IMG/VR virus record: IMGVR_UViG_2585427727_000015 | DNA from: a virus | Taxonomy: Duplodnaviria > Heunggongvirae > Uroviricota > Caudoviricetes | Strand: one strand, 5' to 3' | Length of the DNA: 40,634 nt | In this document: positions 1 to 40,634 of the stretch, one piece after another | Layout of the letters: the number at the start of each line of letters is the position of its first letter | Numbering within the stretch: position 1 is the first letter of the stretch | The notes under the pieces: generated by a model | Databases searched by the model: none | Seen by the model: the letters and a program-made list of their open reading frames with translations, nothing else | Told to the model about the DNA's origin: nothing | Position numbers and translations under genes: made by a program

Positions 1-1251
1 GTGCTTACCGATACAAAATTAAAAAACCTCAAGCCGCAGGACAAACTGTACAAGGTCTCCGATCGTGACGGGCTGTATGTAGCTGTGCTTACGTCAGGCA
101 CGGTCTCGTTTCGCTATGACTACCGTATCAACGGTCGCCGCGAAACACTGGTAATCGGGCAGTATGGGCGTGACGGTATCAGCCTGGCAGAAGCGCGAGA
201 AGAACTGATTGCTGCAAAGAAGCTGCTTAAAGCAGGCCAGTCGCCGGCTGCGGCTAAACGTGACGGTATCAAAAAGATTCGTGGTGCCGAGACGTTTGCG
301 GTACATACCGACAGTTATATGAAACACGTCATCCTGGCTGACAGTACCCGCGCAATGAAGCAGGCGGTGATCGACCGTGACATACTTCCGGTTCTTGGCA
401 ACAAAATGATGGCTGAAATTACCACATCGATGGTTCGTGATTTGTGTGACCGGATTGTCGAACGCGGTGGTCGGGCAACAGCAGTACAGGCCAGGGAGAT
501 CATCAGCAGCGTATACCGTCACGCCAATGACCGTGGTCATGGTTTGTTTAATCCTGCGGCTGACATTAAACCTTCGTCTATCGCCATATTTAAACCACGA
601 GAGCGAACACTGACACCAGAAGAAATTGGCCTGTTCTTCCGCACGCTGGATGCCATTGGTGCTATGGGCACTATGAAAATGGCTTTAAAGCTGGTGCTTA
701 TCACTATGGTTCGTAAAGGCGAATTCACCAATGCAACGTGGGATGAAATAGATTTTAAAAAATGGACATGGACAATTCCTTCAGACCGCATGAAGGGAAG
801 CCGGGCGCACGTTATTTACCTGCCTAAACAGGCACAGGATATATTGGTTGGGTTGCAGATGTGCGCTGGTGGAAGTGAATATCTGGTTCCTGGTCGTTAC
901 AATTTCCGGAAGCCATTATCTAATGCCGCGCTGAACTCTCTGATCGACAGAACGGTGAAAATAATAAATGAAGATGGTGAGCATATTCAGGGCTTCACCG
1001 TACACGATATGCGCCGTACAGCCAGTACGTTGTTGCATGAGGCTGGTTATCCTTCAGACTGGATTGAAAAGGCTCTGGCACATGAGCAGAAAGGTGTGCG
1101 CGCCGTATATAACAAAGCGGAATACGCCAGACAGCGCGCCTACATGTTGCAGCAGTGGGCCGATATGATTGATTCCTGGATTAACGGGGAGCATACGGAT
1201 CTGATTCCGTTCTCCCCGTCGAAGTTTGAGAAGTGGATGGCGGGGGAATAA
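1..1251 (+). CDS. int: Tyrosine-type phage integrase (site-specific recombinase); starts with GTG at window edge, 5' end may lie upstream
   Basis: 416-aa ORF; N-terminal LTDTKLKNLKP...DGLYV arm-binding-like region and C-terminal HDMRRTAST / Y-containing catalytic region typical of P4/lambda-family integrases; at prophage end. Confidence 0.9.
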   Translation: MLTDTKLKNLKPQDKLYKVSDRDGLYVAVLTSGTVSFRYDYRINGRRETLVIGQYGRDGISLAEAREELIAAKKLLKAGQSPAAAKRDGIKKIRGAETFAVHTDSYMKHVILADSTRAMKQAVIDRDILPVLGNKMMAEITTSMVRDLCDRIVERGGRATAVQAREIISSVYRHANDRGHGLFNPAADIKPSSIAIFKPRERTLTPEEIGLFFRTLDAIGAMGTMKMALKLVLITMVRKGEFTNATWDEIDFKKWTWTIPSDRMKGSRAHVIYLPKQAQDILVGLQMCAGGSEYLVPGRYNFRKPLSNAALNSLIDRTVKIINEDGEHIQGFTVHDMRRTASTLLHEAGYPSDWIEKALAHEQKGVRAVYNKAEYARQRAYMLQQWADMIDSWINGEHTDLIPFSPSKFEKWMAGE

Positions 1252-1254
1252 CGT

Positions 1255-1449
1255 TTAATAGTTCTGCTGATTTTCTTCCATCTCTGCTTCTGCTGCCAGT
1301 GATTCAATTTTGTTTTCGAATATTGCTGACAGTGTTGCAAATTCAGCATCAGTGACAGCGGGAATTGGAACAAACCTGAGCCCGCTGTGTGCAAGCATGT
1401 TTGCAGTTTCAAGGCATTTTCTTAAATCTGCTGGTGATGCCCTGTTCAT
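1255..1449 (-). CDS. Small hypothetical protein (64 aa), last gene of leftward operon
   Basis: ATG at 1449 overlaps the TGA stop of the upstream methyltransferase gene (ATGA coupling); converges on int stop. Confidence 0.4.
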   Translation of the reverse strand: MNRASPADLRKCLETANMLAHSGLRFVPIPAVTDAEFATLSAIFENKIESLAAEAEMEENQQNY

Positions 1450-2096
1450 GCAGCACGCTCCCGCCCCTGGTTGTCTGTTGGTGACAGCGGAGCATTGCTG
1501 AATGCATTTGTTAATCTGGCAATATCCAACGCGTATCCAGGGTGTAGTTGCACTGCCGGGTCTTCGCACTGATTACCCCAAACATCGAAGCCATGAGACG
1601 ACTGGCGGGCGAATAGTTCAATGCGAGAAACATCGCCTAACAATTGCACAAGTTTTTCACGAACGACATCTGGTTTTCTTGAGTGCTCAAGCCGCGGTGC
1701 AGTAAATGACTGAACGATCCCTGCATTAATGCGCGGAGGTAGTTTTCCCTTTACCGCAAACAGGCAATCTTCACTATTGGCGCGAGTCATGTGTCCCATA
1801 CCCATAACCAGTTTATCTGGTTGTCGACTACCACATTTTATCCACGTGAAGCCCTTCATGGTCATAAGACGGAATCCCCAGGCTTCAACAACTTTTAGTG
1901 CTTCGAGTGGTTGTGTTGGCACCCACCACATGGCCAACAGACAGTTTTCATCGGCTAAATCCCACACAGGAAGGCGGCAGATATCCAGCACACTCATAAC
2001 CGGATATTTAAAACCGGCACCGCGATTACCATCTGTGGCTTTGTCCCGGTATACCCAGGGTGGATCTGCATAGATTAGTGTGTATTTCTTAGTCAT
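1446..2096 (-). CDS. MT-A70 family DNA N6-adenine methyltransferase (orphan, no cognate restriction gene seen)
   Basis: DPPW motif (LIYADPPWVY) near N-terminus, typical of MT-A70/Dam-like phage methyltransferases; ATG at 2096 preceded by GGGGTGG SD-like sequence. Confidence 0.8.
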   Translation of the reverse strand: MTKKYTLIYADPPWVYRDKATDGNRGAGFKYPVMSVLDICRLPVWDLADENCLLAMWWVPTQPLEALKVVEAWGFRLMTMKGFTWIKCGSRQPDKLVMGMGHMTRANSEDCLFAVKGKLPPRINAGIVQSFTAPRLEHSRKPDVVREKLVQLLGDVSRIELFARQSSHGFDVWGNQCEDPAVQLHPGYALDIARLTNAFSNAPLSPTDNQGRERAA

Positions 2097-2388
2097 AAAC
2101 CACCCCACAACATCCTATGCCGCTATAGTCGCCACGGCGAAGGCCGTTACCTTTTGTGATACATTGGTCCCTGCGAACCGCGATCCTTGCACGTTCAACA
2201 TCACCAGAAGCAACATCCATACACTGAAGCCAAAGGTGAGCGGCAATGCGGAACTGCCCTTTTTTCTCTCTTTCAATCGCGAGTTTTTCGATCTCTATCG
2301 CCGCAGGAGTAACGGCAACAACCTTTGAAGGACGGCGCATTGAAACCTTGTTCATGTGATATTTTTCAAGTCGGCTTAACTTTCTCAC
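2089..2388 (-). CDS. Hypothetical protein (about 88-99 aa; alternative ATG at 2355)
   Basis: ORF in same orientation as flanking leftward-operon genes, overlaps methyltransferase start by 8 nt; no recognisable motif. Confidence 0.35.
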   Translation of the reverse strand: MRKLSRLEKYHMNKVSMRRPSKVVAVTPAAIEIEKLAIEREKKGQFRIAAHLWLQCMDVASGDVERARIAVRRDQCITKGNGLRRGDYSGIGCCGVVYD

Positions 2389-2497
2389 TTAATCCAACCC
2401 TCTCTGAAAATTAATGCCAGCAGATAAAGCCATGCTGAAACAGAGGCCAGGAATAAGTACCATCCTGACCATTTGCTCCAGTGCCTTAGCAGCACAC

Positions 2498-2746
2498 TCA
2501 TGCAGCGTTGCTCACAGGACGATATACACGTTGCTGAACAGGAGGCTTTTTACCCTGGAACTCTGCCGGGCTTGCTGCCTGACGTTCATCAAGCCAACGC
2601 TCAACTTCGTCACGGTTCCATGCGCAGCGTTTGTCAGTGATATACCAGCGTTTAGGAAATTCACCTGCGCGCTCCATACGGTCGATAGTGCTCCATGACA
2701 GTGGCACCACCGCCAGGAGTTCCTTCTTACCTAATGCACCTTTCAT
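2498..2746 (-). CDS. AlpA/Xis-like excisionase or transcriptional regulator (small HTH protein)
   Basis: 82-aa ORF with LLAVVPLSWSTIDRMERAGEFPKRWYI...AWNRDEVERWL pattern resembling AlpA/excisionase family; position between recombination genes and int. Confidence 0.65.
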   Translation of the reverse strand: MKGALGKKELLAVVPLSWSTIDRMERAGEFPKRWYITDKRCAWNRDEVERWLDERQAASPAEFQGKKPPVQQRVYRPVSNAA

Positions 2747-2795
2747 AAATAACTCTCTTGGTTGCAGTGCGGCGCGCGTGGCGCCGCGGTGGTGG

Positions 2796-3677
2796 TTACA
2801 TAGATGTTTCGTTTAATTCTTCCCGACGAACGCTGTAAACGTCGGTGGCTTTTGCCAGCAGTTCGTCATCATCTGAAAGTTTTTGTGCAATGTATTTGTA
2901 AGCCTTATCCAGTTCGGAGACAGTGCTGTAATTCATCGCTGCGCTGGTAAAGGCCATCAGCATTTCTTCTGGATCACGGCTATCCGCTTTACGCGTTTGC
3001 TCATCATGCTTTTTCACTGGTTTAGCGTTGATCAGACTGTTCATTCCCGCAGCAGTAGTCGTTTGCGGAGTAATGTCTCGCTCAACGCGCGGTGCCGTTT
3101 CCTGTAATTCGTCAGGGGTGTAAACACCGAGAAGCACATCAGGAGCGTGCAGGCGAGCCCATCGTTTCGTGCAAAGATAGGCAAGCTGCTGGCGCGGATC
3201 CTGTTCCCACAATGGAGAGTTACGCACTCCGGCTTGCGCCATACTGATGGTAAGCTCACGGGATTCTGCTTCTCCTTTAAGAACTGCTGACACAGTTACC
3301 GTCAGATTCGGTGATTTATCTGTTTTGCCGTTAACATTCGACCAGTCACCGCTCCAGCGATAATTCAGGCGTGTCGCTAGCAGGCTGGAAGAGGATACGA
3401 CCGCATTTACCAACTGTGCTTCGTAGCCTAACGTTCCGTTTACCACATGCGTTTTCTGCGCCACGGCGAAAGGGTTCATTCCCCACTGTGCCGCCTGCAT
3501 GGTCACCGCCAGACAATCGGCAGGTTTGCCTTCAAGATGTTTCGGTACAGTCGCTTTGCTTTGTGACATCAACTCCGCGAAACGCACCAGTTGATTCATG
3601 CCCTCCGGGCTGAAGATTGCCGCAGCAGTACCTACAGTTGCGCCTGGTTGTGATGTGATTGCGATATCATTGCTCAT
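2796..3677 (-). CDS. Single-strand annealing recombinase, RecT/Bet (Red-beta) family
   Basis: 293-aa ORF; C-terminal LCTKRWARLHAPDVLLGVYTPDELQE resembles the conserved Bet/RecT region; immediately downstream of and overlapping (ATGA) an exonuclease gene. Confidence 0.7.
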   Translation of the reverse strand: MSNDIAITSQPGATVGTAAAIFSPEGMNQLVRFAELMSQSKATVPKHLEGKPADCLAVTMQAAQWGMNPFAVAQKTHVVNGTLGYEAQLVNAVVSSSSLLATRLNYRWSGDWSNVNGKTDKSPNLTVTVSAVLKGEAESRELTISMAQAGVRNSPLWEQDPRQQLAYLCTKRWARLHAPDVLLGVYTPDELQETAPRVERDITPQTTTAAGMNSLINAKPVKKHDEQTRKADSRDPEEMLMAFTSAAMNYSTVSELDKAYKYIAQKLSDDDELLAKATDVYSVRREELNETSM

Positions 3678-4495
3678 ACGTACATATCCTGTTTACGTGC
3701 CCAGTCAGGGCGTTTAATAATTTCCACGCCGCCCCATTCATCATTGATGCGGCATTCGTGATAGGTATTCAGATCCCGGCGGAACAGAGCGTGCCCGGCA
3801 TCGACATCCGGCGCATCCAGCTCGAACACGCGTACCGGATACCGACCACAATCAATGCTTTCGCTCACGGCAAGAAAGAAAAAACCATGCGGCTGACCAG
3901 TAACCCTCATCGCTCCTTCGCGGTACATTGCGTCCTGCACGTGGTAGCGGAATTCCTCGATGTGGCGTGCAAAACGATCCATATCTGCAACCTTTTTCAC
4001 GTCGACGATCACGTTGTGCTCGTTCAGCCATTTGTCTGGACGAATGCGGCACAACTCACCAGTCTCTTCATCATTCCAGTACATTGATGCTTCGCAGTAA
4101 CCAGGTGCTTCCAGCATCCAGCGTGCCGCCGGGTGAGCCATTGCGCTATCACGCATCAGCTCCAGTTTCCGCCACTGCTCGGCATCAAGTACCGTAATCC
4201 CCATATCCGCTACATCACGAAGAAGCATTTCTTCGTCAGCTTTACCTTGTTTCGTCCGACGATCGAACTTCGGTGAAACAATGAAGCGTTTGTCGAATTC
4301 TCCAGGCTCCAGAAGCAGACAGTGCAATGCGGTTCCCATATCCAGTGCAGACTTTTTCTCTTCGTCTTCTGGTGCTGCCTGAACCCATTTAAGAAGCGCC
4401 GGATTCTTGGCAACCATGTCCAGTTGCGACTTACTCACGCCGTCACCGGCGTGGTAGTCTTCGTTGCTGATGTCGAAATAAATTCCCGGTTTCAT
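3674..4495 (-). CDS. Recombination exonuclease (RecE/YqaJ-like PD-(D/E)XK nuclease)
   Basis: 273-aa ORF, N-terminal DISNEDYHAGDGVSKSQL motif and acidic/lysine catalytic-like residues; paired with RecT-like gene as a two-gene recombination module. Confidence 0.65.
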   Translation of the reverse strand: MKPGIYFDISNEDYHAGDGVSKSQLDMVAKNPALLKWVQAAPEDEEKKSALDMGTALHCLLLEPGEFDKRFIVSPKFDRRTKQGKADEEMLLRDVADMGITVLDAEQWRKLELMRDSAMAHPAARWMLEAPGYCEASMYWNDEETGELCRIRPDKWLNEHNVIVDVKKVADMDRFARHIEEFRYHVQDAMYREGAMRVTGQPHGFFFLAVSESIDCGRYPVRVFELDAPDVDAGHALFRRDLNTYHECRINDEWGGVEIIKRPDWARKQDMYV

Positions 4496-4791
4496 GCCGC
4501 TTCCCTCTGCCCATCAATCCGATCCGCCAGATCCCAGCGGGCGATAATTGCCATTGCCTCGCGCCGGTAGGCATCCATAAGTTCTTCGAACTCAGGGCTG
4601 TCTTTAGCTGCCTCCAGCACTTCCTGGCGAACTCCTTTGCCTGTTACAGCGTCAAAAGTTGAGGCCAGTTGATGAAGCCGGATGCTCTCGATCAGTTCAA
4701 CTTGTCGGTCATATAGCTGTTCTGACAGGCGGTAGTCCTTGTCGAATGCCAGCATGATTTTTTGAAGATTTTTCTGCTGATTAACGTTCAT
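4492..4791 (-). CDS. Hypothetical early protein (99 aa; ORF also open to ATG 4806)
   Basis: ATG at 4791 preceded by strong SD GGGAGGG; overlaps exonuclease start (ATGA at 4492-4495). Confidence 0.5.
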   Translation of the reverse strand: MNVNQQKNLQKIMLAFDKDYRLSEQLYDRQVELIESIRLHQLASTFDAVTGKGVRQEVLEAAKDSPEFEELMDAYRREAMAIIARWDLADRIDGQREAA

Positions 4792-4793
4792 TA

Positions 4794-4946
4794 TCAGCCC
4801 TCCCATATCTCGTTATCGTTGGCCACATCGCGAGCTTCTTTGCTGACGAAAGCCCACTTAATGCCTTCCTGTAAGGTGCGGAACTTCCAGCTCATGAATC
4901 CGCATGCAGTAACGCAGTACCAACCGTTGATGATTTTCCACTGCAT
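4794..4946 (-). CDS. Small hypothetical protein (50 aa), first gene of leftward early operon
   Basis: ORF below track threshold; start ATG 4946 lies about 20 nt downstream of predicted PL -10; stop TGA abuts next gene's ATG. Confidence 0.35.
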   Translation of the reverse strand: MQWKIINGWYCVTACGFMSWKFRTLQEGIKWAFVSKEARDVANDNEIWEG

Positions 4947-4965
4947 AACTTGTTACCTCGGCCTG

Positions 4966-5042
4966 TTACCGTTGAGGTAATAATTATGCGTATTTGGTTT
5001 GGTGTCAATAGATATGAGTTAAAAAAATTACCCATTAGGTAA
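4966..5042 (-). promoter_or_regulatory. Leftward early promoter (PL-like) with two operators TTACC-N5-GGTAA
   Basis: Minus-strand TTGACA (5003-5008) and -10-like TAATTA (about 4981-4986); perfect palindromes at 4966-4980 (overlapping +1) and 5028-5042 (upstream of -35), centre-to-centre 62 bp. Confidence 0.6.
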
Positions 5043-5050
5043 TAGTATAG

Positions 5051-5078
5051 GCAATAAAAAAGCCGCCAGAAGGCGGCT
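5051..5078 (-). terminator. Rho-independent terminator of repressor gene
   Basis: Hairpin AGCCGCC-AGAA-GGCGGCT followed on minus strand by TTTTTATT. Confidence 0.7.
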
Positions 5079-5099
5079 TACTTACTGAAAAGTATGATT

Positions 5100-5684
5100 T
5101 TATTGTTTGTTTTTTTCGTTCTGGTTGATGACAAATTCAATGTAACTTTCGATCTTTGCTTTCTCGGTTTCGGGTAACAATGCGTAGCGCGAGCGGTCAT
5201 AGTTGATGGTCGCAGGGTCGTGCGGGTGAATCAGTAATTCATAGCCGTGACGCCCGAATGCGGATGCAACATTCTCCAGGGTGGAAATGGAAACGCTGAC
5301 CTCATTGTTTAACAGGCGGCTGATTGTCACCTGGGCGACGCCGGATGCGCGGTGAAGTTTTCCCTGTGTTGAAAGGTCGCGGCTTTCGCTCATCCAGCGT
5401 TCCAGGTTGTGAGCCGCCAGCTGACCAATGTCGCTTGGGCCGACAGGCTGAAAACCTTCCTGAGAAAGCGAGCGATCGATATCAAGCCAGTTACGTGGTT
5501 TATTGGCGGCAGCTTCAATTTTTCGCGCAACCTGGTCGCCGATAACCTTCTTGCCAAGAGCCCAGCGGTTTACCAGATTTGCCTGAGTTCCAAGTTTTTC
5601 TGCCATCCGCGTCTGAACACCATTGAATTCACGGTCGATCAAGTCGTTGAGATTTTGCCTGCGGACGTCCTGGATACTTTTCAT
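5100..5684 (-). CDS. Prophage repressor (CI-like; XRE-type HTH, possibly two HTH-like segments; no S24 peptidase domain evident)
   Basis: 194-aa ORF divergent from Cro-like gene; HTH-like segment TRMAEKLGTQANLVNRWALGKK and a second ASGVAQVTISRLLNNEVSVSISTLENVASAFG; flanked on both sides by operator palindromes. Confidence 0.7.
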   Translation of the reverse strand: MKSIQDVRRQNLNDLIDREFNGVQTRMAEKLGTQANLVNRWALGKKVIGDQVARKIEAAANKPRNWLDIDRSLSQEGFQPVGPSDIGQLAAHNLERWMSESRDLSTQGKLHRASGVAQVTISRLLNNEVSVSISTLENVASAFGRHGYELLIHPHDPATINYDRSRYALLPETEKAKIESYIEFVINQNEKNKQ

Positions 5685-5739
5685 TTTCTGGAAAATCGCC
5701 TCATATATGAATCAGTAGATGATTCAATTTAAAGCAATA

Positions 5740-5802
5740 TTACCCAACAGGTAAATGCACCTCATAGGTAACTATCCTTGATTTTTGTTACCTTATGGGT
5801 GA
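5740..5802. promoter_or_regulatory. Tripartite rightward operator (OR-like) between repressor and cro-like gene
   Basis: TTACCCAACAGGTAA (5740-5754, perfect), GCACCTCATAGGTAA (5757-5771, half-site variant), TTACCTTATGGGTGA (5788-5802); plus-strand -35 TTGATT at 5778-5783. Confidence 0.6.
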
Positions 5803-5838
5803 ATATTTATTATCTGAAATAAATATCAGGCAATAGCT

Positions 5839-6069
5839 ATGAGCGATAACGGACATTTCGATTTCAAAAAGCACTGGCTTGCACTTACTCCGGATGAGCG
5901 TGAAGCCTTCGCACAGGAAGCCGGAACGACGAGTCACTATATCCAGACTCACTTAACAGGTAAGCGCAAAATGCCAGGTAAAGTATTGATGAATGGGCTT
6001 TTTAAAGCCTGTAAAACAAGGCAATGGCTGCGCTCAAAAGCAGAACTGGCATACTTCTTCTACTCATGA
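5839..6069 (+). CDS. Cro/YdaS-like small HTH regulator
   Basis: 76-aa ORF divergent from repressor across operator region; HTH-like segment QEAGTTSHYIQTHLTGKRK. Confidence 0.6.
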   Translation: MSDNGHFDFKKHWLALTPDEREAFAQEAGTTSHYIQTHLTGKRKMPGKVLMNGLFKACKTRQWLRSKAELAYFFYS

Positions 6070-6090
6070 TATCCAGCTACAACCCTCTGT

Positions 6091-6114
6091 AGACCGCCAC
6101 CCGGCGGTCTTTTC
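6091..6114 (+). terminator. Rho-independent terminator after cro-like gene (tR1-like)
   Basis: Hairpin AGACCGCC-ACCC-GGCGGTCT followed by TTTT. Confidence 0.65.
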
Positions 6115-6124
6115 ATATCTATTC

Positions 6125-6139
6125 GTACCTCAAAGGTAA
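6125..6139. promoter_or_regulatory. Operator-like palindrome GTACC-N5-GGTAA upstream of replication module
   Basis: One-mismatch copy of the TTACC-N5-GGTAA motif, immediately downstream of the tR1-like terminator. Confidence 0.45.
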
Positions 6140-6219
6140 TAAAAAACCAAATCTGGTTGATCTTTTTTTTGTGTCAGCACAAAATGACCGTAATCCCAAT
6201 ACTAATAACAGGGCTTACC

Positions 6220-6420
6220 ATGGAAATCATTACACGTATTGATGCCGCAAAGCGCGGACTTAAACGCTACTACACCGGAAAAACATGTAAGCACGGACAT
6301 GACAGTGAACGCTGGGTTTACAACGGACACTGTGTTGAGTGCACCATGGAATCAAACCGTCGTATCAGGGCAGAGATTAAGCAGATCATGATTAATTCCT
6401 CCCCACAACATTCAAGCTGA
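6220..6420 (+). CDS. Small zinc-ribbon-like protein (66 aa)
   Basis: C-x-HGH...C-x-x-C spacing (CKHGHD...CVEC); ATG 6220 with AGGG SD-like sequence; precedes O-like gene. Confidence 0.4.
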   Translation: MEIITRIDAAKRGLKRYYTGKTCKHGHDSERWVYNGHCVECTMESNRRIRAEIKQIMINSSPQHSS

Positions 6421-6435
6421 TAGCGGAGATTAATC

Positions 6436-7227
6436 ATGAGCAGACATGCAACAGATTGGGCCTGGGAGACAGATCCAGGTAGCTCGTCATTAAAGCTCAT
6501 ACTGCTCTCGATGGCTGACAGAGCCGATGAATATAACCTCTGCTACCCCAGCATAGAACGCCTCGTTAAAGACACTTGCCTGAATAAAAAAACCGTGCAG
6601 GCCGGACTTATATCGCTCATGAAAATGGGGCTTATTTCAGATACCGGAGAGAGAAAGGGAGCGACGAAAAGAGTGCGGGTTTTCTCTCTTAATATAACCA
6701 AAAACGGGAACATTAAAGGCAACCGGGAAGGGGGTAATGAACCCGAAAACGGTAATGTTACCGAAAACGGGAATATACCCAAAAACGGGATGTTGAATGA
6801 TCCCAAAAACGGGATCCAGAACCAGTCATATAACCAGTCATTTAACCAAGAGAGGGAGAGCAGGACAAAAACCGGGGATTCTGTGCCTCATGACCCCGGC
6901 GCAAACAACGCCGTGATGAATAACTTTGTTCCTCCTGGTGGGCCAGGGCAATTAGGCAAATTTGTCATGCATGAACAATGGCACCCATCAGATGACTTTC
7001 TTCGGAAAAGCTCATTGCAGGGGATCTACCTGGACAGTCTGCCAACGGCACAGGAACTTGCAGAGTTCAGAATTTACTGGATGGCTGAGGGTAAGGCATA
7101 CCATCAGGCACAGTGGGAGCAGAAGCTGGCAAGGCGGCTGCAGATTAGCAGACAGAAGCAATCAACATTACCTGATAACAACGTTCCGCACTGGAACAGC
7201 CCTGAAGCATGGGAGGATTTCTTGTGA
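6436..7227 (+). CDS. Replication initiator, lambda O-like (N-terminal DNA-binding domain, iteron-containing middle, C-terminal P-interaction-like region)
   Basis: 263-aa ORF; gene contains 5 iterons encoding NGN-rich repeats; followed by overlapping P-like gene. Confidence 0.7.
   Translation: MSRHATDWAWETDPGSSSLKLILLSMADRADEYNLCYPSIERLVKDTCLNKKTVQAGLISLMKMGLISDTGERKGATKRVRVFSLNITKNGNIKGNREGGNEPENGNVTENGNIPKNGMLNDPKNGIQNQSYNQSFNQERESRTKTGDSVPHDPGANNAVMNNFVPPGGPGQLGKFVMHEQWHPSDDFLRKSSLQGIYLDSLPTAQELAEFRIYWMAEGKAYHQAQWEQKLARRLQISRQKQSTLPDNNVPHWNSPEAWEDFL
6698..6845. repeat. Replication origin: 5 iterons (consensus about CCSAAAACGGGAAT) plus AT-rich segment with 2x AACCAGTCAT
   Basis: AAAACGG cores at 6701, 6746, 6764, 6782, 6806 (spacings 45/18/18/24); direct repeat AACCAGTCAT at 6820 and 6833; located inside O-like gene as in lambda ori. 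Confidence 0.7.
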
Positions 7228-8009
7228 ACAACGTTTTTACCGCGATACAAAACCGTGACGGAGAAGCCCTTTCTCGCATGTCAGGTTATGAGCATCAGTA
7301 CACCAACAATGACAACGTGGTGAACATGTCAGCAGAGAGGCTTGTTGATGCCCTTTTCAAACAGCTGAAACAACTGTTTCCGGCGGCAGTGGTAACCAAC
7401 CTGAAGACGCCAGAGCAGGAAGTCGCTGCAAAACAGCAGTGGATTGCTGCGTTTGCCGAAGGTGGGATCCGAACCCGTGAACAGGTTTCTGCTGGTATGC
7501 GCCACGCCCGCGCCAGTGAATCTCCGTTCTGGCCGTCGCCAGGGCAATTCATCAAGTGGTGCAAAGACAGCAAGATGGTTCTTGGCGTCACCATTGACGA
7601 TGTGATGGCGGAGTTTCACCGGTACAGCAAGGAAAAAAGTTTATATCCTGGTGGTCCCGAAAGATTCCCGTGGCGGCATCCGGTTATGTACTGGGTCGTA
7701 TGTGATACCCGCCGTGCAATGTATCAGCGCCAGCTTAGCGAGATTGAGGTTGAGAAACACGCGCGCAGGCTGCTCGATGATTGGGCGAAAAAGGTGGCTT
7801 CCGGACAGCAGATACCCGATCCGGTGATCAGCATACAGGCAAAGCCAGAGCCCATGAGTACGCCTCCGGACACAGGGAGAGACGTTTACCATCCACCAGG
7901 GCGAAGTTTCGGGTGTATGCCTAACGCCGCTACCCTGGGGGGAATAACACCGGCGCAGTGGCTGATGGAGGAATACAGGCGGGGAAAGGCGGCAGGATTT
8001 ATCAAGTAA
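7224..8009 (+). CDS. Replication protein P-like (helicase loader)
   Basis: GTG start overlapping O stop (GTGA); region SAGMRHARASESPFWPSPGQFIKWCKD closely resembles lambda P NAGMRVARRQNRPFLPSPGQFVAWCRE. Confidence 0.8.
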   Translation: MNNVFTAIQNRDGEALSRMSGYEHQYTNNDNVVNMSAERLVDALFKQLKQLFPAAVVTNLKTPEQEVAAKQQWIAAFAEGGIRTREQVSAGMRHARASESPFWPSPGQFIKWCKDSKMVLGVTIDDVMAEFHRYSKEKSLYPGGPERFPWRHPVMYWVVCDTRRAMYQRQLSEIEVEKHARRLLDDWAKKVASGQQIPDPVISIQAKPEPMSTPPDTGRDVYHPPGRSFGCMPNAATLGGITPAQWLMEEYRRGKAAGFIK

Positions 8010-8080
8010 TACCAGCGCGATAGCGCATTTTTTTACGTCTTGATAATTACCTGTTGAGTAATAAAATATTCTAAAATCTA

Positions 8081-8123
8081 TTGATTTCGTGTCTTATGTG
8101 GTTTTTAATTACCTTAGGGGTAA
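8081..8123 (+). promoter_or_regulatory. Promoter with operator at +1: TTGATT-N17-TTTAAT followed by TTACCTTAGGGGTAA
   Basis: -35 8081-8086, -10 8104-8109, perfect palindrome 8109-8123 directly upstream of ATG 8127; weaker copy TTACCTGTTGAGTAA at 8047-8061. Confidence 0.5.
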
Positions 8124-8126
8124 ATC

Positions 8127-8471
8127 ATGAGAAAACAGATACAGGCTCTTGGTCGACTCAAAACAGGCCAGATGAACAAAACAGAATCTGCGTATTGCCA
8201 GCACCTTGAGCTGCGTAAACGTGCAGGGGAAATCGCCTGGTATCGATTCGAGGGTATCAAGCTGCGGTTAGCTGATAACACGTTCTATACGCCAGATTTC
8301 GCTGTGATGCTCGCCACCGGAGAGATGGAACTGCACGAAGTGAAAGGTTTCTGGACCGACGACGCCAGGGTGAAAACCAAAGTCGCCGCAGATCAATATC
8401 CGTTCCGAATCATCGGGGTAACTGTTAAGCCAAAGAAAGCAGGTGGTGGCTGGAAAATCGAAGAGTTCTGA
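8127..8471 (+). CDS. PD-(D/E)XK-type nuclease, DUF1064-like (putative Holliday junction resolvase)
   Basis: 114-aa ORF with YTPDFAV...ELHEVKG (D...E-x-K) motif. Confidence 0.5.
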   Translation: MRKQIQALGRLKTGQMNKTESAYCQHLELRKRAGEIAWYRFEGIKLRLADNTFYTPDFAVMLATGEMELHEVKGFWTDDARVKTKVAADQYPFRIIGVTVKPKKAGGGWKIEEF

Positions 8472-8532
8472 ATCGACGATCTTTTTAGTTATCAATGTAA
8501 TCAATAAGTTATGTGGATAAGCGAGGGTAAAG

Positions 8533-8946
8533 ATGGAAAGTAATATCAAAGGGTTAGTTGCCGCCGGGCATGCGCTGGCCGAAGACCACCAGAGAGCGAT
8601 TGAGTCAATTAAGCAGGCTGATTCGGCTGTTAAGTTGGCACACGAGAAGTTTTCGGCGCTGGCAGCGGAGAATGCGGGGCTGAATAAATTTATCGCACAG
8701 AGTTGCTACGTGTTTGATGGCGAGCAGGATGAGCTATCTGATGCGTATATCTGCGCAATAGACGGAAGGATGCCGCAAACCCCAGCCACCGATGCTTTCC
8801 TGGCTGAAATTGAACGCAAAGCAATCCGCAAGTTCATTAACAGCATTGAACACATCCTGCGTGACAAGTTGTCACCGTATGACACCGAAGAGATGCTTGA
8901 GGCCATGCGTATTTTTCTGGAAGAACAGGGAGGTGAGCAAAAATGA
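8533..8946 (+). CDS. Hypothetical protein (137 aa)
   Basis: ORF with GAGGG SD-like sequence upstream; no recognised motif. Confidence 0.5.
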   Translation: MESNIKGLVAAGHALAEDHQRAIESIKQADSAVKLAHEKFSALAAENAGLNKFIAQSCYVFDGEQDELSDAYICAIDGRMPQTPATDAFLAEIERKAIRKFINSIEHILRDKLSPYDTEEMLEAMRIFLEEQGGEQK

Positions 8947-9239
8947 CAATCACAAAACAACGAGTAGAAAAAATCATATATCGCCATGAAATGGGACTGA
9001 ACAGCGATGTCACTGCCGAAGAGGTTTATGACCTGGCTGTACTGGCGCTGAATTTATCAAATATCGCAAACCTGAAGCGATACGAGCTTGATATGGATGG
9101 TTGTGACTCGTTCGGTCAGGATTGTGGCGCTGACATGACTGAAGATCCTGATGGCGATTATGTCCTGTTTGATGACGTGGTTAAGTTGTTTGAGTTTGAT
9201 ACATTCGAAAGCCCAGCAAGGGGGACAACCAGTGAGTGA
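8943..9239 (+). CDS. Hypothetical acidic protein (98 aa)
   Basis: ATG overlaps preceding stop (ATGA); SD GGAGGTGA upstream. Confidence 0.5.
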   Translation: MTITKQRVEKIIYRHEMGLNSDVTAEEVYDLAVLALNLSNIANLKRYELDMDGCDSFGQDCGADMTEDPDGDYVLFDDVVKLFEFDTFESPARGTTSE

Positions 9240-9498
9240 GTCAAAATGCCAAATTAATGGCAATAAGATAGAACCGTGCGCGGCGTTGGCACAATCGCTG
9301 GAGTATGACGCTGAATACACGACGCGAAAAGGGCTTCTGAAATACAAAATTTATAACCATGCATTAATTAATTCACAAGACCTGATCATGCTGCGGTCTG
9401 GTGAATTTTCTAAATCGCCTATTCGAGTTTCATTTTGCCCGTTCTGTGGTGAAAGTCTGAAAACGTGGGAAGCGGAGGCAACCAGTGAGCAAGATTGA
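9232..9498 (+). CDS. Hypothetical protein with C-x-x-C motif (about 88 aa, GTG start)
   Basis: GTG 9232 preceded by AGGGGGA; contains CPFCGESL; longer ORF from 9151 would overlap the upstream gene. Confidence 0.4.
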   Translation: MSESKCQINGNKIEPCAALAQSLEYDAEYTTRKGLLKYKIYNHALINSQDLIMLRSGEFSKSPIRVSFCPFCGESLKTWEAEATSEQD

Positions 9499-10531
9499 TT
9501 ATCAGGCACTGCGTGAGTTAGCAAAACAGGCAACACAAGGAGAATGGGTTGCATTTATTTCGACGGGTACTGGTACGTATGCGGTGCATACGCCCGGTGA
9601 TAAACGATGTGAAGACGTTATCAAATGGACCGGCTTTGATGGACAGAAAAACGCAGAGAACAACGCTCGTTATATCGCAGCTTTCAACCCTGAAGTAGTA
9701 CAGGCACTGCTGGATGAGAACGAAAGCATGTGCCGCGACCTCATTGCTCGCAATGGTGAGATTGAAGGGCTTCGAAAACTGGTTGCTGAGCTTGAAGAGA
9801 CAAAATCAAAACTCAACGAGCAGCGTGAATATTATGAAGGTGTTATCTCGGATGGGAGTAAGCGTATTGCTGAACTGGAGAAAAGCGAAGAGCAGCTCAT
9901 TAACGAGCGTGACCATGCTGAGTCTGCTTTAGCTGATATGTATTTTGCAGCAACCGGGGATAGGCCGGAGTGGAGTAACTGTTTCAGTTTTTCAGATGCC
10001 GTCGATGCCGTGGTTGACAGAATTGCTGATTTAGAAGCTAAACAGTCATCGCCAGTAGTGCCGGATAATGCATCAGAGCCTCTTGCTTATGCTTACAAAG
10101 AGCTTACGCCTGAGATTATGCGCAACCATTTAGCTGTATTCGAGCGATATGGAATAGCCCCAAACGATAGCTCTACCACAATTCAGGCGCTTCGTATTGC
10201 GCTGGCATCGCTGGAAGCAGAGCCGATAGCGTGGCGATATCGCTACGTGAAAAAAGGTGTTACGGACTCTCAGGGGGAGCCGTGGGTTGGTGACTGGAAA
10301 TATGTACCGACAAAAGAGGATTGCAACGACAGGCCGAGCTATGAGATTCAGGCCTTATTCACTGCCCCGCCAGTCCCGGTGACATCAGAAGGACTGGTTA
10401 AAGCCGTGCGTTTCTATGAACAGGTTAAGCGTGAAAATCCGCCAGTCGAAACCGGAGCATGGAGAGACGCTGTTGACTGGGTGCTCAAAGAGGCTTGCCA
10501 GGCTGTAAACATTGGTACCAAAGGAGATTGA
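9485..10531 (+). CDS. Ead/Ea22-like family protein (coiled-coil middle region)
   Basis: 348-aa ORF; N-terminal QALRELAKQATQGEW and central coiled-coil typical of lambdoid Ea22-like proteins; GTG start with GGAGG SD. Confidence 0.55.
   Translation: MSKIDYQALRELAKQATQGEWVAFISTGTGTYAVHTPGDKRCEDVIKWTGFDGQKNAENNARYIAAFNPEVVQALLDENESMCRDLIARNGEIEGLRKLVAELEETKSKLNEQREYYEGVISDGSKRIAELEKSEEQLINERDHAESALADMYFAATGDRPEWSNCFSFSDAVDAVVDRIADLEAKQSSPVVPDNASEPLAYAYKELTPEIMRNHLAVFERYGIAPNDSSTTIQALRIALASLEAEPIAWRYRYVKKGVTDSQGEPWVGDWKYVPTKEDCNDRPSYEIQALFTAPPVPVTSEGLVKAVRFYEQVKRENPPVETGAWRDAVDWVLKEACQAVNIGTKGD
10196..10230 (+). repeat. Direct repeat copy 1 (about 33 bp, 23-bp perfect core) shared by adjacent genes
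   Basis: CTGGCATCGCTGGAAGCAGAGCC at 10202-10224, identical to 10635-10657; both encode IALASLEAEPI. Confidence 0.7.
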
Positions 10532-10532
10532 T

Positions 10533-11348
10533 ATGAGCACTTTTACCGACAAAGAACTGATTAAAGAAATCAAAGAGCGCATAGGCAGTCTGGACGTTCG
10601 AGACAATATTGAGCGCCGTGCTTATGAAATTGCACTGGCATCGCTGGAAGCAGAGCCTATTGGTGAAGTTTCAGAGAAGCGACACGGCCTTGTTATGGAT
10701 GGAACGGTAGACCTTGGCGGGAAATCAACTTATCGCATCATTAAGGGAGAAAAAGCGATGAAGTTGTTGCCGTTGGGGACGAAGTTTTATACCGCACCGC
10801 CAGTAATACAGGCTGATGTCGCGCAAGCAATTGAAAATCTCAAGCAGAAATTAGTGGAATGCAATCGCTATAACTACTGCGCAGATGCAGTTAAGGGCGT
10901 AGAGGATGCCTGCCACGCTGCCATGCTTCAGGGTATCCAACCTGTAAGCCAAACTTACAACTTGCCAGAATTAATCGAAGGCATGGAGGTTTCCATTGAT
11001 GTAAGCACTTGTGATGCTGATTTAGGTAATCGCTATTTCGGCACCGTCACCGAGGCGTTAGAACTTGATACAGCCAAGAATGGTTACATCCTCCTGGTTC
11101 AGGACGCAGAGCCAAACTTCGATGTAAATGGCAACTCTCCGGGAACTCCGGATAGTTGGATAAGCTGTAGTGATCGAATGCCCGCTCAAGATGATTGGAT
11201 TTTAATTTATTCAAAGCACGGTGAGTATATGGCAGGACAGGTACAAGAGGAATACGTGGAGTTGAGCGACGGCACTTTATCGTGGTTAGGGAACGCCTTG
11301 TACTGGATGCCGCTACCAGAACCGCCGCAGGAGGTTAACCGTGGCTAA
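10533..11348 (+). CDS. DUF551-domain protein (paralogous N-terminal segment shared with upstream gene)
   Basis: C-terminal W...DRMPAQDDWILIY...WMPLPEPP matches the DUF551 signature; AAGGAG SD before ATG 10533. Confidence 0.55.
   Translation: MSTFTDKELIKEIKERIGSLDVRDNIERRAYEIALASLEAEPIGEVSEKRHGLVMDGTVDLGGKSTYRIIKGEKAMKLLPLGTKFYTAPPVIQADVAQAIENLKQKLVECNRYNYCADAVKGVEDACHAAMLQGIQPVSQTYNLPELIEGMEVSIDVSTCDADLGNRYFGTVTEALELDTAKNGYILLVQDAEPNFDVNGNSPGTPDSWISCSDRMPAQDDWILIYSKHGEYMAGQVQEEYVELSDGTLSWLGNALYWMPLPEPPQEVNRG
10629..10663 (+). repeat. Direct repeat copy 2
   Basis: See copy 1. Confidence 0.7.
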
Positions 11349-11622
11349 CCTGCAACTTGCCGTCAAAGGTGAATACTTCGATGCCATGATTCGCGGAGAG
11401 AAAACGGAAGAGTATCGCTTGTGTAATGACTACTGGAATAAGCGAATTATGTTCCGGGAGTATGACCGCCTGATTATCACAAAGGGATATCCGAAGCGCG
11501 ACGATTCCAGCCGTAGAATTGATGTTCCGTATGACGGATATGAAATCAAGACAATCACACATCCGCACTTCGGCGATAAACCGGTAAAGGTGTTCGCGAT
11601 AAAGGTGAATATTGATGGCTAA
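11341..11622 (+). CDS. ASCH/DUF3850-like small protein
   Basis: 93-aa ORF; KGEYFDAMIRGEKTEEYR pattern resembles ASCH-type domains. Confidence 0.45.
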   Translation: MANLQLAVKGEYFDAMIRGEKTEEYRLCNDYWNKRIMFREYDRLIITKGYPKRDDSSRRIDVPYDGYEIKTITHPHFGDKPVKVFAIKVNIDG

Positions 11623-11953
11623 ATCAGCAGCAGAGCGCAAAGCCGCTCAGAGAGCCAGACAAGCTGCATCTGGTGTGCGTAAGCTGGAAATTGTGCTTGA
11701 TGCTCAGGAAATTGAAATGCTGGAGCGTAACTGTGCCACGCGTCGCCCCGGGCGTGCGCCTTACGAATTTGGTGAGTATATAGCGTTACTGATCCGCCAG
11801 GATGATGCACGCGTGCGCGGGCGTATAAAATCGATCAGCAGAAAATGTTGCGGTAAGTGCGGCGAGAGAGTTCCAGTTAATTCATGCCCGTGTAATGGTG
11901 ACTCGCAATGCTGGGTGACTAAAGGCTGGCATGAAACGAAATTAATAGTGTGA
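11615..11953 (+). CDS. Cys-rich hypothetical protein (possible zinc-binding regulator), last gene before packaging module
   Basis: 112-aa ORF, C-terminal CCGKCGERVPVNSCPCNGDSQCW; stop codon lies inside palindrome GTGACATGTCAC. Confidence 0.5.
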   Translation: MAKSAAERKAAQRARQAASGVRKLEIVLDAQEIEMLERNCATRRPGRAPYEFGEYIALLIRQDDARVRGRIKSISRKCCGKCGERVPVNSCPCNGDSQCWVTKGWHETKLIV

Positions 11954-11961
11954 CATGTCAC
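11950..11961. repeat. 12-bp perfect palindrome GTGACATGTCAC (copy 1 of 2)
   Basis: Identical to 32190-32201; both overlap a stop codon and precede an intrinsic terminator. Confidence 0.8.
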
Positions 11962-12002
11962 GAGTAGATTATGCATGATGAATTTGATGGGTTTTGAATA
12001 CT

Positions 12003-12028
12003 GCCGCCAACTATGGCGGCTTTATTTT
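12003..12028 (+). terminator. Rho-independent terminator upstream of terS
   Basis: GCCGCC-AACTAT-GGCGGC followed by TTTATTTT. Confidence 0.7.
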
Positions 12029-12032
12029 GCAT

Positions 12033-12064
12033 GGTACTATTACCACAACGGTAACTATTACCAC
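12033..12064 (+). repeat. Tandem direct repeat GGTA(A)CTATTACCAC x2 immediately upstream of terS start
   Basis: ACTATTACCAC at 12036-12046 and 12054-12064; each copy contains GGTA...TACC half-sites in outward arrangement. Confidence 0.6.
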
Positions 12065-12071
12065 GGTGGTT

Positions 12072-12668
12072 ATGATGCCTGCTGAACCTAAAACCTATAA
12101 ACGCAAATCAACGCAATTTAAGCCACTAACAGCAATGCAGGAGGCTTATTGCCAGTCATACATCAAAACGCCTGAAAACCAGACTCAGGCAGCGATTAAC
12201 GCAGGATTCTCCCCAAATACAGCGGCAGTTAAAGCCAGTGTCATGATGCGCGATGAACGCATTCAAAAACGGATTGCCGAGTTGATGGAGGAGCGCAACA
12301 AACGAATGCGCGTCAGTGCTGATTACGTTCTCATGCGCCTGGTGGAGATCGACCAGATGGACGTGATCGACATCCTCAACGACGATGGGAGCCTTAAACC
12401 AATCCGTGAGTGGCCGAAAATCTGGCGCACTACGCTTAGTGGCTTTGATCTGTCATCGACCATCATGAACATGAACGAGGATTCGATAGAGACAATCCTC
12501 AAAAAAATTAAATGGCCTGACAAGGTGAAGAACCTTGAGCTGATTGGTAAGCATGTTGATGTCAACGCGTTCAAAGAACGTCTGGATGTTAATGTGAATG
12601 TGACAATTGCTGATCGCATAGCAGCAGCCAGGAAGCGACTCAAAGAACGTCAGGATGGTAATCAGTGA
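12072..12668 (+). CDS. terS: Terminase small subunit
   Basis: FKPLTAMQEAYCQSY...AAINAGFSPNTAAVKASVMMRDERIQKRIAE matches the N-terminal pattern of Terminase_2-type small subunits; ATG 12072 with GGTGG SD; directly precedes terL. Confidence 0.75.
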   Translation: MMPAEPKTYKRKSTQFKPLTAMQEAYCQSYIKTPENQTQAAINAGFSPNTAAVKASVMMRDERIQKRIAELMEERNKRMRVSADYVLMRLVEIDQMDVIDILNDDGSLKPIREWPKIWRTTLSGFDLSSTIMNMNEDSIETILKKIKWPDKVKNLELIGKHVDVNAFKERLDVNVNVTIADRIAAARKRLKERQDGNQ

Positions 12669-14140
12669 CAGATACAGCGTTATCTCCTGAAGAGCAGTTG
12701 ATCGAGGATATTGCAGGGTTCACTCACGATCCGCTTGGCTATGCCCTCTATGCGTTCCCGTGGGGGGAAGAGGGGACTGAACTGGCACATGCTACCGGCC
12801 CACGTCAGTGGCAGGCTGATGCGTTCCGAGAGATACGTGATCACCTGCAGAATCCAGAGACGCGCTATCAGCCGCTTATGTTGGCACGCGCTTCTGGTCA
12901 CGGTATTGGTAAATCCGCATTCATCTCAATGCTGATCAACTGGGGCATGTCCACTTGCGAGGATTGTAAGGTCGTGGTGACCGCCAACACCGACAACCAG
13001 CTACGAACGAAGACCTGGCCGGAAATTATCAAGTGGTCGAACCTTGCTATCACGAAAGACTGGTTTACCTGTACCGCTACCGCGATGTACAGCAATGACC
13101 CAGGGCACGACAAGCGGTGGCGGGCTGACGCAATACCCTGGTCTGAGCACAACACTGAGGCATTCGCCGGACTACACAACGAGCGCAAACGCATCATCGT
13201 GGTATTCGATGAAGCGTCGAACATTGCCGATCTGGTGTGGGAGGTAGCAGAGGGTGCGCTGACGGACGAAGACACCGAAATCATCTGGGTGGCGTTCGGG
13301 AACCCGACGCGTAACACCGGGCGTTTCCGTGAATGTTTCCGCAAGTACAAACACCGCTGGAAGTGTGCGCAGATTGACAGCCGGACGGTGGAAGGCACTA
13401 ACAAACAGCAGTTGCAGAAATGGGTTGATGACTACGGGGAAGACAGCGACTTCGTTAAAATCCGTGTGCGCGGCATATTCCCTGATGCATCTGAATTGCA
13501 GTTTATCCCTACCGGTCTTACTGACGAGGCAATGAAACGGGTGGTAACCGCTGCGCAGGTTGCACATGCTCCGGTGATAATCGGCGTTGACCCGGCGTAC
13601 TCCGGCGTTGATGACGCTGTGATATACCTGCGGCAGGGGCTGCACAGTAAGGTGCTATGGACTGGCAACAAGACCACTGACGATCTGATTATGGCGAAGC
13701 GTATCGCTGACTTTGAAGACCAGTACCAGGCTGACGCAGTGTTCATCGACTTCGGTTACGGAACTGGTCTGAAGTCAATCGGTGACGGCTGGGGTCGTAC
13801 ATGGCAACTTGTTCCGTTCGGTGGCGCGTCTACTGACCCGCAGATGCTCAATAAGCGCGGGGAGATGTTCAACTCATGCAAGACGTGGCTGAGGCTGGGC
13901 GGCATGCTTGATGACCAGGAAACAGCGGACGACCTGTCGGCGGCAGAGTACAAAGTTCGAGTGGACGGTAAAATCGTTATCGAACCGAAGGAAGATATCA
14001 AGGAGCGGCTTGGGCGTTCTCCTGGTAAAGGCGATGCGCTACTGCTGACGTTTGCTTTCCCGGTCTCGAAACGCATAAATATACCAGGACAGCAAAGCCA
14101 GCAGGGAAGGGCCATAACGGATTATGACCCATTTGAATGA
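12665..14140 (+). CDS. terL: Terminase large subunit (ATPase/nuclease)
   Basis: 491-aa ORF, GTG start overlapping terS stop; Walker A-like GHGIGKS and downstream nuclease-like region. Confidence 0.9.
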   Translation: MTDTALSPEEQLIEDIAGFTHDPLGYALYAFPWGEEGTELAHATGPRQWQADAFREIRDHLQNPETRYQPLMLARASGHGIGKSAFISMLINWGMSTCEDCKVVVTANTDNQLRTKTWPEIIKWSNLAITKDWFTCTATAMYSNDPGHDKRWRADAIPWSEHNTEAFAGLHNERKRIIVVFDEASNIADLVWEVAEGALTDEDTEIIWVAFGNPTRNTGRFRECFRKYKHRWKCAQIDSRTVEGTNKQQLQKWVDDYGEDSDFVKIRVRGIFPDASELQFIPTGLTDEAMKRVVTAAQVAHAPVIIGVDPAYSGVDDAVIYLRQGLHSKVLWTGNKTTDDLIMAKRIADFEDQYQADAVFIDFGYGTGLKSIGDGWGRTWQLVPFGGASTDPQMLNKRGEMFNSCKTWLRLGGMLDDQETADDLSAAEYKVRVDGKIVIEPKEDIKERLGRSPGKGDALLLTFAFPVSKRINIPGQQSQQGRAITDYDPFE

Positions 14141-14143
14141 TTT

Positions 14144-14545
14144 TTACTTTTGTGATTTTGATTTTCTTTGATTGGCGGGATTTAAACCGCCATTTATATT
14201 TGCTAGTGGATTATTCAATAATGTACTGATTTCTGGGTTGTTAATTTTAGCAATGCCTAAATTTTTTGCAGACTCGTTAATCATTTGTACTATCTTTGGA
14301 TCAGCAAGTCTATTTGCAATTGAGTTGTTTGTTGTCAAATGAATACTTTCTTTATAAGACTTATATTCGTCTTTTAATTGTTTGTGAGCTTTTTCTAGAT
14401 TTTCTAGTTTAGATGTTGTTTCATCAATAACCTTAGATAATTCTAAAATACGAGCTTGTGCTGCGCGCAGTTCTATCTCCCTCTCTTTCAATTCAGATGT
14501 GAGTTGTCCCATTCTGTCTTTTGAAAGAATTATTTCCTCTTTCAT
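14144..14545 (-). CDS. AT-rich moron ORF, coiled-coil protein (133 aa), possibly C-terminal part of a frameshifted longer protein
   Basis: Low-GC ORF with heptad-like charged repeats; 5' end overlaps upstream ORF across an A8/T8 tract (14556-14563). Confidence 0.5.
   Translation of the reverse strand: MKEEIILSKDRMGQLTSELKEREIELRAAQARILELSKVIDETTSKLENLEKAHKQLKDEYKSYKESIHLTTNNSIANRLADPKIVQMINESAKNLGIAKINNPEISTLLNNPLANINGGLNPANQRKSKSQK
14173..14201 (+). terminator. Plus-strand intrinsic terminator ending the terS-terL transcript (embedded in 3' end of minus-strand moron ORF)
   Basis: TGGCGG-GATTTAAA-CCGCCA followed by TTTATATTT. Confidence 0.5.
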
Positions 14546-14993
14546 ATCTTGAATGTTTTTTTTCAGCGCCTGTTTTTACTTTTTCGTAAGTAATGTCTTT
14601 TTTAGCCAGCAATCTCTGTAGCCGTGTTTCACGTTGTATTTTTCTTGCCTTCCGGTGATTTTCGATTGAGTCATTATTATCAAGAGGCTTTGCTTGCCAT
14701 ACGTTAATGATATTGTTTACCCATGGTAATAGGCAGCAGATAGTAATTACAGATAAGCATGGATAAAACATAACAGTTTTCCATGTACTGTTATCTGAGA
14801 TATATGAAATTTTATCTATTATATTTGATTTGCTAAAAAATAGATAAAGAAGTGATTTCCAGTTGAAGGCGCACCAGGACATAACAAAAGCACCAAGCAC
14901 AGGGTTTTTAGCTCGATGCACGGCAGTGTTGGCAGTAGATAAAAACAGCTCTTTGAACGATTCGAACATACTAATTACCTTAAAGTTTTTCAT
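14493..14993 (-). CDS. AT-rich moron ORF, predicted membrane protein (about 166 aa, two hydrophobic segments), possibly N-terminal part of a frameshifted longer protein
   Basis: ATG 14993 (MKNFKV...); hydrophobic stretches NPVLGAFVMSWCAFNWKSLLYLFF and TVMFYPCLSVITICCLLPWVNNII; operator-like ATACC-N5-GGTAA at 14998-15012 overlaps RBS. Confidence 0.5.
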   Translation of the reverse strand: MKNFKVISMFESFKELFLSTANTAVHRAKNPVLGAFVMSWCAFNWKSLLYLFFSKSNIIDKISYISDNSTWKTVMFYPCLSVITICCLLPWVNNIINVWQAKPLDNNDSIENHRKARKIQRETRLQRLLAKKDITYEKVKTGAEKKHSRYERGNNSFKRQNGTTHI

Positions 14994-15028
14994 GATTATA
15001 CCTTTAAGGTAATTTGTGGTCATCAGGC

Positions 15029-15054
15029 AAAAAAAATGCCCGGACGAACCGGGC
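15029..15054 (-). terminator. Rho-independent terminator downstream of tRNA-Arg
   Basis: Minus strand GCCCGG-TTCGT-CCGGGC followed by T8. Confidence 0.7.
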
Positions 15055-15218
15055 GAACTGGAAGCAATGAGTTCTGCCTTCCGTGGCTGTACGGGTTTAC
15101 AGCATGAAGTCATCGCAATGGCGTCCTGCTGTAAAAAAGGACGGTGATAGTCCTTCAAGGGAAACCATCACCGCCAAGCACCTGGAACTTCTGGCATCAC
15201 GGTCCTTAGGCGTGATTC

Positions 15219-15295
15219 TGGCGTGGCATGCAGGATTCGAACCTGCGACCAACCGCTTAGAAGGCGGTTGCTCTGTCCAACTGAGCTAATGCCAC
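15219..15295 (-). tRNA. tRNA-Arg (anticodon UCU, reads AGA), argU-like
   Basis: 77-nt cloverleaf: acceptor GTGGCAT/ATGCCAC, D-arm GCTC...GAGC, anticodon stem ACCGC/GCGGT with loop CTTCTAA, T-arm GCAGG-TTCGAAT-CCTGC, 3' GCCA. Confidence 0.9.
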
Positions 15296-15617
15296 AACGC
15301 TGAGAGCACTTAGCCTGTTAAGGCGCCACACTTTGTCGCGGCTCCATAAATGCTCTCATCGTTGTACCCTCGTCTCTTCCGAGGCGTCACACCGAATCGC
15401 CGGGATGGTGAATCCACGTGCGCGGAATAAAACCGCTCGACTTGCACATTCCGGCTACCTGGTTCGTTTGCCCGAGCAAGGGAGGGTGCCCCTTAAACGT
15501 ATCCAGACCGCTATCGGCGCATGTGCCATACGCCGTACTGCTCAAAATAAAAGCTCACTCCACCTGTTCAATTTAACGACAAGCCAGTCAGGTTAATAAC
15601 CGGAATGAACTCTCTGC

Positions 15618-15632
15618 TTACCTGAAAGGTAA
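15618..15632. promoter_or_regulatory. Operator-like palindrome TTACCTGAAAGGTAA upstream of head-gene operon
   Basis: Perfect copy; the 17-nt string TTACCTGAAAGGTAATA is identical at 34573; extended -10-like TGGTAATAAT lies about 60 bp downstream. Confidence 0.5.
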
Positions 15633-15722
15633 TAATTCGTGCGTTAAATGTCAACCATCTACGATAAATAAATCACATGTGGTTAAATTGGTAATAATTT
15701 AATTGCGTACGGAGTCATTGAT

Positions 15723-15929
15723 ATGTGCATGGGTAGCTCACCATCAGTGCCTGCAACACCAGAAGTTCAGGCAGCACCACAGGAGCAGGATGCCGCCGTT
15801 GTTGATGCCCGCGACGAAGAAACACGTCGCCGTCGCGCTGCTGCTGGTCGTAGTTCTACGCTGCTTACCGGTTCTCAGGGCGACACATCAACCGCTAATA
15901 CCAGCGGTAAAACGCTACTTGGTCAGTAA
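15723..15929 (+). CDS. Small hypothetical protein (68 aa) preceding portal
   Basis: ATG with GGAG SD; its translation-initiation region CGGAGTCATTGATATG is duplicated (15/16) at the portal start 15931-15946. Confidence 0.5.
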   Translation: MCMGSSPSVPATPEVQAAPQEQDAAVVDARDEETRRRRAAAGRSSTLLTGSQGDTSTANTSGKTLLGQ

Positions 15930-15943
15930 CCGGAGTCATTGAA

Positions 15944-16255
15944 ATGGCGGAAACAACTAAAGAGCGATTGAACAAACAGTTCGCACAACTTGAAAGCGAG
16001 CGTCAGTCGTTCGAGCCGCACTGGCGCGAGTTGAGTGATTACATCAACCCGCGTGGTTCCCGCTTTCTGACTTCTGAGGTCAACCGTAACGATCGACGCA
16101 ATACACGCATTATTGATTCGACCGGGACTATGGCGGCGCGCACTCTCGCCAGCGGCATGATGTCAGGCATCACAAGCCCCGCGCGTCCGTGGTTTCGCCT
16201 GGCTACGCCAGATCCTGAAATGATGGATTATGGCCCTGTTAAGTTGTGGCTTTAG
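15944..16255 (+). CDS. Portal (head-tail connector) protein, N-terminal segment ending at in-frame TAG 16253-16255
   Basis: Same reading frame as 16271-17623 with a single stop between; GTMAARTLASGMMSGITSPARPWFRLATPD resembles (from memory) the T7 gp8 N-terminal region. Confidence 0.6.
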   Translation: MAETTKERLNKQFAQLESERQSFEPHWRELSDYINPRGSRFLTSEVNRNDRRNTRIIDSTGTMAARTLASGMMSGITSPARPWFRLATPDPEMMDYGPVKLWL

Positions 16256-16270
16256 GCGGGGCAGAACCGC

Positions 16271-17623
16271 ATGAACGATATGTTCAATAAGTCGAATCTC
16301 TATCAGTCGCTGCCGCAGTTATACGGAAGCCTCGGCACATACAGCACTGGCGCAATGGCGGTGCTGGAGGATGACGAGGACATCATTCGTACAATGCCAT
16401 TCCCGATAGGAAGTTACTACCTGGCTAACTCACCTCGTGGCAGTGTGGACACCTGTTTTCGCAAGTTCTCTATGACTGTTCGTCAGCTTGTTCAGGAGTT
16501 CGGACTAAATAACGTCAGCGAATCCGTAAAAAGCATGTGGGAAAGCGGCACCTACGAGAAGTGGATTGAAGTGATGCATTCGGTTTACCCGAACATTGAC
16601 CGCGATACATCGAAGCTGGATAGCAAGAACAAGCCATTCAAATCGGTTTATTACGAGGTTGGTGGCGATAACGACAAGTTGTTGCGTGAGTCCGGATTCG
16701 ATGAGTTTCCAATTATGGCTCCGCGCTGGGAAGTTAACGGCGAAGATGTTTATGGATCATCATGCCCGGGTATGCTGGCGCTTGGACCTGTTAAGGCATT
16801 GCAGCTTCTCCAGAAGCGCAAGTCGCAGTTGATTGATAAAGCCACCAATCCGCCGATGGTTGCTCCGACTTCCCTCAAGAATCAGCGCGCCTCCCTTCTT
16901 CCTGGCGACATCACGTATATCGATCAGATTACTGGTCAGGATGGCTTCAGGCCTGCTTATCTGGTTAACCCCAGTACAGCAGATTTGGTGGCAGACATTC
17001 AGGACACTCGTCAAATCATTAACAGCGCCTACTTTGTCGATCTGTTCATGATGTTGCAGAACATCAATACCCGCTCGATGCCTGTTGAAGCGGTGATCGA
17101 AATGAAAGAAGAAAAACTTCTGATGTTGGGGCCGGTTCTGGAGCGTCTGAACGACGAATGTCTTAATCCTCTCATTGACCGCGCTTTCTCGATGATGGTG
17201 CGTAAAAACATGCTGCCGCCACCGCCTGACGCGATGGAAGGCATGCCCCTGAAGGTCGAATACATTTCCGTCATGGCTCAGGCGCAGAAGTCTATCGGCC
17301 TGTCCAGTCTGGCGTCCACGGTTAACTTCATTGGTCAACTTGCGCAAGCGAAACCAGAAGCTCTCGACAAACTCAACGTTGATCAGGCGATCGATGCATT
17401 CGCTGATATGTCCGGAGTGTCTCCAACCGTCATTGTTCCGCAGGAACAGGTTGAGCAGGCTCGCCAGCAACGGGCACAGCAGCAACAGCAGCAACAAATG
17501 ATGGCGATGGGGATGGCGGCGGCACAGGGTGCCAAGACGCTAAGCGAAGCTAAAACTTCGGATCCGAGTGTTTTGTCAGCTATGGCGAATGCAGTTAGTG
17601 GTCAGGGTGGGCAATCACAATGA
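16271..17623 (+). CDS. Portal (head-tail connector) protein, main body
   Basis: 450-aa ORF; Gln/Ala/Met-rich C-terminal tail (QQRAQQQQQQQMMAMGMAAAQGA) typical of T7-type portals; position between terminase and scaffold/capsid. Confidence 0.8.
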   Translation: MNDMFNKSNLYQSLPQLYGSLGTYSTGAMAVLEDDEDIIRTMPFPIGSYYLANSPRGSVDTCFRKFSMTVRQLVQEFGLNNVSESVKSMWESGTYEKWIEVMHSVYPNIDRDTSKLDSKNKPFKSVYYEVGGDNDKLLRESGFDEFPIMAPRWEVNGEDVYGSSCPGMLALGPVKALQLLQKRKSQLIDKATNPPMVAPTSLKNQRASLLPGDITYIDQITGQDGFRPAYLVNPSTADLVADIQDTRQIINSAYFVDLFMMLQNINTRSMPVEAVIEMKEEKLLMLGPVLERLNDECLNPLIDRAFSMMVRKNMLPPPPDAMEGMPLKVEYISVMAQAQKSIGLSSLASTVNFIGQLAQAKPEALDKLNVDQAIDAFADMSGVSPTVIVPQEQVEQARQQRAQQQQQQQMMAMGMAAAQGAKTLSEAKTSDPSVLSAMANAVSGQGGQSQ

Positions 17624-17916
17624 CAGATTACGAAGACGATCAACTGAAAGAAGAAAACGCCCGTAAGCAACGTGACATGGCGCAGCGTGAAATTGATGAC
17701 ATTCGCTTTGTCATGAGCAGTGAACAGGGGCGTCGCGTTGTCTGGTCGGTGCTGGAGAAAGGCCGTGTGTTTTCCGCTATCTCACCGATGGACGCTATGG
17801 CAATGGCATTTAATGAGGGGCAACGCAATCTGGCGCTGGAACTGTTTCAGCGCGTTATGGCGCATTGCCCTGAACAGTATTTGAAGATGGCCAAAGAGGC
17901 CAGTGAACAGGAGTGA
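17620..17916 (+). CDS. Hypothetical head-assembly protein (98 aa)
   Basis: ATG overlaps portal stop (ATGA); position in head module. Confidence 0.5.
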   Translation: MTDYEDDQLKEENARKQRDMAQREIDDIRFVMSSEQGRRVVWSVLEKGRVFSAISPMDAMAMAFNEGQRNLALELFQRVMAHCPEQYLKMAKEASEQE

Positions 17917-17918
17917 TC

Positions 17919-18614
17919 ATGAATTTATTTGAGCGTTTGCTGTATCGCCGTCTTTGCAATGAGCAACCAGTCGATGGTGGAGCAGCTCCGGCTGCGTCAG
18001 AACCGTCAGCGCCTGCAGGTGATAACCCTGCTCCAGTTGGTGATCCATCACAACAGGAAGGTGATAAGACACAACCTGTTGCTGATGGCGATAAACCTGC
18101 TGATGACAAAAAGCCTGAAAGCGATAAGCAGGGTGAAAAAAAGGACGGCGATAAACCGGAGGGTGCGCCGGAGAAGTACGAGTTTCAGGCTGCCGAAGGC
18201 GTAGAGCTGGATACAGAAGCGTTGAAGGAATTCGAGCCGGTGGCGCGAGAACTTAACCTGACCAACGAGCAAGCGCAAAAGCTGGTTGATGCTTATCCGA
18301 AGATTCTGGCAGGTGTTCAGCAGCGCCAGGCAGAAGCCTGGCAGAAAACAACCGAGCAGTGGGCTGCGGATGTAAAAGCTGACAAAGAAATCGGTGGCGA
18401 CAAGTTGATTTCTAACCTTAGCGCCGCACAGCGTGCGCTTGACCAGTTCGGGACACCTGAACTCAAAGAATATCTGAACACCACCGGACTGGGTAATCAC
18501 CCTGATCTGGTCAAAACGTTCGTGAAAATCGGAAAGGCGATGTCTGAAGATGGCATGGTCACCGGTGGTAATGAAGGCCAGCGTAGTGCGGCCGAAGTGC
18601 TCTATGGCAAATAA
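17919..18614 (+). CDS. Putative scaffolding protein (acidic, Pro/Asp/Lys-rich N-terminus)
   Basis: ACAGGAG SD then ATG 17919; composition and position directly upstream of major capsid gene. Confidence 0.55.
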   Translation: MNLFERLLYRRLCNEQPVDGGAAPAASEPSAPAGDNPAPVGDPSQQEGDKTQPVADGDKPADDKKPESDKQGEKKDGDKPEGAPEKYEFQAAEGVELDTEALKEFEPVARELNLTNEQAQKLVDAYPKILAGVQQRQAEAWQKTTEQWAADVKADKEIGGDKLISNLSAAQRALDQFGTPELKEYLNTTGLGNHPDLVKTFVKIGKAMSEDGMVTGGNEGQRSAAEVLYGK

Positions 18615-18622
18615 GAGAGGAA

Positions 18623-19615
18623 ATGACAATGGCTGTTAAAGGCTTAACTGCGCTAACGCTGGCTGACTGGGGTAAGCGCGTCGATCCAAACGGGAAAGTC
18701 GATAAGATTATCGAGCTTCTCGGTCAAACTAACCCGATCCTTCAGGATATGCCTTTTGTCGAAGGGAACCTTCCTACCGGACACCGAACCACCATTCGTT
18801 CTGGTTTACCTTCAGCTACCTGGCGTTTGCTGAACTATGGCGTACAGCCAAGCAAATCAACCACAGTACAGGTCACCGATTCCGTTGGCATGCTGGAAAC
18901 CTATGCTGAAGTCGATAAGTCACTGGCTGATCTGAACGGCAATACCGCCGAATTCCGCCTGTCTGAAGACCGAGCATTTATTGAAGCGATGAATCAGCAG
19001 ATGGCGCAGACGCTGTTTTATGGTGATTCCAGCGTTAACCCTCAGCAGTTTATGGGACTGTCCTCCCGCTATTCCAGCCTGTCTGCGGGTAATGCTCAGA
19101 ACATCATTGATGCTGGTGGCACGGGTACAGATAACACCTCAATCTGGTTAGTGGTGTGGGGCGAAAACACCGTGCATGGCATCTTCCCGAAAGGGCAGAA
19201 GGCTGGCATCCAGATGGAAGATAAAGGCCAGGTGACACTGGAAGATGCTAATGGCGGCAAGTACGAAGGCTATCGTACCCATTACAAATGGGATAACGGA
19301 CTTTCTCTGCGTGACTGGCGTTATGTTGTTCGCATTGCAAACATCGATGTCAGCAATCTTTCAGAACCTTCCTCTGCCGCAAATATTGCGAAGTTGATGG
19401 TTAAAGCACTGCATCGCATTCCAAATCGTGGCATGGGTCGCCCGGTGTTCTACATGAACCGCACTGTAGGCCAGGCTCTTGATCTGCAATCTCTGGAGAA
19501 AACATCTCTGGCGATCAGCGTAAAAGAGACAGAAGGAGAGTGGTGGACTTCATTCCGTGGTGTACCAATCCGTGAAACTGATGCGCTTCTGGAAACAGAA
19601 GCCCGCGTGGTGTAA
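18623..19615 (+). CDS. Major capsid protein
   Basis: 330-aa ORF with GAGAGG SD; position after scaffold; followed by stem-loop; size and composition typical of capsid proteins. Confidence 0.75.
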   Translation: MTMAVKGLTALTLADWGKRVDPNGKVDKIIELLGQTNPILQDMPFVEGNLPTGHRTTIRSGLPSATWRLLNYGVQPSKSTTVQVTDSVGMLETYAEVDKSLADLNGNTAEFRLSEDRAFIEAMNQQMAQTLFYGDSSVNPQQFMGLSSRYSSLSAGNAQNIIDAGGTGTDNTSIWLVVWGENTVHGIFPKGQKAGIQMEDKGQVTLEDANGGKYEGYRTHYKWDNGLSLRDWRYVVRIANIDVSNLSEPSSAANIAKLMVKALHRIPNRGMGRPVFYMNRTVGQALDLQSLEKTSLAISVKETEGEWWTSFRGVPIRETDALLETEARVV

Positions 19616-19631
19616 CGCCTGTTATTAACCT

Positions 19632-19651
19632 GTGGGTCGTAACAGACCCAC
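19632..19651 (+). other. Stem-loop after capsid gene (no U-run; possible partial terminator or mRNA stabiliser)
   Basis: GTGGGTC-GTAACA-GACCCAC. Confidence 0.5.
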
Positions 19652-19666
19652 TAATGGAGAAAGAAG

Positions 19667-20104
19667 ATGATCACCGACAAACTGTTGATGTTCTCCGAAG
19701 CACAGGCGGTAACTGATACCGCGGCTTCTACTGACGTAATCGATCTCGGTCCAATTGACGGAAAACGTCGTGATATCGGCGTGGGTTACCCGCTTGAGTT
19801 TTGGGCGCTGGTTAACACAGCCGCCGCAGCAAGCGGTGATGCAACTGTAAACATCCAGTTGCAGACGAGTGAGGATAACAGCTCATGGACCACTATTTAT
19901 GATAGTGGTGCACTGGCAAAGACCGCCCTGACAGCAGGTAAACGAGTTGTTTCTGCAAAGGTGCCTGCCGGTGTTCAGCGATATCTGCGTGTTAACTACT
20001 CCGTCGCAACTGGCCCACTAACGGCTGGCGAATTCACTGCTGGTATCAGTCTTGATGTTGATGCCAATACGCCGTATCCGATCCGCTCAAAAGTAACTGG
20101 TTAA
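19667..20104 (+). CDS. Hypothetical virion protein (145 aa; possible capsid decoration protein)
   Basis: ORF with GGAGAAAGAAG SD, Thr/Ala/Gly-rich beta-type composition, directly after capsid gene. Confidence 0.5.
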   Translation: MITDKLLMFSEAQAVTDTAASTDVIDLGPIDGKRRDIGVGYPLEFWALVNTAAAASGDATVNIQLQTSEDNSSWTTIYDSGALAKTALTAGKRVVSAKVPAGVQRYLRVNYSVATGPLTAGEFTAGISLDVDANTPYPIRSKVTG

Positions 20105-20114
20105 GGTGATATCG

Positions 20115-20450
20115 ATGTCAGGTGAGAAACCAAGATACCGCGTTCTGCGCCTCTCTCATATCCATAACACTCTGTGGCCGGAGGGGGCAGAAATCGAATA
20201 CGAAGGTGAGCCTGGTAGCGCACTGGAACCTGTTAACGATGCAGCCAGACAGGCAAAAGCAAAAGTTGCAGGAAAGGTGTCAATGGCAGCAACCAGCACC
20301 AAAATCATCAACGATGTGTCAGATGATGGTGAACTGGATAAGCTCCGTGAAGAGTACGAATTGCTCTTTAACGAGAAGCCACACCATAACGCTAAAGCCG
20401 AAACGCTCCGCGAGAAGATCGCAGATAAGCGTAAAGAACTAGGCGTGTAA
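20115..20450 (+). CDS. Hypothetical protein (111 aa)
   Basis: AAGGTGA SD then ATG 20115; followed by intrinsic terminator. Confidence 0.5.
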   Translation: MSGEKPRYRVLRLSHIHNTLWPEGAEIEYEGEPGSALEPVNDAARQAKAKVAGKVSMAATSTKIINDVSDDGELDKLREEYELLFNEKPHHNAKAETLREKIADKRKELGV

Positions 20451-20466
20451 GCCTCGCGAATCCGAC

Positions 20467-20488
20467 AAGGGGCTTCGGCCCCTTTATT
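20467..20488 (+). terminator. Rho-independent terminator
   Basis: AAGGGGC-TTCG-GCCCCTT followed by TATT. Confidence 0.65.
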
Positions 20489-20500
20489 GCAGGAGTGTAT

Positions 20501-20824
20501 ATGGAACTCGTAAACCTCAAAACCGGCACTGACAGCTACCAGGATGAGAGCGGAGAAACCAGAACTCGCGATGAATACCCGTGGGGGCTGTGTATCACTC
20601 TTAATAACGACACATTGAATAAGCTGAAGGCGCAACCTCAGGGCGTCGGAACAGAAGTGATGATAACTGCAAAAGCTGTTATTCGAGGCCTGTCTGCCAG
20701 AGAAACTGACGATGGTGTTAATCGCAGCGCCGATCTGCAGATCACTGATATGGCGATCGCTCCTGTTTCCGGGGATGTAGAAAAATCAGCGGCTGAAACC
20801 CTGTACGGCAATGGGGGTGAGTAA
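20501..20824 (+). CDS. Hypothetical protein (107 aa)
   Basis: AGGAG SD then ATG 20501. Confidence 0.5.
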   Translation: MELVNLKTGTDSYQDESGETRTRDEYPWGLCITLNNDTLNKLKAQPQGVGTEVMITAKAVIRGLSARETDDGVNRSADLQITDMAIAPVSGDVEKSAAETLYGNGGE

Positions 20825-21429
20825 TGGCCTCTGTAGTAGAGATCTGCAATCGTGCGCTGTCCAATATTGGCAATAGCCGCAGCATTAACAGCCTGACGGA
20901 AGCCAGCAAGGAAGCGGGGGAATGTTCGCTGCACTTTGAGGCCTGCCGTGATGCTGTGCTTTCTGATTTTGACTGGAACTTTGCTACCAAACGCGTGGCG
21001 CTTGCAGATACGAGCAATCCACCGCCTGACTGGGAATATGCGTATCAGTACCCGTCCGATTGTCTGCGCATTACTGAAATTATGCTTCCTGGTGTACGCA
21101 ATCCAACAGCAGCAATGCGCGTTCAGTACGAAGTTGGTGCAGACACCAACGGAACAGGAAAGTTGATCTACACAGACCAGCCGCAGGCATGGCTCAAGTA
21201 TGTCTCTCGCGTTTCAGATGTGAACATGTTTGATGCCATTTTTATGGAGGCGTTGGCCTGGCGTCTTGCGGCAGCTATTAACATGGCGCTGACTGGGAAT
21301 GCAGACCTCGGTACGTTTGCCCTCAATATGTACAATCGCGTGATTCTTAGTGCTGGCTCGCATAGCCAGAATGAATCACAGGAACCACTGCCACCGGTTG
21401 ACGAGTTTACCATTGCGAGGTTGTCCTGA
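20824..21429 (+). CDS. Tail adaptor protein (T7 gp11-like tail tubular protein A), tentative
   Basis: 201-aa ORF; N-terminal VVEICNRALSNIGNS...INSL pattern resembling gp11-type adaptors (from memory); size and position upstream of nozzle-sized gene. Confidence 0.5.
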   Translation: MASVVEICNRALSNIGNSRSINSLTEASKEAGECSLHFEACRDAVLSDFDWNFATKRVALADTSNPPPDWEYAYQYPSDCLRITEIMLPGVRNPTAAMRVQYEVGADTNGTGKLIYTDQPQAWLKYVSRVSDVNMFDAIFMEALAWRLAAAINMALTGNADLGTFALNMYNRVILSAGSHSQNESQEPLPPVDEFTIARLS

Positions 21430-23900
21430 TGGCTATCAGTTGGATCCAGCCCAGCTTTGCCGGTGGTGAGATTGGACCGTCGTTGTACGGTCGTATCGAC
21501 ATGGCGAAGTACCAGGTGGCATTGCGCAAGTGCGATAACTTTATCGTGCGGCAGTATGGCGGAGTTGAGAATCGACCTGGTACGCGTTTTGTCGGTGCCG
21601 CCAAATACCCAAATCGGAAATGCCGCCTGATCCCGTTCCAGTTCTCGACGGTTCAGACTTATGCTCTGGAGTTCGGACACCAGTACATGCGCGTTATCAA
21701 AGATGGTGCGTTGGTGCTGAACAGCAGCAATGTTATTTATGAAATTTCCACGCCATATACTGAAGCCGATCTGTTCCGAATTAAATTCACGCAAAGCGCA
21801 GACGTGCTTACGCTGGTTCATCCGGCATACCCGCCGAAAGAGTTGCGCCGCTATGCGCATGACAACTGGCAACTGGTTGATGTGGTAACGAAGAACGGGC
21901 CATTTGAAGATATCAATATTGACGAGTCAGTGACGGTTTATGCCAGCGCCAGCACCGGGACAATTACGCTAACGGCAAGCGCCTCTATTTTTGGCGCGGA
22001 GCAGGTAGGCAAATTGTTCTATCTGGAACAGCCTGCAGTGGATTCTGTGCCGGTATGGGAAACCAGTAAGAGTACGTCGATTGGCGATATTCGCCGTGCA
22101 GACAGTAACTACTATCGCGCCGTTACAGCAGGCAAAACAGGTACTTTGCGCCCTTCGCATACAGAAGGCACATCATGGGATGGCTGGGGCGGATCCGGTG
22201 ATGATGATACTGGCATTGAGTGGGAATATCTGCACAGTGGTTTTGGCATTGCCCGTATCACTGCTGCAAATGGAACTACTGCAACTGCCGAGGTGATTTC
22301 CTATATCCCTTCGCAGGTTGTGGGCGAGGATAATGCCAGCTATAAATGGGCTAAATATGCCTGGAACAGTGTTAATGGTTATCCTGGCACTGTTGTTTAT
22401 TATCAACAACGTCTTTACTTCGCCGCATCGACTGCGTTTCCTCAGACTATCTGGGCCAGCCGTACCGGGGATTATAAGGATTTTGGCAAAAGCAATCCTA
22501 CGCAGGATGACGACAGAATTATCTACACCTATGCCGGGCGTCAGGTTAATGAGATCCGTCACCTGATTGATGTTGGTTCTCTGGTGGCGCTGACTTCCGG
22601 AGGTGAGTACGTCATCACCGGCGACCAGAACAAAGTGTTAACCCCATCATCATTTGCATTCAGCTCTCAGGGATCAAATGGCTCAAGCAACGTCCCGCCA
22701 ATTGCCGTGGCGAATATTGCTCTGTTCGTCCAGGAGAAAGGCAGCGTTGTCCGTGATCTGGCCTACTCATTCGATGTTGACGGCTATCAGGGGAACGACC
22801 TGACCATCCTTGCCAATCATCTTTTTCAGAGGCACAGCATTGTTGACTGGTGCTTCTCTATTGTCCCTTACTCCAGCGCCTTCTGCATTCGTGATGACGG
22901 TAAATTACTGGTGATGACCTATTTGCGTGATCAGCAGGTTTTTGCATGGGCACCACAATCCAGTACCGGAAAATATGAAAGTACATGCAGTATCAGCGAA
23001 GGCAATGAAGATGCGGTGTATTTCGTCGTTAACCGAACCGTTAACGGGCAAACAGTGAGATACATCGAGCGACTGTCCAGCCGTTTATTTACCAGCGATG
23101 AAGATGCTTTCTTTGTTGATTCTGGCCTTAGCTATGATGGAAGAAATACGTCTGACAGAACGATGATCATCACTGGTGGTTCTGGCGAATGGGATTACCG
23201 CGCGGAATATACAATCAGTGTTTCTGGTGGTGCGTACTTCACCAGTAGTGATGTCGGTGCGCAACTACAGTTCCCTTATACCGGAACTGATCCTGATACT
23301 GGCGATGAAGTGTCAAAAGAATTACGTTGCGACATTATTTCTGTAACCAGCAACACCGCTGTAGTGGTTCGTGCTAACAGGAACGTCCCGCCATCCCTCA
23401 GGAATGTGGCCACCACGAACTGGCAGATGGCGCGCCGGGCATTTGGCGGCTTGTCTCATCTTGAAGGTCAGACCGTAAACATCCTCTCTGATGCGAACGT
23501 GGAACCACAGAAAGTAGTTTCCGGAGGTGCCGTCACGCTGGAATCACCGGGGGCTGTAGTGCACATCGGCCTGCCAATAACTGCTGAATTCGAAACACTG
23601 GATATCAACATTAACGGACAGGAAACGCTGCTGGACAAAAAACAGGTGATCCCATCCGTTACTCTGGTTGTGAATGCCAGCCGCGGCATCTGGGCGACTA
23701 CGCCCGGCGGTAAATGGTACGAATATCCACAGCGTGAATTCGAGTTCTACGATGATCCTGTTGATGATGCTACCGGAAAAGTAGAAGTGAAACTGGACAG
23801 TAACTGGGGCAAAAACGGACGTGTAAAAATCCGTCAGCTTGATCCGTTGCCGCTGTCTGTTCTTGCCGTTATTCCTCGCCTTACTGTTGGGGGATTCTGA
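21429..23900 (+). CDS. Tail nozzle protein (T7 gp12-like tail tubular protein B), tentative
   Basis: 823-aa ORF overlapping upstream stop (TGATG); size and position. Confidence 0.55.
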   Translation: MAISWIQPSFAGGEIGPSLYGRIDMAKYQVALRKCDNFIVRQYGGVENRPGTRFVGAAKYPNRKCRLIPFQFSTVQTYALEFGHQYMRVIKDGALVLNSSNVIYEISTPYTEADLFRIKFTQSADVLTLVHPAYPPKELRRYAHDNWQLVDVVTKNGPFEDINIDESVTVYASASTGTITLTASASIFGAEQVGKLFYLEQPAVDSVPVWETSKSTSIGDIRRADSNYYRAVTAGKTGTLRPSHTEGTSWDGWGGSGDDDTGIEWEYLHSGFGIARITAANGTTATAEVISYIPSQVVGEDNASYKWAKYAWNSVNGYPGTVVYYQQRLYFAASTAFPQTIWASRTGDYKDFGKSNPTQDDDRIIYTYAGRQVNEIRHLIDVGSLVALTSGGEYVITGDQNKVLTPSSFAFSSQGSNGSSNVPPIAVANIALFVQEKGSVVRDLAYSFDVDGYQGNDLTILANHLFQRHSIVDWCFSIVPYSSAFCIRDDGKLLVMTYLRDQQVFAWAPQSSTGKYESTCSISEGNEDAVYFVVNRTVNGQTVRYIERLSSRLFTSDEDAFFVDSGLSYDGRNTSDRTMIITGGSGEWDYRAEYTISVSGGAYFTSSDVGAQLQFPYTGTDPDTGDEVSKELRCDIISVTSNTAVVVRANRNVPPSLRNVATTNWQMARRAFGGLSHLEGQTVNILSDANVEPQKVVSGGAVTLESPGAVVHIGLPITAEFETLDININGQETLLDKKQVIPSVTLVVNASRGIWATTPGGKWYEYPQREFEFYDDPVDDATGKVEVKLDSNWGKNGRVKIRQLDPLPLSVLAVIPRLTVGGF

Positions 23901-24364
23901 TGATCGATGTTCAAATTATTCCCGCAACCGAAGAGCATCTTCAGATGATTTTGCCGGATGTTCGTCAGGCTGATATTGACGAACTGTATGCGGTATCACT
24001 GATGACTACCGAAGATGCGCTGCGTGTTGGTCTGCGTACTGCGACTATGGCCTGGTCAGGATTTGCGAACGGAGAACTGGTAACCATGTTTGGCGTATCT
24101 CCGGCGTCAATGATCGGTGGCAATGGTACGCCCTGGCTGGTCGGAACCAGCCGTATCGAAAAATATCAGAAGACATTTCTTCGCCACTGCCGCCCTGTAT
24201 TGCAGCAGATGCTGGCAGTTTATCCGCGCCTGGAAAACTATGTCGACGAGCGAAACCATGTTGCCAAAGCATGGCTGCACTGGCTTGGATTCAGGCTTGA
24301 AGAAGCCGCGCCTTATGGTGCTCTTGGTCTTAATTTCCACAGATTTCACATGGAGAGAAAATAA
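23900..24364 (+). CDS. Putative internal virion protein (154 aa)
   Basis: ATGA overlap with nozzle gene; position in ejection-protein cluster. Confidence 0.45.
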   Translation: MIDVQIIPATEEHLQMILPDVRQADIDELYAVSLMTTEDALRVGLRTATMAWSGFANGELVTMFGVSPASMIGGNGTPWLVGTSRIEKYQKTFLRHCRPVLQQMLAVYPRLENYVDERNHVAKAWLHWLGFRLEEAAPYGALGLNFHRFHMERK

Positions 24365-24909
24365 TGTGCGATCCGGTTATTGCTGGTGGCGCAATGCTCG
24401 CCATGAGTGGCATTCAGGCATACACCCAGTACCAACAGGGAAAGTATGCCTCGAAGGTTGCAGAAGCGAACGCAGATATAGCCACAGCTCAGGCAAATGA
24501 TGCAATAAACAGAGGTAACGCTGAAGCTGAGCAACGGCGCAGAGAGACCCGACAGCGGCTTGGTACACAGGCGGCGACAATGGGGGCTACCGGCGCTGAT
24601 TTATCTACAGGTAACGCGCTGGATATATTTGGCGACACTGCCCAGTTTGGCGCTCTTGATTCTCTGACGACGGTGAATAACGCGCAACGCGAGGCTTACG
24701 GTTATCAGGTTCAGGCTGCCAACTATAAAGCAGAAGCCAGTTCAGCCCGTAAACAGGGGAATGTGGGAGCAGCAACAACATTGCTCACTGCGCCTCTGAA
24801 GGCATACGGTGCGTACCAGATGTTTGGTGGGACGTGGAGTCCGTTTACTCAAAGCACCCCTGCGCCAATCGGGGCAGCAGCAGGAACCAGATTACCCGGA
24901 GGATTATAA
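24364..24909 (+). CDS. Putative internal virion protein B-like (181 aa; Ala/Gln-rich, starts MC)
   Basis: Composition and position analogous to T7 gp14-type proteins. Confidence 0.45.
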   Translation: MCDPVIAGGAMLAMSGIQAYTQYQQGKYASKVAEANADIATAQANDAINRGNAEAEQRRRETRQRLGTQAATMGATGADLSTGNALDIFGDTAQFGALDSLTTVNNAQREAYGYQVQAANYKAEASSARKQGNVGAATTLLTAPLKAYGAYQMFGGTWSPFTQSTPAPIGAAAGTRLPGGL

Positions 24910-27422
24910 TGCCAGTCGTACCAACAGTATCCGGCCGTCAGGTTCAGAGCCGTGGAGTTCAGTCAGCAGGCTTGCAGACGTTTTCTCAGCCAGGTATTGG
25001 TGATGCTTTTGTTCGGGCAGGGACAGAGGCAATTGATGTTTTTGGTCAGGCAAAACAGCGTGCCAATATCGCTCTGGCTCAGGAGGCATCTCTTAACCTC
25101 AGTCAGATAAGCAGTGATCTGCTGAATAATCCTGAAACAGGATTGCTTAACCTGAAAGGGAAAAATGCTATTGGAAAAGGTCAGGAGTATACGCAGCAGT
25201 TTGATGCTCAGGTCGAACAACTGGCTATGTCGCTGCCGGATGAACAGGCTCGTAATGCTTTCATGCAGCAGGCGCAGCAGCAGCGCATTCAGTTCACTAC
25301 GCAGGCAGGGCGGCACGAGATAGGGCAAATAAATGCCTACGAAGAAGGCCAGTTTCAGGCTACGCTGCTGAACAATGGTAAAAATGCCGCAGCATTGTAT
25401 GGCGACAACGCCGCATACGTATTGGCTAATAAGCAAACTTTCCAGCAAATTGAGGATTACGGCATTGCACATGGCTGGAGTGACGAGCAAATCCAGGCCA
25501 AGAAAATCGAGTTTAAAGAGAAGGTTGCTGATGCTGCATTGTCCCAGTGGTCGGCAAACAATGCGACCGCATTCATCCAAAGTAATGGCGAGTTAAGTGA
25601 TACTGCTGCTGGAGCTCGCCGTGCTGTAGCAGATAGTGACTCTTCCGAGCGTGCCCGTGGCATACGCAACAATAACCCAGGAAATCTCGAATACAGCAAA
25701 ACTAATCCGTGGGTAGGCCAGACCGGTGATGATGGTCGATTTGCTAAATTCGAAACACCTGAACACGGGATTCGTGCATTAGGGCGGAACCTGATGTCGT
25801 ATCAGAGGCAGGGTATTGATACCGTCAGCGAGATAATTAATCGCTGGGCACCGCCTACTGATAAAAATGACACTATGTCGTATATCAAAGCAGTGTGCGA
25901 ACAACTTGGCGTTTCTGCTGATGAGCCTCTCGATGCATCTAATCCTGATACCCTGAAGGCGCTTTGTGCAGCCATTATCCATCATGAGAACGGTAGCCAG
26001 CCATACAGTGATCAGCAGTTAACTGCTGGTGTCAGTGCAGCACTTGGTTTATCAACAATTCCAACCAACACCAAACGCTATACCGGTAATGCAGCATTCG
26101 ATGCGGCATCTCCTGAGGCGCAGGCAAGTTTTATGCGACAGGCGGATCAACTGCGTCGGCAGCAGCAGGCTGAATATAAAACGATGATTGACAGCCAGGT
26201 TCGCGATGCGACAGCTGCGTATATGCGTGGCGTTGAATTTCCTAACCCACCTGGTGAGGCTGATTTTATTGCAGCTTATGGAGTAAGAGAAGGAAACCTG
26301 CGATATACCGAGTTCAGAAATACGCAAATCGCCGGACAGTATATAGGCTCTTTCCGCAACATGCCGACAAGCAGCATTACAGCATATGTTGAGCAATTAC
26401 GCCCGGATACTGGTGAGACAGGGGAGGGTTATGCGGCACGAGCCGCTCTTTATGACAACGTTGTGTCGGCTGCAAGTCAGGTGATAAAGCAGCGACAGGC
26501 TGATCCTGTACAGTTCTCTCTTGCCGCCGGACAGGCAAAGCCTATCGACATGAGCAATAAGGATAACTTTGGACAGAGCGTTGCCTTGCGTGCTGCTCAG
26601 GTCAGTGACCTTGCTAAGTCATATGGCACTCCACTGACGTTCTTTTCCAAAGACGAGGCCAATCAGATCGGTGTTTTCTTTCGTGATGCGCCCGTTTCCC
26701 AACAGGCAGCATATCTCGATACCATCAGGCAGAGCACTGGTGGTGGGCAGGTGTATATGTCAGCACTACAGCAGATCAGTGCCAACGCTCCATCTGCTGC
26801 CGTTGCCGGGATACTGATGGATAAGCCAGGTGGTATTTTGGCAGAAAAAAACTGGTTTAATCCGGATGTTTCCGTGTCTCCTGAAACCGCTGCGCAGACA
26901 ATTCTTGCTGGCGCGGCGGCTCGTAAAGGTACTGATGACGCGAAAGGTATTCCGATGCCTAAAGATGCCGATCTCCGCCTTGAGTTTTCTGACATGGTGA
27001 AGGATGCATTTGCTGGTGATGCTCAGGGGGCATCAATGGCATACGAGATCGCAAAGGACTATTACGCTGGTGTGATGGCGAAAAAAGGCGTGGTATCAGG
27101 CGAAATTGACAATGATATCTGGAAACAGGCTGTTAACGTAGCTACAGGTGGCGTGCATGACTATAACGGAATGGGGAATGTTCTTTTGCCGTGGGGAATG
27201 TCTGCAGAGCAATTCGATAAGCAGGTTAATCAGGCTTGGAATGAACAAGTTGTTGGCACAGGGATAAAAACACCGCCTGGTCAGTATGGTTTGCAAAGTT
27301 ACGGCGATAGTCAGTACCTGGTGAAACTTGGTACTGGTTATCTGCTAAAAGATGATGGTTCTCCCGTTGTTCTTGATCTGACACAGAAGCGTCAGAGATT
27401 CTCCGGAGATATTCCGCAATGA
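24909..27422 (+). CDS. Internal virion/ejection protein (837 aa) with conserved NNNPGNL...W..RFAKF...GIRA motif (possible cell-wall-acting domain)
   Basis: ATG 24909 overlaps upstream TAA (TAATG); large Gln/Ala-rich protein in ejection-protein cluster. Confidence 0.55.
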   Translation: MPVVPTVSGRQVQSRGVQSAGLQTFSQPGIGDAFVRAGTEAIDVFGQAKQRANIALAQEASLNLSQISSDLLNNPETGLLNLKGKNAIGKGQEYTQQFDAQVEQLAMSLPDEQARNAFMQQAQQQRIQFTTQAGRHEIGQINAYEEGQFQATLLNNGKNAAALYGDNAAYVLANKQTFQQIEDYGIAHGWSDEQIQAKKIEFKEKVADAALSQWSANNATAFIQSNGELSDTAAGARRAVADSDSSERARGIRNNNPGNLEYSKTNPWVGQTGDDGRFAKFETPEHGIRALGRNLMSYQRQGIDTVSEIINRWAPPTDKNDTMSYIKAVCEQLGVSADEPLDASNPDTLKALCAAIIHHENGSQPYSDQQLTAGVSAALGLSTIPTNTKRYTGNAAFDAASPEAQASFMRQADQLRRQQQAEYKTMIDSQVRDATAAYMRGVEFPNPPGEADFIAAYGVREGNLRYTEFRNTQIAGQYIGSFRNMPTSSITAYVEQLRPDTGETGEGYAARAALYDNVVSAASQVIKQRQADPVQFSLAAGQAKPIDMSNKDNFGQSVALRAAQVSDLAKSYGTPLTFFSKDEANQIGVFFRDAPVSQQAAYLDTIRQSTGGGQVYMSALQQISANAPSAAVAGILMDKPGGILAEKNWFNPDVSVSPETAAQTILAGAAARKGTDDAKGIPMPKDADLRLEFSDMVKDAFAGDAQGASMAYEIAKDYYAGVMAKKGVVSGEIDNDIWKQAVNVATGGVHDYNGMGNVLLPWGMSAEQFDKQVNQAWNEQVVGTGIKTPPGQYGLQSYGDSQYLVKLGTGYLLKDDGSPVVLDLTQKRQRFSGDIPQ

Positions 27423-29221
27423 GTTACTTTGGCCTTAATCCAGTAAACCAGAATCAGCAGCTTGACGAAGCAGCATCAAATCCAGCTGGCTTTAACAGCG
27501 ATGTTGGTTTTTTCGACAATGCTGTAGGAGCGGCATTGTCTGGTTTGTACTCCGGGCTGGTGGCAAAGCCAGATCAGTTGCTCTGGGCAGGGATGGATAA
27601 AATCGTATCCCCGATTGCTCAGTTTGTTAACGAAAACACCTCGCTCAATGACACTTCAGTTTCATACATTGCCGAGCAGAGAAAACTAGCAGAGCAGCAG
27701 GTTAAGCGGCTGACGCCTGATGCCGCGACAACCGGAACCGCCGGGCAGGTTCTTTATGGGTTGTTCGATATGGGCGGGCAGGCTGTTATCGGTACAACGC
27801 TCGGTGGTCCGGTCGGAGGTGCTGCGGCGGTAACTTCGCTACAGGGTTTTTCTGAGTTTGAACGGCTGACAGCACAGGGTGTTGATTTCAGGACGGCGCA
27901 GGAAGCGGGATTAGTGCAGGGTATTACTGCTGGTGCCGGAACACTGATCCCTATGAGCCTCGGGTTACGTGCTGGTGGTGCGCTGGCGGAAGGTGTGGCG
28001 GCTCAGCTTGCGCGGACGGGTGAAAGTTCAGTGCGACGCGCCGCAGCAACAGCAGTACGTGCAACGCCAGATATTGCCTATGCCGCAGGTACAAATATTG
28101 CGTTCGGTATGGCACAGCGTGGGCTTACTGCAAAAACGCTTCGTGATGGTGGCTATAGCGAAATGGCTAACCAGTATGATGTGTTGGATCGACAGGCAAT
28201 TGCTATTGATGCTGTTCTTGGGGTGGCGTTTGGTGGTGTCGGCAGATTTATTAACTCTCGCGGCGAGTCTACAAGCGCACCAAATTTTTCACCAGTTGAT
28301 GTCGATGCTGCACTGGCGGCGAATGCCGCTCATCATGCTGAAATTGATATTGCTCCCGGCGTCCCGATCAACGTGCTTTCGCGCAATTCTCACATTCAGG
28401 CTCTGCGAAAAGCCATGTCTGATGTTAGCCAGGGGAGACCTGTAGACGTTGCCAGCATTGTTGAGTCTGCATCTTTCAGTGAAATTCCTGGGCGCAAGAG
28501 TCTGCTGTCTCAGGCAGTTAATGAGGCTCTGTCATCTGTAGATGATGGAGTAACGGCGCGCGCTATAGAAAATCGGTTGCTTGAAGAACAGGCCGCGCAG
28601 CTTTTGCCGCGTGGCGATAGACAGGTTTACCAGTCTGAAATCGCTAATAGCCAACGAATTATTGAAAATCTCACTGAACAGCGCGCACAAATTCTTGCAG
28701 AAGAGCCAACCGGTAGCGGTAAGGCTTTATCTCGTGCTCGATCAGATAAACAGGCCAGACTTCGCGATATTGATCAACGAATCCGGCAGGCACAAGAACG
28801 CCTGGAATTTTCCCGTAACGCGTTGGCACCGCACGAGCCTGGAGGTCAGTTTTTTGAAGCTCGAGCAGAACTGGCTCGGAGACAGCAGGCAGAAAGTGAA
28901 CTTAATGCTCAGGCTGTTTCATTCTATAAAACAGCAGAGGTCAGGACGCCAGACGAAGTAGCTCCTTTTGAGCCTGATAAAATATTGCAACAGGCAGAAC
29001 AAAAAATGATGGCGGATCAGGCAGGAGATATTGATCTGCGCATAGCTGAAGACTCGCTGCTTGAATCACCTGACATGATAATCACCGTGCTGGATGATGA
29101 TGGTAATCCACAATCGCGCAGCGCGCGTGAAGTACTGGATGAAGCGAACAGGGAAAGTGAGCAGGCAATACAGGATTCCAGCCTGTTTGATGTCGCTGTG
29201 GCGTGTTTCTTGAGAGGTTAA
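27419..29221 (+). CDS. Internal virion/ejection protein (600 aa)
   Basis: ATGA overlap with upstream gene; Gly/Ala-rich N-terminus, coiled-coil C-terminus. Confidence 0.55.
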   Translation: MSYFGLNPVNQNQQLDEAASNPAGFNSDVGFFDNAVGAALSGLYSGLVAKPDQLLWAGMDKIVSPIAQFVNENTSLNDTSVSYIAEQRKLAEQQVKRLTPDAATTGTAGQVLYGLFDMGGQAVIGTTLGGPVGGAAAVTSLQGFSEFERLTAQGVDFRTAQEAGLVQGITAGAGTLIPMSLGLRAGGALAEGVAAQLARTGESSVRRAAATAVRATPDIAYAAGTNIAFGMAQRGLTAKTLRDGGYSEMANQYDVLDRQAIAIDAVLGVAFGGVGRFINSRGESTSAPNFSPVDVDAALAANAAHHAEIDIAPGVPINVLSRNSHIQALRKAMSDVSQGRPVDVASIVESASFSEIPGRKSLLSQAVNEALSSVDDGVTARAIENRLLEEQAAQLLPRGDRQVYQSEIANSQRIIENLTEQRAQILAEEPTGSGKALSRARSDKQARLRDIDQRIRQAQERLEFSRNALAPHEPGGQFFEARAELARRQQAESELNAQAVSFYKTAEVRTPDEVAPFEPDKILQQAEQKMMADQAGDIDLRIAEDSLLESPDMIITVLDDDGNPQSRSAREVLDEANRESEQAIQDSSLFDVAVACFLRG

Positions 29222-29226
29222 ATTAA

Positions 29227-31701
29227 ATGAGACAGGAATGTATACAAGCGGTCCAGCAGGCGGCGCAGCGCACATTAACGGCGCGAGAAATACAGAACAT
29301 TGAAGACCGCATTTATCGAAATATGCGCTCCATTGCTCGTGATGACCCGATGTCGTGGAGACAACTTTCCGAATCAGAGCGGCTATATCGTGCAGCACAA
29401 TTGGCATCTGAAGAATTACAGCTAGAAGCGGCATTAAAGAAACGTCGTGTGGCCCTCACTATAGCCGCACGTCAGAGATTGGATAAATTTATCAATAGCT
29501 ATCAAGGGGCTGATGGGAAACTTGGCGCTCTTAACCGTACTATTGCTTTTAATGCAGACGGTAAATCGAATTTCCTCTCTGTTGAATCCAGAACAAAAGC
29601 CACTCGTGATTATGCATTGAGTCAATTGCAGGAGGCATTTGAAGCAGTTGATCCTCGCTTTTTTGGCCTGTTTGAAGATGAAGCTGGCGTGCGTGACCTG
29701 GTATATGAAATGCGAGGGCAAAATACTGGCAATGCTAAAGCAAGAAAAGGTGCTAAGGCGTGGAGAGAAGTGACAGAGCTACTGCGCCGCCGGTTTAATG
29801 ATGCTGGTGGGGACATTGGCTATCTCGAAAACTGGGGGATCCCTCAACATCATTCTATGGAAAAGGTTGGGGCGGTATCAAAGGATAAGTGGGTTAGCGA
29901 TGTTATAGGTAAGCTGGATCGCAAATATTATATCCGAGCCGATGGACAACTGATGAACGATGCCGAGTTGTCTTCATTTCTTGGAGAGGCTTATAACACG
30001 ATCGCTACTGGTGGGCTGAATAAGCTTACTGATACCGGAATGCGAATTTCCGGCGCACGTGCTAACCGTGGTAATGCATCACGACAGATACATTTCAAAG
30101 ATGCAGATTCCTATCTGCAATATCAACAACTTTATGGCGATCGCTCTCTATGGGAAATCATGGTCGGTCACCTGGAAGGTATCAGTAAAGATATTGCACT
30201 GGTGGAAACATATGGCCCAAACCCCGATCATGTTTTCCGCTCTCTTCTTGATCAGGTGAAGGCAGAAACGGCAACAGCTAACCCGAGTAAAACCGGTAAA
30301 GTCGAGCGGCTGGCGAACAACACAGAGAATCTGTACAACTTTATTTCCGGAAAGACACAGCCTGTAGCGAATCCGCACATCGCGCGATGGTCTGACAATA
30401 TCCGCAACTGGCTGGTTGCCAGCAGACTCGGATCCGCGTTGCTATCATCGTTCTCTGATCTTGGAACCATGTATCTGTCTGCGAAGGTGACCAACCTTCC
30501 AATGAACCAGTTATTCCGCAACCAGCTTGAAGCTATGGACCCAACGAACCGTACAGAACTTGCGCGGGCGCGCCGCGCTGGTCTGGCAATGGAATCTCTA
30601 CTTGGCAGCGTTAACCGCTGGGCGATGGATAATATGGGGCCGTCAGTGTCTCGTTGGGCAGCAACGGCGGTAATGCGTGCCAGTGGGCTTACAGCATGGT
30701 CAGATGCGCACAAGCGCGCCTATGGCGTAACCATGATGGGAAGCCTGGGAGAAGTAGTGTCACGGACACCAGACCTTCGTAGCCTCGATGACTCTGATTT
30801 TCGTATCCTGAAAAGCAAAGGGATTACTGACACAGACTGGAGCGTATGGAAGCTGGCGCAACAGGAGGACTGGGGGAACGGTAATAATACGATGCTGACA
30901 CCGGAAAGCATTATGCGTATCCCTGATTCAGCAGTTAAACATCTTGGTGAGCCTGAACGCGTGAAATTTGAGGCAATGCGTAAACTGCTCGGTGCCGTAA
31001 CTGAAGAAGTTGATATGGCTGTTATTACACCGGGAGCACGTGAGCAACTGATAACCGGTTCTGGTATTCAGCGTGGAACATGGAAAGGTGAATTAACGAG
31101 AAGTGTTTTCCTGTTTAAATCGTTCCCTATCTCGGTGGTTATGCGTCACTGGTCACGCGCTATGGGTATGCCGTCTGCTGGTGGGCGTGCGGCATATATT
31201 GCGACGTTTATTGCCAGTACGACCATTCTTGGCGCTTTGTCGCAGCAACTTAACGACCTTGCGTCTGGTCGTAATCCTCGCGAGATGACAGGAGAAGATG
31301 CTGCTAAATTTTGGCTTGGTGCTCTACTGAAAGGTGGTGGTCTTGGCCTTTACGGTGACTTTTTATTGTCAGATCACACTAGGTACGGAAGCGGCGCGCT
31401 GGCGTCGATGCTTGGCCCGGTAGCTGTCCTGGTTGATGACGTAGTGAAGATAGCTCAGGGCATACCATTAAATGCTGTGGAAGGGAAGAACGAGCAGACT
31501 GGTGGTGATCTGGTGAAACTTGGGAAAGGGCTGATGCCAGGTGCGAATCTCTGGTACTTGAAGGCAGCTCTTGATCACATGATCTTTAACCAGATGCAGG
31601 AGTATTTTTCACCAGGCTATTTGCGTAAAATGGAGCAACGTTCGAAGAAAGAGTTTAACCAGACATACTGGTGGCGACCTCAGGATGTCACTCCGCAATA
31701 A
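29227..31701 (+). CDS. Internal virion/ejection protein (824 aa)
   Basis: Large ORF directly following; position analogous to T7 gp15/gp16-type core proteins. Confidence 0.55.
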   Translation: MRQECIQAVQQAAQRTLTAREIQNIEDRIYRNMRSIARDDPMSWRQLSESERLYRAAQLASEELQLEAALKKRRVALTIAARQRLDKFINSYQGADGKLGALNRTIAFNADGKSNFLSVESRTKATRDYALSQLQEAFEAVDPRFFGLFEDEAGVRDLVYEMRGQNTGNAKARKGAKAWREVTELLRRRFNDAGGDIGYLENWGIPQHHSMEKVGAVSKDKWVSDVIGKLDRKYYIRADGQLMNDAELSSFLGEAYNTIATGGLNKLTDTGMRISGARANRGNASRQIHFKDADSYLQYQQLYGDRSLWEIMVGHLEGISKDIALVETYGPNPDHVFRSLLDQVKAETATANPSKTGKVERLANNTENLYNFISGKTQPVANPHIARWSDNIRNWLVASRLGSALLSSFSDLGTMYLSAKVTNLPMNQLFRNQLEAMDPTNRTELARARRAGLAMESLLGSVNRWAMDNMGPSVSRWAATAVMRASGLTAWSDAHKRAYGVTMMGSLGEVVSRTPDLRSLDDSDFRILKSKGITDTDWSVWKLAQQEDWGNGNNTMLTPESIMRIPDSAVKHLGEPERVKFEAMRKLLGAVTEEVDMAVITPGAREQLITGSGIQRGTWKGELTRSVFLFKSFPISVVMRHWSRAMGMPSAGGRAAYIATFIASTTILGALSQQLNDLASGRNPREMTGEDAAKFWLGALLKGGGLGLYGDFLLSDHTRYGSGALASMLGPVAVLVDDVVKIAQGIPLNAVEGKNEQTGGDLVKLGKGLMPGANLWYLKAALDHMIFNQMQEYFSPGYLRKMEQRSKKEFNQTYWWRPQDVTPQ

Positions 31702-31710
31702 GGAAGTGTT

Positions 31711-31884
31711 GTGTTTTTAATTATTTTGAGTGTGATAATTTCTGGTGGGCTGTTATTTATTGACCGCTACAAATATTTTCTTAACCCTCAGACTCAAGCT
31801 ATTTGCTGGTTCATCTTTGTTGTGCAGGGAGTAGTTCTTGTTGCAAGCCTTATTGAGGGGAGGCCTCTGATTTTTACTGGGTAA
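31711..31884 (+). CDS. Small hydrophobic protein (57 aa, GTG start), tentative
   Basis: AGGAAG SD 4 nt before GTG 31711; predicted single/double TM; below ORF-track threshold. Confidence 0.3.
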   Translation: MFLIILSVIISGGLLFIDRYKYFLNPQTQAICWFIFVVQGVVLVASLIEGRPLIFTG

Positions 31885-31896
31885 ATAGGTGACTAC

Positions 31897-32193
31897 ATGC
31901 AAGCTATAGGATTCATTGTTTATATCGTCGTTGGTCTTTTTCAGTTGGCAGCAATTATGGCTGGGCTTGAATCATGGTGGGGATTGCACTGGATAATTGC
32001 AGCCCCCATTGCTTTCATCGTGAGCTATATTCCATTTGTTGGAGCGATTGTTGGTATGGTTGGCGCTGTGGATGTATGGCGGTGGGAGTGGTGGCAGGCT
32101 GGCCTTCTCTTCTTTGGTGGGATCATCTTTGCTATTGTCTGCGGTGGAATGTCATCATTTTTCGAATGGCTATCATTCAGAAAAAGAGCGTGA
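31897..32193 (+). CDS. Integral membrane protein (98 aa, 3-4 predicted TM segments)
   Basis: AGGTGA SD; Trp-rich hydrophobic sequence; stop codon inside palindrome GTGACATGTCAC. Confidence 0.55.
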   Translation: MQAIGFIVYIVVGLFQLAAIMAGLESWWGLHWIIAAPIAFIVSYIPFVGAIVGMVGAVDVWRWEWWQAGLLFFGGIIFAIVCGGMSSFFEWLSFRKRA

Positions 32194-32201
32194 CATGTCA
32201 C
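32190..32201. repeat. 12-bp perfect palindrome GTGACATGTCAC (copy 2 of 2)
   Basis: Identical to 11950-11961. Confidence 0.8.
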
Positions 32202-32226
32202 AGGCCGCTTTCGCGGCCTTGTTTTT
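32202..32226 (+). terminator. Rho-independent terminator ending the ejection-protein operon
   Basis: AGGCCGC-TTTC-GCGGCCT followed by TGTTTTT. Confidence 0.7.
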
Positions 32227-32386
32227 AACGAATGCCACCGCCGCCCGGGCGGGAATCCGCAGAACGCCCACCGCAGCGGGAGCCGTCAGCGGCAGTATCG
32301 CTGTCGTGCTGACAACGACCGGCAAAGGCCTGAGTTGAAGCTACCAGAGACAACAAAACGAACAGTGCAGCAAATGCTTTTTTCAT
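32225..32386 (-). CDS. Small putative secreted peptide (53 aa with signal-peptide-like N-terminus), tentative
   Basis: MKKAFAALFVLLSLVASTQA; candidate minus-strand promoter TTGACG-N16-TATAGA just upstream. Confidence 0.25.
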   Translation of the reverse strand: MKKAFAALFVLLSLVASTQAFAGRCQHDSDTAADGSRCGGRSADSRPGGGGIR

Positions 32387-32458
32387 TGTGAAATTTCCAT
32401 CTATAAGCCACCTCAATGTGGCGTCAATGAGTGTAGCACTGACTTTTGTTTCGTCCAC

Positions 32459-32479
32459 AAAAAAGCCCGCGCTGCGGGC
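32459..32479 (-). terminator. Rho-independent terminator of the 210-aa orphan gene
   Basis: Minus strand GCCCGC-AGC-GCGGGC followed by T6. Confidence 0.7.
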
Positions 32480-32484
32480 TTCTA

Positions 32485-33117
32485 TTAATGCAGTTTATCT
32501 TTGCTTATAACCAGTAGTCTGTGGGTATGCACATCTTTATCACTGCCCCAACAGAAATCAGCCCACTGGCTATAGAAATCATCCCATGATGCCATGAAGC
32601 TAAGAGGTCTATCTTCTTCAGAGCCATCTGAAACGTATACATTATATCCTGGGGTGTTTATAGCCCAAGAAATCATTCTTTCCCAGAATCTTCTCCCATC
32701 GATTGTTTGTTGCTCATCAGATACAACGATCGCATATTGCTCTAGGAAGAACTGAAAAAAAATCTGAGGCAAACCATGAACAGCACGGTCATGAATAACA
32801 TTAGGCGTACGCCATACCATGATCTGCGTACATGTTCTTTTGGCTTCGACGATATCTTCCCGAAAGATTAACTTAACCGCATACACCGTTTCTGGAGTAT
32901 CGCTGGTAGTAATCATTCTGTAATGATCGCCATTACAAGATTTTACAAGGCGATAACCATAAGGTGTTGTGAATCCCGGAAGAACGAAATCAACCACACC
33001 TTTCGCTAAGTAGCTTTCGGTGTGACTAGTGTTCTTCTCAGACATGTTCAGTTTTCTATCGAAATCTGCTTCTGGGATAATGTATGGCATCGCTTTTCTT
33101 GTTGTATTTGTTCTCAT
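32485..33117 (-). CDS. Orphan hypothetical protein (210 aa), own repressible promoter and terminator
   Basis: Strong SD GGGAGGA 5 nt before ATG 33117; no recognised motif. Confidence 0.6.
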   Translation of the reverse strand: MRTNTTRKAMPYIIPEADFDRKLNMSEKNTSHTESYLAKGVVDFVLPGFTTPYGYRLVKSCNGDHYRMITTSDTPETVYAVKLIFREDIVEAKRTCTQIMVWRTPNVIHDRAVHGLPQIFFQFFLEQYAIVVSDEQQTIDGRRFWERMISWAINTPGYNVYVSDGSEEDRPLSFMASWDDFYSQWADFCWGSDKDVHTHRLLVISKDKLH

Positions 33118-33176
33118 TTCGTCCTCCCATGTTTGGCTACAGGACGCGTTTTGAAGGGAAGATTAAAAATGCTTTC

Positions 33177-33219
33177 TTACCCTTGAGGTAATAGTACGCT
33201 ATTCACCCCCAGTCTGCAA
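33177..33219 (-). promoter_or_regulatory. Promoter TTGCAG-N17-TACTAT with operator TTACCCTTGAGGTAA at +1
   Basis: Minus-strand -35 at 33214-33219, -10 at 33191-33196, perfect palindrome 33177-33191. Confidence 0.55.
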
Positions 33220-33228
33220 TCTGTACAG

Positions 33229-33255
33229 AATTATTTAAAGGCACATCCCTGTGCC
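33229..33255 (-). terminator. Rho-independent terminator downstream of ant
   Basis: Minus strand GGCACA-GGGA-TGTGCC followed by TTTAAATAATT. Confidence 0.5.
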
Positions 33256-33263
33256 GCCGCCCG

Positions 33264-33920
33264 TCAGAAGAACCCTGCCTTGTCGTTGATGTACTCCGCG
33301 TGCGTCTGGATATCACGCAGGCATTTGCTCACACCAACGATGTAGCAGAACATGGTGGTCAGCTCCGCCGCCGCGCCCGATACGTCATGCCCGTCTTCCT
33401 GTAACTGGTTCAGCAAATTCATCAGCAGTGAGTTCTCCGTCAGGCCGAGAACACCAGACGGCGAATGAATCAGGCTCCGGTAGCCGGGCTTCAGCGGTGC
33501 ACTGTATTCTTTTTTGTCTTCCAGCTTGATCGCCTCCATAATGGCGGGCATGAAGCCTGACAAGACCTTCTCCACTTTTGTTTCTTGTTGTCTTAAACGT
33601 TTCTCGCATTCAATGAAGTAGCGTCGCACCTGGCGACCTTTTTCGTTACGCTCGACCATCGCCAGCTCTTTGGCTGTATCAAGGGTGAGGTGGTACTCTT
33701 TGCGGTTGTGTCCGCCTCTACCAGATGTTTGCTTTCCCAAATTGGAAAGCAAAATATAGTCTTGATTTTCAATGAATTCGTATTCTGAAATGCGATTTGT
33801 AATCCATGCTGCAAACACCTTTTTAACACCTAAAAAAGCGTGCAGATCGCGGGCATTACAAAGTAGGGCTGTTTCGTTAGATATAGTGCCGTTGAATACG
33901 GGGATGAGTTGAGCGTTCAT
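33264..33920 (-). CDS. ant: Antirepressor, AntA/AntB N-terminal domain family
   Basis: 218-aa ORF; N-terminal [39 protein letters not shown]...[27 protein letters not shown] matches the AntA/AntB antirepressor domain pattern. Confidence 0.7.
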
Positions 33921-34078
33921 GATGGCGTCTCCACTTAGCGAATTACATCACCACCGCTGAGACCAATCAGATGGTGGTGAACTGAACGGAGTTGGTCTTA
34001 CCGGCCTAAGTGGTACCGGCGTCCTTTCGGACCCCCATTCAGCCCACCATAATTCTGGCATGACTGTGCTATACGCAT

Positions 34079-34234
34079 AAAAAAACCACGTCTGGCGTGG
34101 TATGCGCCACTTAGTAATCCGGGAGACCAATCCCGGCACTGGATTTTGCCAGTGCCTGATTACTATGGCACAAGAGGAGTGCGATGTAAATTTACCGCAA
34201 AGGTAAATATAAGCACTCCACTTGGTAATTGCAA
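34079..34234 (-). promoter_or_regulatory. Promoter (TTGCAA-N17-TATATT) + operator at +1 (34192-34206) + structured leader + intrinsic terminator (34079-34100) upstream of ant; candidate attenuator or about 120-nt sRNA
   Basis: -35 34229-34234, -10 34206-34211 on minus strand; two-hairpin element 34113-34164; terminator CCACG-CCAGA-CGTGG + T7 at 34079-34100. Confidence 0.45.
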
Positions 34235-34237
34235 ACC

Positions 34238-34495
34238 TTATCTGGTTTGCTTTCGTAATTGTTCGGCACAATAGTCGAGATGTGTTTGCAGATCCTGCAT
34301 AGACATCTGTGAGCTGGTGACGTAGTTAATCAGTGCAGTCAGTTCGGCAAGTGGGCCATCGACATTAAATCCATCCTTATCGAGATCCCGGAGTAATTTC
34401 ATCAAGTGCGATCCCTCCACCAGTGACCTGACGCCTCCCGGCGTGTGAATCCTTTCGGTAAATCCGTCTTCCAGTGGATAGTTATACTGCTGCAT
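34238..34495 (-). CDS. Small protein (85 aa; 90 aa if started at 34510) homologous to the C-terminal domain of the adjacent Ant; LexA-box-controlled
   Basis: HTPGGVRSLVEGSHLMKLLRDLDKDGFNVDGPLAELTAL...MQDLQTHLDYC aligns with Ant residues [39 protein letters not shown]...[11 protein letters not shown]; SD GGAGAAG before ATG 34495. Confidence 0.6.
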   Translation of the reverse strand: MQQYNYPLEDGFTERIHTPGGVRSLVEGSHLMKLLRDLDKDGFNVDGPLAELTALINYVTSSQMSMQDLQTHLDYCAEQLRKQTR

Positions 34496-34517
34496 CTTAA
34501 TCTTCTCCATGCAATAA

Positions 34518-34533
34518 CTGTATATTTATACAG
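34518..34533. promoter_or_regulatory. LexA (SOS) box CTGTATATTTATACAG overlapping the promoter of the Ant-paralog gene
   Basis: CTGT-N8-ACAG with AT-rich spacer, one change from consensus CTGTATATATATACAG; overlaps extended -10-like TGTATAAAT on minus strand, about 20 nt upstream of the ORF. Confidence 0.7.
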
Positions 34534-34572
34534 TAGCAAATAATTTGTTTGCTATCCAGCACGTTTTGCAAA

Positions 34573-34587
34573 TTACCTGAAAGGTAA
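34573..34587. promoter_or_regulatory. Operator-like palindrome TTACCTGAAAGGTAA in divergent region between Ant-paralog gene and tailspike
   Basis: Perfect copy, identical over 17 nt to the site at 15618. Confidence 0.5.
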
Positions 34588-34691
34588 TATCTATTCATAT
34601 TCACAGTCTTTCTATCCATATATGGTTTTTTGGGTAATAGAATAACCAGATATGCGGCGCAACGGGTGCTGCGACTATCTGGAGATTTAAC

Positions 34692-37007
34692 ATGACGGTC
34701 TCAACCGAAGTTGACCACAACGAATACACAGGTAACGGCGTTACGACATCGTTTCCGTATACTTTTCGAATTTTCAGAAAATCAGACCTGGTTGTTCAGG
34801 TGTCTGACCTGAACGGGAACGTAACAGAATTGGTTCTGGATACCGGTTATACGGTAACTGGGGCGGGCACTTATAGTGGCGGTTCAGTGGTTCTGCCGTC
34901 TCCGCTTGCTGCTGGCTGGCGAATTACGATAGATCGTGTGCTTGATGTAGTGCAGGAGACAGATCTTCGCAATCAGGGAAAATTTTTCCCCGAAGTGCAT
35001 GAAGATGCTTTTGACTACCTGACGATGCTGATCCAGCAATGTTTTGGGTGGTTCAGACGTGCATTGATGAAACCATCTTTGCTTGCAAAATATTACGATG
35101 CAAAGCAAAACAAAATTTCTAACCTTGCAGATCCATCACTTGAGCAGGACGCTGTAAATAATCGCTCAATGCGTAATTATGTCGATGCTGCAATCGCCGG
35201 GGTTGTTGGTGGTTTTGGTTGGTTTATTCAGTATGGTTCTGGAGCAGTATACCGAACGTTCCAGGATAAGATGAGAGACACCGTTAGTGTTTGCGATTTT
35301 GGGGCAAAAGGCGATGGTATAACAGATGATACATCTGCATTGATCTTGGCTGCAGAATATGCACGAGAATCATCCAGAACATTACGAGCGGAAGGTAATT
35401 TTATTATTACGGAGACATTAAATCTTCGTAATGTCAGCCTCGAAATGACCAATGCTGTTTTTACCATATCCCACCCAGGAATAGGGGTATTGCTTGGCGG
35501 GAATGCATCAAACCCTAACAACCCAAGACAAAACTTCGGAACGATTATCAGAAATTCTGGTATTTCATCTGAAACGACACCGGATATTCGTATTATCGGG
35601 GCAAAAGGGCAGCATATAAACATTGAGCGTTGCGACTACTTACAGTTATATGCAAATTATAATGCTTCGGTGGCATCGACGGATTATTCAATAGCATACT
35701 CAACCTTTAACCTGAAAAAGGTCGATACAATTCATTTTCTTGGAGTTGAGAAAGGATGGATAAATGAAAACTATTTTTATCTGAATCGTACGAATAATAT
35801 CATTTTCGCTGATAATCCATATCATCATAACCACAATAAGTTTTATGGTGGAACTATGGAGGGGGCAGGTAAAATTGATATTCAAAGAGGTGATAACAAT
35901 TACTTCTACGGGTTTCGTTTTGAACGATATCCATCATCCCAAACTAACCAACAGTTGATAATTAACTTTGGTGAATATACGTGGAATAACTCAATTGAAG
36001 CTACATGGTTAAGTTCTCCTTACTATACAAATGAGCCATACAATCCATCACCTTACACTTATGTCGAGGTAACTGATAATGGCAAGGGGAATGCAGTATT
36101 TCATATTCAGGAAAATATATCCGATGAAGTAACATTGTTTTCTTTAAATGCTAACACCCCATTTATATCCAGTGCTAACAATGGAGAAGTTGGTGTATTA
36201 GCATTTCAAACAGATGTAGATGGTTTATATAATATCCGTCACCTGGTTTCTTCTAAGTTTGCTTTTATGCGGAATTTTGGGTTGTTATGGGAATCTGGAG
36301 ATGTACCAGTAAGAAATGGTGATATGTTTACATTCTCAGCAGATACGGCATCGTTTCGCATTTACCTGTATGCATTAGATGGAGATGGGAATGTCATAAC
36401 TTCACAAACAGAAGCAATAACTTCTTCTATGCAATGGGATTCATCTAACCATAGATATGCTACTGTTGCTAACATTTCTTCCATTAAGATCAGGATTAAT
36501 AATGAAGGGGTTCCAGTTAGTGCAATTCGTTTAGCTGTGTATTCTGGTGGTAATGTAGCGAATACTGCATTTTCATGGCTATGCTTAACTGGTAGATATT
36601 ACAAAAATAGCACATCCTTGCCAAGGAAAAGAAAAGATAACTTCACCTTAAAACAAGGAAAAGCAATTACTTATTATAGTGATACTGATATTAGTATGGC
36701 TAACATTGGTTCAGGAATTACCTGTTATAAAACCGATTTATCTGAACTCAAAATTAATCTTGTAAGGGGCAGGTATGTAGTGAAATCAATTTCAGGCAGT
36801 GAAATATATGTATACCAAGGAACAGTCACTTATTACCCTCCATTCAGTGATATCAAATTGGTATATACGGATGGGGTTGAAAATAAATTATTAGATGTGC
36901 AAAACATCTCTTCAGGAAAGATTACTCTTGCAGATACAGTACCATCAGCTATATCTGCAGGCGATTTTGTAGATGTTATTGTTACAAAGACGAAATCTAT
37001 TTTATGA
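34692..37007 (+). CDS. Tailspike protein (conserved N-terminal particle-binding domain, AT-rich C-terminal receptor-binding domain, likely O-antigen depolymerase)
   Basis: 771-aa ORF; N-terminus MTVSTEVDHNEYTGNGVTTSFPYTFRIF matches (from memory) the N-terminal domain shared by epsilon15/phiV10-type tailspikes; C-terminal two-thirds markedly lower GC. Confidence 0.8.
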   Translation: MTVSTEVDHNEYTGNGVTTSFPYTFRIFRKSDLVVQVSDLNGNVTELVLDTGYTVTGAGTYSGGSVVLPSPLAAGWRITIDRVLDVVQETDLRNQGKFFPEVHEDAFDYLTMLIQQCFGWFRRALMKPSLLAKYYDAKQNKISNLADPSLEQDAVNNRSMRNYVDAAIAGVVGGFGWFIQYGSGAVYRTFQDKMRDTVSVCDFGAKGDGITDDTSALILAAEYARESSRTLRAEGNFIITETLNLRNVSLEMTNAVFTISHPGIGVLLGGNASNPNNPRQNFGTIIRNSGISSETTPDIRIIGAKGQHINIERCDYLQLYANYNASVASTDYSIAYSTFNLKKVDTIHFLGVEKGWINENYFYLNRTNNIIFADNPYHHNHNKFYGGTMEGAGKIDIQRGDNNYFYGFRFERYPSSQTNQQLIINFGEYTWNNSIEATWLSSPYYTNEPYNPSPYTYVEVTDNGKGNAVFHIQENISDEVTLFSLNANTPFISSANNGEVGVLAFQTDVDGLYNIRHLVSSKFAFMRNFGLLWESGDVPVRNGDMFTFSADTASFRIYLYALDGDGNVITSQTEAITSSMQWDSSNHRYATVANISSIKIRINNEGVPVSAIRLAVYSGGNVANTAFSWLCLTGRYYKNSTSLPRKRKDNFTLKQGKAITYYSDTDISMANIGSGITCYKTDLSELKINLVRGRYVVKSISGSEIYVYQGTVTYYPPFSDIKLVYTDGVENKLLDVQNISSGKITLADTVPSAISAGDFVDVIVTKTKSIL

Positions 37008-37041
37008 AGTGTTTATTTATCCTTATGTTAAAGGAGCGATA

Positions 37042-37326
37042 ATGGATATAACGCCTTTCCTTCATGCGTTTTGTGCTGTGGCTGCGCAGGTACTGATTGG
37101 CCTTTTTACCGGAAACTGGGCTTACGGGGCGATAGCCGGTTGTACGTTCTTCATTGCGCGTGAACACACCCAGGCAGAATATCGCTGGATTGAAATGTTC
37201 GGGCATGGCAAGCGTATGAATATGCCGTGGTGGGGAGGTTTTGATCCGCGCGTATGGGATGTTGGAAGCCTGTTTGACTTTGTTGTTCCTGTTACTGTTT
37301 GTTTTGGTGTTTATTTCTATATTTGA
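37042..37326 (+). CDS. Small membrane protein (94 aa), function unknown
   Basis: AAGGAG SD 5 nt before ATG; hydrophobic N- and C-terminal segments; followed by stable hairpin 37333-37353. Confidence 0.55.
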   Translation: MDITPFLHAFCAVAAQVLIGLFTGNWAYGAIAGCTFFIAREHTQAEYRWIEMFGHGKRMNMPWWGGFDPRVWDVGSLFDFVVPVTVCFGVYFYI

Positions 37327-37475
37327 CTGCTACCGCGCCATTTGATGGCGCGGAATTCAACTAAGCCTCTATATTTTAAATAATTTCTGTACTGCAATCT
37401 CTTCAGAGTTATGTAAAAGGCGAGCCTTATTATCGACATCAAAGGCAGGGGATTTACGATGCTAGGGTAACAAAA

Positions 37476-37489
37476 AACCATAAATGGTT
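37476..37489. promoter_or_regulatory. Palindrome AACCATAAATGGTT upstream of lysis cassette
   Basis: Perfect 6-2-6 inverted repeat about 60 bp upstream of holin start. Confidence 0.35.
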
Positions 37490-37547
37490 TATCATGCATG
37501 ATGCTTTATTATTTAGGGGGTCGTTATGCATATAAATGGTGGAAAAT

Positions 37548-37952
37548 ATGTCAGCTCAACTAACCAGTGAAACATTAAATCAGTGGCTTAGCATGAGTTC
37601 TCTGGCGGCGGTGATAGCAGGAGTGCCTCCTGAGGTTGCTTTGGGAGCTTTGGCTGGCGCGGTAATTTTTGTTACCTCTGCGGTAGAGTACCCAATTCGT
37701 CGTCGCGTACTCTTGTCGATGCTTAGTTTTCTCTGCGGACTTCTTTTCTACAAACCAGCAGCATCAATTCTTATCGGCATAGCCAGCCTGATACCTACCA
37801 TCACGCAGGACTCTTTCGAGAAAGGGATTGTTTTCTCTGCTGGCGCATTTGTGTCAGCAATCGTCGCAGTACGAATTGGCATCTGGCTCTATCACCGTTC
37901 CGATAACCCACGCGAGTTAATTCCGGGGAGAAAAGACGATGGTAACGCATGA
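37548..37952 (+). CDS. Putative holin (class with 3 TM segments; alternative upstream start at 37536 gives dual-start motif)
   Basis: Hydrophobic segments, charged C-terminus, GGTGGA SD; located immediately upstream of endolysin. Confidence 0.6.
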   Translation: MSAQLTSETLNQWLSMSSLAAVIAGVPPEVALGALAGAVIFVTSAVEYPIRRRVLLSMLSFLCGLLFYKPAASILIGIASLIPTITQDSFEKGIVFSAGAFVSAIVAVRIGIWLYHRSDNPRELIPGRKDDGNA

Positions 37953-38247
37953 GTTTTTTTTGCTTATCACCAATGCAGTTATTTGTACTGGCATAGCAAT
38001 TCGCGTTGTCACTTTCCGGCGTAACGGTTCACAACACCGAAGATGGGGGGGGTGGCTTGCTTATTTCCTGATTGTTGCTGCAGCCAGTATTCCAGTTCGT
38101 GTCGTCTATGCAATCTGGTTACGCACGCCAATGGCTGTGGATTTATCTGAAGTCATTATCAACGCTGTCATGCTTGCTGCGGTTATTAAAACGCGCGGTA
38201 ACGTCGTTCAGATTTTCAAAATAACGAGGTCTAAACATGGAGATTAA
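37939..38247 (+). CDS. Second small membrane protein of lysis cassette (holin/antiholin-like)
   Basis: 102-aa ORF with 2-3 hydrophobic segments overlapping neighbours on both sides. Confidence 0.5.
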
Positions 38248-38866
38248 ACAATTCCAGCGAGCTGCTGGTATTAGCGAGGCGCTGGCCGCTCGCTGGTTCT
38301 CGCATATAACTTCTGCGATGAAAGAGTTTGGTATCAGCAAAGCAGAAGATCAGGCAATGTTTATTGCTCAAGTTGGGCATGAGTCTGGGGGGTTCACCAG
38401 GTTGCAGGAGAATTTCAACTACAGCGTTACCGGACTGGCTAACTTCGTTCGGGCTGGGCGTCTCACTCAGGGGCAGGCTAATGCACTGGGGCGCCGTGCT
38501 GGTGAACCACCATTGCCACTTGAGCGCCAGCGCGCGATCGCAAATCTGGTATACAGCAAACGCATGGGGAACAATGCCCCTGGTGATGGCTGGAATTACC
38601 GAGGGCGCGGACTTATCCAGATTACCGGTTTGAATAACTATCGTGATTGCGGAAACGGTCTGAAGGTTGACCTGCTGGAGAGCCCTGAACTGCTGGCGCA
38701 GGACGAATATGCGGCTCGTAGCGCGGCGTGGTTCTTCGCCAGCAAAGGATGCATGAAGTATACCGGCGATATTGCACGTGTAACTCTGATTATCAATGGT
38801 GGCCGGAACGGCATCGACGACCGGCGAGCGCGGTACATCACTGCCAGTAAGGTGCTGGCGGTATGA
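38237..38866 (+). CDS. Endolysin, glycoside hydrolase family 19 (chitinase-like lysozyme)
   Basis: [10 protein letters not shown]...ENFNYS motif characteristic of GH19 endolysins; position between holins and spanins. Confidence 0.8.
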
Positions 38867-39345
38867 TCTGGGCATTCGTAAAAGCATACTGGAAACAGTT
38901 GATTATCGTGGCAGTGCTTGCTGTTCTGGTCATATCAGGAGTTGTTGCCTGGAATATACACGGCAGTCGCCAGTACGATGCCGGGTATGCTCAGGCGGAA
39001 GAAGACCGCAAAGCCGAAGAAGACAAAGTTCGTCAGTACTACGAACAGGAGAAAGTGACCAATGAACGTGAAGCTCAGCAGAGGATCGACCAGGCGCGCA
39101 ATGATGCTCTTGATGCTGCCGCTAGCGCTGGCCGGTTGCAGCAACAACTCTTTGCCATCCGTGAGCAGCTCAGGCAGTATAACGCCATTGTCGGCGCTGG
39201 GTCGTCAGCCGCAGACACCGGAGTTTTGCTTGCCGACGTGCTCAGCAAATCTCTCGAGAGAAACAGACAACTGGCAGAGTATGCTGACCGGGCAGCCGAA
39301 GCCGGAAGAGTCTGCGAAAAACAGTACGACACTTTGACCAGATAG
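38863..39345 (+). CDS. i-spanin (Rz-like)
   Basis: N-terminal TM helix then charged coiled-coil; contains embedded lipoprotein ORF in +1 frame. Confidence 0.75.
39062..39337 (+). CDS. o-spanin (Rz1-like outer-membrane lipoprotein) embedded within i-spanin gene; true start may be an internal Met (39101/39104)
   Basis: Lipobox LALAGC after signal-like MMLLMLP; nested in alternate frame of Rz-like gene. Confidence 0.6.
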   Translation: MNVKLSRGSTRRAMMLLMLPLALAGCSNNSLPSVSSSGSITPLSALGRQPQTPEFCLPTCSANLSRETDNWQSMLTGQPKPEESAKNSTTL

Positions 39346-39499
39346 CATGGCATTTTTCATGGTACTGATTTCCGGTGACGGTATATAAAACGGTACGGGA
39401 AAAATTGAGATTTGGAAAAATGTTATCACTCAATTGGTTATGGTTATCGTAAATAATTGAGTGGGAGTGATTTGATCCCTGCACTATGAATGAACAAAA

Positions 39500-39526
39500 C
39501 CCTCTGTTACTACAGAGGGTTTTTTA
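39500..39526. terminator. Bidirectional rho-independent terminator at right end of prophage
   Basis: AAAACCCTCTG-TTACTA-CAGAGGGTTTTTT. Confidence 0.7.
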
Positions 39527-39563
39527 TCTTCAAGAATTATAGGCTTGAAGTTACTTACATCGA

Positions 39564-40103
39564 TTAATTAAACCAGCTGTCCGATTTGTTCTCTTCTGCT
39601 TTGCCCACGCTTTTCATCAGATCTCGACCGCCCTCAGTCATATTCCTGTTTGCGTCAGCTTCAGATTGCACCACATCGGTTTGCGCAGCTTTGTGCTTCA
39701 GTTCCTGATCGATAAATTCGTTTTCTCGCTTAACGCGGGCTTCTTCTTTCGCCAGCGCCAGTTTTTGTTTCTGAATCTCTAAGCTGCGTAGCTCATCTTC
39801 ATAACTTTGATCGCGTTTTTTGTCCGCAGAGGCTTCGGCGTCCAGTTTATCCTGACGAGCTTTCTTATTTGCCGCTGCCGTTGCCGCTCTTTTGTTAGCG
39901 GCGGCCTGGGCGTTTGCGCGACGTTGCTTCTCTTGCTGGATTTCCCTGTTGCGCTCCGCGACCCATTCGTCATGCTGCCTTTGCTCTTCATTTTTACCTT
40001 GCTGTTCCGCTTCTGCGACAGCAGAGAGTTGATCCTGCAATGATGAGGCGATAGCCGGATAGCTTAAGGAGGCTAAGATGGCGCAAAGAAAAACTTTCTT
40101 CAT
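39564..40103 (-). CDS. Secreted coiled-coil protein (signal peptide; Lys/Ala/Glu-rich), probably host-encoded or boundary gene
   Basis: 179-aa ORF with signal-peptide-like N-terminus MKKVFLCAILASLSYPAIA. Confidence 0.6.
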   Translation of the reverse strand: MKKVFLCAILASLSYPAIASSLQDQLSAVAEAEQQGKNEEQRQHDEWVAERNREIQQEKQRRANAQAAANKRAATAAANKKARQDKLDAEASADKKRDQSYEDELRSLEIQKQKLALAKEEARVKRENEFIDQELKHKAAQTDVVQSEADANRNMTEGGRDLMKSVGKAEENKSDSWFN

Positions 40104-40118
40104 GACTCCTCCTGATCA

Positions 40119-40634
40119 TTAGCTCTTTTCAGGACATTTGGTATTTGGCTGAATACGCGTTTCGTTATACGTCGTGGTAATAACAACGGCTAAACCTGTC
40201 GTAAACTGGCACTCTTTACCCACCTGGGTGGAGGTATACACTTTGGTGCCTTCCTTATACGTTAGAGAAACACCTTCCACTAAGGTTTTATCATTCACCA
40301 TAGAACCCGCTGCCGCGCCAACAGCTCCGCCGCCAACTGCACCTGCCGTCGTTCCGGAATTGCTGCCAGACCCGACGTTGTGGCCAATAACACCGCCAGC
40401 GACTGCACCAATAAGCGCGCCGAAGGCTTGTGCGTTTCGTTTATTTTGGGAGTTGTCTACGGCAACTTTTGCGGGAAGAATGGAAATAATATTAACGGTT
40501 TTAGTTTCTTGTTTGGTATTCAGTTGATCGGTTTGATAAACATCGGCGGCATGATCATCAGCATTTGACTGGCATCCTGCCAGAGTGAATGACGCTAACA
40601 TTGCCACAGGCAGAAGACATTTTTTAAATTTCAT
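40119..40634 (-). CDS. Glycine-zipper lipoprotein (YcfJ/SlyB-like), probably host-encoded
   Basis: Lipobox FTLAGC; GALIGAVAGGVIGHNVGSG glycine-zipper motif; start codon at window edge. Confidence 0.65.
   Translation of the reverse strand: MKFKKCLLPVAMLASFTLAGCQSNADDHAADVYQTDQLNTKQETKTVNIISILPAKVAVDNSQNKRNAQAFGALIGAVAGGVIGHNVGSGSNSGTTAGAVGGGAVGAAAGSMVNDKTLVEGVSLTYKEGTKVYTSTQVGKECQFTTGLAVVITTTYNETRIQPNTKCPEKS

What the first reader, a model, noticed from the sequence alone, without database searches (positions are those of the whole stretch)
16241..16273. In-frame amber (TAG) codon inside the portal gene
ORFs 15944-16255 and 16271-17623 are in the same frame, separated only by TAG at 16253-16255 (context TGG CTT TAG GCG GGG CAG). 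The flanking protein segments read as one continuous portal domain. This is either a nonsense mutation that makes the prophage defective (a single C-to-T change from CAG would give it), a sequencing error, or a site of stop-codon suppression/read-through or reinitiation (GGGG lies 9 nt before ATG 16271). The tRNA carried by the phage is Arg(UCU), not a suppressor.
Basis: seen in the sequence. Interest (0 to 1): 0.65.

Follow-up and report, generated by a model that had tools for sequence, protein, structure and literature searches.

The report
Likely sequencing-error stop in portal gene
The amber codon that splits this prophage's portal gene is really in the deposited sequence, but it is most likely a repeatable Illumina base-calling error fixed in a few draft assemblies, not a biological stop or a recoding signal.

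Summary
TAG at 16253-16255 splits a 559-codon portal gene (15944-17623) of a phiV10-like prophage into 103-aa and 450-aa ORFs in one frame.

The ancestral codon is GAG (Glu), not CAG. A second transversion lies 7 nt downstream (GTG to GGG, V106G).

All 21 related phage genomes and all ~516 complete E. coli genomes with this locus have one intact gene. So do ~180 viral and metagenome contigs, apart from one TAG contig that duplicates an assembly already counted and three contigs with other disruptions at the site.

The same changes recur as one-offs on at least 8 different portal haplotypes. Three of these have zero-difference intact twins. The changes occur in every combination: 16253 only, 16260 only, both, and both plus 16255.

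Carriers with a known source cluster in two submission batches. Each changed base copies the preceding base and is the third base after a GGC. The second change is the published canonical Illumina error (GGC...GGT read as GGG). Other assemblies break exactly at this base.

Best explanation: a sequence-specific sequencing error (about 0.75). Main rival: a genuine null mutation that makes the prophage defective (about 0.17). Suppression, read-through or a two-piece portal has no support. Strand-resolved reads or Sanger sequencing would settle it.

The parts
15944..17623 (+). Portal gene (Head-tail_con, PF12236), 559 codons, interrupted at codon 104 in this window
   Evidence: phiV10, AST20 and S87 annotate a single 1680-nt CDS at the same position. 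It is about 60% identical to the solved portal 8ck0.
16253..16255 (+). TAG in place of GAG (Glu104); G-to-T at 16253, the third base after GGC 16248-16250, copying the two preceding T
   Evidence: 127 of 138 aligned loci have G here, and every locus with T came from the stop-directed look-ups.
16260..16260 (+). T-to-G (GTG to GGG, V106G): GGC-GG-T read as G, the canonical Illumina GGT-to-GGG systematic error
   Evidence: Meacham 2011 (PMC3295828). The same change occurs alone on one contig, OKU26033.1.
16248..16257 (+). Two GGC motifs (16248-16250 and 16255-16257), each 3 nt upstream of a changed base
   Evidence: Sequence. Nakamura 2011 identifies GGC within 10 nt upstream as the trigger of sequence-specific errors (PMC3141275).
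16256..16286 (.). Two adjacent 5-bp hairpins in the intact allele (GCGGT..ACCGC and TGAAC..GTTCA); the 16260 change breaks the first
   Evidence: DNA fold of the intact 61-mer gives -10 kcal/mol, z = -2.6.
16271..16273 (+). ATG (Met110), start of the 450-aa downstream ORF; an ordinary internal Met of the intact portal
15219..15295 (-). tRNA-Arg(UCU), the only tRNA in the window; not a suppressor

Best explanation
The TAG (G16253T) and the neighbouring T16260G are most likely not in the bacterial DNA. They look like a repeatable, sequence-specific Illumina base-calling error that was fixed in the consensus of a few short-read draft assemblies. Proposed mechanism (inferred): two closely spaced GGC motifs and small hairpins slow base extension, so lagging strands in a cluster make the base caller repeat the preceding base. 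That gives TT[G read as T] and GG[T read as G] in reads of one direction. Roughly half the reads then carry the false allele, and the assembler either picks it or breaks the contig at that base. On this reading the portal gene is a normal intact 559-aa gene and the prophage looks complete. Shown: recurrence on unrelated haplotypes, rarity, clustering in batches, the error signature, and contig breaks at the site. Inferred: the read-level strand bias, which these tools cannot examine.
For: (1) One intact gene with GAG..GTG is present in phiV10, AST20 and S87, in all 21 phage records and in all ~516 complete E. coli genomes with the locus. The best match to the window's 71-mer is 97.2%, which is 2 mismatches.
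(2) Unbiased scans: 119 of 120 IMG/VR loci and 58 of 59 metagenome contigs have no stop or frameshift here, and the one exception in each set is a 1-nt deletion. A scan of all IMG/VR for the TAG pattern finds one contig, which is the same assembly as L008. The same TAG scan of the metagenome contigs found none.
(3) The stop sits on 8 portal haplotypes that differ from each other by 8-29 nt. Three have intact twins with 0 differences over the other 1668 nt (L007~L116, L010~L122/L141, L012~L167), and the window is 1 nt from AST20.
(4) The 450-aa products of the six other carrier haplotypes looked up are each on a single contig, whereas the four repaired full-length proteins looked up are on 49 to over 1000 contigs.
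(5) Every combination occurs: 16253 only (L008), 16260 only (OKU26033.1, one contig in the whole collection), both, and both plus G16255A giving TAA (L005). This fits independent per-base miscalls, not one inherited allele.
(6) Carriers with a known source cluster in two submission batches: 5-366-08_S1_C1, S1_C3 and S4_C1 in one, and OKT, OKU and OKW accessions in the other. Each batch holds several unrelated haplotypes.
(7) All three substitutions copy the 5' neighbouring base. The two main ones are the third base after a GGC, and GGC..GGT read as GGG is the strongest published systematic-error motif. Published work also says such errors are replicable across runs, affect one read direction (about half the reads) and make contigs branch at the site (PMC3141275; PMC3295828).
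(8) Two other assemblies end exactly at 16252 and 16253 (L014, L013).
(9) Internal control: the sibling assembly L006 differs from the window by 3 transversions in 20.3 kb, each unique among 57-98 loci. Two are of the type GGC..GGG[T read as G] or [C read as G].
(10) Every other structural, lysis, replication and integration gene that AST20 shares with the window is intact, and the carriers' portal sequences show no extra damage relative to their twins.
Against: No reads were available, so strand bias and base quality at 16253 and 16260 are untested. At least three isolates from one subject carry the stop, which also fits inheritance. Consensus-level errors at two or three positions, produced by several different assemblers (the submitters' pipelines, Logan, SPAdes, JGI), require the false allele to be the majority path, which is demanding. 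About five other tandem GGC-XX-Y sites in the well-covered part of the prophage show no recurrent variants. G-to-T after TT is less canonical than GGT-to-GGG. At under about 0.3% frequency, absence from 516 complete genomes is only weak evidence. Real events do occur at this spot: a deletion endpoint in a complete genome, and a 1-nt deletion that is clonal in many samples. L005 also has a real 5.4-kb deletion, so that prophage is defective anyway.
Confidence: 0.75

Rival explanations
1. The stop is a genuine nonsense mutation. Codon 104 GAG became TAG in this strain's prophage, the full-length portal is not made, and the prophage cannot assemble virions in a non-suppressor host. Its recurrence would then reflect a structure-driven mutational hot spot at this quasi-palindromic, GGC-rich site.
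For: The stop is present in sibling isolates from the same stool series. Real lesions map to the same few bases: the 1.45-kb deletion endpoint in complete genome ETEC4075, and a 1-nt deletion (delta-C16257) on 227 contigs, mostly of one prophage type. A second gene in the window is also broken by a T7-to-T8 homopolymer change. Both substitutions turn mismatches into base pairs in a quasi-palindrome, 16233-43 against 16252-62.
Against: The same double transversion on at least 4 backgrounds that are otherwise identical to intact genes would need an extraordinary hot spot. All partial combinations exist as singletons within two submission batches. A copied quasi-palindrome tract would also have changed positions 16254-16258, and it did not. 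No ectopic template exists in the prophage. The stop is absent from every complete and virion-derived genome. The rest of the prophage shows no decay.
Confidence: 0.17
2. The stop is a real allele of single origin that spread among phiV10-like phages by short-patch recombination. These phages encode RecT and an exonuclease. The allele would be tolerated because the stop is bypassed: by an amber suppressor in the host, by read-through, or by reinitiation at Met110 to give a working two-piece portal of 103 + 450 aa.
For: The downstream ORF is intact in every carrier. T16260G creates GGGG 9 nt upstream of ATG 16271. A different allele (delta-C) gives a TGA overlapping that ATG and the same 450-aa product. 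The phages are mosaic.
Against: A rare allele (under about 0.3%) on 8 haplotypes, with flanking markers already mixed within 50-70 nt on both sides, is not what a single origin predicts. L008 would need a crossover inside a 6-nt interval (16254-16259). L005 carries TAA, which an amber suppressor does not read. There is no suppressor tRNA in the prophage. The break falls inside one continuous Pfam domain, in a segment conserved with the solved portal 8ck0. No virion-derived genome carries the stop.
Confidence: 0.04
3. The changes are escape mutations from CRISPR self-targeting of the prophage, with a type I-E PAM (GAG, 16253-55) plus seed (16256-63), or they result from selection against portal expression by portal-sensing defence systems.
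For: All disrupted alleles fall within an 11-nt span that could be read as PAM plus seed.
Against: This is post hoc. Neither the 71-nt nor the 91-nt query gave any non-portal place in 5426 complete genomes, and the one short match that was inspected is a deletion junction, not a spacer. GAG is a weak PAM (my own knowledge). A PAM change alone would suffice, so the double change is unexplained. It also does not explain the clustering in batches.
Confidence: 0.01

Closest known systems
Illumina sequence-specific / systematic errors at GGC and GGT motifs (Nakamura et al. 2011, PMC3141275; Meacham et al. 2011, PMC3295828)
   Same: GGC lies within 10 nt upstream of each changed base. The miscalled base equals the preceding base. 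GGT is read as GGG after GGC motifs. The same positions recur in independent samples. Contigs branch or end at the site. Small inverted repeats lie next to it.
   Different: Here the error is inferred from assembled consensus sequences, not seen in reads. G-to-T after TT is less typical than T-to-G. Comparable GGC sites nearby show no recurrent variants.
Portal (head-to-tail connector) of phiV10 / epsilon15-like phages (Uetakevirus), Pfam PF12236, solved relative PDB 8ck0
   Same: 99% DNA identity to the phiV10 portal gene, the same length (559 codons), and the same position between terminase and Bbp19/protease/capsid genes.
   Different: The window's copy carries TAG at codon 104 and Gly at 106. 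No characterised member does.
Classical amber (conditional-lethal) mutants of phage portal genes, and nonsense-inactivated genes in defective prophages (general knowledge)
   Same: An in-frame TAG inside an essential virion gene would block assembly in a host without a suppressor.
   Different: It is not clonal: it recurs on unrelated haplotypes in all partial combinations. The prophage is otherwise intact, and no suppressor is present.
Programmed stop-codon read-through, or genes naturally split into two ORFs
   Same: Two same-frame ORFs are separated by one stop, with a downstream ATG 15 nt away.
   Different: The stop is absent from essentially all relatives, so nothing is conserved that could be called programmed.

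Membership tests
Phage portal protein, Head-tail_con (PF12236) | Significant full-length match to the family profile | tested here: met
   The repaired protein matches at E = 1.6e-187 over profile positions 2-488 of 489. The two window ORFs match positions 2-98 and 105-488.
Phage portal protein, Head-tail_con (PF12236) | One continuous ORF, located between the large terminase and the scaffold/protease/capsid genes | tested here: inconclusive
   The gene order is as expected and relatives have one ORF. The window sequence itself has an internal TAG.
Illumina sequence-specific (systematic) error | GGC within about 10 nt upstream of the error position | tested here: met
   GGC at 16248-50 precedes 16253, and GGC at 16255-57 precedes 16260. 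The criterion comes from PMC3141275.
Illumina sequence-specific (systematic) error | [quoted passage not shown] | tested here: met
   TT[G to T], GG[T to G], and A[G to A] in L005.
Illumina sequence-specific (systematic) error | Replicable at the same position in independent samples, whatever the genetic background | tested here: met
   8 haplotypes carry the change, 3 of them with zero-difference intact twins, and all partial combinations occur.
Illumina sequence-specific (systematic) error | Seen in reads of one direction only, with low base quality | not testable with these tools
   No read data are available. Indirect evidence only: contigs end at 16252 and 16253 in L014 and L013.
Illumina sequence-specific (systematic) error | Absent from assemblies made with other technologies or better data | tested here: met
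   None of ~516 complete genomes and none of 21 phage genomes carries it. This is weak evidence because the allele is rare overall.
Programmed read-through or suppressor-dependent gene | The stop codon is conserved among relatives | tested here: not met
   GAG, or synonymous sense variants, in over 700 related loci.
Programmed read-through or suppressor-dependent gene | A cognate suppressor tRNA is encoded by the element | tested here: not met
   The only tRNA is Arg(tct). The host genome was not available.
Defective (decaying) prophage | Several essential genes disrupted or deleted | tested here: not met
   Every structural, lysis, replication and integration gene shared with AST20 is intact except the portal. 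One accessory gene has a homopolymer frameshift.

The most novel reading that the evidence does not exclude
The lesions at 16253-16262 are real. On this reading, a structure-prone, GGC-rich quasi-palindrome in the portal gene of phiV10-like prophages is a genuine hot spot. It repeatedly produces null or split alleles: TAG104, TAA104, delta-C16257, TAG107 and a deletion endpoint. All of them leave the 450-aa C-terminal ORF startable at Met110. This could give a recurrent route to prophage grounding, or even a functional two-piece portal.
Probability: 0.08. Interest if true: 0.55.

Novelty: not a real feature. Interest (0 to 1): 0.2.

Why it matters
If the stop were taken at face value, this complete-looking prophage would be scored as defective, or the TAG would be read as evidence of stop-codon suppression. 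The analysis shows how one error-prone motif can plant the same false amber codon in unrelated public draft genomes. It also gives practical warning signs: one-off variants on common haplotypes, all partial combinations present, clustering in submission batches, and a changed base that copies its 5' neighbour after a GGC. If the stop is real after all, it only marks an ordinary inactivating mutation, unless the hot-spot reading holds.

Tried and rejected
1. Single clonal nonsense mutation. Rejected because the carriers have 8 different haplotypes and identical intact twins.

2. Spread by recombination. Flanking markers are already mixed within 50-70 nt, and L008 would need a crossover inside 6 nt.

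3. Quasi-palindrome template switching. Both changes do improve a hairpin between 16233-43 and 16252-62. However, the intervening non-complementary positions 16254-16258 are unchanged, so a copied tract does not fit.

4. Ectopic template in the prophage. There is no other copy of TAGGCGGG, and no 23-mer matching at 15 or more positions.

5. CRISPR spacer. No non-portal match appeared in the complete genomes. One of the two short matches was inspected and is a microhomology deletion junction in ETEC4075; the other was not examined.

6. General low quality of the carrier assemblies. Only L006 shows extra error-like singletons; the other carriers do not.

7. Other recurrent rare variants shared by the carriers. 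None were found in the covered region.

8. Frequency argument from complete genomes. On reflection this is weak, because the allele is under about 0.3% everywhere.

A scan of the metagenome contigs for the TAG pattern found nothing. Literature searches for 8CK0 and for strain 5-366-08 found nothing.

Full report
**Observation.** The window is a phiV10-like (Uetakevirus) prophage inserted next to guaA in E. coli. It is 99.5% identical over its first 20 kb to the prophage of strain AST20. It is 99.985% identical to contig JONE01000042 of the E. coli 5-366-08 isolate series. TAG lies at 16253-16255. ORFs 15944-16255 (103 aa) and 16271-17623 (450 aa) share a frame, and together they make 559 codons with one stop. 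Pfam PF12236 (Head-tail_con) runs straight across the break. The protein aligns end to end with the solved portal 8ck0. The only tRNA in the window is Arg(UCU).

**What relatives have.** phiV10, AST20 and S87 annotate a single 1680-nt portal CDS at the same place. Alignment shows two differences within 8 nt. GAG became TAG (G16253T), so the ancestral codon is not CAG. GTG became GGG (T16260G, V106G). No phage record (21) and no complete E. coli genome with the locus (~516) carries either change; the best match to the window's 71-mer is 97.2%, which is 2 mismatches. Unbiased pattern scans gave these counts:

| Collection | Loci scanned | No stop or frameshift at the site | Exceptions |
|---|---|---|---|
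| IMG/VR viral contigs | 120 | 119 | one 1-nt deletion |
| Metagenome contigs | 59 | 58 | one 1-nt deletion |

A scan of all IMG/VR for the TAG pattern found one contig, which is the same assembly as L008.

**Where the stop is found.** The exact 103-aa product is on record from NCBI, JGI, ENA and Logan assemblies. The carriers are not a clone.
- The stop sits on eight portal haplotypes that differ from one another by 8-29 nt, inside differently mosaic prophages.
- Three carriers have intact twins with zero differences over the remaining 1668 nt: L007~L116, L010~L122/L141 and L012~L167. The window is one base from AST20.
- The 450-aa product of each of the six other carrier haplotypes looked up occurs on a single contig. 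The four repaired full-length proteins looked up occur on 49 to over 1000 contigs.
- The three variable positions occur in every combination: T16253 alone (L008), G16260 alone (OKU26033.1, one contig in the whole collection), both together (window, L006, L007, L009-L012), and both plus G16255A, which gives TAA (L005).
- The carriers with known sources fall into two submission batches. One holds 5-366-08_S1_C1, S1_C3 and S4_C1: the same subject, two different prophages, and GGG only in the S1 isolates. The other holds the OKT/OKU/OKW accession block with assemblies LGMM, LGMU and LRLH, which carry three more haplotypes. That the second block is a single batch is my inference from the accession numbers.

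A rare variant that appears as one-offs on common haplotypes, in all partial combinations, concentrated in two batches, is not how an inherited allele behaves.

**Error signature.** Each substitution copies the base before it: TT[G to T], GG[T to G], and A[G to A] in L005. The two main changes are each the third base after a GGC (16248-50 and 16255-57). Two small hairpins lie immediately at and after the site.
- Nakamura et al. (PMC3141275) describe this pattern for Illumina. Errors are triggered by GGC within 10 nt upstream and by inverted repeats. [quoted passage not shown] The errors are sometimes confined to a few positions shared by almost half the reads, in one direction only, and they make contigs appear to branch at the site.
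- Meacham et al. (PMC3295828) find that GGT read as GGG, especially after GGC motifs, is the strongest systematic-error motif. They also find that it is highly replicable between experiments and that all calls in one direction can be wrong.

Two further observations are consistent with this.
- Two other assemblies end exactly at 16252 and 16253 (L014 and L013).
- The sibling assembly L006 differs from the window by three transversions in 20.3 kb. Each is unique among 57-98 aligned loci. Two are of the type GGC..GGG[T to G] or [C to G]. This serves as an internal control showing that this batch does contain such consensus errors.

**State of the prophage.** Every structural, lysis, replication and integration gene that AST20 shares with the window is intact, except the portal and one accessory gene. 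That accessory gene (259 aa) is split by a T7-to-T8 homopolymer change. The carriers' portal sequences show no extra amino-acid damage relative to their intact twins.

**Alternatives.**
- A real nonsense mutation cannot be excluded without reads. Siblings share the stop, and real lesions do map to this spot. One is a 1.45-kb microhomology deletion whose left end is at 16250-52 in complete genome ETEC4075. Another is a 1-nt deletion (delta-C16257, giving 109 aa plus 450 aa) on 227 contigs, mostly of one prophage type. Even so, the same double transversion arising independently at least four times would need an extraordinary hot spot.
- A quasi-palindrome mechanism fits only superficially. Both changes improve pairing with 16233-43, but the intervening mismatches were not converted. 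No ectopic template exists in the prophage.
- A single origin with recombination is contradicted by mixed flanking markers within 50-70 nt and by L008.
- Suppression, read-through or a two-piece portal lacks any conservation. L005 carries TAA. The GGGG 'Shine-Dalgarno' is itself the suspect GGT-to-GGG change.
- A CRISPR-escape idea found no spacer.

**Weaknesses of the favoured view.** There is no read-level evidence. Several different assemblers must each have chosen the false path. Comparable GGC sites nearby show no recurrent variants. The allele is so rare (under about 0.3%) that its absence from complete genomes carries little weight.

**Verdict.** The most likely explanation is a sequence-specific sequencing error fixed in a draft consensus (about 0.75). 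A genuine null mutation that makes the prophage defective is the main rival (about 0.17). A functional bypass or another biological process accounts for about 0.05 together. Strand-resolved inspection of the reads, or Sanger sequencing of 16100-16400, would decide it.

Noticed in passing
window 14144-14993 (- strand), homopolymer at 14549-14556: A 259-aa accessory gene is intact in AST20 and has a T7 run in 14 other loci. Here a T8 run splits it into two overlapping ORFs (14493-14993 and 14144-14545), and there is also an AT insertion at 14218-14219. The sibling assembly L006 shares both changes. This could be a real slip-strand change or a homopolymer error.
   Followed up: partly
L015:2675-3004, L017, L111, L154 (equivalent to window 16257): A 1-nt deletion (GAGGCGGTG to GAGGGGTG) 4 nt from the TAG gives a 109-aa ORF. 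Its TGA overlaps ATG 16271 (ATGA), and the same 450-aa ORF follows. It is on 227 contigs, mostly of one prophage type but on at least 3 haplotypes, and it is absent from the complete genomes.
   Followed up: partly
L018:2674-2994 (equivalent to window 16262): A third disrupted allele, CAG107 to TAG, sits on a haplotype that is otherwise identical to the intact loci L020 and L108. The 106-aa product is on 8 contigs.
   Followed up: partly
L200 (NZ_CP122652.1, ETEC4075) 6028-6032; window 16250-16253 joined to 17705: In a complete genome with a heavily decayed prophage, a 1.45-kb deletion with CTT/TTT microhomology cuts the portal right after codon 103. This is the same spot as the TAG.
   Followed up: yes
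window 14015, 19601, 21829 versus L006: The sibling assembly L006 has three private transversions in 20.3 kb. Two are in GGC..GGG contexts with the changed base copying its neighbour. They are probably consensus errors in that sequencing batch.
   Followed up: yes
L005 (LRLH01000169.1), relative to window 20341-25788: This TAA-carrying prophage also lacks about 5.4 kb of head-completion and tail genes, with a fused 622-aa ORF in their place. It is defective whatever the status of the portal.
   Followed up: no
window 16233-16243 against 16252-16262: This is an imperfect inverted repeat. The two substitutions, and L005's third one, each convert a mismatch or a G.T pair into a Watson-Crick pair. 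In every case the base this predicts is also the preceding base, so the two readings cannot be separated on that ground alone.
   Followed up: partly
L026 (IMGVR_UViG_2778261360_000001), equivalent to window about 16198: This contig shares rare terminase alleles with the delta-C carriers. It has the intact site but a different 1-nt deletion 58 nt upstream (CGCCTGG to CGCTGG). P0011 is a further frameshifted N-terminal product. Overall, the 5' part of this gene collects indels in draft assemblies.
   Followed up: no
window 15219-15295 (-): A tRNA-Arg(UCU) lies between the accessory gene and the portal operon. It is conserved in AST20, S87 and ETEC4075.
   Followed up: yes

What the first reader, a model, noticed from the sequence alone, without database searches (positions are those of the whole stretch)
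31711..32386. Small membrane and secreted proteins after the ejection operon and a membrane protein after the tailspike
Two small hydrophobic ORFs (31711-31884, 31897-32193) end the ejection operon, a possible signal-peptide peptide (32225-32386) has its own promoter, and a 94-aa membrane protein (37042-37326) sits between tailspike and holin. In related temperate podoviruses this neighbourhood carries O-antigen conversion or superinfection-exclusion genes; these small membrane proteins are candidates for such functions but show no recognisable family.
Basis: inference. Interest (0 to 1): 0.4.

Follow-up and report, generated by a model that had tools for sequence, protein, structure and literature searches.

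The report
Small envelope accessory genes, epsilon15-like prophage
Four small membrane or secreted proteins of unknown function sit in the two swappable cargo slots of an epsilon15/phiV10-type E. coli prophage; all are real, conserved genes, probably phage exclusion or entry factors rather than O-antigen converters, and one belongs to a large unnamed family that follows phage tail-fibre genes across Proteobacteria.

Summary
All four ORFs are real.

- **ORF1** (31711-31884, GTG start, not annotated in RefSeq) and **ORF2** (31897-32193) are under purifying selection. They always occur together. They are one of three alternative cassettes that follow a ≥98%-identical ejection-protein gene in sister prophages.
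- **ORF3** (32225-32386) lies on the minus strand. It is a self-contained, mobile module encoding a Sec-type signal peptide plus a conserved 31-aa two-cysteine peptide.
- **ORF4** (37042-37326) is a confidently modelled three-helix membrane protein. Its family has at least 444 clusters at 50% identity and occurs in 35% of complete E. coli genomes. Family members directly follow tail-fibre or tailspike genes in podo-, sipho- and myoviruses, and are chromosomal in Sphingomonadales.

Three of the four have PHROG families of unknown function. None matches Pfam, NCBIfam, PADLOC, PDB, P22 SieA, T4 Imm or epsilon15 gp22.

The neighbourhood argument is right: sister prophages carry acyltransferase or gtr-like genes in the ORF4 slot. 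However, ORF4's distribution and late-operon placement argue against serotype conversion.

The function is untested. My best guess, at modest confidence, is that these genes interfere with phage DNA entry at the envelope. This is ordinary but useful.

The parts
29227..31701 (+). 824-aa ejection / internal virion protein (phiV10 p20 / epsilon15 gp17 type). It is the last large gene of the ejection operon and is listed here for context.
   Evidence: Its C-terminal 199 aa are ≥98% identical in 80 IMG/VR contigs.
31711..31884 (+). ORF1: a 57-aa protein with two hydrophobic helices and a GTG start. It is unannotated in RefSeq and is the first gene of the ORF1+ORF2 cassette.
   Evidence: dN/dS is 0.18 against Klebsiella phage BUCT711. 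It is always found with ORF2: 39 of 39 complete loci.
31897..32193 (+). ORF2: a 98-aa polytopic inner-membrane protein (phrog_3075). It has Trp-rich acidic loops (ESWWG, DVWRWEWWQ) and a basic C-terminal tail.
   Evidence: dN/dS 0.018; pLDDT 91.7; helices 2-28, 32-42, 46-59, 65-97. Homologues directly follow the large ejection protein in Cronobacter and Salmonella prophages.
32202..32219 (.). GC-rich hairpin. It acts as an intrinsic terminator for the + strand operon, followed by TGTTTTT. The same hairpin closes ORF3 on the minus strand, but there it has no T tract.
   Evidence: (z -2.7 and -2.9)
32225..32386 (-). ORF3: a 53-aa precursor made of a Sec-type signal peptide (cleavage predicted after AFA22) and a conserved 31-aa mature peptide with two invariant cysteines (phrog_14503). 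It is a mobile moron-type module.
   Evidence: It is found in unrelated phage contexts and in 30 of 80 sister prophages, independently of which cassette is present.
32400..32427 (-). Promoter-like element TTGACG-16-TATAGA upstream of ORF3. Its spacer contains the palindrome GCCAC-N6-GTGGC.
   Evidence: It was not found by the stricter scan and is degenerate in the Klebsiella copy.
32461..32483 (-). Intrinsic terminator of the upstream 210-aa minus-strand gene. It insulates ORF3 from that gene.
   Evidence: (z -2.7)
34692..37007 (+). 771-aa tailspike, listed for context. Its C-terminal part has 34-36% GC.
37042..37326 (+). ORF4: a 94-aa three-helix membrane protein (phrog_1443). Across the family, R40, E41 and W72 are invariant and H8, G29, Q44, E46, D79 and P83 are nearly invariant.
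   Evidence: (pLDDT 92.8)
37333..37353 (+). 9-bp GC-rich hairpin just after ORF4, with no U tract. Its role is unknown.
   Evidence: z -4.2
37536..37952 (+). First holin-like gene of the lysis cassette, listed for context.

Best explanation
These are accessory, envelope-targeted cargo genes. They occupy the two exchangeable slots of an epsilon15-like prophage and are not part of its conserved virion or lysis machinery.

(1) ORF1 and ORF2 form a two-gene inner-membrane cassette.
- Shown: the cassette is appended to the 3' end of the ejection-protein operon.
- Inferred: the two genes are transcribed with that operon.
- Shown: in near-identical phages, the cassette is replaced by a phiV10 p21-type 46-aa two-helix gene, or by a small transmembrane ORF plus a lipoprotein.

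(2) ORF3 is an independent moron-like module of hairpin, promoter-like element, gene and hairpin.
- Shown: the layout of the module and its mobility between phages.
- Inferred: it exports a 31-aa disulfide-bonded peptide to the periplasm. Export and disulfide formation are both inferred.

(3) ORF4 belongs to a very large family of three-helix membrane proteins.
- Shown: family members are inserted, without a promoter, directly behind the receptor-binding gene of many phages.

Most likely mechanism (inference only):
- The products sit in or at the inner membrane or periplasm. There they interfere with the entry step of incoming phage, meaning assembly or function of the trans-envelope DNA conduit.
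- This would be functionally analogous to P22 SieA, T4 Imm/Sp and HK97 gp15, but with unrelated sequences.
- They would protect the lysogen (ORF3) or the already infected, lysing cell (ORF1, ORF2, ORF4).
- They are not O-antigen-modifying enzymes.
For: - **Real genes under selection:**
- **Envelope targeting:** hydrophobic helices and a signal peptide; confident all-helical models; a basic C-terminal tail on ORF2.
- **Accessory, exchangeable nature of the ORF1 slot:** 80 contigs share a ≥98%-identical end of the ejection protein. Of these, 39 carry ORF1+ORF2, 29 carry the p21 type and 10 carry a TM ORF plus lipoprotein.
- **ORF3 is independent of the cassette:** it is present in 30 of the 80 contigs regardless of cassette type.
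- **Positional analogue in epsilon15:** it has a different 64-aa two-helix gp18 at the same place. Neither gp18 nor p21 shows any BLASTP similarity to ORF1.
- **ORF2 linkage:** its relatives always abut the large ejection protein, also in Cronobacter and in a different Salmonella podovirus.
- **ORF3 mobility:** the module has its own flanking hairpins in five different phage contexts.
- **ORF4 presence in the slot:** it is found in 19 of 75 sister prophages, behind at least six tailspike length classes. Otherwise the slot is empty or holds acyltransferase or gtr-like genes.
- **ORF4 follows receptor-binding genes in many phage types:** a lambdoid side tail fibre, gpJ, a P2-type fibre, a tail-fibre assembly gene, and tail fibres or tailspikes in Leclercia, Chelativorans and Desulfovibrio.
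- **Precedent:** small inner-membrane or periplasmic exclusion proteins encoded next to ejection or receptor-binding genes are known. These include P22 sieA (PMC10461980), and Imm, Sp and Cor (PMC11436027).
Against: - No functional data exist for any of the four.
- There is no homology to SieA, Imm or gp22, and nothing in PADLOC.
- ORF1, ORF2 and ORF4 have no detectable promoter of their own and lie in late operons. Prophage-state expression, which is typical of exclusion genes of temperate phages, is therefore not indicated.
- ORF4 is present at up to 7 copies per E. coli genome, and its start overlaps or abuts the end of the preceding tail gene in some phages. This fits a function each phage needs for itself as well as it fits host protection.
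- Chromosomal ORF4 homologues in Sphingomonadales suggest a cell-autonomous role that need not involve phage.
- The ORF3 promoter call is weak.
Confidence: 0.35

Rival explanations
1. The genes serve the phage's own late cycle rather than excluding other phages. ORF1, ORF2 and ORF4 would be late membrane proteins needed by each phage. Possible roles include tuning lysis timing (holin/antiholin-like), handling the membrane-active ejection proteins or the tail fibre before assembly, or reducing loss of progeny on lysing cells.
For: - They lie on the late strand, closely spaced behind the preceding late genes (ORF4's start overlaps the preceding tail gene in some phages), and have no promoter of their own.
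- ORF4 occurs in strictly lytic Aeromonas jumbo phages and in up to 7 copies per E. coli genome.
- Purifying selection is strong.
- ORF4 lies next to the lysis cassette in this window.
- ORF2 hits Phage_holin_5_2 weakly (E 0.027).
Against: - Near-identical phages do without them. The ORF4 slot is empty in strain 4/1-1 and in many others, and ORF1+ORF2 is replaced by unrelated cassettes.
- The phage already has two holin-like genes, an endolysin and spanins.
- The holin hit is far below Pfam's cut-off and is matched by equally weak hits to unrelated DUFs.
- In lambdoid and P2-like phages, ORF4 is far from the lysis genes.
Confidence: 0.3
2. ORF4, or the other small membrane proteins, would alter O-antigen synthesis, in the way that epsilon15 gp22 or Pseudomonas D3 Iap inhibit the host polymerase.
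For: - ORF4 occupies the exact slot that holds oac, the polymerase-plus-inhibitor pair, or acyltransferase/gtr-like genes in relatives.
- Known polymerase inhibitors are also tiny membrane proteins; epsilon15 gp22 is 66 aa.
Against: - There is no similarity to gp22 and no enzyme domain.
- ORF4 is 81-86% identical behind unrelated receptor-binding proteins, including in phages propagated on K-12 and E. coli C. It follows at least six tailspike classes.
- It is about 60% identical in Comamonas and Aeromonas. O-antigen polymerases are serotype-specific, so a shared inhibitor is unlikely (general knowledge).
- It is present in Sphingomonadales, which lack classical LPS (general knowledge), beside housekeeping genes.
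- It lies on the late strand, whereas the known converters in epsilon15, phiV10 and P22 are minus-strand units.
Confidence: 0.05
3. ORF1 and/or ORF2 are small hydrophobic virion (ejectosome) components. They would be packaged with the three large ejection proteins and inserted into the host membrane on infection.
For: - They are the last genes of the ejection-protein operon.
- ORF2 relatives always abut the large ejection protein in three phage lineages.
- Every variant of the slot begins with a small one- or two-helix protein.
Against: - The cassettes are non-homologous and interchangeable behind a ≥98%-identical ejection protein. That is not expected for interacting structural parts.
- phiV10 and epsilon15 lack ORF2 altogether.
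- Neither the phiV10 nor the epsilon15 record labels the protein at this slot as structural.
Confidence: 0.07
4. ORF3 is a host-fitness or signalling peptide unrelated to phage exclusion, for example a periplasmic metal-binding or regulatory peptide. It would simply be carried as cargo.
For: - The mature peptide is highly conserved, Asp/His/Gly-rich and has two invariant cysteines.
- It moves between unrelated prophages, often beside toxin-antitoxin genes and other cargo.
Against: - There is no family or motif match; the best is NCBIfam at E 0.07.
- In this window its position mirrors P22 sieA.
- Nothing distinguishes this explanation from exclusion without an experiment.
Confidence: 0.15

Closest known systems
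P22 SieA (inner-membrane superinfection-exclusion protein; PMC10461980)
   Same: - It is encoded between the ejection-protein genes and the tailspike gene of a temperate podovirus.
- It is a polytopic inner-membrane protein.
[quoted passage not shown]
   Different: - There is no sequence relation: hhalign probability is below 1%.
- sieA is a convergent minus-strand gene with its own annotated promoter. ORF1 and ORF2 are co-directional with the ejection operon and have no promoter.
- SieA is 160 aa. Only ORF3 shares the orientation and promoter layout, and ORF3 is a secreted peptide, not a membrane protein.
T4 Imm and Sp (Pfam Imm_superinfect; spackle)
   Same: - Imm is a small membrane protein (83 aa) of a phage that blocks DNA injection.
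- Sp is a small periplasmic protein that blocks the tail lysozyme (PMC11436027).
- ORF3 is likewise a small exported protein, and this phage has an SLT-domain ejection protein (one search shows the SLT domain in the Cronobacter homologue).
   Different: - There is no homology to Imm.
- Imm and Sp are early genes of a lytic phage.
- The idea that ORF3 inhibits a lytic transglycosylase is pure speculation.
epsilon15 gp22 / phiV10 Oac serotype-conversion genes
   Same: They occupy the same slot between the tailspike and the lysis genes. gp22 is also a tiny two-helix membrane protein.
   Different: They lie on the opposite strand as their own transcription units. There is no similarity to ORF4. 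ORF4 is not tied to any one receptor-binding protein or to O-antigen-bearing hosts.
phiV10 p21 and epsilon15 gp18 (uncharacterised two-helix proteins)
   Same: They have the same position and strand directly after the ejection-protein gene, a similar size, and the same two-helix hairpin build as ORF1.
   Different: They show no detectable sequence similarity to ORF1. They occur without an ORF2 partner.
PHROG families phrog_3075, phrog_14503/3117, phrog_1443
   Same: ORF2, ORF3 and ORF4 match these families end to end, with E-values of 1e-36 to 1e-55.
   Different: phrog_3075, phrog_3117 and phrog_1443 carry no function. phrog_14503's label 'membrane associated protein' and the NCBI name 'transmembrane anchored protein' probably mistake a cleavable signal peptide for a membrane anchor.

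Membership tests
P22 SieA family | Sequence homology to SieA types A-C, including the conserved FnRYPnEAnnFNK motif | tested here: not met
   hhalign of the ORF2 and ORF4 profiles against P22 SieA gave probabilities of 0.3% and 0.1%. The motif is absent from all four ORFs (sequences).
P22 SieA family | Gene lies between the ejection-protein genes and the tailspike gene of a temperate podovirus | tested here: met
   ORF1-3 lie between the 824-aa ejection gene and the tailspike; compare the P22 map.
P22 SieA family | Own promoter and expression from the prophage | tested here: inconclusive
   No promoter-like site lies upstream of ORF1 or ORF2. ORF3 has TTGACG-16-TATAGA, but it is not conserved in Klebsiella. 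No expression data are available.
P22 SieA family | Blocks DNA injection by related phages | not testable with these tools
   This needs plating, adsorption and injection assays.
T4 Imm (Pfam PF14373 Imm_superinfect) | Match to the family profile or sequence | tested here: not met
   No Pfam hit. hhalign against T4 Imm gave probabilities of 0.2-0.3%.
O-antigen conversion genes (Oac/Acyl_transf_3, GtrABC, Wzy-type polymerase, epsilon15 gp22 inhibitor) | Recognisable enzyme or flippase domain, or similarity to gp22 | tested here: not met
   No such Pfam or NCBIfam domain was found. hhalign against gp22 gave a probability of 0.1%.
O-antigen conversion genes (Oac/Acyl_transf_3, GtrABC, Wzy-type polymerase, epsilon15 gp22 inhibitor) | Association with one receptor specificity or with O-antigen-bearing hosts | tested here: not met
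   ORF4 follows at least six tailspike classes. It also follows lambdoid, P2-like and gpJ-type fibres, and is found in Sphingomonadales chromosomes.
O-antigen conversion genes (Oac/Acyl_transf_3, GtrABC, Wzy-type polymerase, epsilon15 gp22 inhibitor) | Changes the LPS profile or serotype of the lysogen | not testable with these tools
   This needs LPS gels or serotyping.
Holins | Score above a holin family threshold | tested here: not met
   ORF2 against Phage_holin_5_2 scored 15.2 bits, below the cut-off of 29.2. Only 4 of 29 family members hit it, and equally weak hits go to unrelated DUFs. ORF1 and ORF4 gave no holin hit.
Holins | Location in the lysis cassette | tested here: not met
   ORF1 and ORF2 are 5 kb from the cassette. 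ORF4 is adjacent to it here, but not in lambdoid or P2-like phages. The cassette already has two holin-family genes.
Moron (self-contained cargo unit: promoter + gene + terminator, mobile between phages) | Flanking terminators, own promoter, and presence in unrelated phage backgrounds | tested here: met
   This applies to ORF3 only. It has hairpins on both sides and a promoter-like element, which is weak. The same module occurs in TL-2011b, Klebsiella BUCT711, a Pectobacterium prophage and another E. coli phage.
Moron (self-contained cargo unit: promoter + gene + terminator, mobile between phages) | Own promoter for ORF1/ORF2 and ORF4 | tested here: not met
   The intergenic gaps are only 9, 12 and 35 nt, and no promoter-like site was found. 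The DNA shared with lambdoid phages starts only 12 nt before the ORF4 ATG. GC content does differ from the neighbours: ORF1 is 39% against 49-52%, and ORF4 is 48% against 34-36%.
PHROG phrog_3075 / phrog_14503 / phrog_1443 | Full-length profile match | tested here: met
   E-values were 2e-54, 2e-40 and 7e-55, each covering the whole protein. ORF1 has no PHROG.
Sec-type secreted peptide (ORF3) | n-h-c signal peptide with an AXA site, and a conserved mature part | tested here: met
   The sequence is MKK / AFAALFVLLSLVA / STQAFA|G. In 20 homologues the signal region varies, while C25, C38 and DGSRCGGRSADSRPGG are invariant or nearly so. No dedicated predictor was available.

The most novel reading that the evidence does not exclude
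The ORF4 family would be a new, very widespread class of membrane protein linked to receptor-binding genes. The family has no Pfam or DUF entry and no name.

- **Distribution:** it is present in 35% of complete E. coli genomes and in alpha-, beta- and gamma-proteobacteria and Desulfovibrio.
- **Conserved site:** it has one compact conserved site at a single membrane face. R40, E41 and W72 are invariant and H8, Q44, E46, D79 and P83 are nearly so.
- **Proposed action:** it would act on a host inner-membrane component that is conserved across Proteobacteria. It could be a general block to phage genome entry, or a tiny membrane enzyme or regulator. Some bacteria, the Sphingomonadales, would have fixed it as a chromosomal gene.

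Separately, ORF3 could be a secreted peptide inhibitor of the transglycosylase carried by incoming phages.
Probability: 0.2. Interest if true: 0.65.

Novelty: new member of a known kind. Interest (0 to 1): 0.35.

Why it matters
Small phage membrane proteins are the least annotated part of prophage genomes, yet they decide which phages can superinfect a strain. That matters for phage therapy and for typing O157-type strains with phiV10-like phages.

This analysis turns a vague list into testable units:
- A two-gene cassette, ORF1+ORF2, with two natural alternative versions at the same site.
- A portable secreted-peptide module, ORF3.
- A very common but unnamed family, ORF4, present in about one in three complete E. 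coli genomes and often in several copies. It travels with receptor-binding genes in all three tail morphotypes.

If the ORF4 family proves to block genome entry, or to modify a conserved membrane target, it would explain a frequent feature of tail-fibre modules and deserve a family name. If none of the four shows a phenotype, they remain ordinary hypothetical cargo.

Tried and rejected
- **Pfam, NCBIfam and PADLOC** scans of all four ORFs gave nothing at or near threshold.
- **PDB sequence search** with the ORF4 profile gave 0 hits at E ≤ 10.
- **Foldseek against BFVD** with the ORF2 and ORF4 models found nothing at E ≤ 0.001.
- **The afdb50 library** was unavailable.
- **Weak Pfam PhoR hits** appeared in 5 of 38 ORF4 relatives. 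I treat them as a composition effect of membrane helices.
- **Weak holin and DUF hits** for ORF2 relatives were rejected as noise.
- **hhalign** against P22 SieA, T4 Imm and epsilon15 gp22, and ORF2 against ORF4, showed no relation.
- **BLASTP** of ORF1 against phiV10 p21 and epsilon15 gp18 found nothing.
- **Full-text literature search** for the conserved peptide motifs and for 'transmembrane anchored protein' found nothing relevant.
- **The epsilon15 genome paper** was not held.
- **The 117-aa upstream-extended version of ORF4** (36973) was rejected. It overlaps the tailspike gene, lacks a ribosome-binding site, and homologues start at MDITP.
- **The 77-aa extended version of ORF3** (GTG at 32458; phrog_3117) was rejected because the extension is not conserved between contexts.
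- **ORF4 membrane topology** could not be settled. Phage copies favour a cytoplasmic 40-73 loop (5.4 K+R). Sphingomonad copies have Arg-rich C-terminal tails that favour the opposite orientation.
Full report
**What the window is.** The region is part of an epsilon15/phiV10-type podovirus (genus Uetakevirus) prophage in E. coli.
- It shares near-identical DNA with Escherichia phages phiv142-3 and HEMP4, and partly with phiV10.
- It has the same gene order as phiV10, phiv142-3 and epsilon15.
- It ends next to the chromosomal genes yfgI and yfgH.
- The local gene order is:
  - three large ejection / internal virion proteins, the last being 824 aa at 29227-31701;
  - ORF1 and ORF2;
  - a terminator;
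  - a minus-strand block containing ORF3, a 210-aa protein, an AntA/Bro-N antirepressor and the epsilon15 gp19 homologue;
  - the tailspike (34692-37007);
  - ORF4;
  - two holin-family genes, an endolysin and spanins.

**Check of the observation.** All four ORFs are present at the coordinates given.
- **ORF1** has a GTG start preceded by AAGGAAG, and two hydrophobic segments.
  - NCBI's pipeline does not call it in the 100%-identical region of E. coli 4/1-1.
  - Klebsiella phage vB_KpnP_BUCT711 keeps the same frame with a TTG start. There are 18 synonymous against 15 non-synonymous differences (dN/dS 0.18), and the other two frames are closed by stops. It is a gene.
- **ORF2** has dN/dS of 0.018 against the same phage.
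- The gaps are 9 nt (ejection gene to ORF1) and 12 nt (ORF1 to ORF2). A GC-rich hairpin with a T tract follows at 32202-32219.
- **ORF3** is on the minus strand.
  - It has a textbook Sec signal peptide (MKK, a hydrophobic core, then AFA|G).
  - In 20 homologues from eight genera the signal region drifts, while the mature peptide is almost invariant, with two invariant cysteines.
  - A terminator of the upstream gene (32461-32483) and the shared hairpin at 32202-32219 bracket it.
  - A TTGACG-16-TATAGA element lies at 32427-32400. This promoter call is weak. The stricter scanner missed it. It leaves only 13 nt to the ATG. It is not conserved in the Klebsiella copy.
- **ORF4** has an AAGGAG ribosome-binding site. 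It starts 35 nt after the tailspike stop, with no terminator between them.

**Family status.**
- ORF2, ORF3 and ORF4 match phrog_3075, phrog_14503/3117 and phrog_1443 end to end. All three families are of unknown function.
- Nothing is found in Pfam, NCBIfam or PADLOC.
- ORF1 has no family at all.

**The slot after the ejection operon.** I collected 80 IMG/VR contigs in which the last 199 aa of the ejection protein are ≥98% identical to the window. Directly after its stop codon they carry one of three unrelated cassettes:
- ORF1+ORF2 in 39 contigs; the two genes are never found apart in complete loci.
- A phiV10 p21-type 46-aa two-helix gene in 29 contigs.
- A short transmembrane ORF followed by a roughly 125-aa lipoprotein (lipobox LLVGC) in 10 contigs.
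- The remaining two contigs are truncated.

Related points:
- epsilon15 has yet another 64-aa two-helix protein, gp18, at this place. ORF1 shows no BLASTP similarity to p21 or gp18.
- ORF2 relatives number 52 clusters, all from Enterobacterales. They again sit directly behind the large ejection protein in Cronobacter prophages (without ORF1) and in a different Salmonella podovirus.
- The ORF2 model is confident (pLDDT 91.7). It has four helices, two acidic Trp-rich loops and a basic C-terminal tail.
- Interchangeable non-homologous cassettes behind an identical neighbour are the mark of accessory cargo, not of interacting virion parts.

**ORF3 is an independent module.**
- It is present in 30 of the 80 contigs: 20 of 39 with ORF1+ORF2, 2 of 29 with p21, and 8 of 10 with the lipoprotein cassette.
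- The same hairpin-bracketed gene is found in phage TL-2011b beside ant and a YafO toxin.
- It also occurs in the Klebsiella phage, in a Pectobacterium prophage convergent on tail genes, and in another E. coli phage next to RelB/YafQ.
- Each copy has its own downstream hairpin, and substitutions fall mostly at third codon positions.
- The database name 'transmembrane anchored protein' most likely misreads a cleavable signal peptide.

**ORF4 and the slot after the tailspike.** In 75 sister prophages with a near-identical holin, the tailspike gene varies widely in length class.
- The space before the holin is either almost empty (72 nt in ten contigs, as in strain 4/1-1), or holds an ORF4 homologue on the + strand, or holds acyltransferase- or gtrB/gtrC-like genes, mostly on the minus strand.
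- The ORF4 homologue is found in 19 contigs, behind tailspikes of 709, 729, 766, 771, 913 and 924 aa.

But ORF4 is not confined to it:
- It is 81-86% identical in more than 50 lambdoid phages (phage 21, mEp460 and others). There it follows the side tail fibre, and the shared DNA starts only 12 nt before the ATG.
- It follows a gpJ-type fibre in a Comamonas prophage.
- It overlaps the end of a P2-type fibre gene in Aeromonas.
- It overlaps the tail-fibre assembly gene of Halomonas phage phiHAP-1, just before the sheath gene.
- It occurs in a P22-like Aeromonas phage and in lytic Aeromonas jumbo phages.
- In a one-genome-per-species scan, the upstream gene matched tail-fibre, tailspike or tail-protein PHROGs in Escherichia, Leclercia, Chelativorans and Desulfovibrio.
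- A second unknown family (phrog_18574/1361/6034) often sits between the fibre gene and the ORF4 homologue.
- In Sphingomonadales the homologue is a stand-alone chromosomal gene flanked by ligA, pnp, prmA, thiC, polA and similar genes (these identifications are from reading the sequences, not from a tool).

Size and structure of the ORF4 family:
- The family has at least 444 representatives at 50% identity, all about 90-110 aa with no fused domains.
- It is found in 1904 of 5426 complete E. coli genomes, with a median of two and up to seven copies each. The ORF1+ORF2 cassette is in 216 of those genomes.
- The model is confident (pLDDT 92.8) and has three helices.
- Across distant members, R40, E41 and W72 are invariant, and H8, G29, Q44, E46, D79 and P83 are nearly so.
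- Which face that is remains unresolved.

**What it most likely does.**
- *Shown:* these are conserved, envelope-targeted, exchangeable accessory genes in two cargo slots.
- *Inferred:* they act on phage entry at the inner membrane or periplasm.
- *Argument for the inference:*
[quoted passage not shown] It blocks DNA delivery, and escape mutations map to ejection proteins gp16 and gp20 (PMC10461980).
  - T4 Imm and Sp, and Cor, are further examples (PMC11436027).
  - The slot varies in the way expected for genes in an arms race.
- *Weaknesses:*
  - ORF1, ORF2 and ORF4 look like late genes without promoters.
  - ORF4 is kept by lytic phages, is present in many copies per genome, and exists as a cellular gene in one bacterial order.
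  - A role in the phage's own late cycle is therefore almost as likely.
- *My estimates:* about 0.35 for exclusion or entry interference, about 0.30 for an own-cycle late function, and about 0.05 for O-antigen conversion. Smaller shares go to virion components and to an unrelated host-fitness role for ORF3.

**Comparison with known systems.** No membership in SieA, Imm, gp22-type inhibitors, O-antigen-modifying enzymes or holins can be claimed. Each was tested by profile or sequence comparison and not met. By orientation and promoter, the positional analogue of P22 sieA is ORF3, not ORF1/ORF2.

**Verdict.** The finding is a real but ordinary feature of temperate phage genomes: uncharacterised small envelope proteins in known cargo slots.
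- Its specific O-antigen suggestion is unlikely for ORF4.
- Its exclusion suggestion is untested.
- The most useful outcomes are an unannotated gene (ORF1), the three-way cassette polymorphism, and the recognition that ORF4 belongs to a very common, unnamed family linked to receptor-binding genes.

Noticed in passing
L121, L126, L135, L150, L159, L170 at 3609-4200 (sister prophages; the slot equivalent to window 31702-32200): A third cassette occupies the ORF1/ORF2 slot. It has a 41-aa transmembrane ORF, with a second hydrophobic helix readable only in another frame, followed by a roughly 125-aa lipoprotein (MRKVFLIFGFMLLVGC|QS...). The lipoprotein has no Pfam or PADLOC match.
   Followed up: partly
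window 32485-33117 (-): A 210-aa protein (phrog_1349, no Pfam) lies in the island between the ejection operon and the tailspike. The same position holds a YafO toxin in TL-2011b, a DUF2335 protein in Klebsiella BUCT711, and HicA plus DUF1902 in Cronobacter prophages. The island therefore looks like a hot spot for toxin-antitoxin-type cargo.
   Followed up: no
window 32409-32424 (-), inside the ORF3 promoter spacer: The palindrome GCCAC-ATTGAG-GTGGC lies between the -35- and -10-like hexamers. It is kept as GCCAC-GGTTCA-GTGGT in the Klebsiella copy. It could be an operator or an RNA hairpin.
   Followed up: no
window 37333-37353 (+): A strong 9-bp GC hairpin lies right after ORF4, with no U tract (z -4.2). 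The roughly 200-nt non-coding stretch up to the holin travels with ORF4 in sister prophages. A 60-aa minus-strand ORF (37317-37499) within it has no ribosome-binding site and is probably not coding.
   Followed up: partly
L324, L325, L316, L318, L313, L319, L309 and others (Sphingomonadales genomes): ORF4-family homologues are single chromosomal genes flanked by housekeeping genes (ligA, pnp, prmA, thiC, polA, kdsD/kdsB). They have Arg-rich C-terminal tails and show no sign of a prophage.
   Followed up: partly
L004 4723-5001 (phage 21 CPT_21_23); also the genes upstream of the ORF4 homologue in L272 and L273: A second unknown family (phrog_1361/18574/6034, 92-188 aa, no Pfam) often sits between the tail-fibre gene and the ORF4 homologue. 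This suggests a two-gene module; the window has only the ORF4 half.
   Followed up: partly
window 35600-37000: The receptor-binding part of the tailspike gene has 34-36% GC, against 45-55% elsewhere. ORF4 right after it is 48% GC. This is consistent with separate horizontal origins for the tailspike head and for ORF4.
   Followed up: no
window 39062-39337 (+), inside 38863-39345: An embedded Rz1-type lipoprotein ORF (lipobox LALAGC) lies in a different frame within the DUF2514 spanin gene, as annotated for epsilon15 and phiV10. The prophage ends just before yfgI and yfgH (39564-40634).
   Followed up: no
L002 6239-6595 (phiv142-3 Orf12) and proteins P0003, P0006, P0010: Several database entries annotate ORF2 with an N-terminal extension (118-149 aa) that runs back over ORF1 in another frame. 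These are probably start-site mis-calls that hide ORF1.
   Followed up: no

Follow-up and report, generated by a model that had tools for sequence, protein, structure and literature searches.

A candidate GNAT-like enzyme gene as cargo of a putatively repressor-gated slot in an epsilon15-type E. coli prophage

Analyzing a 40,634-nt stretch of viral DNA (the window), which is a phiV10/epsilon15-type (Uetakevirus) E. coli prophage genome, we arrived at a reading in which a repressor-gated slot downstream of an immI module is currently occupied by a 210-aa gene that would encode a GNAT-like enzyme. We give this reading as a whole a probability of roughly 0.5. The phage backbone provides a modest sigma-70-like promoter, its -10/+1 region covered by one 15-bp operator, together with a terminator, and different phages carry different genes between operator and terminator. 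The cI-like repressor would occupy the operator in the lysogen and keep the gene off or very low, while infection of a naive cell or antirepressor-driven induction would lead to transcription along with the early genes, with translation starting from a strong Shine-Dalgarno (SD) sequence and the transcript ending at the terminator. The product is envisaged as a cytoplasmic transferase-type enzyme with a substrate common to many Gammaproteobacteria, one that conditions the cell in lytic growth rather than blocking one defence protein stoichiometrically.

An exchangeable segment between operator and terminator

The gene occupies 32485..33117 on the minus strand, starts with ATG and, as originally predicted, lies in an accessory region flanked by the genes for the ejection protein (29227-31701) and the tailspike (34692-37007). 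Its SD sequence GGAGG (33123-33127, minus strand) is located 5 nt upstream of the ATG, within a 5' leader that is specific to this cargo (33118..33176, minus strand). Downstream, an intrinsic terminator (32459..32483, minus strand) combines a GC-rich core, GCCCGC/GCGGGC, with a 3-nt loop and a U6 tract; it folds with a minimum free energy of -17 and a centroid energy of -15.3 kcal/mol (z -2.5), a value equalled in 4 of 200 shuffles. Upstream, the palindrome TTACCCTTGAGGTAA (33177-33191) covers the predicted +1 position and overlaps the -10 hexamer by a single base, the first of the palindrome. Reading frame, ribosome-binding site, palindrome at +1 and terminator were thus all found as first described.

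The promoter had been called good, which overstates it: the element TTGCAG-N17-TACTAT (33219..33191) is present, but it agrees with the consensus at 7 of 12 positions and is absent from the list obtained by a consensus scan. Its -35 hexamer (33214..33219, minus strand) accounts for 3/6 consensus positions, and its -10 hexamer (33191..33196, minus strand) follows after the 17-nt spacer. The slot promoter is weak by consensus and, taken on its own, no better than chance. What supports it is conservation, the -35 hexamer being backbone sequence identical in TL-2011b, L086 and L088, and the recurrence of the same layout, in which a -10 element abuts an operator, in three further places: the PL-like promoter, the ant/c4 promoter and the upstream region of terS.

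The DNA flanking the unit matches that of TL-2011b, phiv142-3, ZX5 and phiV10, and alignment with TL-2011b delimits what is exchanged. The two genomes are nearly identical up to window position 32482, a stretch that includes the terminator, itself unchanged in TL-2011b, and unrelated over 32483-33176; homology resumes exactly at 33177, from where operator, -10, -35 and antirepressor gene are again near-identical. The operator therefore forms the right-hand junction and the terminator the left-hand junction of the cargo swap, enclosing a segment (32483..33176, minus strand) of 694 bp with a GC content of 0.41, compared with 0.485 for the window. Behind an identical operator, the slot of TL-2011b holds a YafO-family toxin gene with a 59-aa ORF upstream. 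Five other E. coli prophages carry, respectively, a DUF4760 gene, a DUF2335 gene plus a 108-aa ORF, ORFs of 110 and 62 aa, an ORF of 251 aa, and ORFs of 146 and 55 aa; all five retain the leading A-run and stem arm of the terminator at the equivalent position, as well as TTACC-N5-GGTAA followed by TAnnAT. Across the slot variants compared, a TAnnAT hexamer (TACTAT, TAAAAT or TAATAT) adjoins the operator in 7/7. No PADLOC-DB v2 model (0 families) matched any of ten alternative slot cargos.

These alignments show that promoter, operator and terminator are a conserved backbone slot and not part of the swapped gene. The unit is not self-contained, as had been proposed, and the signals described as the gene's own are shared with other cargos: six related E. 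coli prophages keep them and carry something else. Some 800 E. coli genomes match the flanks of the slot.

We also considered whether the cargo-specific leader adds a layer of control. In the window, a predicted hairpin pairs the SD with an upstream CGUCCU. As a conserved control element, SD sequestration was not established: the pairing probability across 36 homologues was 0.63, against 0.60 for shuffled sequences, and RNAalifold found no consensus leader structure across homologues.

The phage operator and the immI-type module

The palindrome at the start site is of the phage's own operator type. With at most one mismatch, TTACC-N5-GGTAA occurs 15 times in the window where 0.74 copies are expected, a roughly 20-fold excess, and 15 copies were reached in 0/100 shuffles; the symmetrised consensus is approximately aTTACCTnwnAGGTAAt. 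Copies at 5740 and 5788 occupy the space between the repressor gene and the divergent cro-like gene, copies at 4966 (4966-4980) and 5028 flank a TTGACA (PL-like) promoter downstream of the repressor gene, and others are situated upstream of the resolvase gene, terS, the tRNA-Arg region, the antirepressor gene and a 90-aa ORF. The copy at the 210-aa gene has a perfect core and differs from the PL-proximal site at 4966-4980 by one base. Phage epsilon15 carries the same 15-bp motif, likewise in 15 copies, although its repressor is only 42% identical, with equivalent sites upstream of terS, the resolvase gene and the pre-tailspike gene and downstream of the repressor gene. In its record (AY150271.2), the depositors labelled 7 of these sites as "protein_bind: repressor, lysogeny". 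The excess of copies, their cI/cro-like and PL-like placement and the epsilon15 annotation together identify the motif.

The presumed binder of these operators is encoded at 5100..5684 (minus strand). This 194-aa protein contains two HTH regions and is 100% identical to the repressors of phiV10, phiv142-3 and vB_EcoP_ZX5, in which it is ORF21. No S24 peptidase domain was found in it, only the two HTH regions, which fits an induction mediated by the antirepressor. Overexpression of the ZX5 repressor lowered the transcripts of endolysin and holin by over 99.9%, and overexpression of the ZX5 antirepressor promoted the lytic cycle (PMC9782041). Given the operator type, the epsilon15 annotation and the identity of the repressor with ZX5 ORF21, the most economical and well-supported reading is that the gene would be silent in the lysogen and switched on with the early lytic genes, in line with the original prediction, of which it is the part with the best support.

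Immediately upstream of the gene lies an AntA/Bro-type antirepressor gene (33264..33920, minus strand; PF08346, E 4e-26; phrog_377), whose leader contains a C4 antisense RNA (33970-34054, minus strand; Rfam score 61.2 against a gathering threshold of 45) and an isrK-like RNA (34079-34155, minus strand; 67.7 against 50). The promoter of this ant/c4 unit, TTGCAA-N17-TATATT with its operator (34192..34234, minus strand; 9/12 consensus), has the same layout as that of the 210-aa gene, and its operator reads TTACCGCAAAGGTAA (34192-34206). Further along, a 90-aa ORF (34238-34510), a paralogue of the C-terminal domain of the antirepressor, has its own operator at 34573-34587. The operator-covered promoter, the isrK/C4 RNAs and the antirepressor constitute a P1-type immI module in a podovirus, and the region between ejection and tailspike genes would form an array of three operator-gated units, with the 210-aa gene as the last.

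In P1, immI comprises a C1-controlled promoter, the c4 antisense RNA, icd and ant, and the C1 operators are dispersed over the genome. The shared feature is the order of an operator-covered promoter, a C4-family RNA and an antirepressor upstream of the 210-aa gene; the repressor motif is likewise scattered here, preceding many transcription units at some 15 sites. The differences are that our phage is an epsilon15-type podovirus with a symmetric TTACC-N5-GGTAA in place of the asymmetric 17-mer of P1, and that P1 has nothing corresponding to the 210-aa gene, which follows ant as an additional unit. Epsilon15 itself has only gp19 at this position and neither an antirepressor module nor a cargo slot, so the region is one that the E. 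coli relatives have expanded.

Anti-CRISPR/aca loci similarly combine a fixed promoter under the operator of a small repressor with interchangeable cargo in or beside structural genes. This shared arrangement of a fixed operator-promoter with variable cargo at one position, along with the early, repressor-gated wiring, speaks for a protein that neutralizes a host immune system by binding or modification as an early product. The present slot differs in that it would answer to the main immunity repressor rather than to a dedicated Aca protein, in that its cargo includes toxin-antitoxin-like genes such as the YafO module, which is not of an anti-defence type, and in that no PADLOC family was matched. 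We consider an anti-defence function, as first proposed, improbable, also in view of the distribution of the family described below.

A conserved family on mobile and chromosomal DNA

The gene is real and is not the orphan it was taken for. Its product matches PHROG 1349 from end to end (E 1.1e-112; residues 1-210 on profile positions 1-210 of 210), as do 48/48 diverse relatives. We found 63 homologues at E<=1e-3 across Enterobacterales, with 37-99% identity, and a search with a family profile built from 33 sequences retrieved 923 representatives of 50%-identity clusters at E<=1e-3. The allele itself (>=99% identity) is present in 93 of 5,426 complete E. coli genomes, and two sequence variants in its 90% cluster each occur on more than 500 contigs. 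Taken with the low dN/dS of orthologues reported below, the full-length match and these counts establish the ORF as a gene. The 33-sequence alignment has 27 invariant columns; N29, Y79, Q98, W102, R103, D134, Q137, T138, W145, Y161, D164 and W190-G191 are strongly conserved, and W102 and W145 are nearly invariant even at 22-49% identity. Searches of Pfam, NCBIfam and PADLOC-DB v2 (E<=1) with the 210-aa protein returned no match, sequence searches of the PDB with two family profiles gave noise only, and a literature search found no paper on the PHROG 1349 family. The family is thus large and strongly conserved, unnamed and without a Pfam model.

Relatives occur on prophages, phage-plasmids, plasmids and chromosomal single-gene islets. 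The homologue follows Rz/Rz1 in LLS, a lambdoid phage, and in Enterobacter prophages related to it; in Serratia prophages it lies among tail genes, adjoining an Arc/Ant module; and in a P1-like Citrobacter phage-plasmid it is found between the baseplate genes and sit, where no P1 C1 operator within 3 mismatches was detected beside it. Homologues were present on 46 PLSDB plasmids, among them plasmids that are not phages. As a lone chromosomal gene, the homologue is located near PTS/hda in Photorhabdus, near an MmyB-type regulator and a nitroreductase gene in the Enterobacter group, and near pagP in Proteus. For these three sets of syntenic orthologues dN/dS was 0.02-0.10, with dS up to saturation; the chromosomal copies are vertically inherited and under strong purifying selection. 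Among isolated phages, tblastn recovered a family member in 4 of 50,697 records, and the same search with a distant member recovered 0.

This distribution bears on the main rival of our reading, which is that the gene is a moron of benefit to the lysogen. The prophage would express it at some level, if only a low one, and so provide a fitness function, be it physiological, detoxifying or a matter of phage exclusion or defence, with the operator only modulating the gene. Morons are extra phage genes with their own promoter and terminator, such as lambda bor and lom, in the definition of Hendrix and Juhala, and the classical ones are expressed from the repressed prophage. The unit studied here is likewise an extra one, absent or replaced in close relatives, of atypical composition and with a promoter and an intrinsic terminator at its ends. 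Four unrelated phage types (LLS-like, Serratia, P1-like phage-plasmid and the present phage) carry the gene or a relative where morons are classically found; the gene is AT-rich relative to its backbone; and the PHROG search classed a 53-aa neighbor as a moron membrane protein. Family members also persist as stable chromosomal single-gene islets with low dN/dS across genera, and also on non-phage plasmids. Such constrained orthologues point to a use to the cell itself, and for this observation a lysogen-expressed benefit is at least as good a fit as a role in the lytic phase.

Set against this are the regulatory signals. The start site lies under the phage's own operator, a perfect-core copy one base away from the PL-proximal one, which argues against transcription in the lysogen; the operator is kept in all slot variants, which would be pointless in a slot meant for lysogen expression; and no PADLOC defence model was matched. 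Unlike in morons, promoter and terminator here belong to the backbone slot and do not travel with each cargo. We therefore hold the moron reading to be possible but clearly less probable than the repressor-gated slot.

Copies of the operator also occur outside this phage group. In the LLS-type cassette, found in LLS and the related Enterobacter prophages, the sequence TACTA-TTACCCAGAAGGTAA lies about 90 nt upstream of the gene, whereas the resident repressor is unrelated and LLS has no second perfect operator site. Serratia and Symbiopectobacterium homologues also have an operator copy in their promoters, while the motif is absent upstream of most distant homologues. As the LLS-type cassettes keep the operator next to an unrelated repressor, the family gene is probably not repressor-controlled in LLS, and thus not repressor-gated everywhere, a point in favor of the moron reading. 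These copies fit a transfer in which the cassette took a piece of the slot promoter along, and they count against autoregulation by the 210-aa protein through the palindrome, which is in any case unlikely, given that the motif is missing upstream of most homologues and yet precedes unrelated cargos.

The chromosomal copies weigh on the anti-defence reading too, since vertical inheritance in housekeeping settings under such selection would be unusual for anti-defence proteins; the original guess of anti-defence or host takeover is weakened accordingly. The rarity of the family in isolated phages also counts against anti-defence. The chromosomal copies also bear on a third alternative, in which the protein is a toxin or abortive-infection effector that kills or arrests the cell once derepressed, comparable to the GNAT toxins of type II toxin-antitoxin systems. 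In one metagenomic protein, encoded downstream of a Phd/YefM antitoxin gene, the PHROG 1349 domain is fused to an SRA_ScoMcrA domain; another such protein carries a fused MqsA zinc ribbon; and on a Cedecea plasmid a small HTH gene overlaps the family gene and lies downstream of it. These cases give a hint of an effector, which may act on nucleic acids. Consistent with a toxin, YafO in the TL-2011b slot has a small ORF upstream of it, and several further cargos likewise pair one small gene with one large. Yet the fusions are singletons or tiny clusters; no partner gene or operon was conserved across 62 loci, with none common to more than 16 and those 16 reflecting within-clade synteny; the cargo of the window contains no small ORFs; solo chromosomal copies are kept under strong purifying selection; and no toxin family was matched in Pfam, NCBIfam or PADLOC. 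We regard a toxin as the least probable of the alternatives, and as quite improbable.

A predicted GNAT-like fold and what it suggests

The AF2 model of the protein (pLDDT 79.2, pTM 0.75) points weakly toward the GNAT superfamily, to which Naa40/NatD (4ua3), AAC(2')-Ia (5us1) and HAT1 (1bob) belong. In a Foldseek search against the PDB, 50/50 of the matches listed were GNAT acyltransferases or GNAT-like domains, at E >= 0.014; AAC(2')-Ia had the best probability among those listed (0.90). Weak structural matches include the GNAT toxins AtaT, TacT and KacT, which adds to what can be said for a toxin. In BFVD, the best matches were uncharacterized phage proteins (Agrobacterium phage Atu_ph07, E 3e-9), and the next matches beyond family members were annotated as NAT_SF or acyl-CoA N-acyltransferase. 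We read the order of strands and helices in the model as fitting beta1-alpha1-alpha2-beta2-4-alpha3-beta5-alpha4-beta6. On this reading the protein has a GNAT core to which a single strand has been added and which is extended at the N terminus, and the conserved T-x-x-G-x-x-F-W-E in the alignment resembles GNAT motif B.

At the sequence level the assignment is less clear. GNAT profiles of Pfam (Acetyltransf_*) and NCBIfam matched neither the 210-aa protein nor any of 48 relatives, and motif A (Q/R-x-x-G-x-G/A) was not evident in two family alignments: the loop after the strand that ends in W102-R103 is longer and has no conserved G-x-G/A, with G115 variable in the deep alignment. Weighing model against profiles, we slightly favor a divergent GNAT-like enzyme. 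If the fold is GNAT-like, an enzyme is likelier than a stoichiometric inhibitor. The missing profile match, the inconspicuous motif A and the low consensus score of the promoter are among the points that weaken our overall explanation.

Mu Mom, a GNAT-fold protein that carries out a Gly-tRNA-dependent modification of DNA adenine, shows that phages use this fold for counter-defence (PMC13219725), and together with the remote structural relatives in phages such as Atu_ph07 it lends something to the anti-defence reading. Both are single phage accessory genes encoding about 210-240 aa with a predicted fold of GNAT type, both would be silent in the lysogen, and one member of PHROG 1349 is fused to an SRA domain, a DNA-base-flipping module. 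A sequence relation to Mom was rejected, however: hhalign gave a probability of 0.25%, and PF25680 hits Mom at 2.4e-75 and the 210-aa protein not at all. Kinship to T4 Mrh and ModA.3 was likewise rejected, as the PF24070 match of one relative reached only E 0.08 and hhalign probabilities were <= 0.4%, and no kinship was found to a gp13-like ORF elsewhere in this phage (23900-24364), the epsilon15 version of which carries a GNAT annotation.

A bolder extension of the preferred reading, which we rate as unlikely, would make operator and terminator the fixed junctions of a repressor-gated "cargo bay" that swaps conflict genes among epsilon15-type and other temperate phages, with the LLS cassette as a trace of transfer. 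PHROG 1349 would then be a new GNAT-like branch that employs an atypical donor or acceptor, such as the nucleic acid or aminoacyl-tRNA of Mom, a possibility hinted at by the SRA fusion, and that acts in phage-host or phage-phage conflict.

Combining a single promoter and operator with a single known repressor and cargos that can be exchanged, the slot offers a clean experimental handle on the timing of cargo expression and on what the cargo does. If the GNAT-like assignment is true, the family represents a widespread and strongly constrained enzyme with a substrate to be found. If the logic of the slot is general, temperate phages would place accessory genes directly under the control of the immunity repressor, rather than keeping them on in the lysogen.

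Dispersed operators and the prophage repressor

Upon scanning the window for the TTACC-N5-GGTAA operator, we found 15 sites spanning positions 4966-37686 and lying ahead of most transcription units, including those of terS and the resolvase gene (sites at 4966, 5028, 5740, 5788, 6125, 8047, 8109, 12040, 12058, 14998, 15618, 33177, 34192, 34573 and 37672). This dispersed arrangement is similar to the scattered C1 operators of P1, and epsilon15 likewise contains 15 copies of the motif, several of which are annotated as repressor sites. A tRNA-Arg(TCT) gene (15219-15295, minus strand) was observed in a divergent intergenic region, with the operator sites at 14998 and 15618 on either side.

The repressor gene (5100-5684, minus strand) encodes two helix-turn-helix regions, one YdaS-like (residues 21-61) and one of the HTH_3 type (residues 106-147), and its product lacks a LexA-type S24 cleavage domain. 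Prophage induction presumably requires the antirepressor. Within the leader of the AntA-type antirepressor gene, Rfam models for the C4 antisense RNA and isrK matched above their gathering scores (33970-34155, minus strand). A P1-type immI module is present here in an epsilon15-type podovirus; epsilon15 itself is devoid of the C4, isrK and antirepressor module. A 90-aa ORF (34238-34510, minus strand; phrog_450), the positional counterpart of epsilon15 gp19, is a paralogue of the C-terminal domain of the antirepressor and has a separate promoter headed by the operator at 34573-34587.

Slot cargos and relatives of the 210-aa protein

At least seven distinct cargos share the one slot position (L001 and L084-L088 being other E. 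coli prophages), and four of them are two-gene modules of a small and a large gene (YafO with 59 aa, DUF2335 with 108 aa, 110 aa with 62 aa, and 146 aa with 55 aa) that resemble toxin-antitoxin pairs. PADLOC models yielded no matches among the slot cargos. Directly downstream of the slot terminator, a 53-aa membrane-anchored protein (32225-32386, minus strand; phrog_14503, category 'moron') is kept among the slot variants.

Rare architectures of the family domain comprised a fusion to SRA_ScoMcrA preceded by a Phd/YefM antitoxin gene (homologue locus L093, 5823-7080), a fusion to an MqsA zinc ribbon (L094, 1519-2262), and a copy trailed by an overlapping 65-aa HTH gene (L090, 4977-5809). Within the virion and ejection gene block, a 154-aa ORF (23900-24364, plus strand) equals epsilon15 gp13 in size and position. 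The epsilon15 annotation describes gp13 as a GNAT acetyltransferase carrying a single transmembrane segment; hhalign indicated that the 154-aa ORF is unrelated to the 210-aa protein.

Leaders and operators of the homologues

In close homologues, CUCC or GUCC is kept 10-14 nt upstream of GGAGGAC (window 33118-33160; leaders of L002, L012 and L018-L035), and the two elements possibly form an anti-SD hairpin. Predicted SD pairing in these leaders showed no excess over shuffled controls, and we found no consensus structure in them.

The Uetakevirus operator also occurs upstream of the homologue in Escherichia phage LLS (L012/L013; record 42053-42067) and, likewise, in the lambdoid phages of L014-L017. 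The lambdoid carriers of this 'orphan' operator have an unrelated repressor of their own. Through the operator, the LLS-type homologue could respond to a co-resident phiV10-type prophage.

Follow-up and report, generated by a model that had tools for sequence, protein, structure and literature searches.

A Uetakevirus antirepressor locus that probably joins SOS control and C4 antisense RNA control on one repressor

The locus at positions 33264-34587 of the window, i.e., the whole 40,634-nt stretch of viral DNA analysed here, is the antirepressor region of a temperate E. coli phage, a phiV10/epsilon15-like podophage of the genus Uetakevirus. Two known systems are probably joined at this one locus and converge on one repressor, Rep: a small antirepressor gene, ant-S, which is gated by the SOS response, and a larger one, ant-L, which is gated by a C4-type antisense RNA. 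The parts are each known, and only their combination appears to be undescribed within the literature searchable here. Judged from sequence comparison, two features look undescribed: the C4-gated Ant carries a C-terminal domain paralogous to the small Ant in 39/39 loci with ant-S upstream, and a Rep-operator-like palindrome lies on the cassette promoter, among the cassettes inspected, in this phage group only. The functional steps proposed for this phage are drawn from orthologs or from covariation.

All features listed in the initial annotation of this DNA are present where it placed them, and its interpretation stands in part, i.e., SOS induction through a LexA-controlled small antirepressor (by orthology), an operator on the promoter before the large ant and a short terminated sRNA, which is predicted. 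However, its view of this wiring as undescribed does not hold, since both the small Ant and its control by LexA have been published and the leader corresponds to the Rfam families isrK and C4; nor does an attenuator as the main gate.

Among 5,426 complete E. coli genomes, 74 contain the full locus and 866 contain parts of it. In current annotation the small Ant is "hypothetical", no RNA features are given under the match, and the C4 region is an "Ash family protein" in some records. No PADLOC defence-system model matched any of the three proteins encoded here. The locus has practical weight, since phages of this group are under study as prophages of E. coli O157, APEC and Klebsiella.

The stand-alone antirepressor, its LexA box and Rep

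The repressor gene, the small antirepressor gene and the associated DNA sites lie at the following positions.

5100-5684, minus strand: rep, outside the coordinates of the locus; 194-aa non-cleavable repressor (PDB 5D50_A), the presumed target of both antirepressors
34238-34495, minus strand: ant-S, 85-aa stand-alone antirepressor, ortholog of SPC32H Ant; Shine-Dalgarno GGAGAAG; phrog_450 match
34516-34535, unstranded: LexA (SOS) box TACTGTATAAATATACAGTT, overlapping the small-ant promoter and including its -10-like TATAAA; 18/20 against the consensus
34534-34554, minus strand: inverted repeat TAGCAAA-N7-TTTGCTA abutting the LexA box; kept only in E. coli-type loci
34573-34587, unstranded: Rep-operator-like palindrome TTACC-N5-GGTAA; lies upstream of the promoter of the small ant, divergent from the tailspike gene; unchanged in 11/11 related phages
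34192-34206, unstranded: Rep-operator-like palindrome TTACCTTTGCGGTAA at -7 to +8 of the cassette promoter P1 (overlapping its -10/+1), just upstream of the -35 of P2
33177-33191, unstranded: third Rep-operator-like palindrome, between ant-L and a downstream 210-aa ORF

The ant-S protein is 86.7% identical over 83 aa to SPC32H_020, annotated "ant", and matches chain E of PDB 5D50 with an E value of 4e-46, so that what had been described as a new split or duplicated Ant domain is an ortholog of the characterised SPC32H Ant. The possibility that this small ORF is a decayed remnant of the large Ant was ruled out, as ant-S is a conserved element that occurs by itself in the Salmonella, Enterobacter and Klebsiella relatives, and a structure has been solved for the SPC32H version. 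Rep matches PDB 5D50_A (SPC32H Repressor) over its full length (E 4e-42). As the initial annotation had noted, the repressor lacks an autocleavage domain: it contains HTH domains only, with no S24 peptidase domain.

The LexA box previously placed over the promoter of the 85-aa gene aligns with the SPC32H box. On the minus strand it reads CTGTATAAATATACAG (34518-34533), and the 20-mer matches TACTGTATATATATACAGTA at 18/20 positions. The TGT-N8-ACAG core is kept in 11/11 related phages, SPC32H included, while the first base of the box is A rather than C in three Klebsiella phages. The pattern CTGT-N8-ACAG occurs three times in the window against 0.38 expected; the remaining two sites (15087 and 19630) are poor matches as LexA boxes, at 12/20 and 9/20, and are probably due to chance. 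This phage and SPC32H have the small protein, the repressor and the LexA box in common, and this orthology supports the view that SOS induction proceeds through a small LexA-controlled antirepressor acting on a non-cleavable repressor. LexA bound to the promoter-overlapping box would keep ant-S off until DNA damage removes LexA; Ant-S would then bind Rep and strip it from its operators, as shown for the SPC32H ortholog. By this orthology, ant-S is likely the SOS key of the phage, with SOS-dependent expression leading to Rep release.

The palindrome TTACC-N5-GGTAA is probably the binding site of Rep, judged by the distribution of its sites. The window contains 15 copies (0.74 expected) and SPC32H 18 (0.5 expected), with clusters located in the rep-cro gap, and copies at 4966, 5028, 5740 and 5788 flank rep here.

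The RNA cassette and the antisense gating of ant-L

Between ant-S and ant-L lies a cassette of two promoters and two RNAs, whose elements, together with ant-L, are as follows.

34206-34234, minus strand: P1, cassette promoter TTGCAA-N17-TATATT, score 9/12
34162-34190, minus strand: P2, promoter TTTACA-N17-TGcCATAGT, near-invariant in 39/40 of the cassette upstream sequences listed
34079-34155, minus strand: IsrK-type sRNA with two hairpins, linker and intrinsic terminator (RF01394, 67.7 bits, gathering score 50, model positions 1-77 of 77)
34124-34130, minus strand: site b1, loop of IsrK hairpin 2, within the IsrK-type sRNA
34107-34114, minus strand: site a1, IsrK linker, within the IsrK-type sRNA
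33970-34054, minus strand: C4-type antisense RNA, 85 nt (RF01695, 61.2 bits, gathering score 45)
34006-34013, minus strand: C4 loop a', pairing over 8 nt with a1/a2
33992-33998, minus strand: C4 b', single-stranded, pairing over 7 nt with b1/b2
33960-33966, minus strand: C4 target b2, complementary to b'
33931-33938, minus strand: C4 target a2, complementary to a'; overlaps the ant-L Shine-Dalgarno GGAG (33929-33932)
33264-33920, minus strand: ant-L, 218-aa antirepressor with an AntA domain (aa 22-92) and an SPC32H-Ant-like C-terminal domain (aa ~135-216)

The second promoter reported between the two genes, TTGCAA-N17-TATATT at 34234-34206, is positionally conserved. Its score of 9/12 is unremarkable alone; the position is conserved, and a TTGnnn/TAnnnT pair is retained there in diverged relatives. 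The repressor-type operator ascribed to this promoter upstream of the large ant corresponds to the TTACC-N5-GGTAA palindrome at 34192-34206, which keeps the same position in 38/40 upstream sequences of cassettes in the small-ant/Ant-like-C-domain context and is absent from the cassettes of other phages inspected. The predicted start of P2 coincides with nucleotide 1 of the IsrK model (34155).

The two-hairpin element and terminator were likewise found, the former at about 34116-34155 and the latter at 34079-34101, ending 159 nt before the ant ATG, and the short terminated sRNA proposed upstream of the large ant is predicted as an IsrK-type RNA (RF01394), with a fold z-score of -2.9. The C4 RNA (fold z-score -5.5) was overlooked; it sits inside the 159-nt stretch that had been taken as leader. 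A c4-a1b1 model scored 38.4, below its gathering threshold of 46.7. The order isrK, C4, antirepressor was observed in 7/7 related phage loci carrying the large Ant. A conserved protein-coding ORF across C4, like orf45 of Gifsy-1 or the PGAP "Ash family protein" in ZX5, was considered and rejected, because the a' loop varies from 7 to 13 nt in length and shifts the frame among relatives.

The pairing of C4 with its targets was assessed by an alignment-free covariation test on 107 unique related loci with cross-locus controls. Among these loci, 22 variants of the a' loop and 11 of b' were found. Complementarity of at least 7 nt within a locus was observed in 74% (a'-a1, the weakest of the four interactions), 92% (a'-a2), 95% (b'-b1) and 98% (b'-b2) of the loci, against 4-16% in the cross-locus controls. 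In a 21-locus alignment, b'-b1 and b'-b2 were 99.3% and 97.9% paired, respectively, with compensatory changes in 5/7 pairs of each, against at most 50% paired in slid controls; the a' pairings were assessed by the alignment-free test, since variable loop lengths misalign the a'-a1 and a'-a2 columns. Based on this covariation, C4 pairing over the ant-L Shine-Dalgarno (GGAG, 9 nt before the ATG) is the best-supported of the candidate control steps. The main gate on the large Ant would be an antisense RNA acting in trans or in cis over the ribosome-binding site, rather than the attenuator suggested earlier.

In the proposed mechanism, the cassette would be driven by two tandem promoters, P1 under the Rep-type palindrome and P2 starting exactly at the sRNA. 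The transcript would be an IsrK-like sRNA carrying b1 and a1, which either stops at the terminator or reads on into C4, b2/a2 and ant-L. By pairing with a2 and b2, the a' and b' segments of C4 would block the ant-L Shine-Dalgarno, as the covariation suggests, so that ant-L would be silent in the lysogen and in any incoming phage of the same RNA code. The terminated IsrK-like RNA, which bears the sites of the mRNA, may titrate C4 and thereby switch on ant-L translation, as suggested by experiments on Gifsy-1, where IsrK provided in trans turns on translation of the antirepressor (Hershko-Shalev et al. 2016, PMC4825925). This decoy role is our own reading; the Gifsy-1 authors explained the activation by refolding of the mRNA and not by C4 titration (PMC4825925).

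The shared C-terminal domain and the role of ant-L

The N-terminal domain of ant-L, of a DNA-binding type, is AntA (Pfam PF08346, residues 22-92) and scores 91.8 bits against a cut-off of 27 (4.2e-26). While phrog_377 matches ant-L over its full length, phrog_450 matches only aa 135-216, at 3.9e-36. The similarity noted between the 85-aa protein and the C-terminal domain of the large Ant amounts to 42% identity over 74 aa (E 2e-16), and the structural comparison of the two that had been called for is answered by the sequence match of ant-L aa 137-213 to the solved chain 5D50_E (E 4.6e-14). On this homology, the Ant-L C-domain may be expected to bind Rep, and Ant-L would most likely attack the same Rep as Ant-S. 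It may reinforce induction once Rep falls, or act on entry into a cell without a matching C4 code, in the manner of P1/P7 heteroimmunity. Ant-L looks accessory, because the cassette or the second Ant is missing in several relatives: no second Ant-like match was found in any of the twelve Salmonella-phage records with a small Ant (SPC32H and epsilon15 among them), the RNA cassette is absent from SPC32H, BUCT711 and BUCT554, each checked directly, and the large Ant of phiV10 is truncated within its C-domain.

It is very unlikely that the shared C-terminal domain is an oligomerisation module only, with Ant-L acting through its AntA or Bro-N domain as a DNA-binding regulator, or on the repressors of other prophages, rather than on its own Rep. 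The SPC32H Ant is reported to be tetrameric (a tetramer in 5D50), the N-domains AntA, Bro-N, Rha and ORF6N are what is conserved among the C4-gated proteins of unrelated phages, and trans-acting antirepressors that hit non-cognate repressors are known, all of which would suit such a role. However, the Ant-like C-domain is present in ant-L at 39/39 loci with ant-S upstream and at only 4/68 other loci, and its divergence tracks that of ant-S (Spearman 0.78) while the N-domain is swapped, being AntA here and Bro-N in relatives. Moreover, in the ZX5 paper, the only experimental work on an E. coli member, which studied the large Ant and overlooked the LexA-controlled Ant and the RNAs, overexpression of a large-Ant homolog with a ~90% identical C-domain lowered lysogens ~1000-fold and rep mRNA of the phage itself by 75%. 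A somewhat better case, though still an unlikely one, can be made for an Ant-L that has no part in the induction of its own prophage and serves, as in P1/P7 immI, solely as a weapon against immunity and as a marker of it: an infecting phage of differing code would make Ant-L, disable the shared Rep and escape, and the resident C4 would block same-code phages only. The E. coli members share Rep (ZX5 paper) and 90-100% identical Ant-L C-domains yet have at least five a'/b' codes, and the RNA codes reassort, with 5 codes among 27 near-identical E. coli-type loci; the number of a' and b' variants is the pattern expected from diversifying selection on specificity, and some fully functional relatives lack the cassette. 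Against this, the Rep-type palindrome on P1, which among the cassettes inspected is confined to this phage group, links transcription of the cassette to the status of the phage's own Rep, and the homologous Gifsy-1 isrK cassette contributes to the induction of its own prophage (PMC4825925). Such a role is also compatible with SOS-gated ant-S and C4-gated ant-L converging on Rep, and does not exclude it.

The model first proposed, in which induction is set off by a new LexA-controlled Ant domain, split or duplicated, the full Ant is held behind a repressor-controlled promoter and an attenuator or an sRNA of ~120 nt, and SOS read-through feeds forward into ant, now seems distinctly unlikely. The LexA box, the P1 operator and the terminator do exist, alternative folds are open to the full leader, a terminator search between the ant-S stop codon and the cassette predicted none, and the two genes are directly adjacent in 24/39 loci. 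However, the small protein is an already characterised SPC32H-type Ant, and the model leaves out C4, whose covarying Shine-Dalgarno complementarity is better supported than any other control step. In the other 15/39 loci, ant-S and the cassette are split by insertions of 0.6-1.2 kb, with opposite-strand ORFs in the two annotated examples; thus, obligatory co-transcription is not conserved and transcriptional coupling is not required. The cassette also retains its own promoters everywhere among the upstream sequences listed. A feed-forward cascade from ant-S into ant-L is possible.

Beyond the convergence of both antirepressors on Rep, we tentatively suggest, as a possible rather than a probable reading, a layered commitment-and-immunity device. 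Ant-S would fire first, loss of Rep would open P1, excess terminated IsrK-like RNA would titrate C4, and Ant-L would be made and lock in induction. The reassorting a/b codes would form a second immunity specificity over one shared Rep, and one repressor-targeting module would serve under two sensors. If so, related Uetakeviruses with identical repressors could still induce or escape one another, and RNA-code diversity on a constant repressor background would make a directly testable heteroimmunity model for these prophages.

Comparison with known systems

In SPC32H, Ant was reportedly described by Kim and Ryu in 2013 as a LexA-controlled antirepressor of the non-cleavable repressor Rep, the Rep-Ant complex is solved (PDB 5D50; reportedly by Kim et al. 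in 2016), and the SPC32H records annotate both ant and rep. The likeness to this switch is close: Ant is 87% identical, the homology of Rep spans its full length, the LexA box lies at the same place with the upstream TTACC-N5-GGTAA conserved, and the genomic slot, between the tailspike and ejection-protein genes, is the same. SPC32H differs in having the small Ant only, without isrK, C4 or a second antirepressor.

The P1 immI operon consists of the c4 antisense RNA, icd and ant, and a 1990 study by Citron and Schuster is reportedly the source for the c4 system of P1/P7. The present locus shares with P1/P7 immI a C4 RNA of the same Rfam family, an antirepressor as output, an operator of the main repressor on the operon promoter, and a'/b' segments complementary to upstream a1/b1 and downstream a2/b2, the latter over the ribosome-binding site; in both, the RNA codes differ between phages sharing a repressor type. 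In contrast to P1, there is no icd here (the gap from C4 to the ant-L ATG is only 49 nt), the Shine-Dalgarno covered by a2 is that of ant itself, and an intrinsic terminator makes the a1b1 region a discrete IsrK-type sRNA. The antirepressor and repressor are unrelated to P1 Ant and C1, and P1 is not known to have a LexA-controlled stand-alone copy of the Ant domain. By analogy, the locus is one that works like P1 immI, though it does not have the layout of the P1 operon.

Small proteins that inactivate a non-cleavable repressor and are encoded by genes with an SOS box also include 186 Tum, the Gifsy proteins GfoA/GfhA/GftA and N15 AntC. However, these belong to unrelated protein families, and a paralogous domain in a second, RNA-gated antirepressor is reported for none of them.

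The isrK-orf45(STnc1160)-anrP region of Gifsy-1 has the identical order of isrK, C4-family RNA and antirepressor-like gene, its mRNA likewise arises by terminator read-through, alternative leader folds bring the middle of IsrK into pairing with the C4 region, and a separate LexA-controlled small antirepressor is also present. In Gifsy-1, however, the latter is encoded elsewhere in the genome and is dissimilar to AnrP; similarity between the ORF adjoining dinI and AnrP was not found (E 8.2), and the shared-domain pattern is not extended to Gifsy-1. The Gifsy-1 output was traced to the antiterminator AntQ, and a translated orf45 is needed there, whereas the frame of ORFs across C4 cannot be conserved here. 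The locus connects three separate literatures, on the SPC32H Rep/Ant structure, P1 immI and Gifsy-1 IsrK. It points to the SPC32H Ant fold as a portable repressor-targeting module, one that occurs as well in fusions with AntA or Bro-N domains under antisense-RNA control.

The small antirepressor and its LexA box

The antirepressor locus lies on the minus strand, flanked by a tailspike gene (34692-37007, plus strand) and ejection-protein genes, in a phage that is a phiV10/epsilon15-like temperate podophage; the Uetakevirus Escherichia phage phiv142-3 is its nearest record, with 97.9% identity across 95% of the region. The initial annotation had proposed an SOS-wired antirepressor locus, and all the features that it listed were found where it had placed them. 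Its interpretation was partly supported. The locus consists of a known SOS-controlled antirepressor and an antisense cassette of the known isrK/C4 family. The first of these parts comprises the following.

34518-34533, LexA box, 18/20 match to the 20-nt consensus
34238-34495, minus strand, 85-aa ORF (small Ant)

The small Ant is 86.7% identical to the SPC32H_020 product (GenBank "ant: anti-repressor protein") and matches chain E of PDB 5D50 ("Anti-repressor protein", E 4e-46), and the window repressor Rep matches over its full length chain A of the same entry ("Repressor", E 4e-42). Judged from its sequence, the small protein is an already known antirepressor of the SPC32H Ant type. The LexA box can be aligned with that of SPC32H, and the TGT-N8-ACAG core is kept in 11/11 related phages examined; in the window CTGT-N8-ACAG occurs at three sites vs. 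0.38 expected, the two besides the LexA box being poor matches. Rep, a 194-aa protein, carries HTH domains only, in agreement with the earlier remark that it has no obvious autocleavage domain. In the SPC32H studies, Rep reportedly stays uncleaved during SOS, LexA is said to repress Ant expression via a box overlapping the ant promoter, and tetrameric Ant is said to bind Rep and free it from DNA. A secondary source confirms the Ant tetramer and the palindromic operators of SPC32H. The SOS arm of the proposed model is thus right but already published. Among 5,426 complete E. coli genomes, 74 contain the full locus, and in these the small Ant carries the label "hypothetical protein".

An inverted repeat, TAGCAAA-N7-TTTGCTA (34534-34554, minus strand), directly adjoins the LexA box. 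It is kept in E. coli-type phages and not in Salmonella or Klebsiella relatives, and a further regulator of small ant could bind there.

The isrK/C4 cassette and the pairing of C4

The stretch that had been taken as a structured leader contains two RNA genes; the IsrK part (hairpins and terminator) had been seen, and the C4 RNA had been missed.

34079-34155, minus strand, isrK (RF01394), Rfam scan, full model, 67.7 bits vs. gathering threshold 50
33970-34054, minus strand, C4 antisense RNA (RF01695), Rfam scan, 61.2 bits vs. gathering threshold 45
b1 and a1, within the IsrK-like RNA, b1 in the hairpin 2 loop and a1 in the linker
b2 and a2, just upstream of large ant, a2 overlapping the Shine-Dalgarno GGAG

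The two hairpins and the intrinsic terminator end 159 nt ahead of large ant; the c4-a1b1 model covers the first two hairpins with a score of 38.4, below its threshold of 46.7. The order isrK, C4, antirepressor is present in 7/7 related phage loci with a large Ant, and was not found in 3/3 related loci carrying the small Ant alone.

C4 is predicted to fold with a long closing stem, exposing a' as a hairpin loop (CCACUUAG) and b' as a single strand (AGACCAA); their complements, CUAAGUGG and UUGGUCU, are each found twice, as a1/a2 and b1/b2. The conserved stem arms of C4 were used to scan viral contigs, and 107 unique loci could be parsed, in which a' occurs in 22 variants and b' in 11.

Loci with at least 7 nt of complementarity between a loop and the target of its own locus
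a'-a1, 74%
a'-a2, 92%
b'-b1, 95%
b'-b2, 98%

For loops set against the targets of loci with another code, this share was 4-16%. In a 21-locus alignment, b'-b1 was 99.3% and b'-b2 97.9% paired, with compensatory changes at 5/7 pairs in each, and slid controls on this alignment were paired at most 50%. Because of this three-way covariation, there is strong evidence that C4 would pair with both sets of sites, thereby occluding the ribosome-binding site of large ant. The predicted whole-leader fold pairs a'/b' in cis with a1/b1; in a predicted alternative, the 3' arm of the C4 stem pairs downstream, leaving b2 in a hairpin loop.

In phage ZX5 (L010, 2955-3068), a 37-aa "Ash family protein" called by PGAP sits over the C4 RNA, as does such a call in Hafnia phage yong2; the equivalent window ORF (33948-34061, minus strand) runs in another frame over part of its length. 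An RNA gene has probably been annotated as a protein here. The isrK/C4/ant cassette is present twice on some viral contigs (L030, 10249-11153; also L042 and L096). The two copies in L030 lie ~650 nt apart with identical a' loops and differing b' segments, and L096 has one Bro-N-type and one AntA-type large Ant.

Promoters and repressor-type operators

34234-34206, promoter-like site P1, TTGCAA-N17-TATATT
34192-34206, palindrome TTACCTTTGCGGTAA, overlapping the P1 -10 and start
34190-34162, P2, TTTACA-N17-TGcCATAGT, predicted start at nt 1 of the IsrK model

Of the 40 cassette upstream sequences listed, 39 have an almost unchanged P2 and 38 have the palindrome at a fixed place on the cassette promoter, with its centre at about -44 from the P2 start. 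The palindrome was not found on the cassettes of other phages inspected, where the promoters are of a plain TTGAC-N17-TATAGT type. Allowing one mismatch, TTACC-N5-GGTAA occurs in the window at 15 sites vs. 0.74 expected (4966, 5028, 5740, 5788, 6125, 8047, 8109, 12040, 12058, 14998, 15618, 33177, 34192, 34573 and 37672), near operon starts, four of them flanking the repressor gene. SPC32H has 18 sites vs. 0.5 expected, including three between rep and cro and another three downstream of rep. From this distribution we infer that TTACC-N5-GGTAA is the putative Rep operator and that Rep would repress P1; the spread further points to direct Rep control of many transcription units, terminase and tailspike included.

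The window sites (span 4966-37686) are often paired, 18-62 bp apart, and in phiV10 (L003, 2780-2830) a perfect palindrome of 41 bp, GGAGTGCTTATATTTACC-GCAAA-GGTAAATATAAGCACTCC, makes up the operator region. A tRNA gene (15222-15295, minus strand; Rfam tRNA, 73.3 bits) has repressor-type palindromes on both sides (14998, 15618), and occupies the position of the annotated tRNA-Arg in phiv142-3 and SPC32H.

The large antirepressor and known systems

33264-33920, minus strand, 218-aa ORF (large Ant), Pfam AntA domain

The large Ant consists of an AntA domain at its N-terminus and, at its C-terminus, a domain homologous to the small Ant (residues 135-216 match phrog_450, 3.9e-36; residues 137-213 match 5D50_E, 4.6e-14). 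The claimed alignment of the small protein with the C-terminus of the large one was reproduced, with 42% identity over 74 aa (E 2e-16). Small ant lies upstream on the same strand in 39 of the 107 loci, and an Ant-like C-domain is present in 39/39 of their large Ants vs. 4/68 in the remaining loci, at least two of these four being on contigs with a second cassette. The N-domains are swapped, AntA in the window and Bro-N in most relatives, and cassettes of other phages drive Rha, ORF6N or Bro-N+P22_AR_C proteins. C-domain divergence tracks small-Ant divergence (Spearman 0.78 across 39 phylogenetically non-independent loci), and the RNA codes reassort: 27 E. coli-type loci whose small Ants are nearly identical carry five a'/b' combinations. 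According to the ZX5 paper, ZX5, phiV10 and phiv142-3 have an identical repressor, and overexpression of the ZX5 large Ant lowers lysogens ~1000-fold and rep mRNA by 75%; LexA, SPC32H, the small Ant and any RNA are all unmentioned there. We conclude that the C-domain of the large Ant is the lineage-specific, putatively Rep-directed part, and that Rep is most likely the common target of both antirepressors.

The large Ant appears to be accessory, and no second Ant-like match was found in 12/12 Salmonella-phage records carrying the small Ant. An insertion separates the two ant genes in 15/39 loci; therefore, the read-through feed-forward link of the initial annotation is not conserved. The insertions (0.6-1.2 kb; e.g., 2780-3868 in TL-2011b, L004, and 2782-3697 in EC.W1-9, L011) fall precisely at the junction of the small-ant stop codon with the cassette promoter, which seems to be a hotspot for recombination or insertion. 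Where annotated, the ORFs that they carry run on the opposite strand. In phiV10 (L003, 3071-3750), a split or truncation has left the large Ant as 194 aa plus a 29-aa ORF, and most of the Ant-like C-domain is lost. Just downstream of large ant, a 210-aa ORF (32485-33117, minus strand; phrog_1349, unknown function) is preceded by a repressor-type palindrome (33177-33191) and gave no match in Pfam and PADLOC searches. It looks like a variable, moron-like cargo gene, because phiv142-3 similarity stops there.

Both systems in one locus, a common repressor-targeting domain and a lineage-specific repressor-type operator on the cassette promoter were not found described in the searchable literature, and the shared-domain pattern was not found in Gifsy-1. 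The predicted occlusion of the ribosome-binding site by C4 follows the immI logic of phages P1 and P7, a C4-type RNA control reportedly described by Citron and Schuster in 1990, and the genome-wide spread of palindromes is reminiscent of phage P1 with its scattered C1 operators. For APSE-7, isrK, C4 and the a'/b' regions are already marked together in GenBank records. Gifsy-1 has the same order as the window (isrK, the "orf45/STnc1160" region, anrP), and its two described conformers resemble the alternative folds of the window leader. There, IsrK in trans raises anrP translation >100-fold (PMC4825925), for which direct mRNA refolding is the explanation preferred by the authors (PMC4825925); in our reading, the terminated IsrK-type RNA would compete with the mRNA for C4.

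What the first reader, a model, noticed from the sequence alone, without database searches (positions are those of the whole stretch)
35300..37007. Tailspike with conserved N-terminal module and AT-rich, likely exchanged receptor-binding module
The first roughly 110 residues look like the conserved particle-binding domain, whereas the distal two-thirds has markedly lower GC than the rest of the structural region. That pattern indicates horizontal replacement of the receptor-binding/depolymerase domain and determines O-antigen specificity.
Basis: partly seen in the sequence, partly recalled or inferred. Interest (0 to 1): 0.4.

Follow-up and report, generated by a model that had tools for sequence, protein, structure and literature searches.

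The report
Mosaic prophage tailspike with swapped receptor module
This is the tailspike gene of a phiV10-like E. coli prophage; its AT-rich distal three-quarters is a cassette shared almost base-for-base with unrelated P22-like and N4-like phages, a well-described kind of receptor-module swapping, though the sugar it targets is still unknown.

Summary
ORF 34692-37007 (+, 771 aa) is the tailspike of a phiV10/epsilon15-type (Uetakevirus) prophage next to yfgI. Bases 35301-37007 have 36.2% GC against 48.6% for the window, the lowest-GC stretch of that length anywhere in it.

The exchange is shown directly. The backbone and the first 536-641 nt of the gene are 96-98% identical to phiV10-like phages, none of which has the rest. 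Window 35301 to about 37005 recurs at 92-98.5% identity in P22-like prophages (Head_binding N-terminus) and in a Pollock-like N4-type lytic phage (Tail_spike_N N-terminus). All three junctions fall at exactly 35301, in a 32-nt block encoding GAKGDGITDDT that is also shared with a different receptor module. The conserved anchor is about 203 aa, not about 110.

The C-module models confidently (pLDDT 89) as a right-handed beta-helix. Its nearest characterised relative (30% identity) is the capsule depolymerase of Pasteurella phage PHB02.

The "O-antigen specificity" claim is not established. Twelve lysogens carrying this module have seven different O-antigen gene clusters.

Overall this is an uncharacterised receptor-module subtype within a well-known modular system, so interest is low to moderate.

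The parts
34692..37007 (+). Tailspike (receptor-binding protein) gene, 771 aa, of a phiV10/epsilon15-type prophage.
   Evidence: ORF. It sits between the antirepressor-like genes and the holin/GH19 endolysin/DUF2514 lysis cassette, as in phiV10. RefSeq copies at 97.8-99.2% identity in 6 E. coli genomes are annotated 'hypothetical protein'.
34692..35300 (+). Conserved N-terminal anchor module (aa 1-203). By homology to Dpo31 it comprises a virion-binding beta-sandwich (about aa 8-87), a linker and a coiled-coil neck (to about aa 180).
   Evidence: It is 96-98% nt identical to phiv142-3, EC.W1-9, ZX5 and HEMP4 over gene nt 1-536..641, contiguous with the 97.4%-identical upstream backbone (33177-35332). 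It matches the first 160-205 positions of 24 PHROG tail families that have different C-termini. phmmer to PDB Dpo31 gives E 1.1e-34 for aa 1-179. Dpo31 domain roles come from PMC13317679. Pas et al. use the first 205 aa of the phiV10 RBP as the Uetakevirus anchor.
35301..35332 (+). A 32-nt junction block, GGGGCAAAAGGCGATGGTATAACAGATGATAC, encoding G-A-K-G-D-G-I-T-D-D-T at the start of the beta-helix. It is the probable crossover site.
   Evidence: Similarity to the P22-like copies (L001, L017) and the Pollock-like copy (L018) begins at exactly 35301. Similarity to phiv142-3, which has a different receptor module, ends at 35332, so the block is common to different module types. The only Pfam signal of the protein (PF12708, aa 198-221, below cut-off) lies here.
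35301..37007 (+). Exchanged receptor-binding / putative depolymerase cassette (aa 204-771), 36.2% GC.
   Evidence: It is 98.5% identical to L001 (P22-like prophage at argW), 96.8% to L017 (P22-like, next to dacD) and 92.0% to L018 (Pollock-like lytic phage), and is the only segment of the 40.6-kb window shared with those loci. Protein clusters at 93-99% identity carry Head_binding or Tail_spike_N N-termini. There is no nucleotide match in 50,697 phage records. AF2 gives pLDDT 89.1.
35301..36113 (+). Right-handed parallel beta-helix part of the cassette (about aa 204-474; the helix may run to about aa 485).
36114..37004 (+). Distal beta-rich C-terminal domains (about aa 475-771), a separately variable sub-module.
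   Evidence: These domains are predicted to be all-beta after the helix. In the N1131 variant this part is only 33-53% identical, while the anchor is 93-100% and the beta-helix as far as about aa 390 is 83-100%. Most distant homologues align only to module residues 1 to about 210-430 and have other C-termini.
37042..37326 (+). Small 94-aa hydrophobic ORF immediately downstream (phrog_1443, function unknown). It belongs to the Uetakevirus backbone but was carried along with the cassette into one P22-like prophage.
   Evidence: It is annotated in RefSeq copies (L002 8351-8635). PHROG hit E 6.9e-55, with no Pfam hit. It is present downstream of different receptor modules in phiv142-3 (92% from 37045) and N1131 (98% from 37041). 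In MS14385 the shared segment runs on to 37281.

Best explanation
The gene encodes a modular tailspike, presumably trimeric. Residues 1-203 are the lineage-specific anchor: a beta-sandwich plus coiled-coil neck that fixes the spike to the phiV10/epsilon15-type tail. Residues 204-771 are a portable receptor-binding cassette: a right-handed beta-helix that binds, and most likely cleaves, a host surface polysaccharide, followed by distal beta-sandwich domains.

The cassette was not inherited with the phage backbone. It was installed by recombination. The left crossover lies in a short conserved block encoding the GAKGDGITDDT motif that opens the beta-helix of many such enzymes (35301-35332). The right crossover lies at or just past the stop codon (37001-37045, or 37281 in one case). 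The same cassette circulates among temperate Uetakevirus-type and P22-like prophages and a virulent Pollock/G7C-like N4-type phage. Its low GC is typical of this pool of receptor modules and matches the 36% GC of the lytic phage's backbone.

Shown here: the mosaic structure, the junctions, the spread across lineages and the predicted fold. Inferred: trimer formation, enzymatic cleavage and the role in host range. The target glycan is not identified. An O-antigen remains the single most likely class (about 0.5), but the lysogens' O-types do not point to one serogroup.
For: The backbone 9700-34691 is 97.5-98.4% identical to phiv142-3, phiV10, PAS61 and O157 typing phages 9/10. The match runs into the tailspike and stops at gene nt 536-641, or window 35332 for phiv142-3.

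In E. coli complete genomes, 6 carry the full gene. Nine carry only nt 610-2316 (96.7-98.5%), inside genes annotated as head-binding-domain tailspikes of P22-like prophages. The protein alignment shows 97-100% identity from 'GAKGDGITDD' to the end and 10-33% before it.

A third anchor (Tail_spike_N) is seen in P0004-P0008 at 93-95%. P0008 lies in a contig that is 97.8% identical to phage Pollock outside the cassette. Whole-window blastn finds the cassette as the only shared segment, with all three left junctions at 35301.

The published framework, with a 205-aa Uetakevirus anchor and receptor-module transfer among Uetake-, Lederberg- and Gamaleyaviruses, is in PMC10408124.
Against: No enzymatic or binding data exist for this module, and catalytic residues are only guessed from conservation. 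Pfam recognises no domain above threshold. The monomer model gives low global TM-scores (0.2-0.3) to solved tailspikes, so the domain arrangement is not verified. The GC step (about 35613) does not coincide exactly with the homology junction. The direction of transfer is inferred only for the MS14385 lineage. The heterogeneous O-types of the lysogens argue against the simplest functional reading, in which one cassette equals one O serogroup.
Confidence: 0.85

Rival explanations
1. The cassette is an O-antigen-specific depolymerase for one serogroup (the best candidates are O166 or the O1/O1-like rhamnose-ManNAc types). The mismatched lysogens would then reflect O-antigen switching or prophage transfer by homologous recombination after lysogeny.
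For: O166 is enriched among carriers: 3 of 15 against 18 of 5426 genomes, hypergeometric P = 1.4e-5. It is seen with both the Uetake-type anchor (AST20, JNE070796) and the P22-type anchor (AST240). O1 or the syntenic O1-like cluster is seen in three separate prophage/site combinations: dacD, argW and torT. Uetake- and Lederbergvirus receptor proteins are generally O-specific (PMC10408124). The phiV10 O157 module occurs only in O157:H7 genomes (2 of 2).
Against: There are seven different rfb clusters among 12 typed carriers, including the ABC-transporter-type O99, the mannan-type O17/O77 family, O120 and O86. Nearly identical alleles, about 5 aa apart, sit in O166 and O1-like hosts. The three O166 genomes are all Japanese isolates, and two are explicitly O166:H15, so the enrichment may be clonal. 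The control has n = 2 from one strain pair.
Confidence: 0.4
2. The cassette targets a surface glycan other than the rfb-encoded O-antigen, such as a capsule or exopolysaccharide like colanic acid, ECA or another common polymer. It would therefore work across many O serogroups.
For: The carriers have heterogeneous O-types. All inspected carriers have intact-looking colanic acid loci, apart from a frameshifted wcaM in S87. The only characterised homologue acts on a capsule, not an O-antigen. The fold resembles capsule depolymerases and polysaccharide lyases at least as well as O-antigen tailspikes.
Confidence: 0.25
3. There was no exchange: the low GC simply reflects the amino-acid and codon composition of a fast-evolving beta-helix domain inherited vertically within the phiV10 lineage.
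For: All Uetakevirus receptor modules examined are AT-rich (0.36-0.42), so low GC alone does not prove transfer.
Against: The same DNA, at 92-98.5% identity, is present in otherwise unrelated phage genomes with sharp junctions. It is absent from every phiV10-like phage record that shares 97-98% of the backbone.
Confidence: 0.02

Closest known systems
phiV10 tailspike gp25 (YP_512279.1) / epsilon15 gp20, the Uetakevirus receptor-binding proteins
   Same: Same genome position, between the ant-like genes and the lysis cassette. Same backbone (97.8% over about 80% of 25 kb). Same type of N-terminal anchor, for which Pas et al. use the first 205 aa.
   Different: phiV10's distal module (O157-specific, 875-aa protein) is unrelated in sequence; at DNA level only the first 124 nt of the gene match phiV10. 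phiV10 has an O-acetyltransferase gene downstream, whereas this window has a 94-aa ORF of unknown function.
Tailspikes of P22-like (Lederbergvirus-type) E. coli prophages, e.g. WP_282650561.1 in strain E200086
   Same: Residues from GAKGDGITDD to the C-terminus are 97-100% identical; the DNA is 96.7-98.5% identical.
   Different: The N-terminus is the P22 Head_binding domain (PF09008, aa 1-113). The phage backbone (gp10, ejection proteins, Arc/Ant) is unrelated and the integration sites differ: argW, torT and dacD.
The gp66-type tailspike of Pollock/G7C-like N4-type lytic phages (Gamaleyavirus); here P0008 on contig L018
   Same: The same cassette at 92% nt / 93% aa, with the same left junction at 35301. 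The backbone GC of 0.36 equals that of the cassette.
   Different: It has a Tail_spike_N (PF18668) anchor and belongs to a virulent phage with a branched two-spike system. Phage Pollock itself carries a different module at this position: 85% of L018 is covered, in 2 pieces.
Dep-ORF8 (gp17 tail fibre) of Pasteurella phage PHB02
   Same: It is homologous over 98% of the cassette (30% identity, E 2e-66), so the same beta-helix plus distal-domain architecture is likely. The recombinant protein produces translucent spots on capsulated hosts only (PMC6090149).
   Different: It has a T7-type anchor and is 968 aa. Its host is Pasteurella multocida capsular type A and its substrate is a capsule. The identity is too low to transfer specificity.
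Dpo31 tailspike of marine podovirus Carin-1 (PDB 28lx / 8ck1)
   Same: Its N-terminal D1 beta-sandwich and D2 coiled coil align to aa 1-179 (E 1.1e-34). D1 contacts the virion base.
   Different: Apart from the GDGxTDD motif, the catalytic domain shows no detectable sequence similarity. Dpo31 has an autocleaved C-terminal D4 domain, which was not examined here.

Membership tests
Uetakevirus (phiV10/epsilon15-type) tailspike | N-terminal anchor of about 205 aa homologous to that of the phiV10/epsilon15 receptor-binding protein | tested here: met
   Aa 1-203 match phrog_1171, phrog_13893 and phrog_5662 over profile positions 1-203/205 (E 1e-109 to 1e-136). Identity to Uetakevirus phages is 96-98% nt.
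Uetakevirus (phiV10/epsilon15-type) tailspike | Encoded in a phiV10-like genome, just upstream of the holin-endolysin-Rz cassette | tested here: met
   The backbone is 97.5-98.4% identical to phiV10-like phages. The gene order matches phiV10. Window position 1 aligns to the phiV10 integrase start.
Beta-helix tailspike depolymerases (pectate-lyase-like fold) | Right-handed parallel beta-helix central domain | tested here: met
Beta-helix tailspike depolymerases (pectate-lyase-like fold) | Homotrimer with polysaccharide-cleaving activity and identified catalytic acidic (or lyase) residues | not testable with these tools
   Only a monomer was modelled. Invariant E359, E390, E411 and D563 and a Y-x-H-N-x-N motif are candidates from the alignment. 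No assay was possible.
Pfam PF12708 Pect-lyase_RHGA_epim / GH28-related | Score above the Pfam gathering threshold (27 bits) | tested here: not met
   The score is 18.2 bits, covering only aa 198-221 (the GDGxTDD motif).
P22-type tailspike | N-terminal Head_binding domain (PF09008) | tested here: not met
   The window protein has no hit. The domain is present in the chimeric relatives P0003 and L001.
Serogroup-specific RBP subtype in the sense of Pas et al. 2023 | The same receptor-module subtype found across phage genera by horizontal transfer | tested here: met
   Three lineages share it at 92-98.5% nt.
Serogroup-specific RBP subtype in the sense of Pas et al. 2023 | Hosts or lysogens of all carriers belong to one O serogroup | tested here: not met
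   Twelve typed lysogens have 7 rfb types: O166 x3, O99 x2, O17/O44/O73/O77/O106 family x1, O120 x1, O1 x2, an unnamed type x2 and O86 x1. Typing rests on PGAP product names, not on serology. Three carriers were not typed.

The most novel reading that the evidence does not exclude
The cassette recognises a receptor that is independent of the rfb-encoded O serogroup, either a common exopolysaccharide or capsule-like glycan or a structural feature shared by chemically different O-antigens. The same spike would then let temperate P22-type and epsilon15-type podophages, and an N4-type lytic phage, enter E. coli of at least seven O-types. That would be an exception to the rule that a prophage tailspike predicts its host's O serogroup.
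Probability: 0.2. Interest if true: 0.5.

Novelty: new member of a known kind. Interest (0 to 1): 0.25.

Why it matters
Tailspike receptor modules decide which strains a phage can infect. They are the parts used to retarget phages, tailocins and diagnostic probes. This locus is a clean worked example with base-pair junctions: one cassette moves between three phage lineages through a 32-nt conserved motif, which is useful as a design rule for chimeric spikes.

The module itself is uncharacterised and is annotated 'hypothetical protein' in RefSeq. Its carriers span seven O-antigen types. Prophage spikes are widely used to predict serogroup specificity, so a documented exception would either expose the limits of that inference or point to a serogroup-independent receptor. 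Otherwise the finding is ordinary, because the phenomenon is well described (PMC10408124).

Tried and rejected
1. The first tblastn of the C-module used the wrong reading frame and failed; it was redone in frame from 35301.
2. Searching the 5.8-billion-protein set with the anchor returned mostly truncated proteins from contig ends (124-346 aa). It showed only that the anchor is widespread in Enterobacterales and could not be used to count C-terminal partners; the PHROG scan answered that question instead.
4. I looked for a chemical feature shared by the O166, O99, O120, O86 and O1 antigens. The review PMC7685785 confirms only that O99 is an ABC-transporter homopolymer type lacking GlcNAc/GalNAc. 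The structures are in figures or supplements not held as text, and the O166 structure could not be retrieved.
5. Two guesses at the position of the MS14385 rfb locus missed before it was found. Genomes 23CRST013, PEC011 and 100248 were not O-typed.
6. The control with the phiV10 O157 module gave only 2 genomes from one strain pair, which is too few to calibrate how often prophage spikes mismatch host O-type.
7. The promoter/terminator scan of 34200-37600 found nothing above the shuffled expectation, so no transcription-unit claim is made.
8. The idea that the cassette is a colanidase was considered and not adopted: its resemblance to phi92 gp150 is no better than to dozens of other beta-helix enzymes.
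Full report
**What is at the coordinates.**
- The finding lies inside one ORF, 34692..37007 on the + strand, 771 aa.
- Downstream are a small hydrophobic ORF, two holins (PF16931, PF05449), a GH19 endolysin and a DUF2514 Rz-like protein. The host genes yfgI and yfgH follow.
- Window 9700-34691 is 97.5-98.4% identical over 80-86% of its length to Escherichia phages phiv142-3, HEMP4, PAS61, ZX5, phiV10 and O157 typing phages 9/10.
- Window position 1 aligns with the start of the phiV10 integrase gene.
- The window is therefore a phiV10/epsilon15-type (Uetakevirus) prophage next to yfgI, and the ORF occupies the position of the phiV10 tail fibre/tailspike.

**The observation.**
- GC is 0.457 for 34692-35300, 0.362 for 35301-37007 and 0.4855 for the window. 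Third-position GC drops from 0.419 to 0.276.
- Of all 1707-nt windows (mean 0.485, sd 0.034) only 0.28% are as low. They all overlap this locus, with the minimum starting at 35351.
- The maximum-likelihood GC change-point within the gene is at window 35613, about 300 nt inside the exchanged segment.
By itself it is not diagnostic, because the distal modules of other Uetakevirus spikes are also AT-rich: 0.361, 0.372 and 0.418, against 0.45-0.46 for their anchors.

**Direct evidence for exchange.**
- In 50,697 phage records, nucleotide matches to the gene are confined to its first 120-641 nt, at 96-98% for the close relatives. No record covers 80% of it.
- In 5,426 complete E. coli genomes, 504 match some part of the gene and only 6 carry the whole gene (97.8-99.2%).
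- Nine further genomes match only gene nt 610-2316 (96.7-98.5%), inside genes annotated 'phage head-binding domain-containing protein'.
- Those genes lie in P22-like prophages (gp10, ejection proteins, Arc/Ant) at argW/intS, next to torT, or next to dacD.
- The protein alignment shows 10-33% identity before, and 97-100% after, the sequence GAKGDGITDD.
- A search of 5.8 billion proteins with aa 204-771 found the same module at 93-99% identity joined to three N-termini:
  - the Uetake type (771 aa);
  - the P22 Head_binding domain PF09008 (716 aa);
  - Tail_spike_N PF18668 (757 aa).
- It also found 41-49% relatives with further N-termini, including a tail-collar domain in Aeromonas.
- One Tail_spike_N protein lies on a contig that, outside the module, is 97.8% identical to the N4-like lytic phage Pollock.
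- Blastn of the whole window against these loci finds a single shared segment in each case: 35301-37005, 35301-37281 and 35301-37001.
- This meets the finding's own refutation test in its favour: the C-terminal region does not follow the lineage of the N-terminus.

**Junctions.**
- All three foreign contexts begin to match at exactly 35301.
- phiv142-3 has the same backbone and a different distal module. It matches continuously from 33177 to 35332 (97.4%) and resumes at 37045.
- The 32 nt 35301-35332, encoding GAKGDGITDDT, are therefore common to different module types. They are the obvious crossover point. This motif gives the only Pfam signal, below threshold (PF12708, aa 198-221, 18.2 bits against a cut-off of 27).
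- The right junction lies at the stop codon (37001-37005). In MS14385 it lies at 37281, inside the downstream 94-aa ORF.
- That ORF follows different distal modules in phiv142-3 and N1131, so it belongs to the Uetakevirus backbone. Its partial presence in the MS14385 P22-like prophage implies, by inference, that this lineage received the cassette from a Uetake-type phage.

**The anchor.**
- The module shared with the phage lineage is aa 1-203, not about 110.
- It matches positions 1 to about 160-205 of 24 different PHROG tail families, whose total lengths range from 538 to 1084 aa.
- It aligns to the D1-D2 region of the solved tailspike Dpo31 (E 1.1e-34, aa 1-179).
- In Dpo31, D1 is a beta-sandwich (residues 8-87) that contacts the virion, and D2 is a coiled-coil neck (PMC13317679).
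- Pas et al. independently use the first 205 aa of the phiV10 protein as the Uetakevirus anchor (PMC10408124).

**The cassette.**
- With a 32-sequence alignment, AlphaFold2 models aa 204-771 at mean pLDDT 89.1 and pTM 0.73.
- The model is a long run of short strands followed by two beta-rich regions.
- Foldseek aligns it full-length to Klebsiella K2 depolymerases.
- Among viral models the best match is a Pasteurella phage F108 protein.
- Invariant residues across homologues cluster in the helix: E359, E390, E411, Y377/H379/N380/N382 and R409. This is compatible with a glycosidase or lyase site, but that is inference.
- In the phage database the protein-level relatives are Vectrevirus phages (49%), Pasteurella multocida phages PHB02, Pmp1, Pa7 and ZA29 (30%) and F108 (39.5%), and Vibrio phages (28%).
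- PHB02's 968-aa gp17 is the tail fibre expressed as Dep-ORF8. It clears lawns of all 31 capsular type A strains tested but not of capsule-less mutants (PMC6090149). It is the closest characterised homologue.
- An exhaustive HMMER search of 1.84 billion representatives found 420 clusters (84 at E <= 1e-30). Only about 15 span the whole module; most share just the first 200-430 residues.
- A variant in strains N1131 and 20AR0300 keeps the anchor (93-100%) and the helix as far as about aa 390 (83-100%), but is only 33-53% identical beyond about aa 480. The cassette is therefore itself sub-modular.

**Does it determine O-antigen specificity?** I read the rfb loci of carriers from RefSeq annotation.

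| Carrier type | Strains | rfb type |
|---|---|---|
| Uetake-type | JNE070796, AST20 | O166 |
| Uetake-type | E-1246, fS10a | O99 (wzm/wzt) |
| Uetake-type | PS_131_S11 | O17/O44/O73/O77/O106 family |
| Uetake-type | S87 | O120 |
| P22-type | AST240 | O166 |
| P22-type | E200086, 100117 | unnamed Rha/ManNAc cluster |
| P22-type | MS14385, EC11 | O1 |
| P22-type | W46 | O86, with a wzy pseudogene |

- The unnamed cluster is syntenic with O1 but only 27-60% identical in protein.
- This gives seven rfb types in twelve genomes, and about nine independent combinations of phage, site and host.
- Alleles in O166 and O1-like hosts differ by only about 5 residues.
- O166 is statistically enriched (3/15 against 18/5426, P = 1.4e-5) and occurs with both anchors. 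O1 or O1-like hosts recur three times.
- The O166 genomes may be one clone. The chemistry differs widely: O99 is an ABC-transporter type without GlcNAc/GalNAc (PMC7685785).
- The control module, phiV10's O157 spike, occurs only in two O157:H7 genomes from one strain pair. That fits the usual rule but is too small to calibrate it.
- I therefore regard O-antigen specificity as unproven. A single-serogroup target with later O-switching (about 0.4) and a serogroup-independent glycan (about 0.25) both remain open.

**Comparison with what is known, and verdict.**
- The conserved genus-level anchor and the portable receptor module exchanged among Uetake-, Lederberg- and Gamaleyaviruses are described in PMC10408124.
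- The gene is present in RefSeq as a hypothetical protein.
- What this analysis adds:
  - base-pair junctions;
  - the shared 32-nt motif as the likely crossover;
  - the likely direction of one transfer;
  - the sub-modular C-terminus;
  - the mismatch between the module and the lysogens' O-types.
- This is a new, uncharacterised member of a known kind. Interest is low to moderate (0.25). The one point worth following is the serogroup heterogeneity.

Noticed in passing
window 37042-37326 (+): There is a 94-aa hydrophobic ORF of unknown function (phrog_1443, no Pfam hit) directly after the tailspike. This is the slot where phiV10 has its O-acetyltransferase and other converting phages have O-antigen modification genes. 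It follows different receptor modules in phiv142-3 and N1131. Most of it (to 37281) travelled with the cassette into the P22-like prophage of MS14385. It could be a small conversion or exclusion factor.
   Followed up: partly
L003 (N1131) 6001-8301 versus window 34692-37007; break near window 36113: A variant spike in strains N1131 and 20AR0300 keeps the anchor (93-100% aa) and the beta-helix to about aa 390 (83-100%), but is only 33-53% identical beyond about aa 480 (cluster P0010, 130 sequences). This suggests a second, internal exchange point between the helix and the distal domains.
   Followed up: partly
window 35289-35291 (codon 200): The window copy has Cys in '...VSVCDFGAKGDG...', where AST20, N1131 and (in the aligned position) the P22-like copy have Arg. 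This is a private substitution three residues before the junction.
   Followed up: no
window 35323-35337: A short perfect palindrome, CAGATG-ATA-CATCTG, lies inside the 32-nt junction block. The terminator scan flagged it, but hits in the region are not above the shuffled expectation (4 against 2.2 +/- 1.4). It is probably a by-product of the D-D-T-S codons.
   Followed up: no
L001 (E200086, argW) and L024 (100117, torT): Two closely related West African isolates, with identical His and rfb proteins, carry the cassette in two different P22-like prophages at different sites and with different alleles (98.5% and 96.7% to the window). One host lineage therefore acquired it twice.
   Followed up: partly
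L018 3051-13050: The Pollock-like lytic phage contig carrying the cassette has 36.2% GC over 10 kb of lysis, portal and capsid genes. That equals the cassette's GC (0.34-0.36) and is well below the temperate backbones (0.41-0.49). Lytic N4-type phages may be the compositional home of this module pool.
   Followed up: no
L016 49571-50000 (strain W46): The O86 wzy gene of carrier W46 is annotated as frameshifted with an internal stop, so this lysogen may make only short or no polymerised O-antigen.
   Followed up: no
L006 275-5117 (E-1246) and L008 22556-27398 (fS10a): Between gnd and the O99 cluster these strains carry a UbiA-family prenyltransferase, an SMR transporter, an epimerase and a DUF7024 protein. 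This looks like an accessory glycan-modification set.
   Followed up: no
proteins P0040-P0159: Most database proteins matching the anchor are truncated at contig ends (124-346 aa). Short-read assemblies evidently often break inside these tailspike genes, probably because the anchor is repeated among co-resident prophages (up to 4 places per genome).
   Followed up: no
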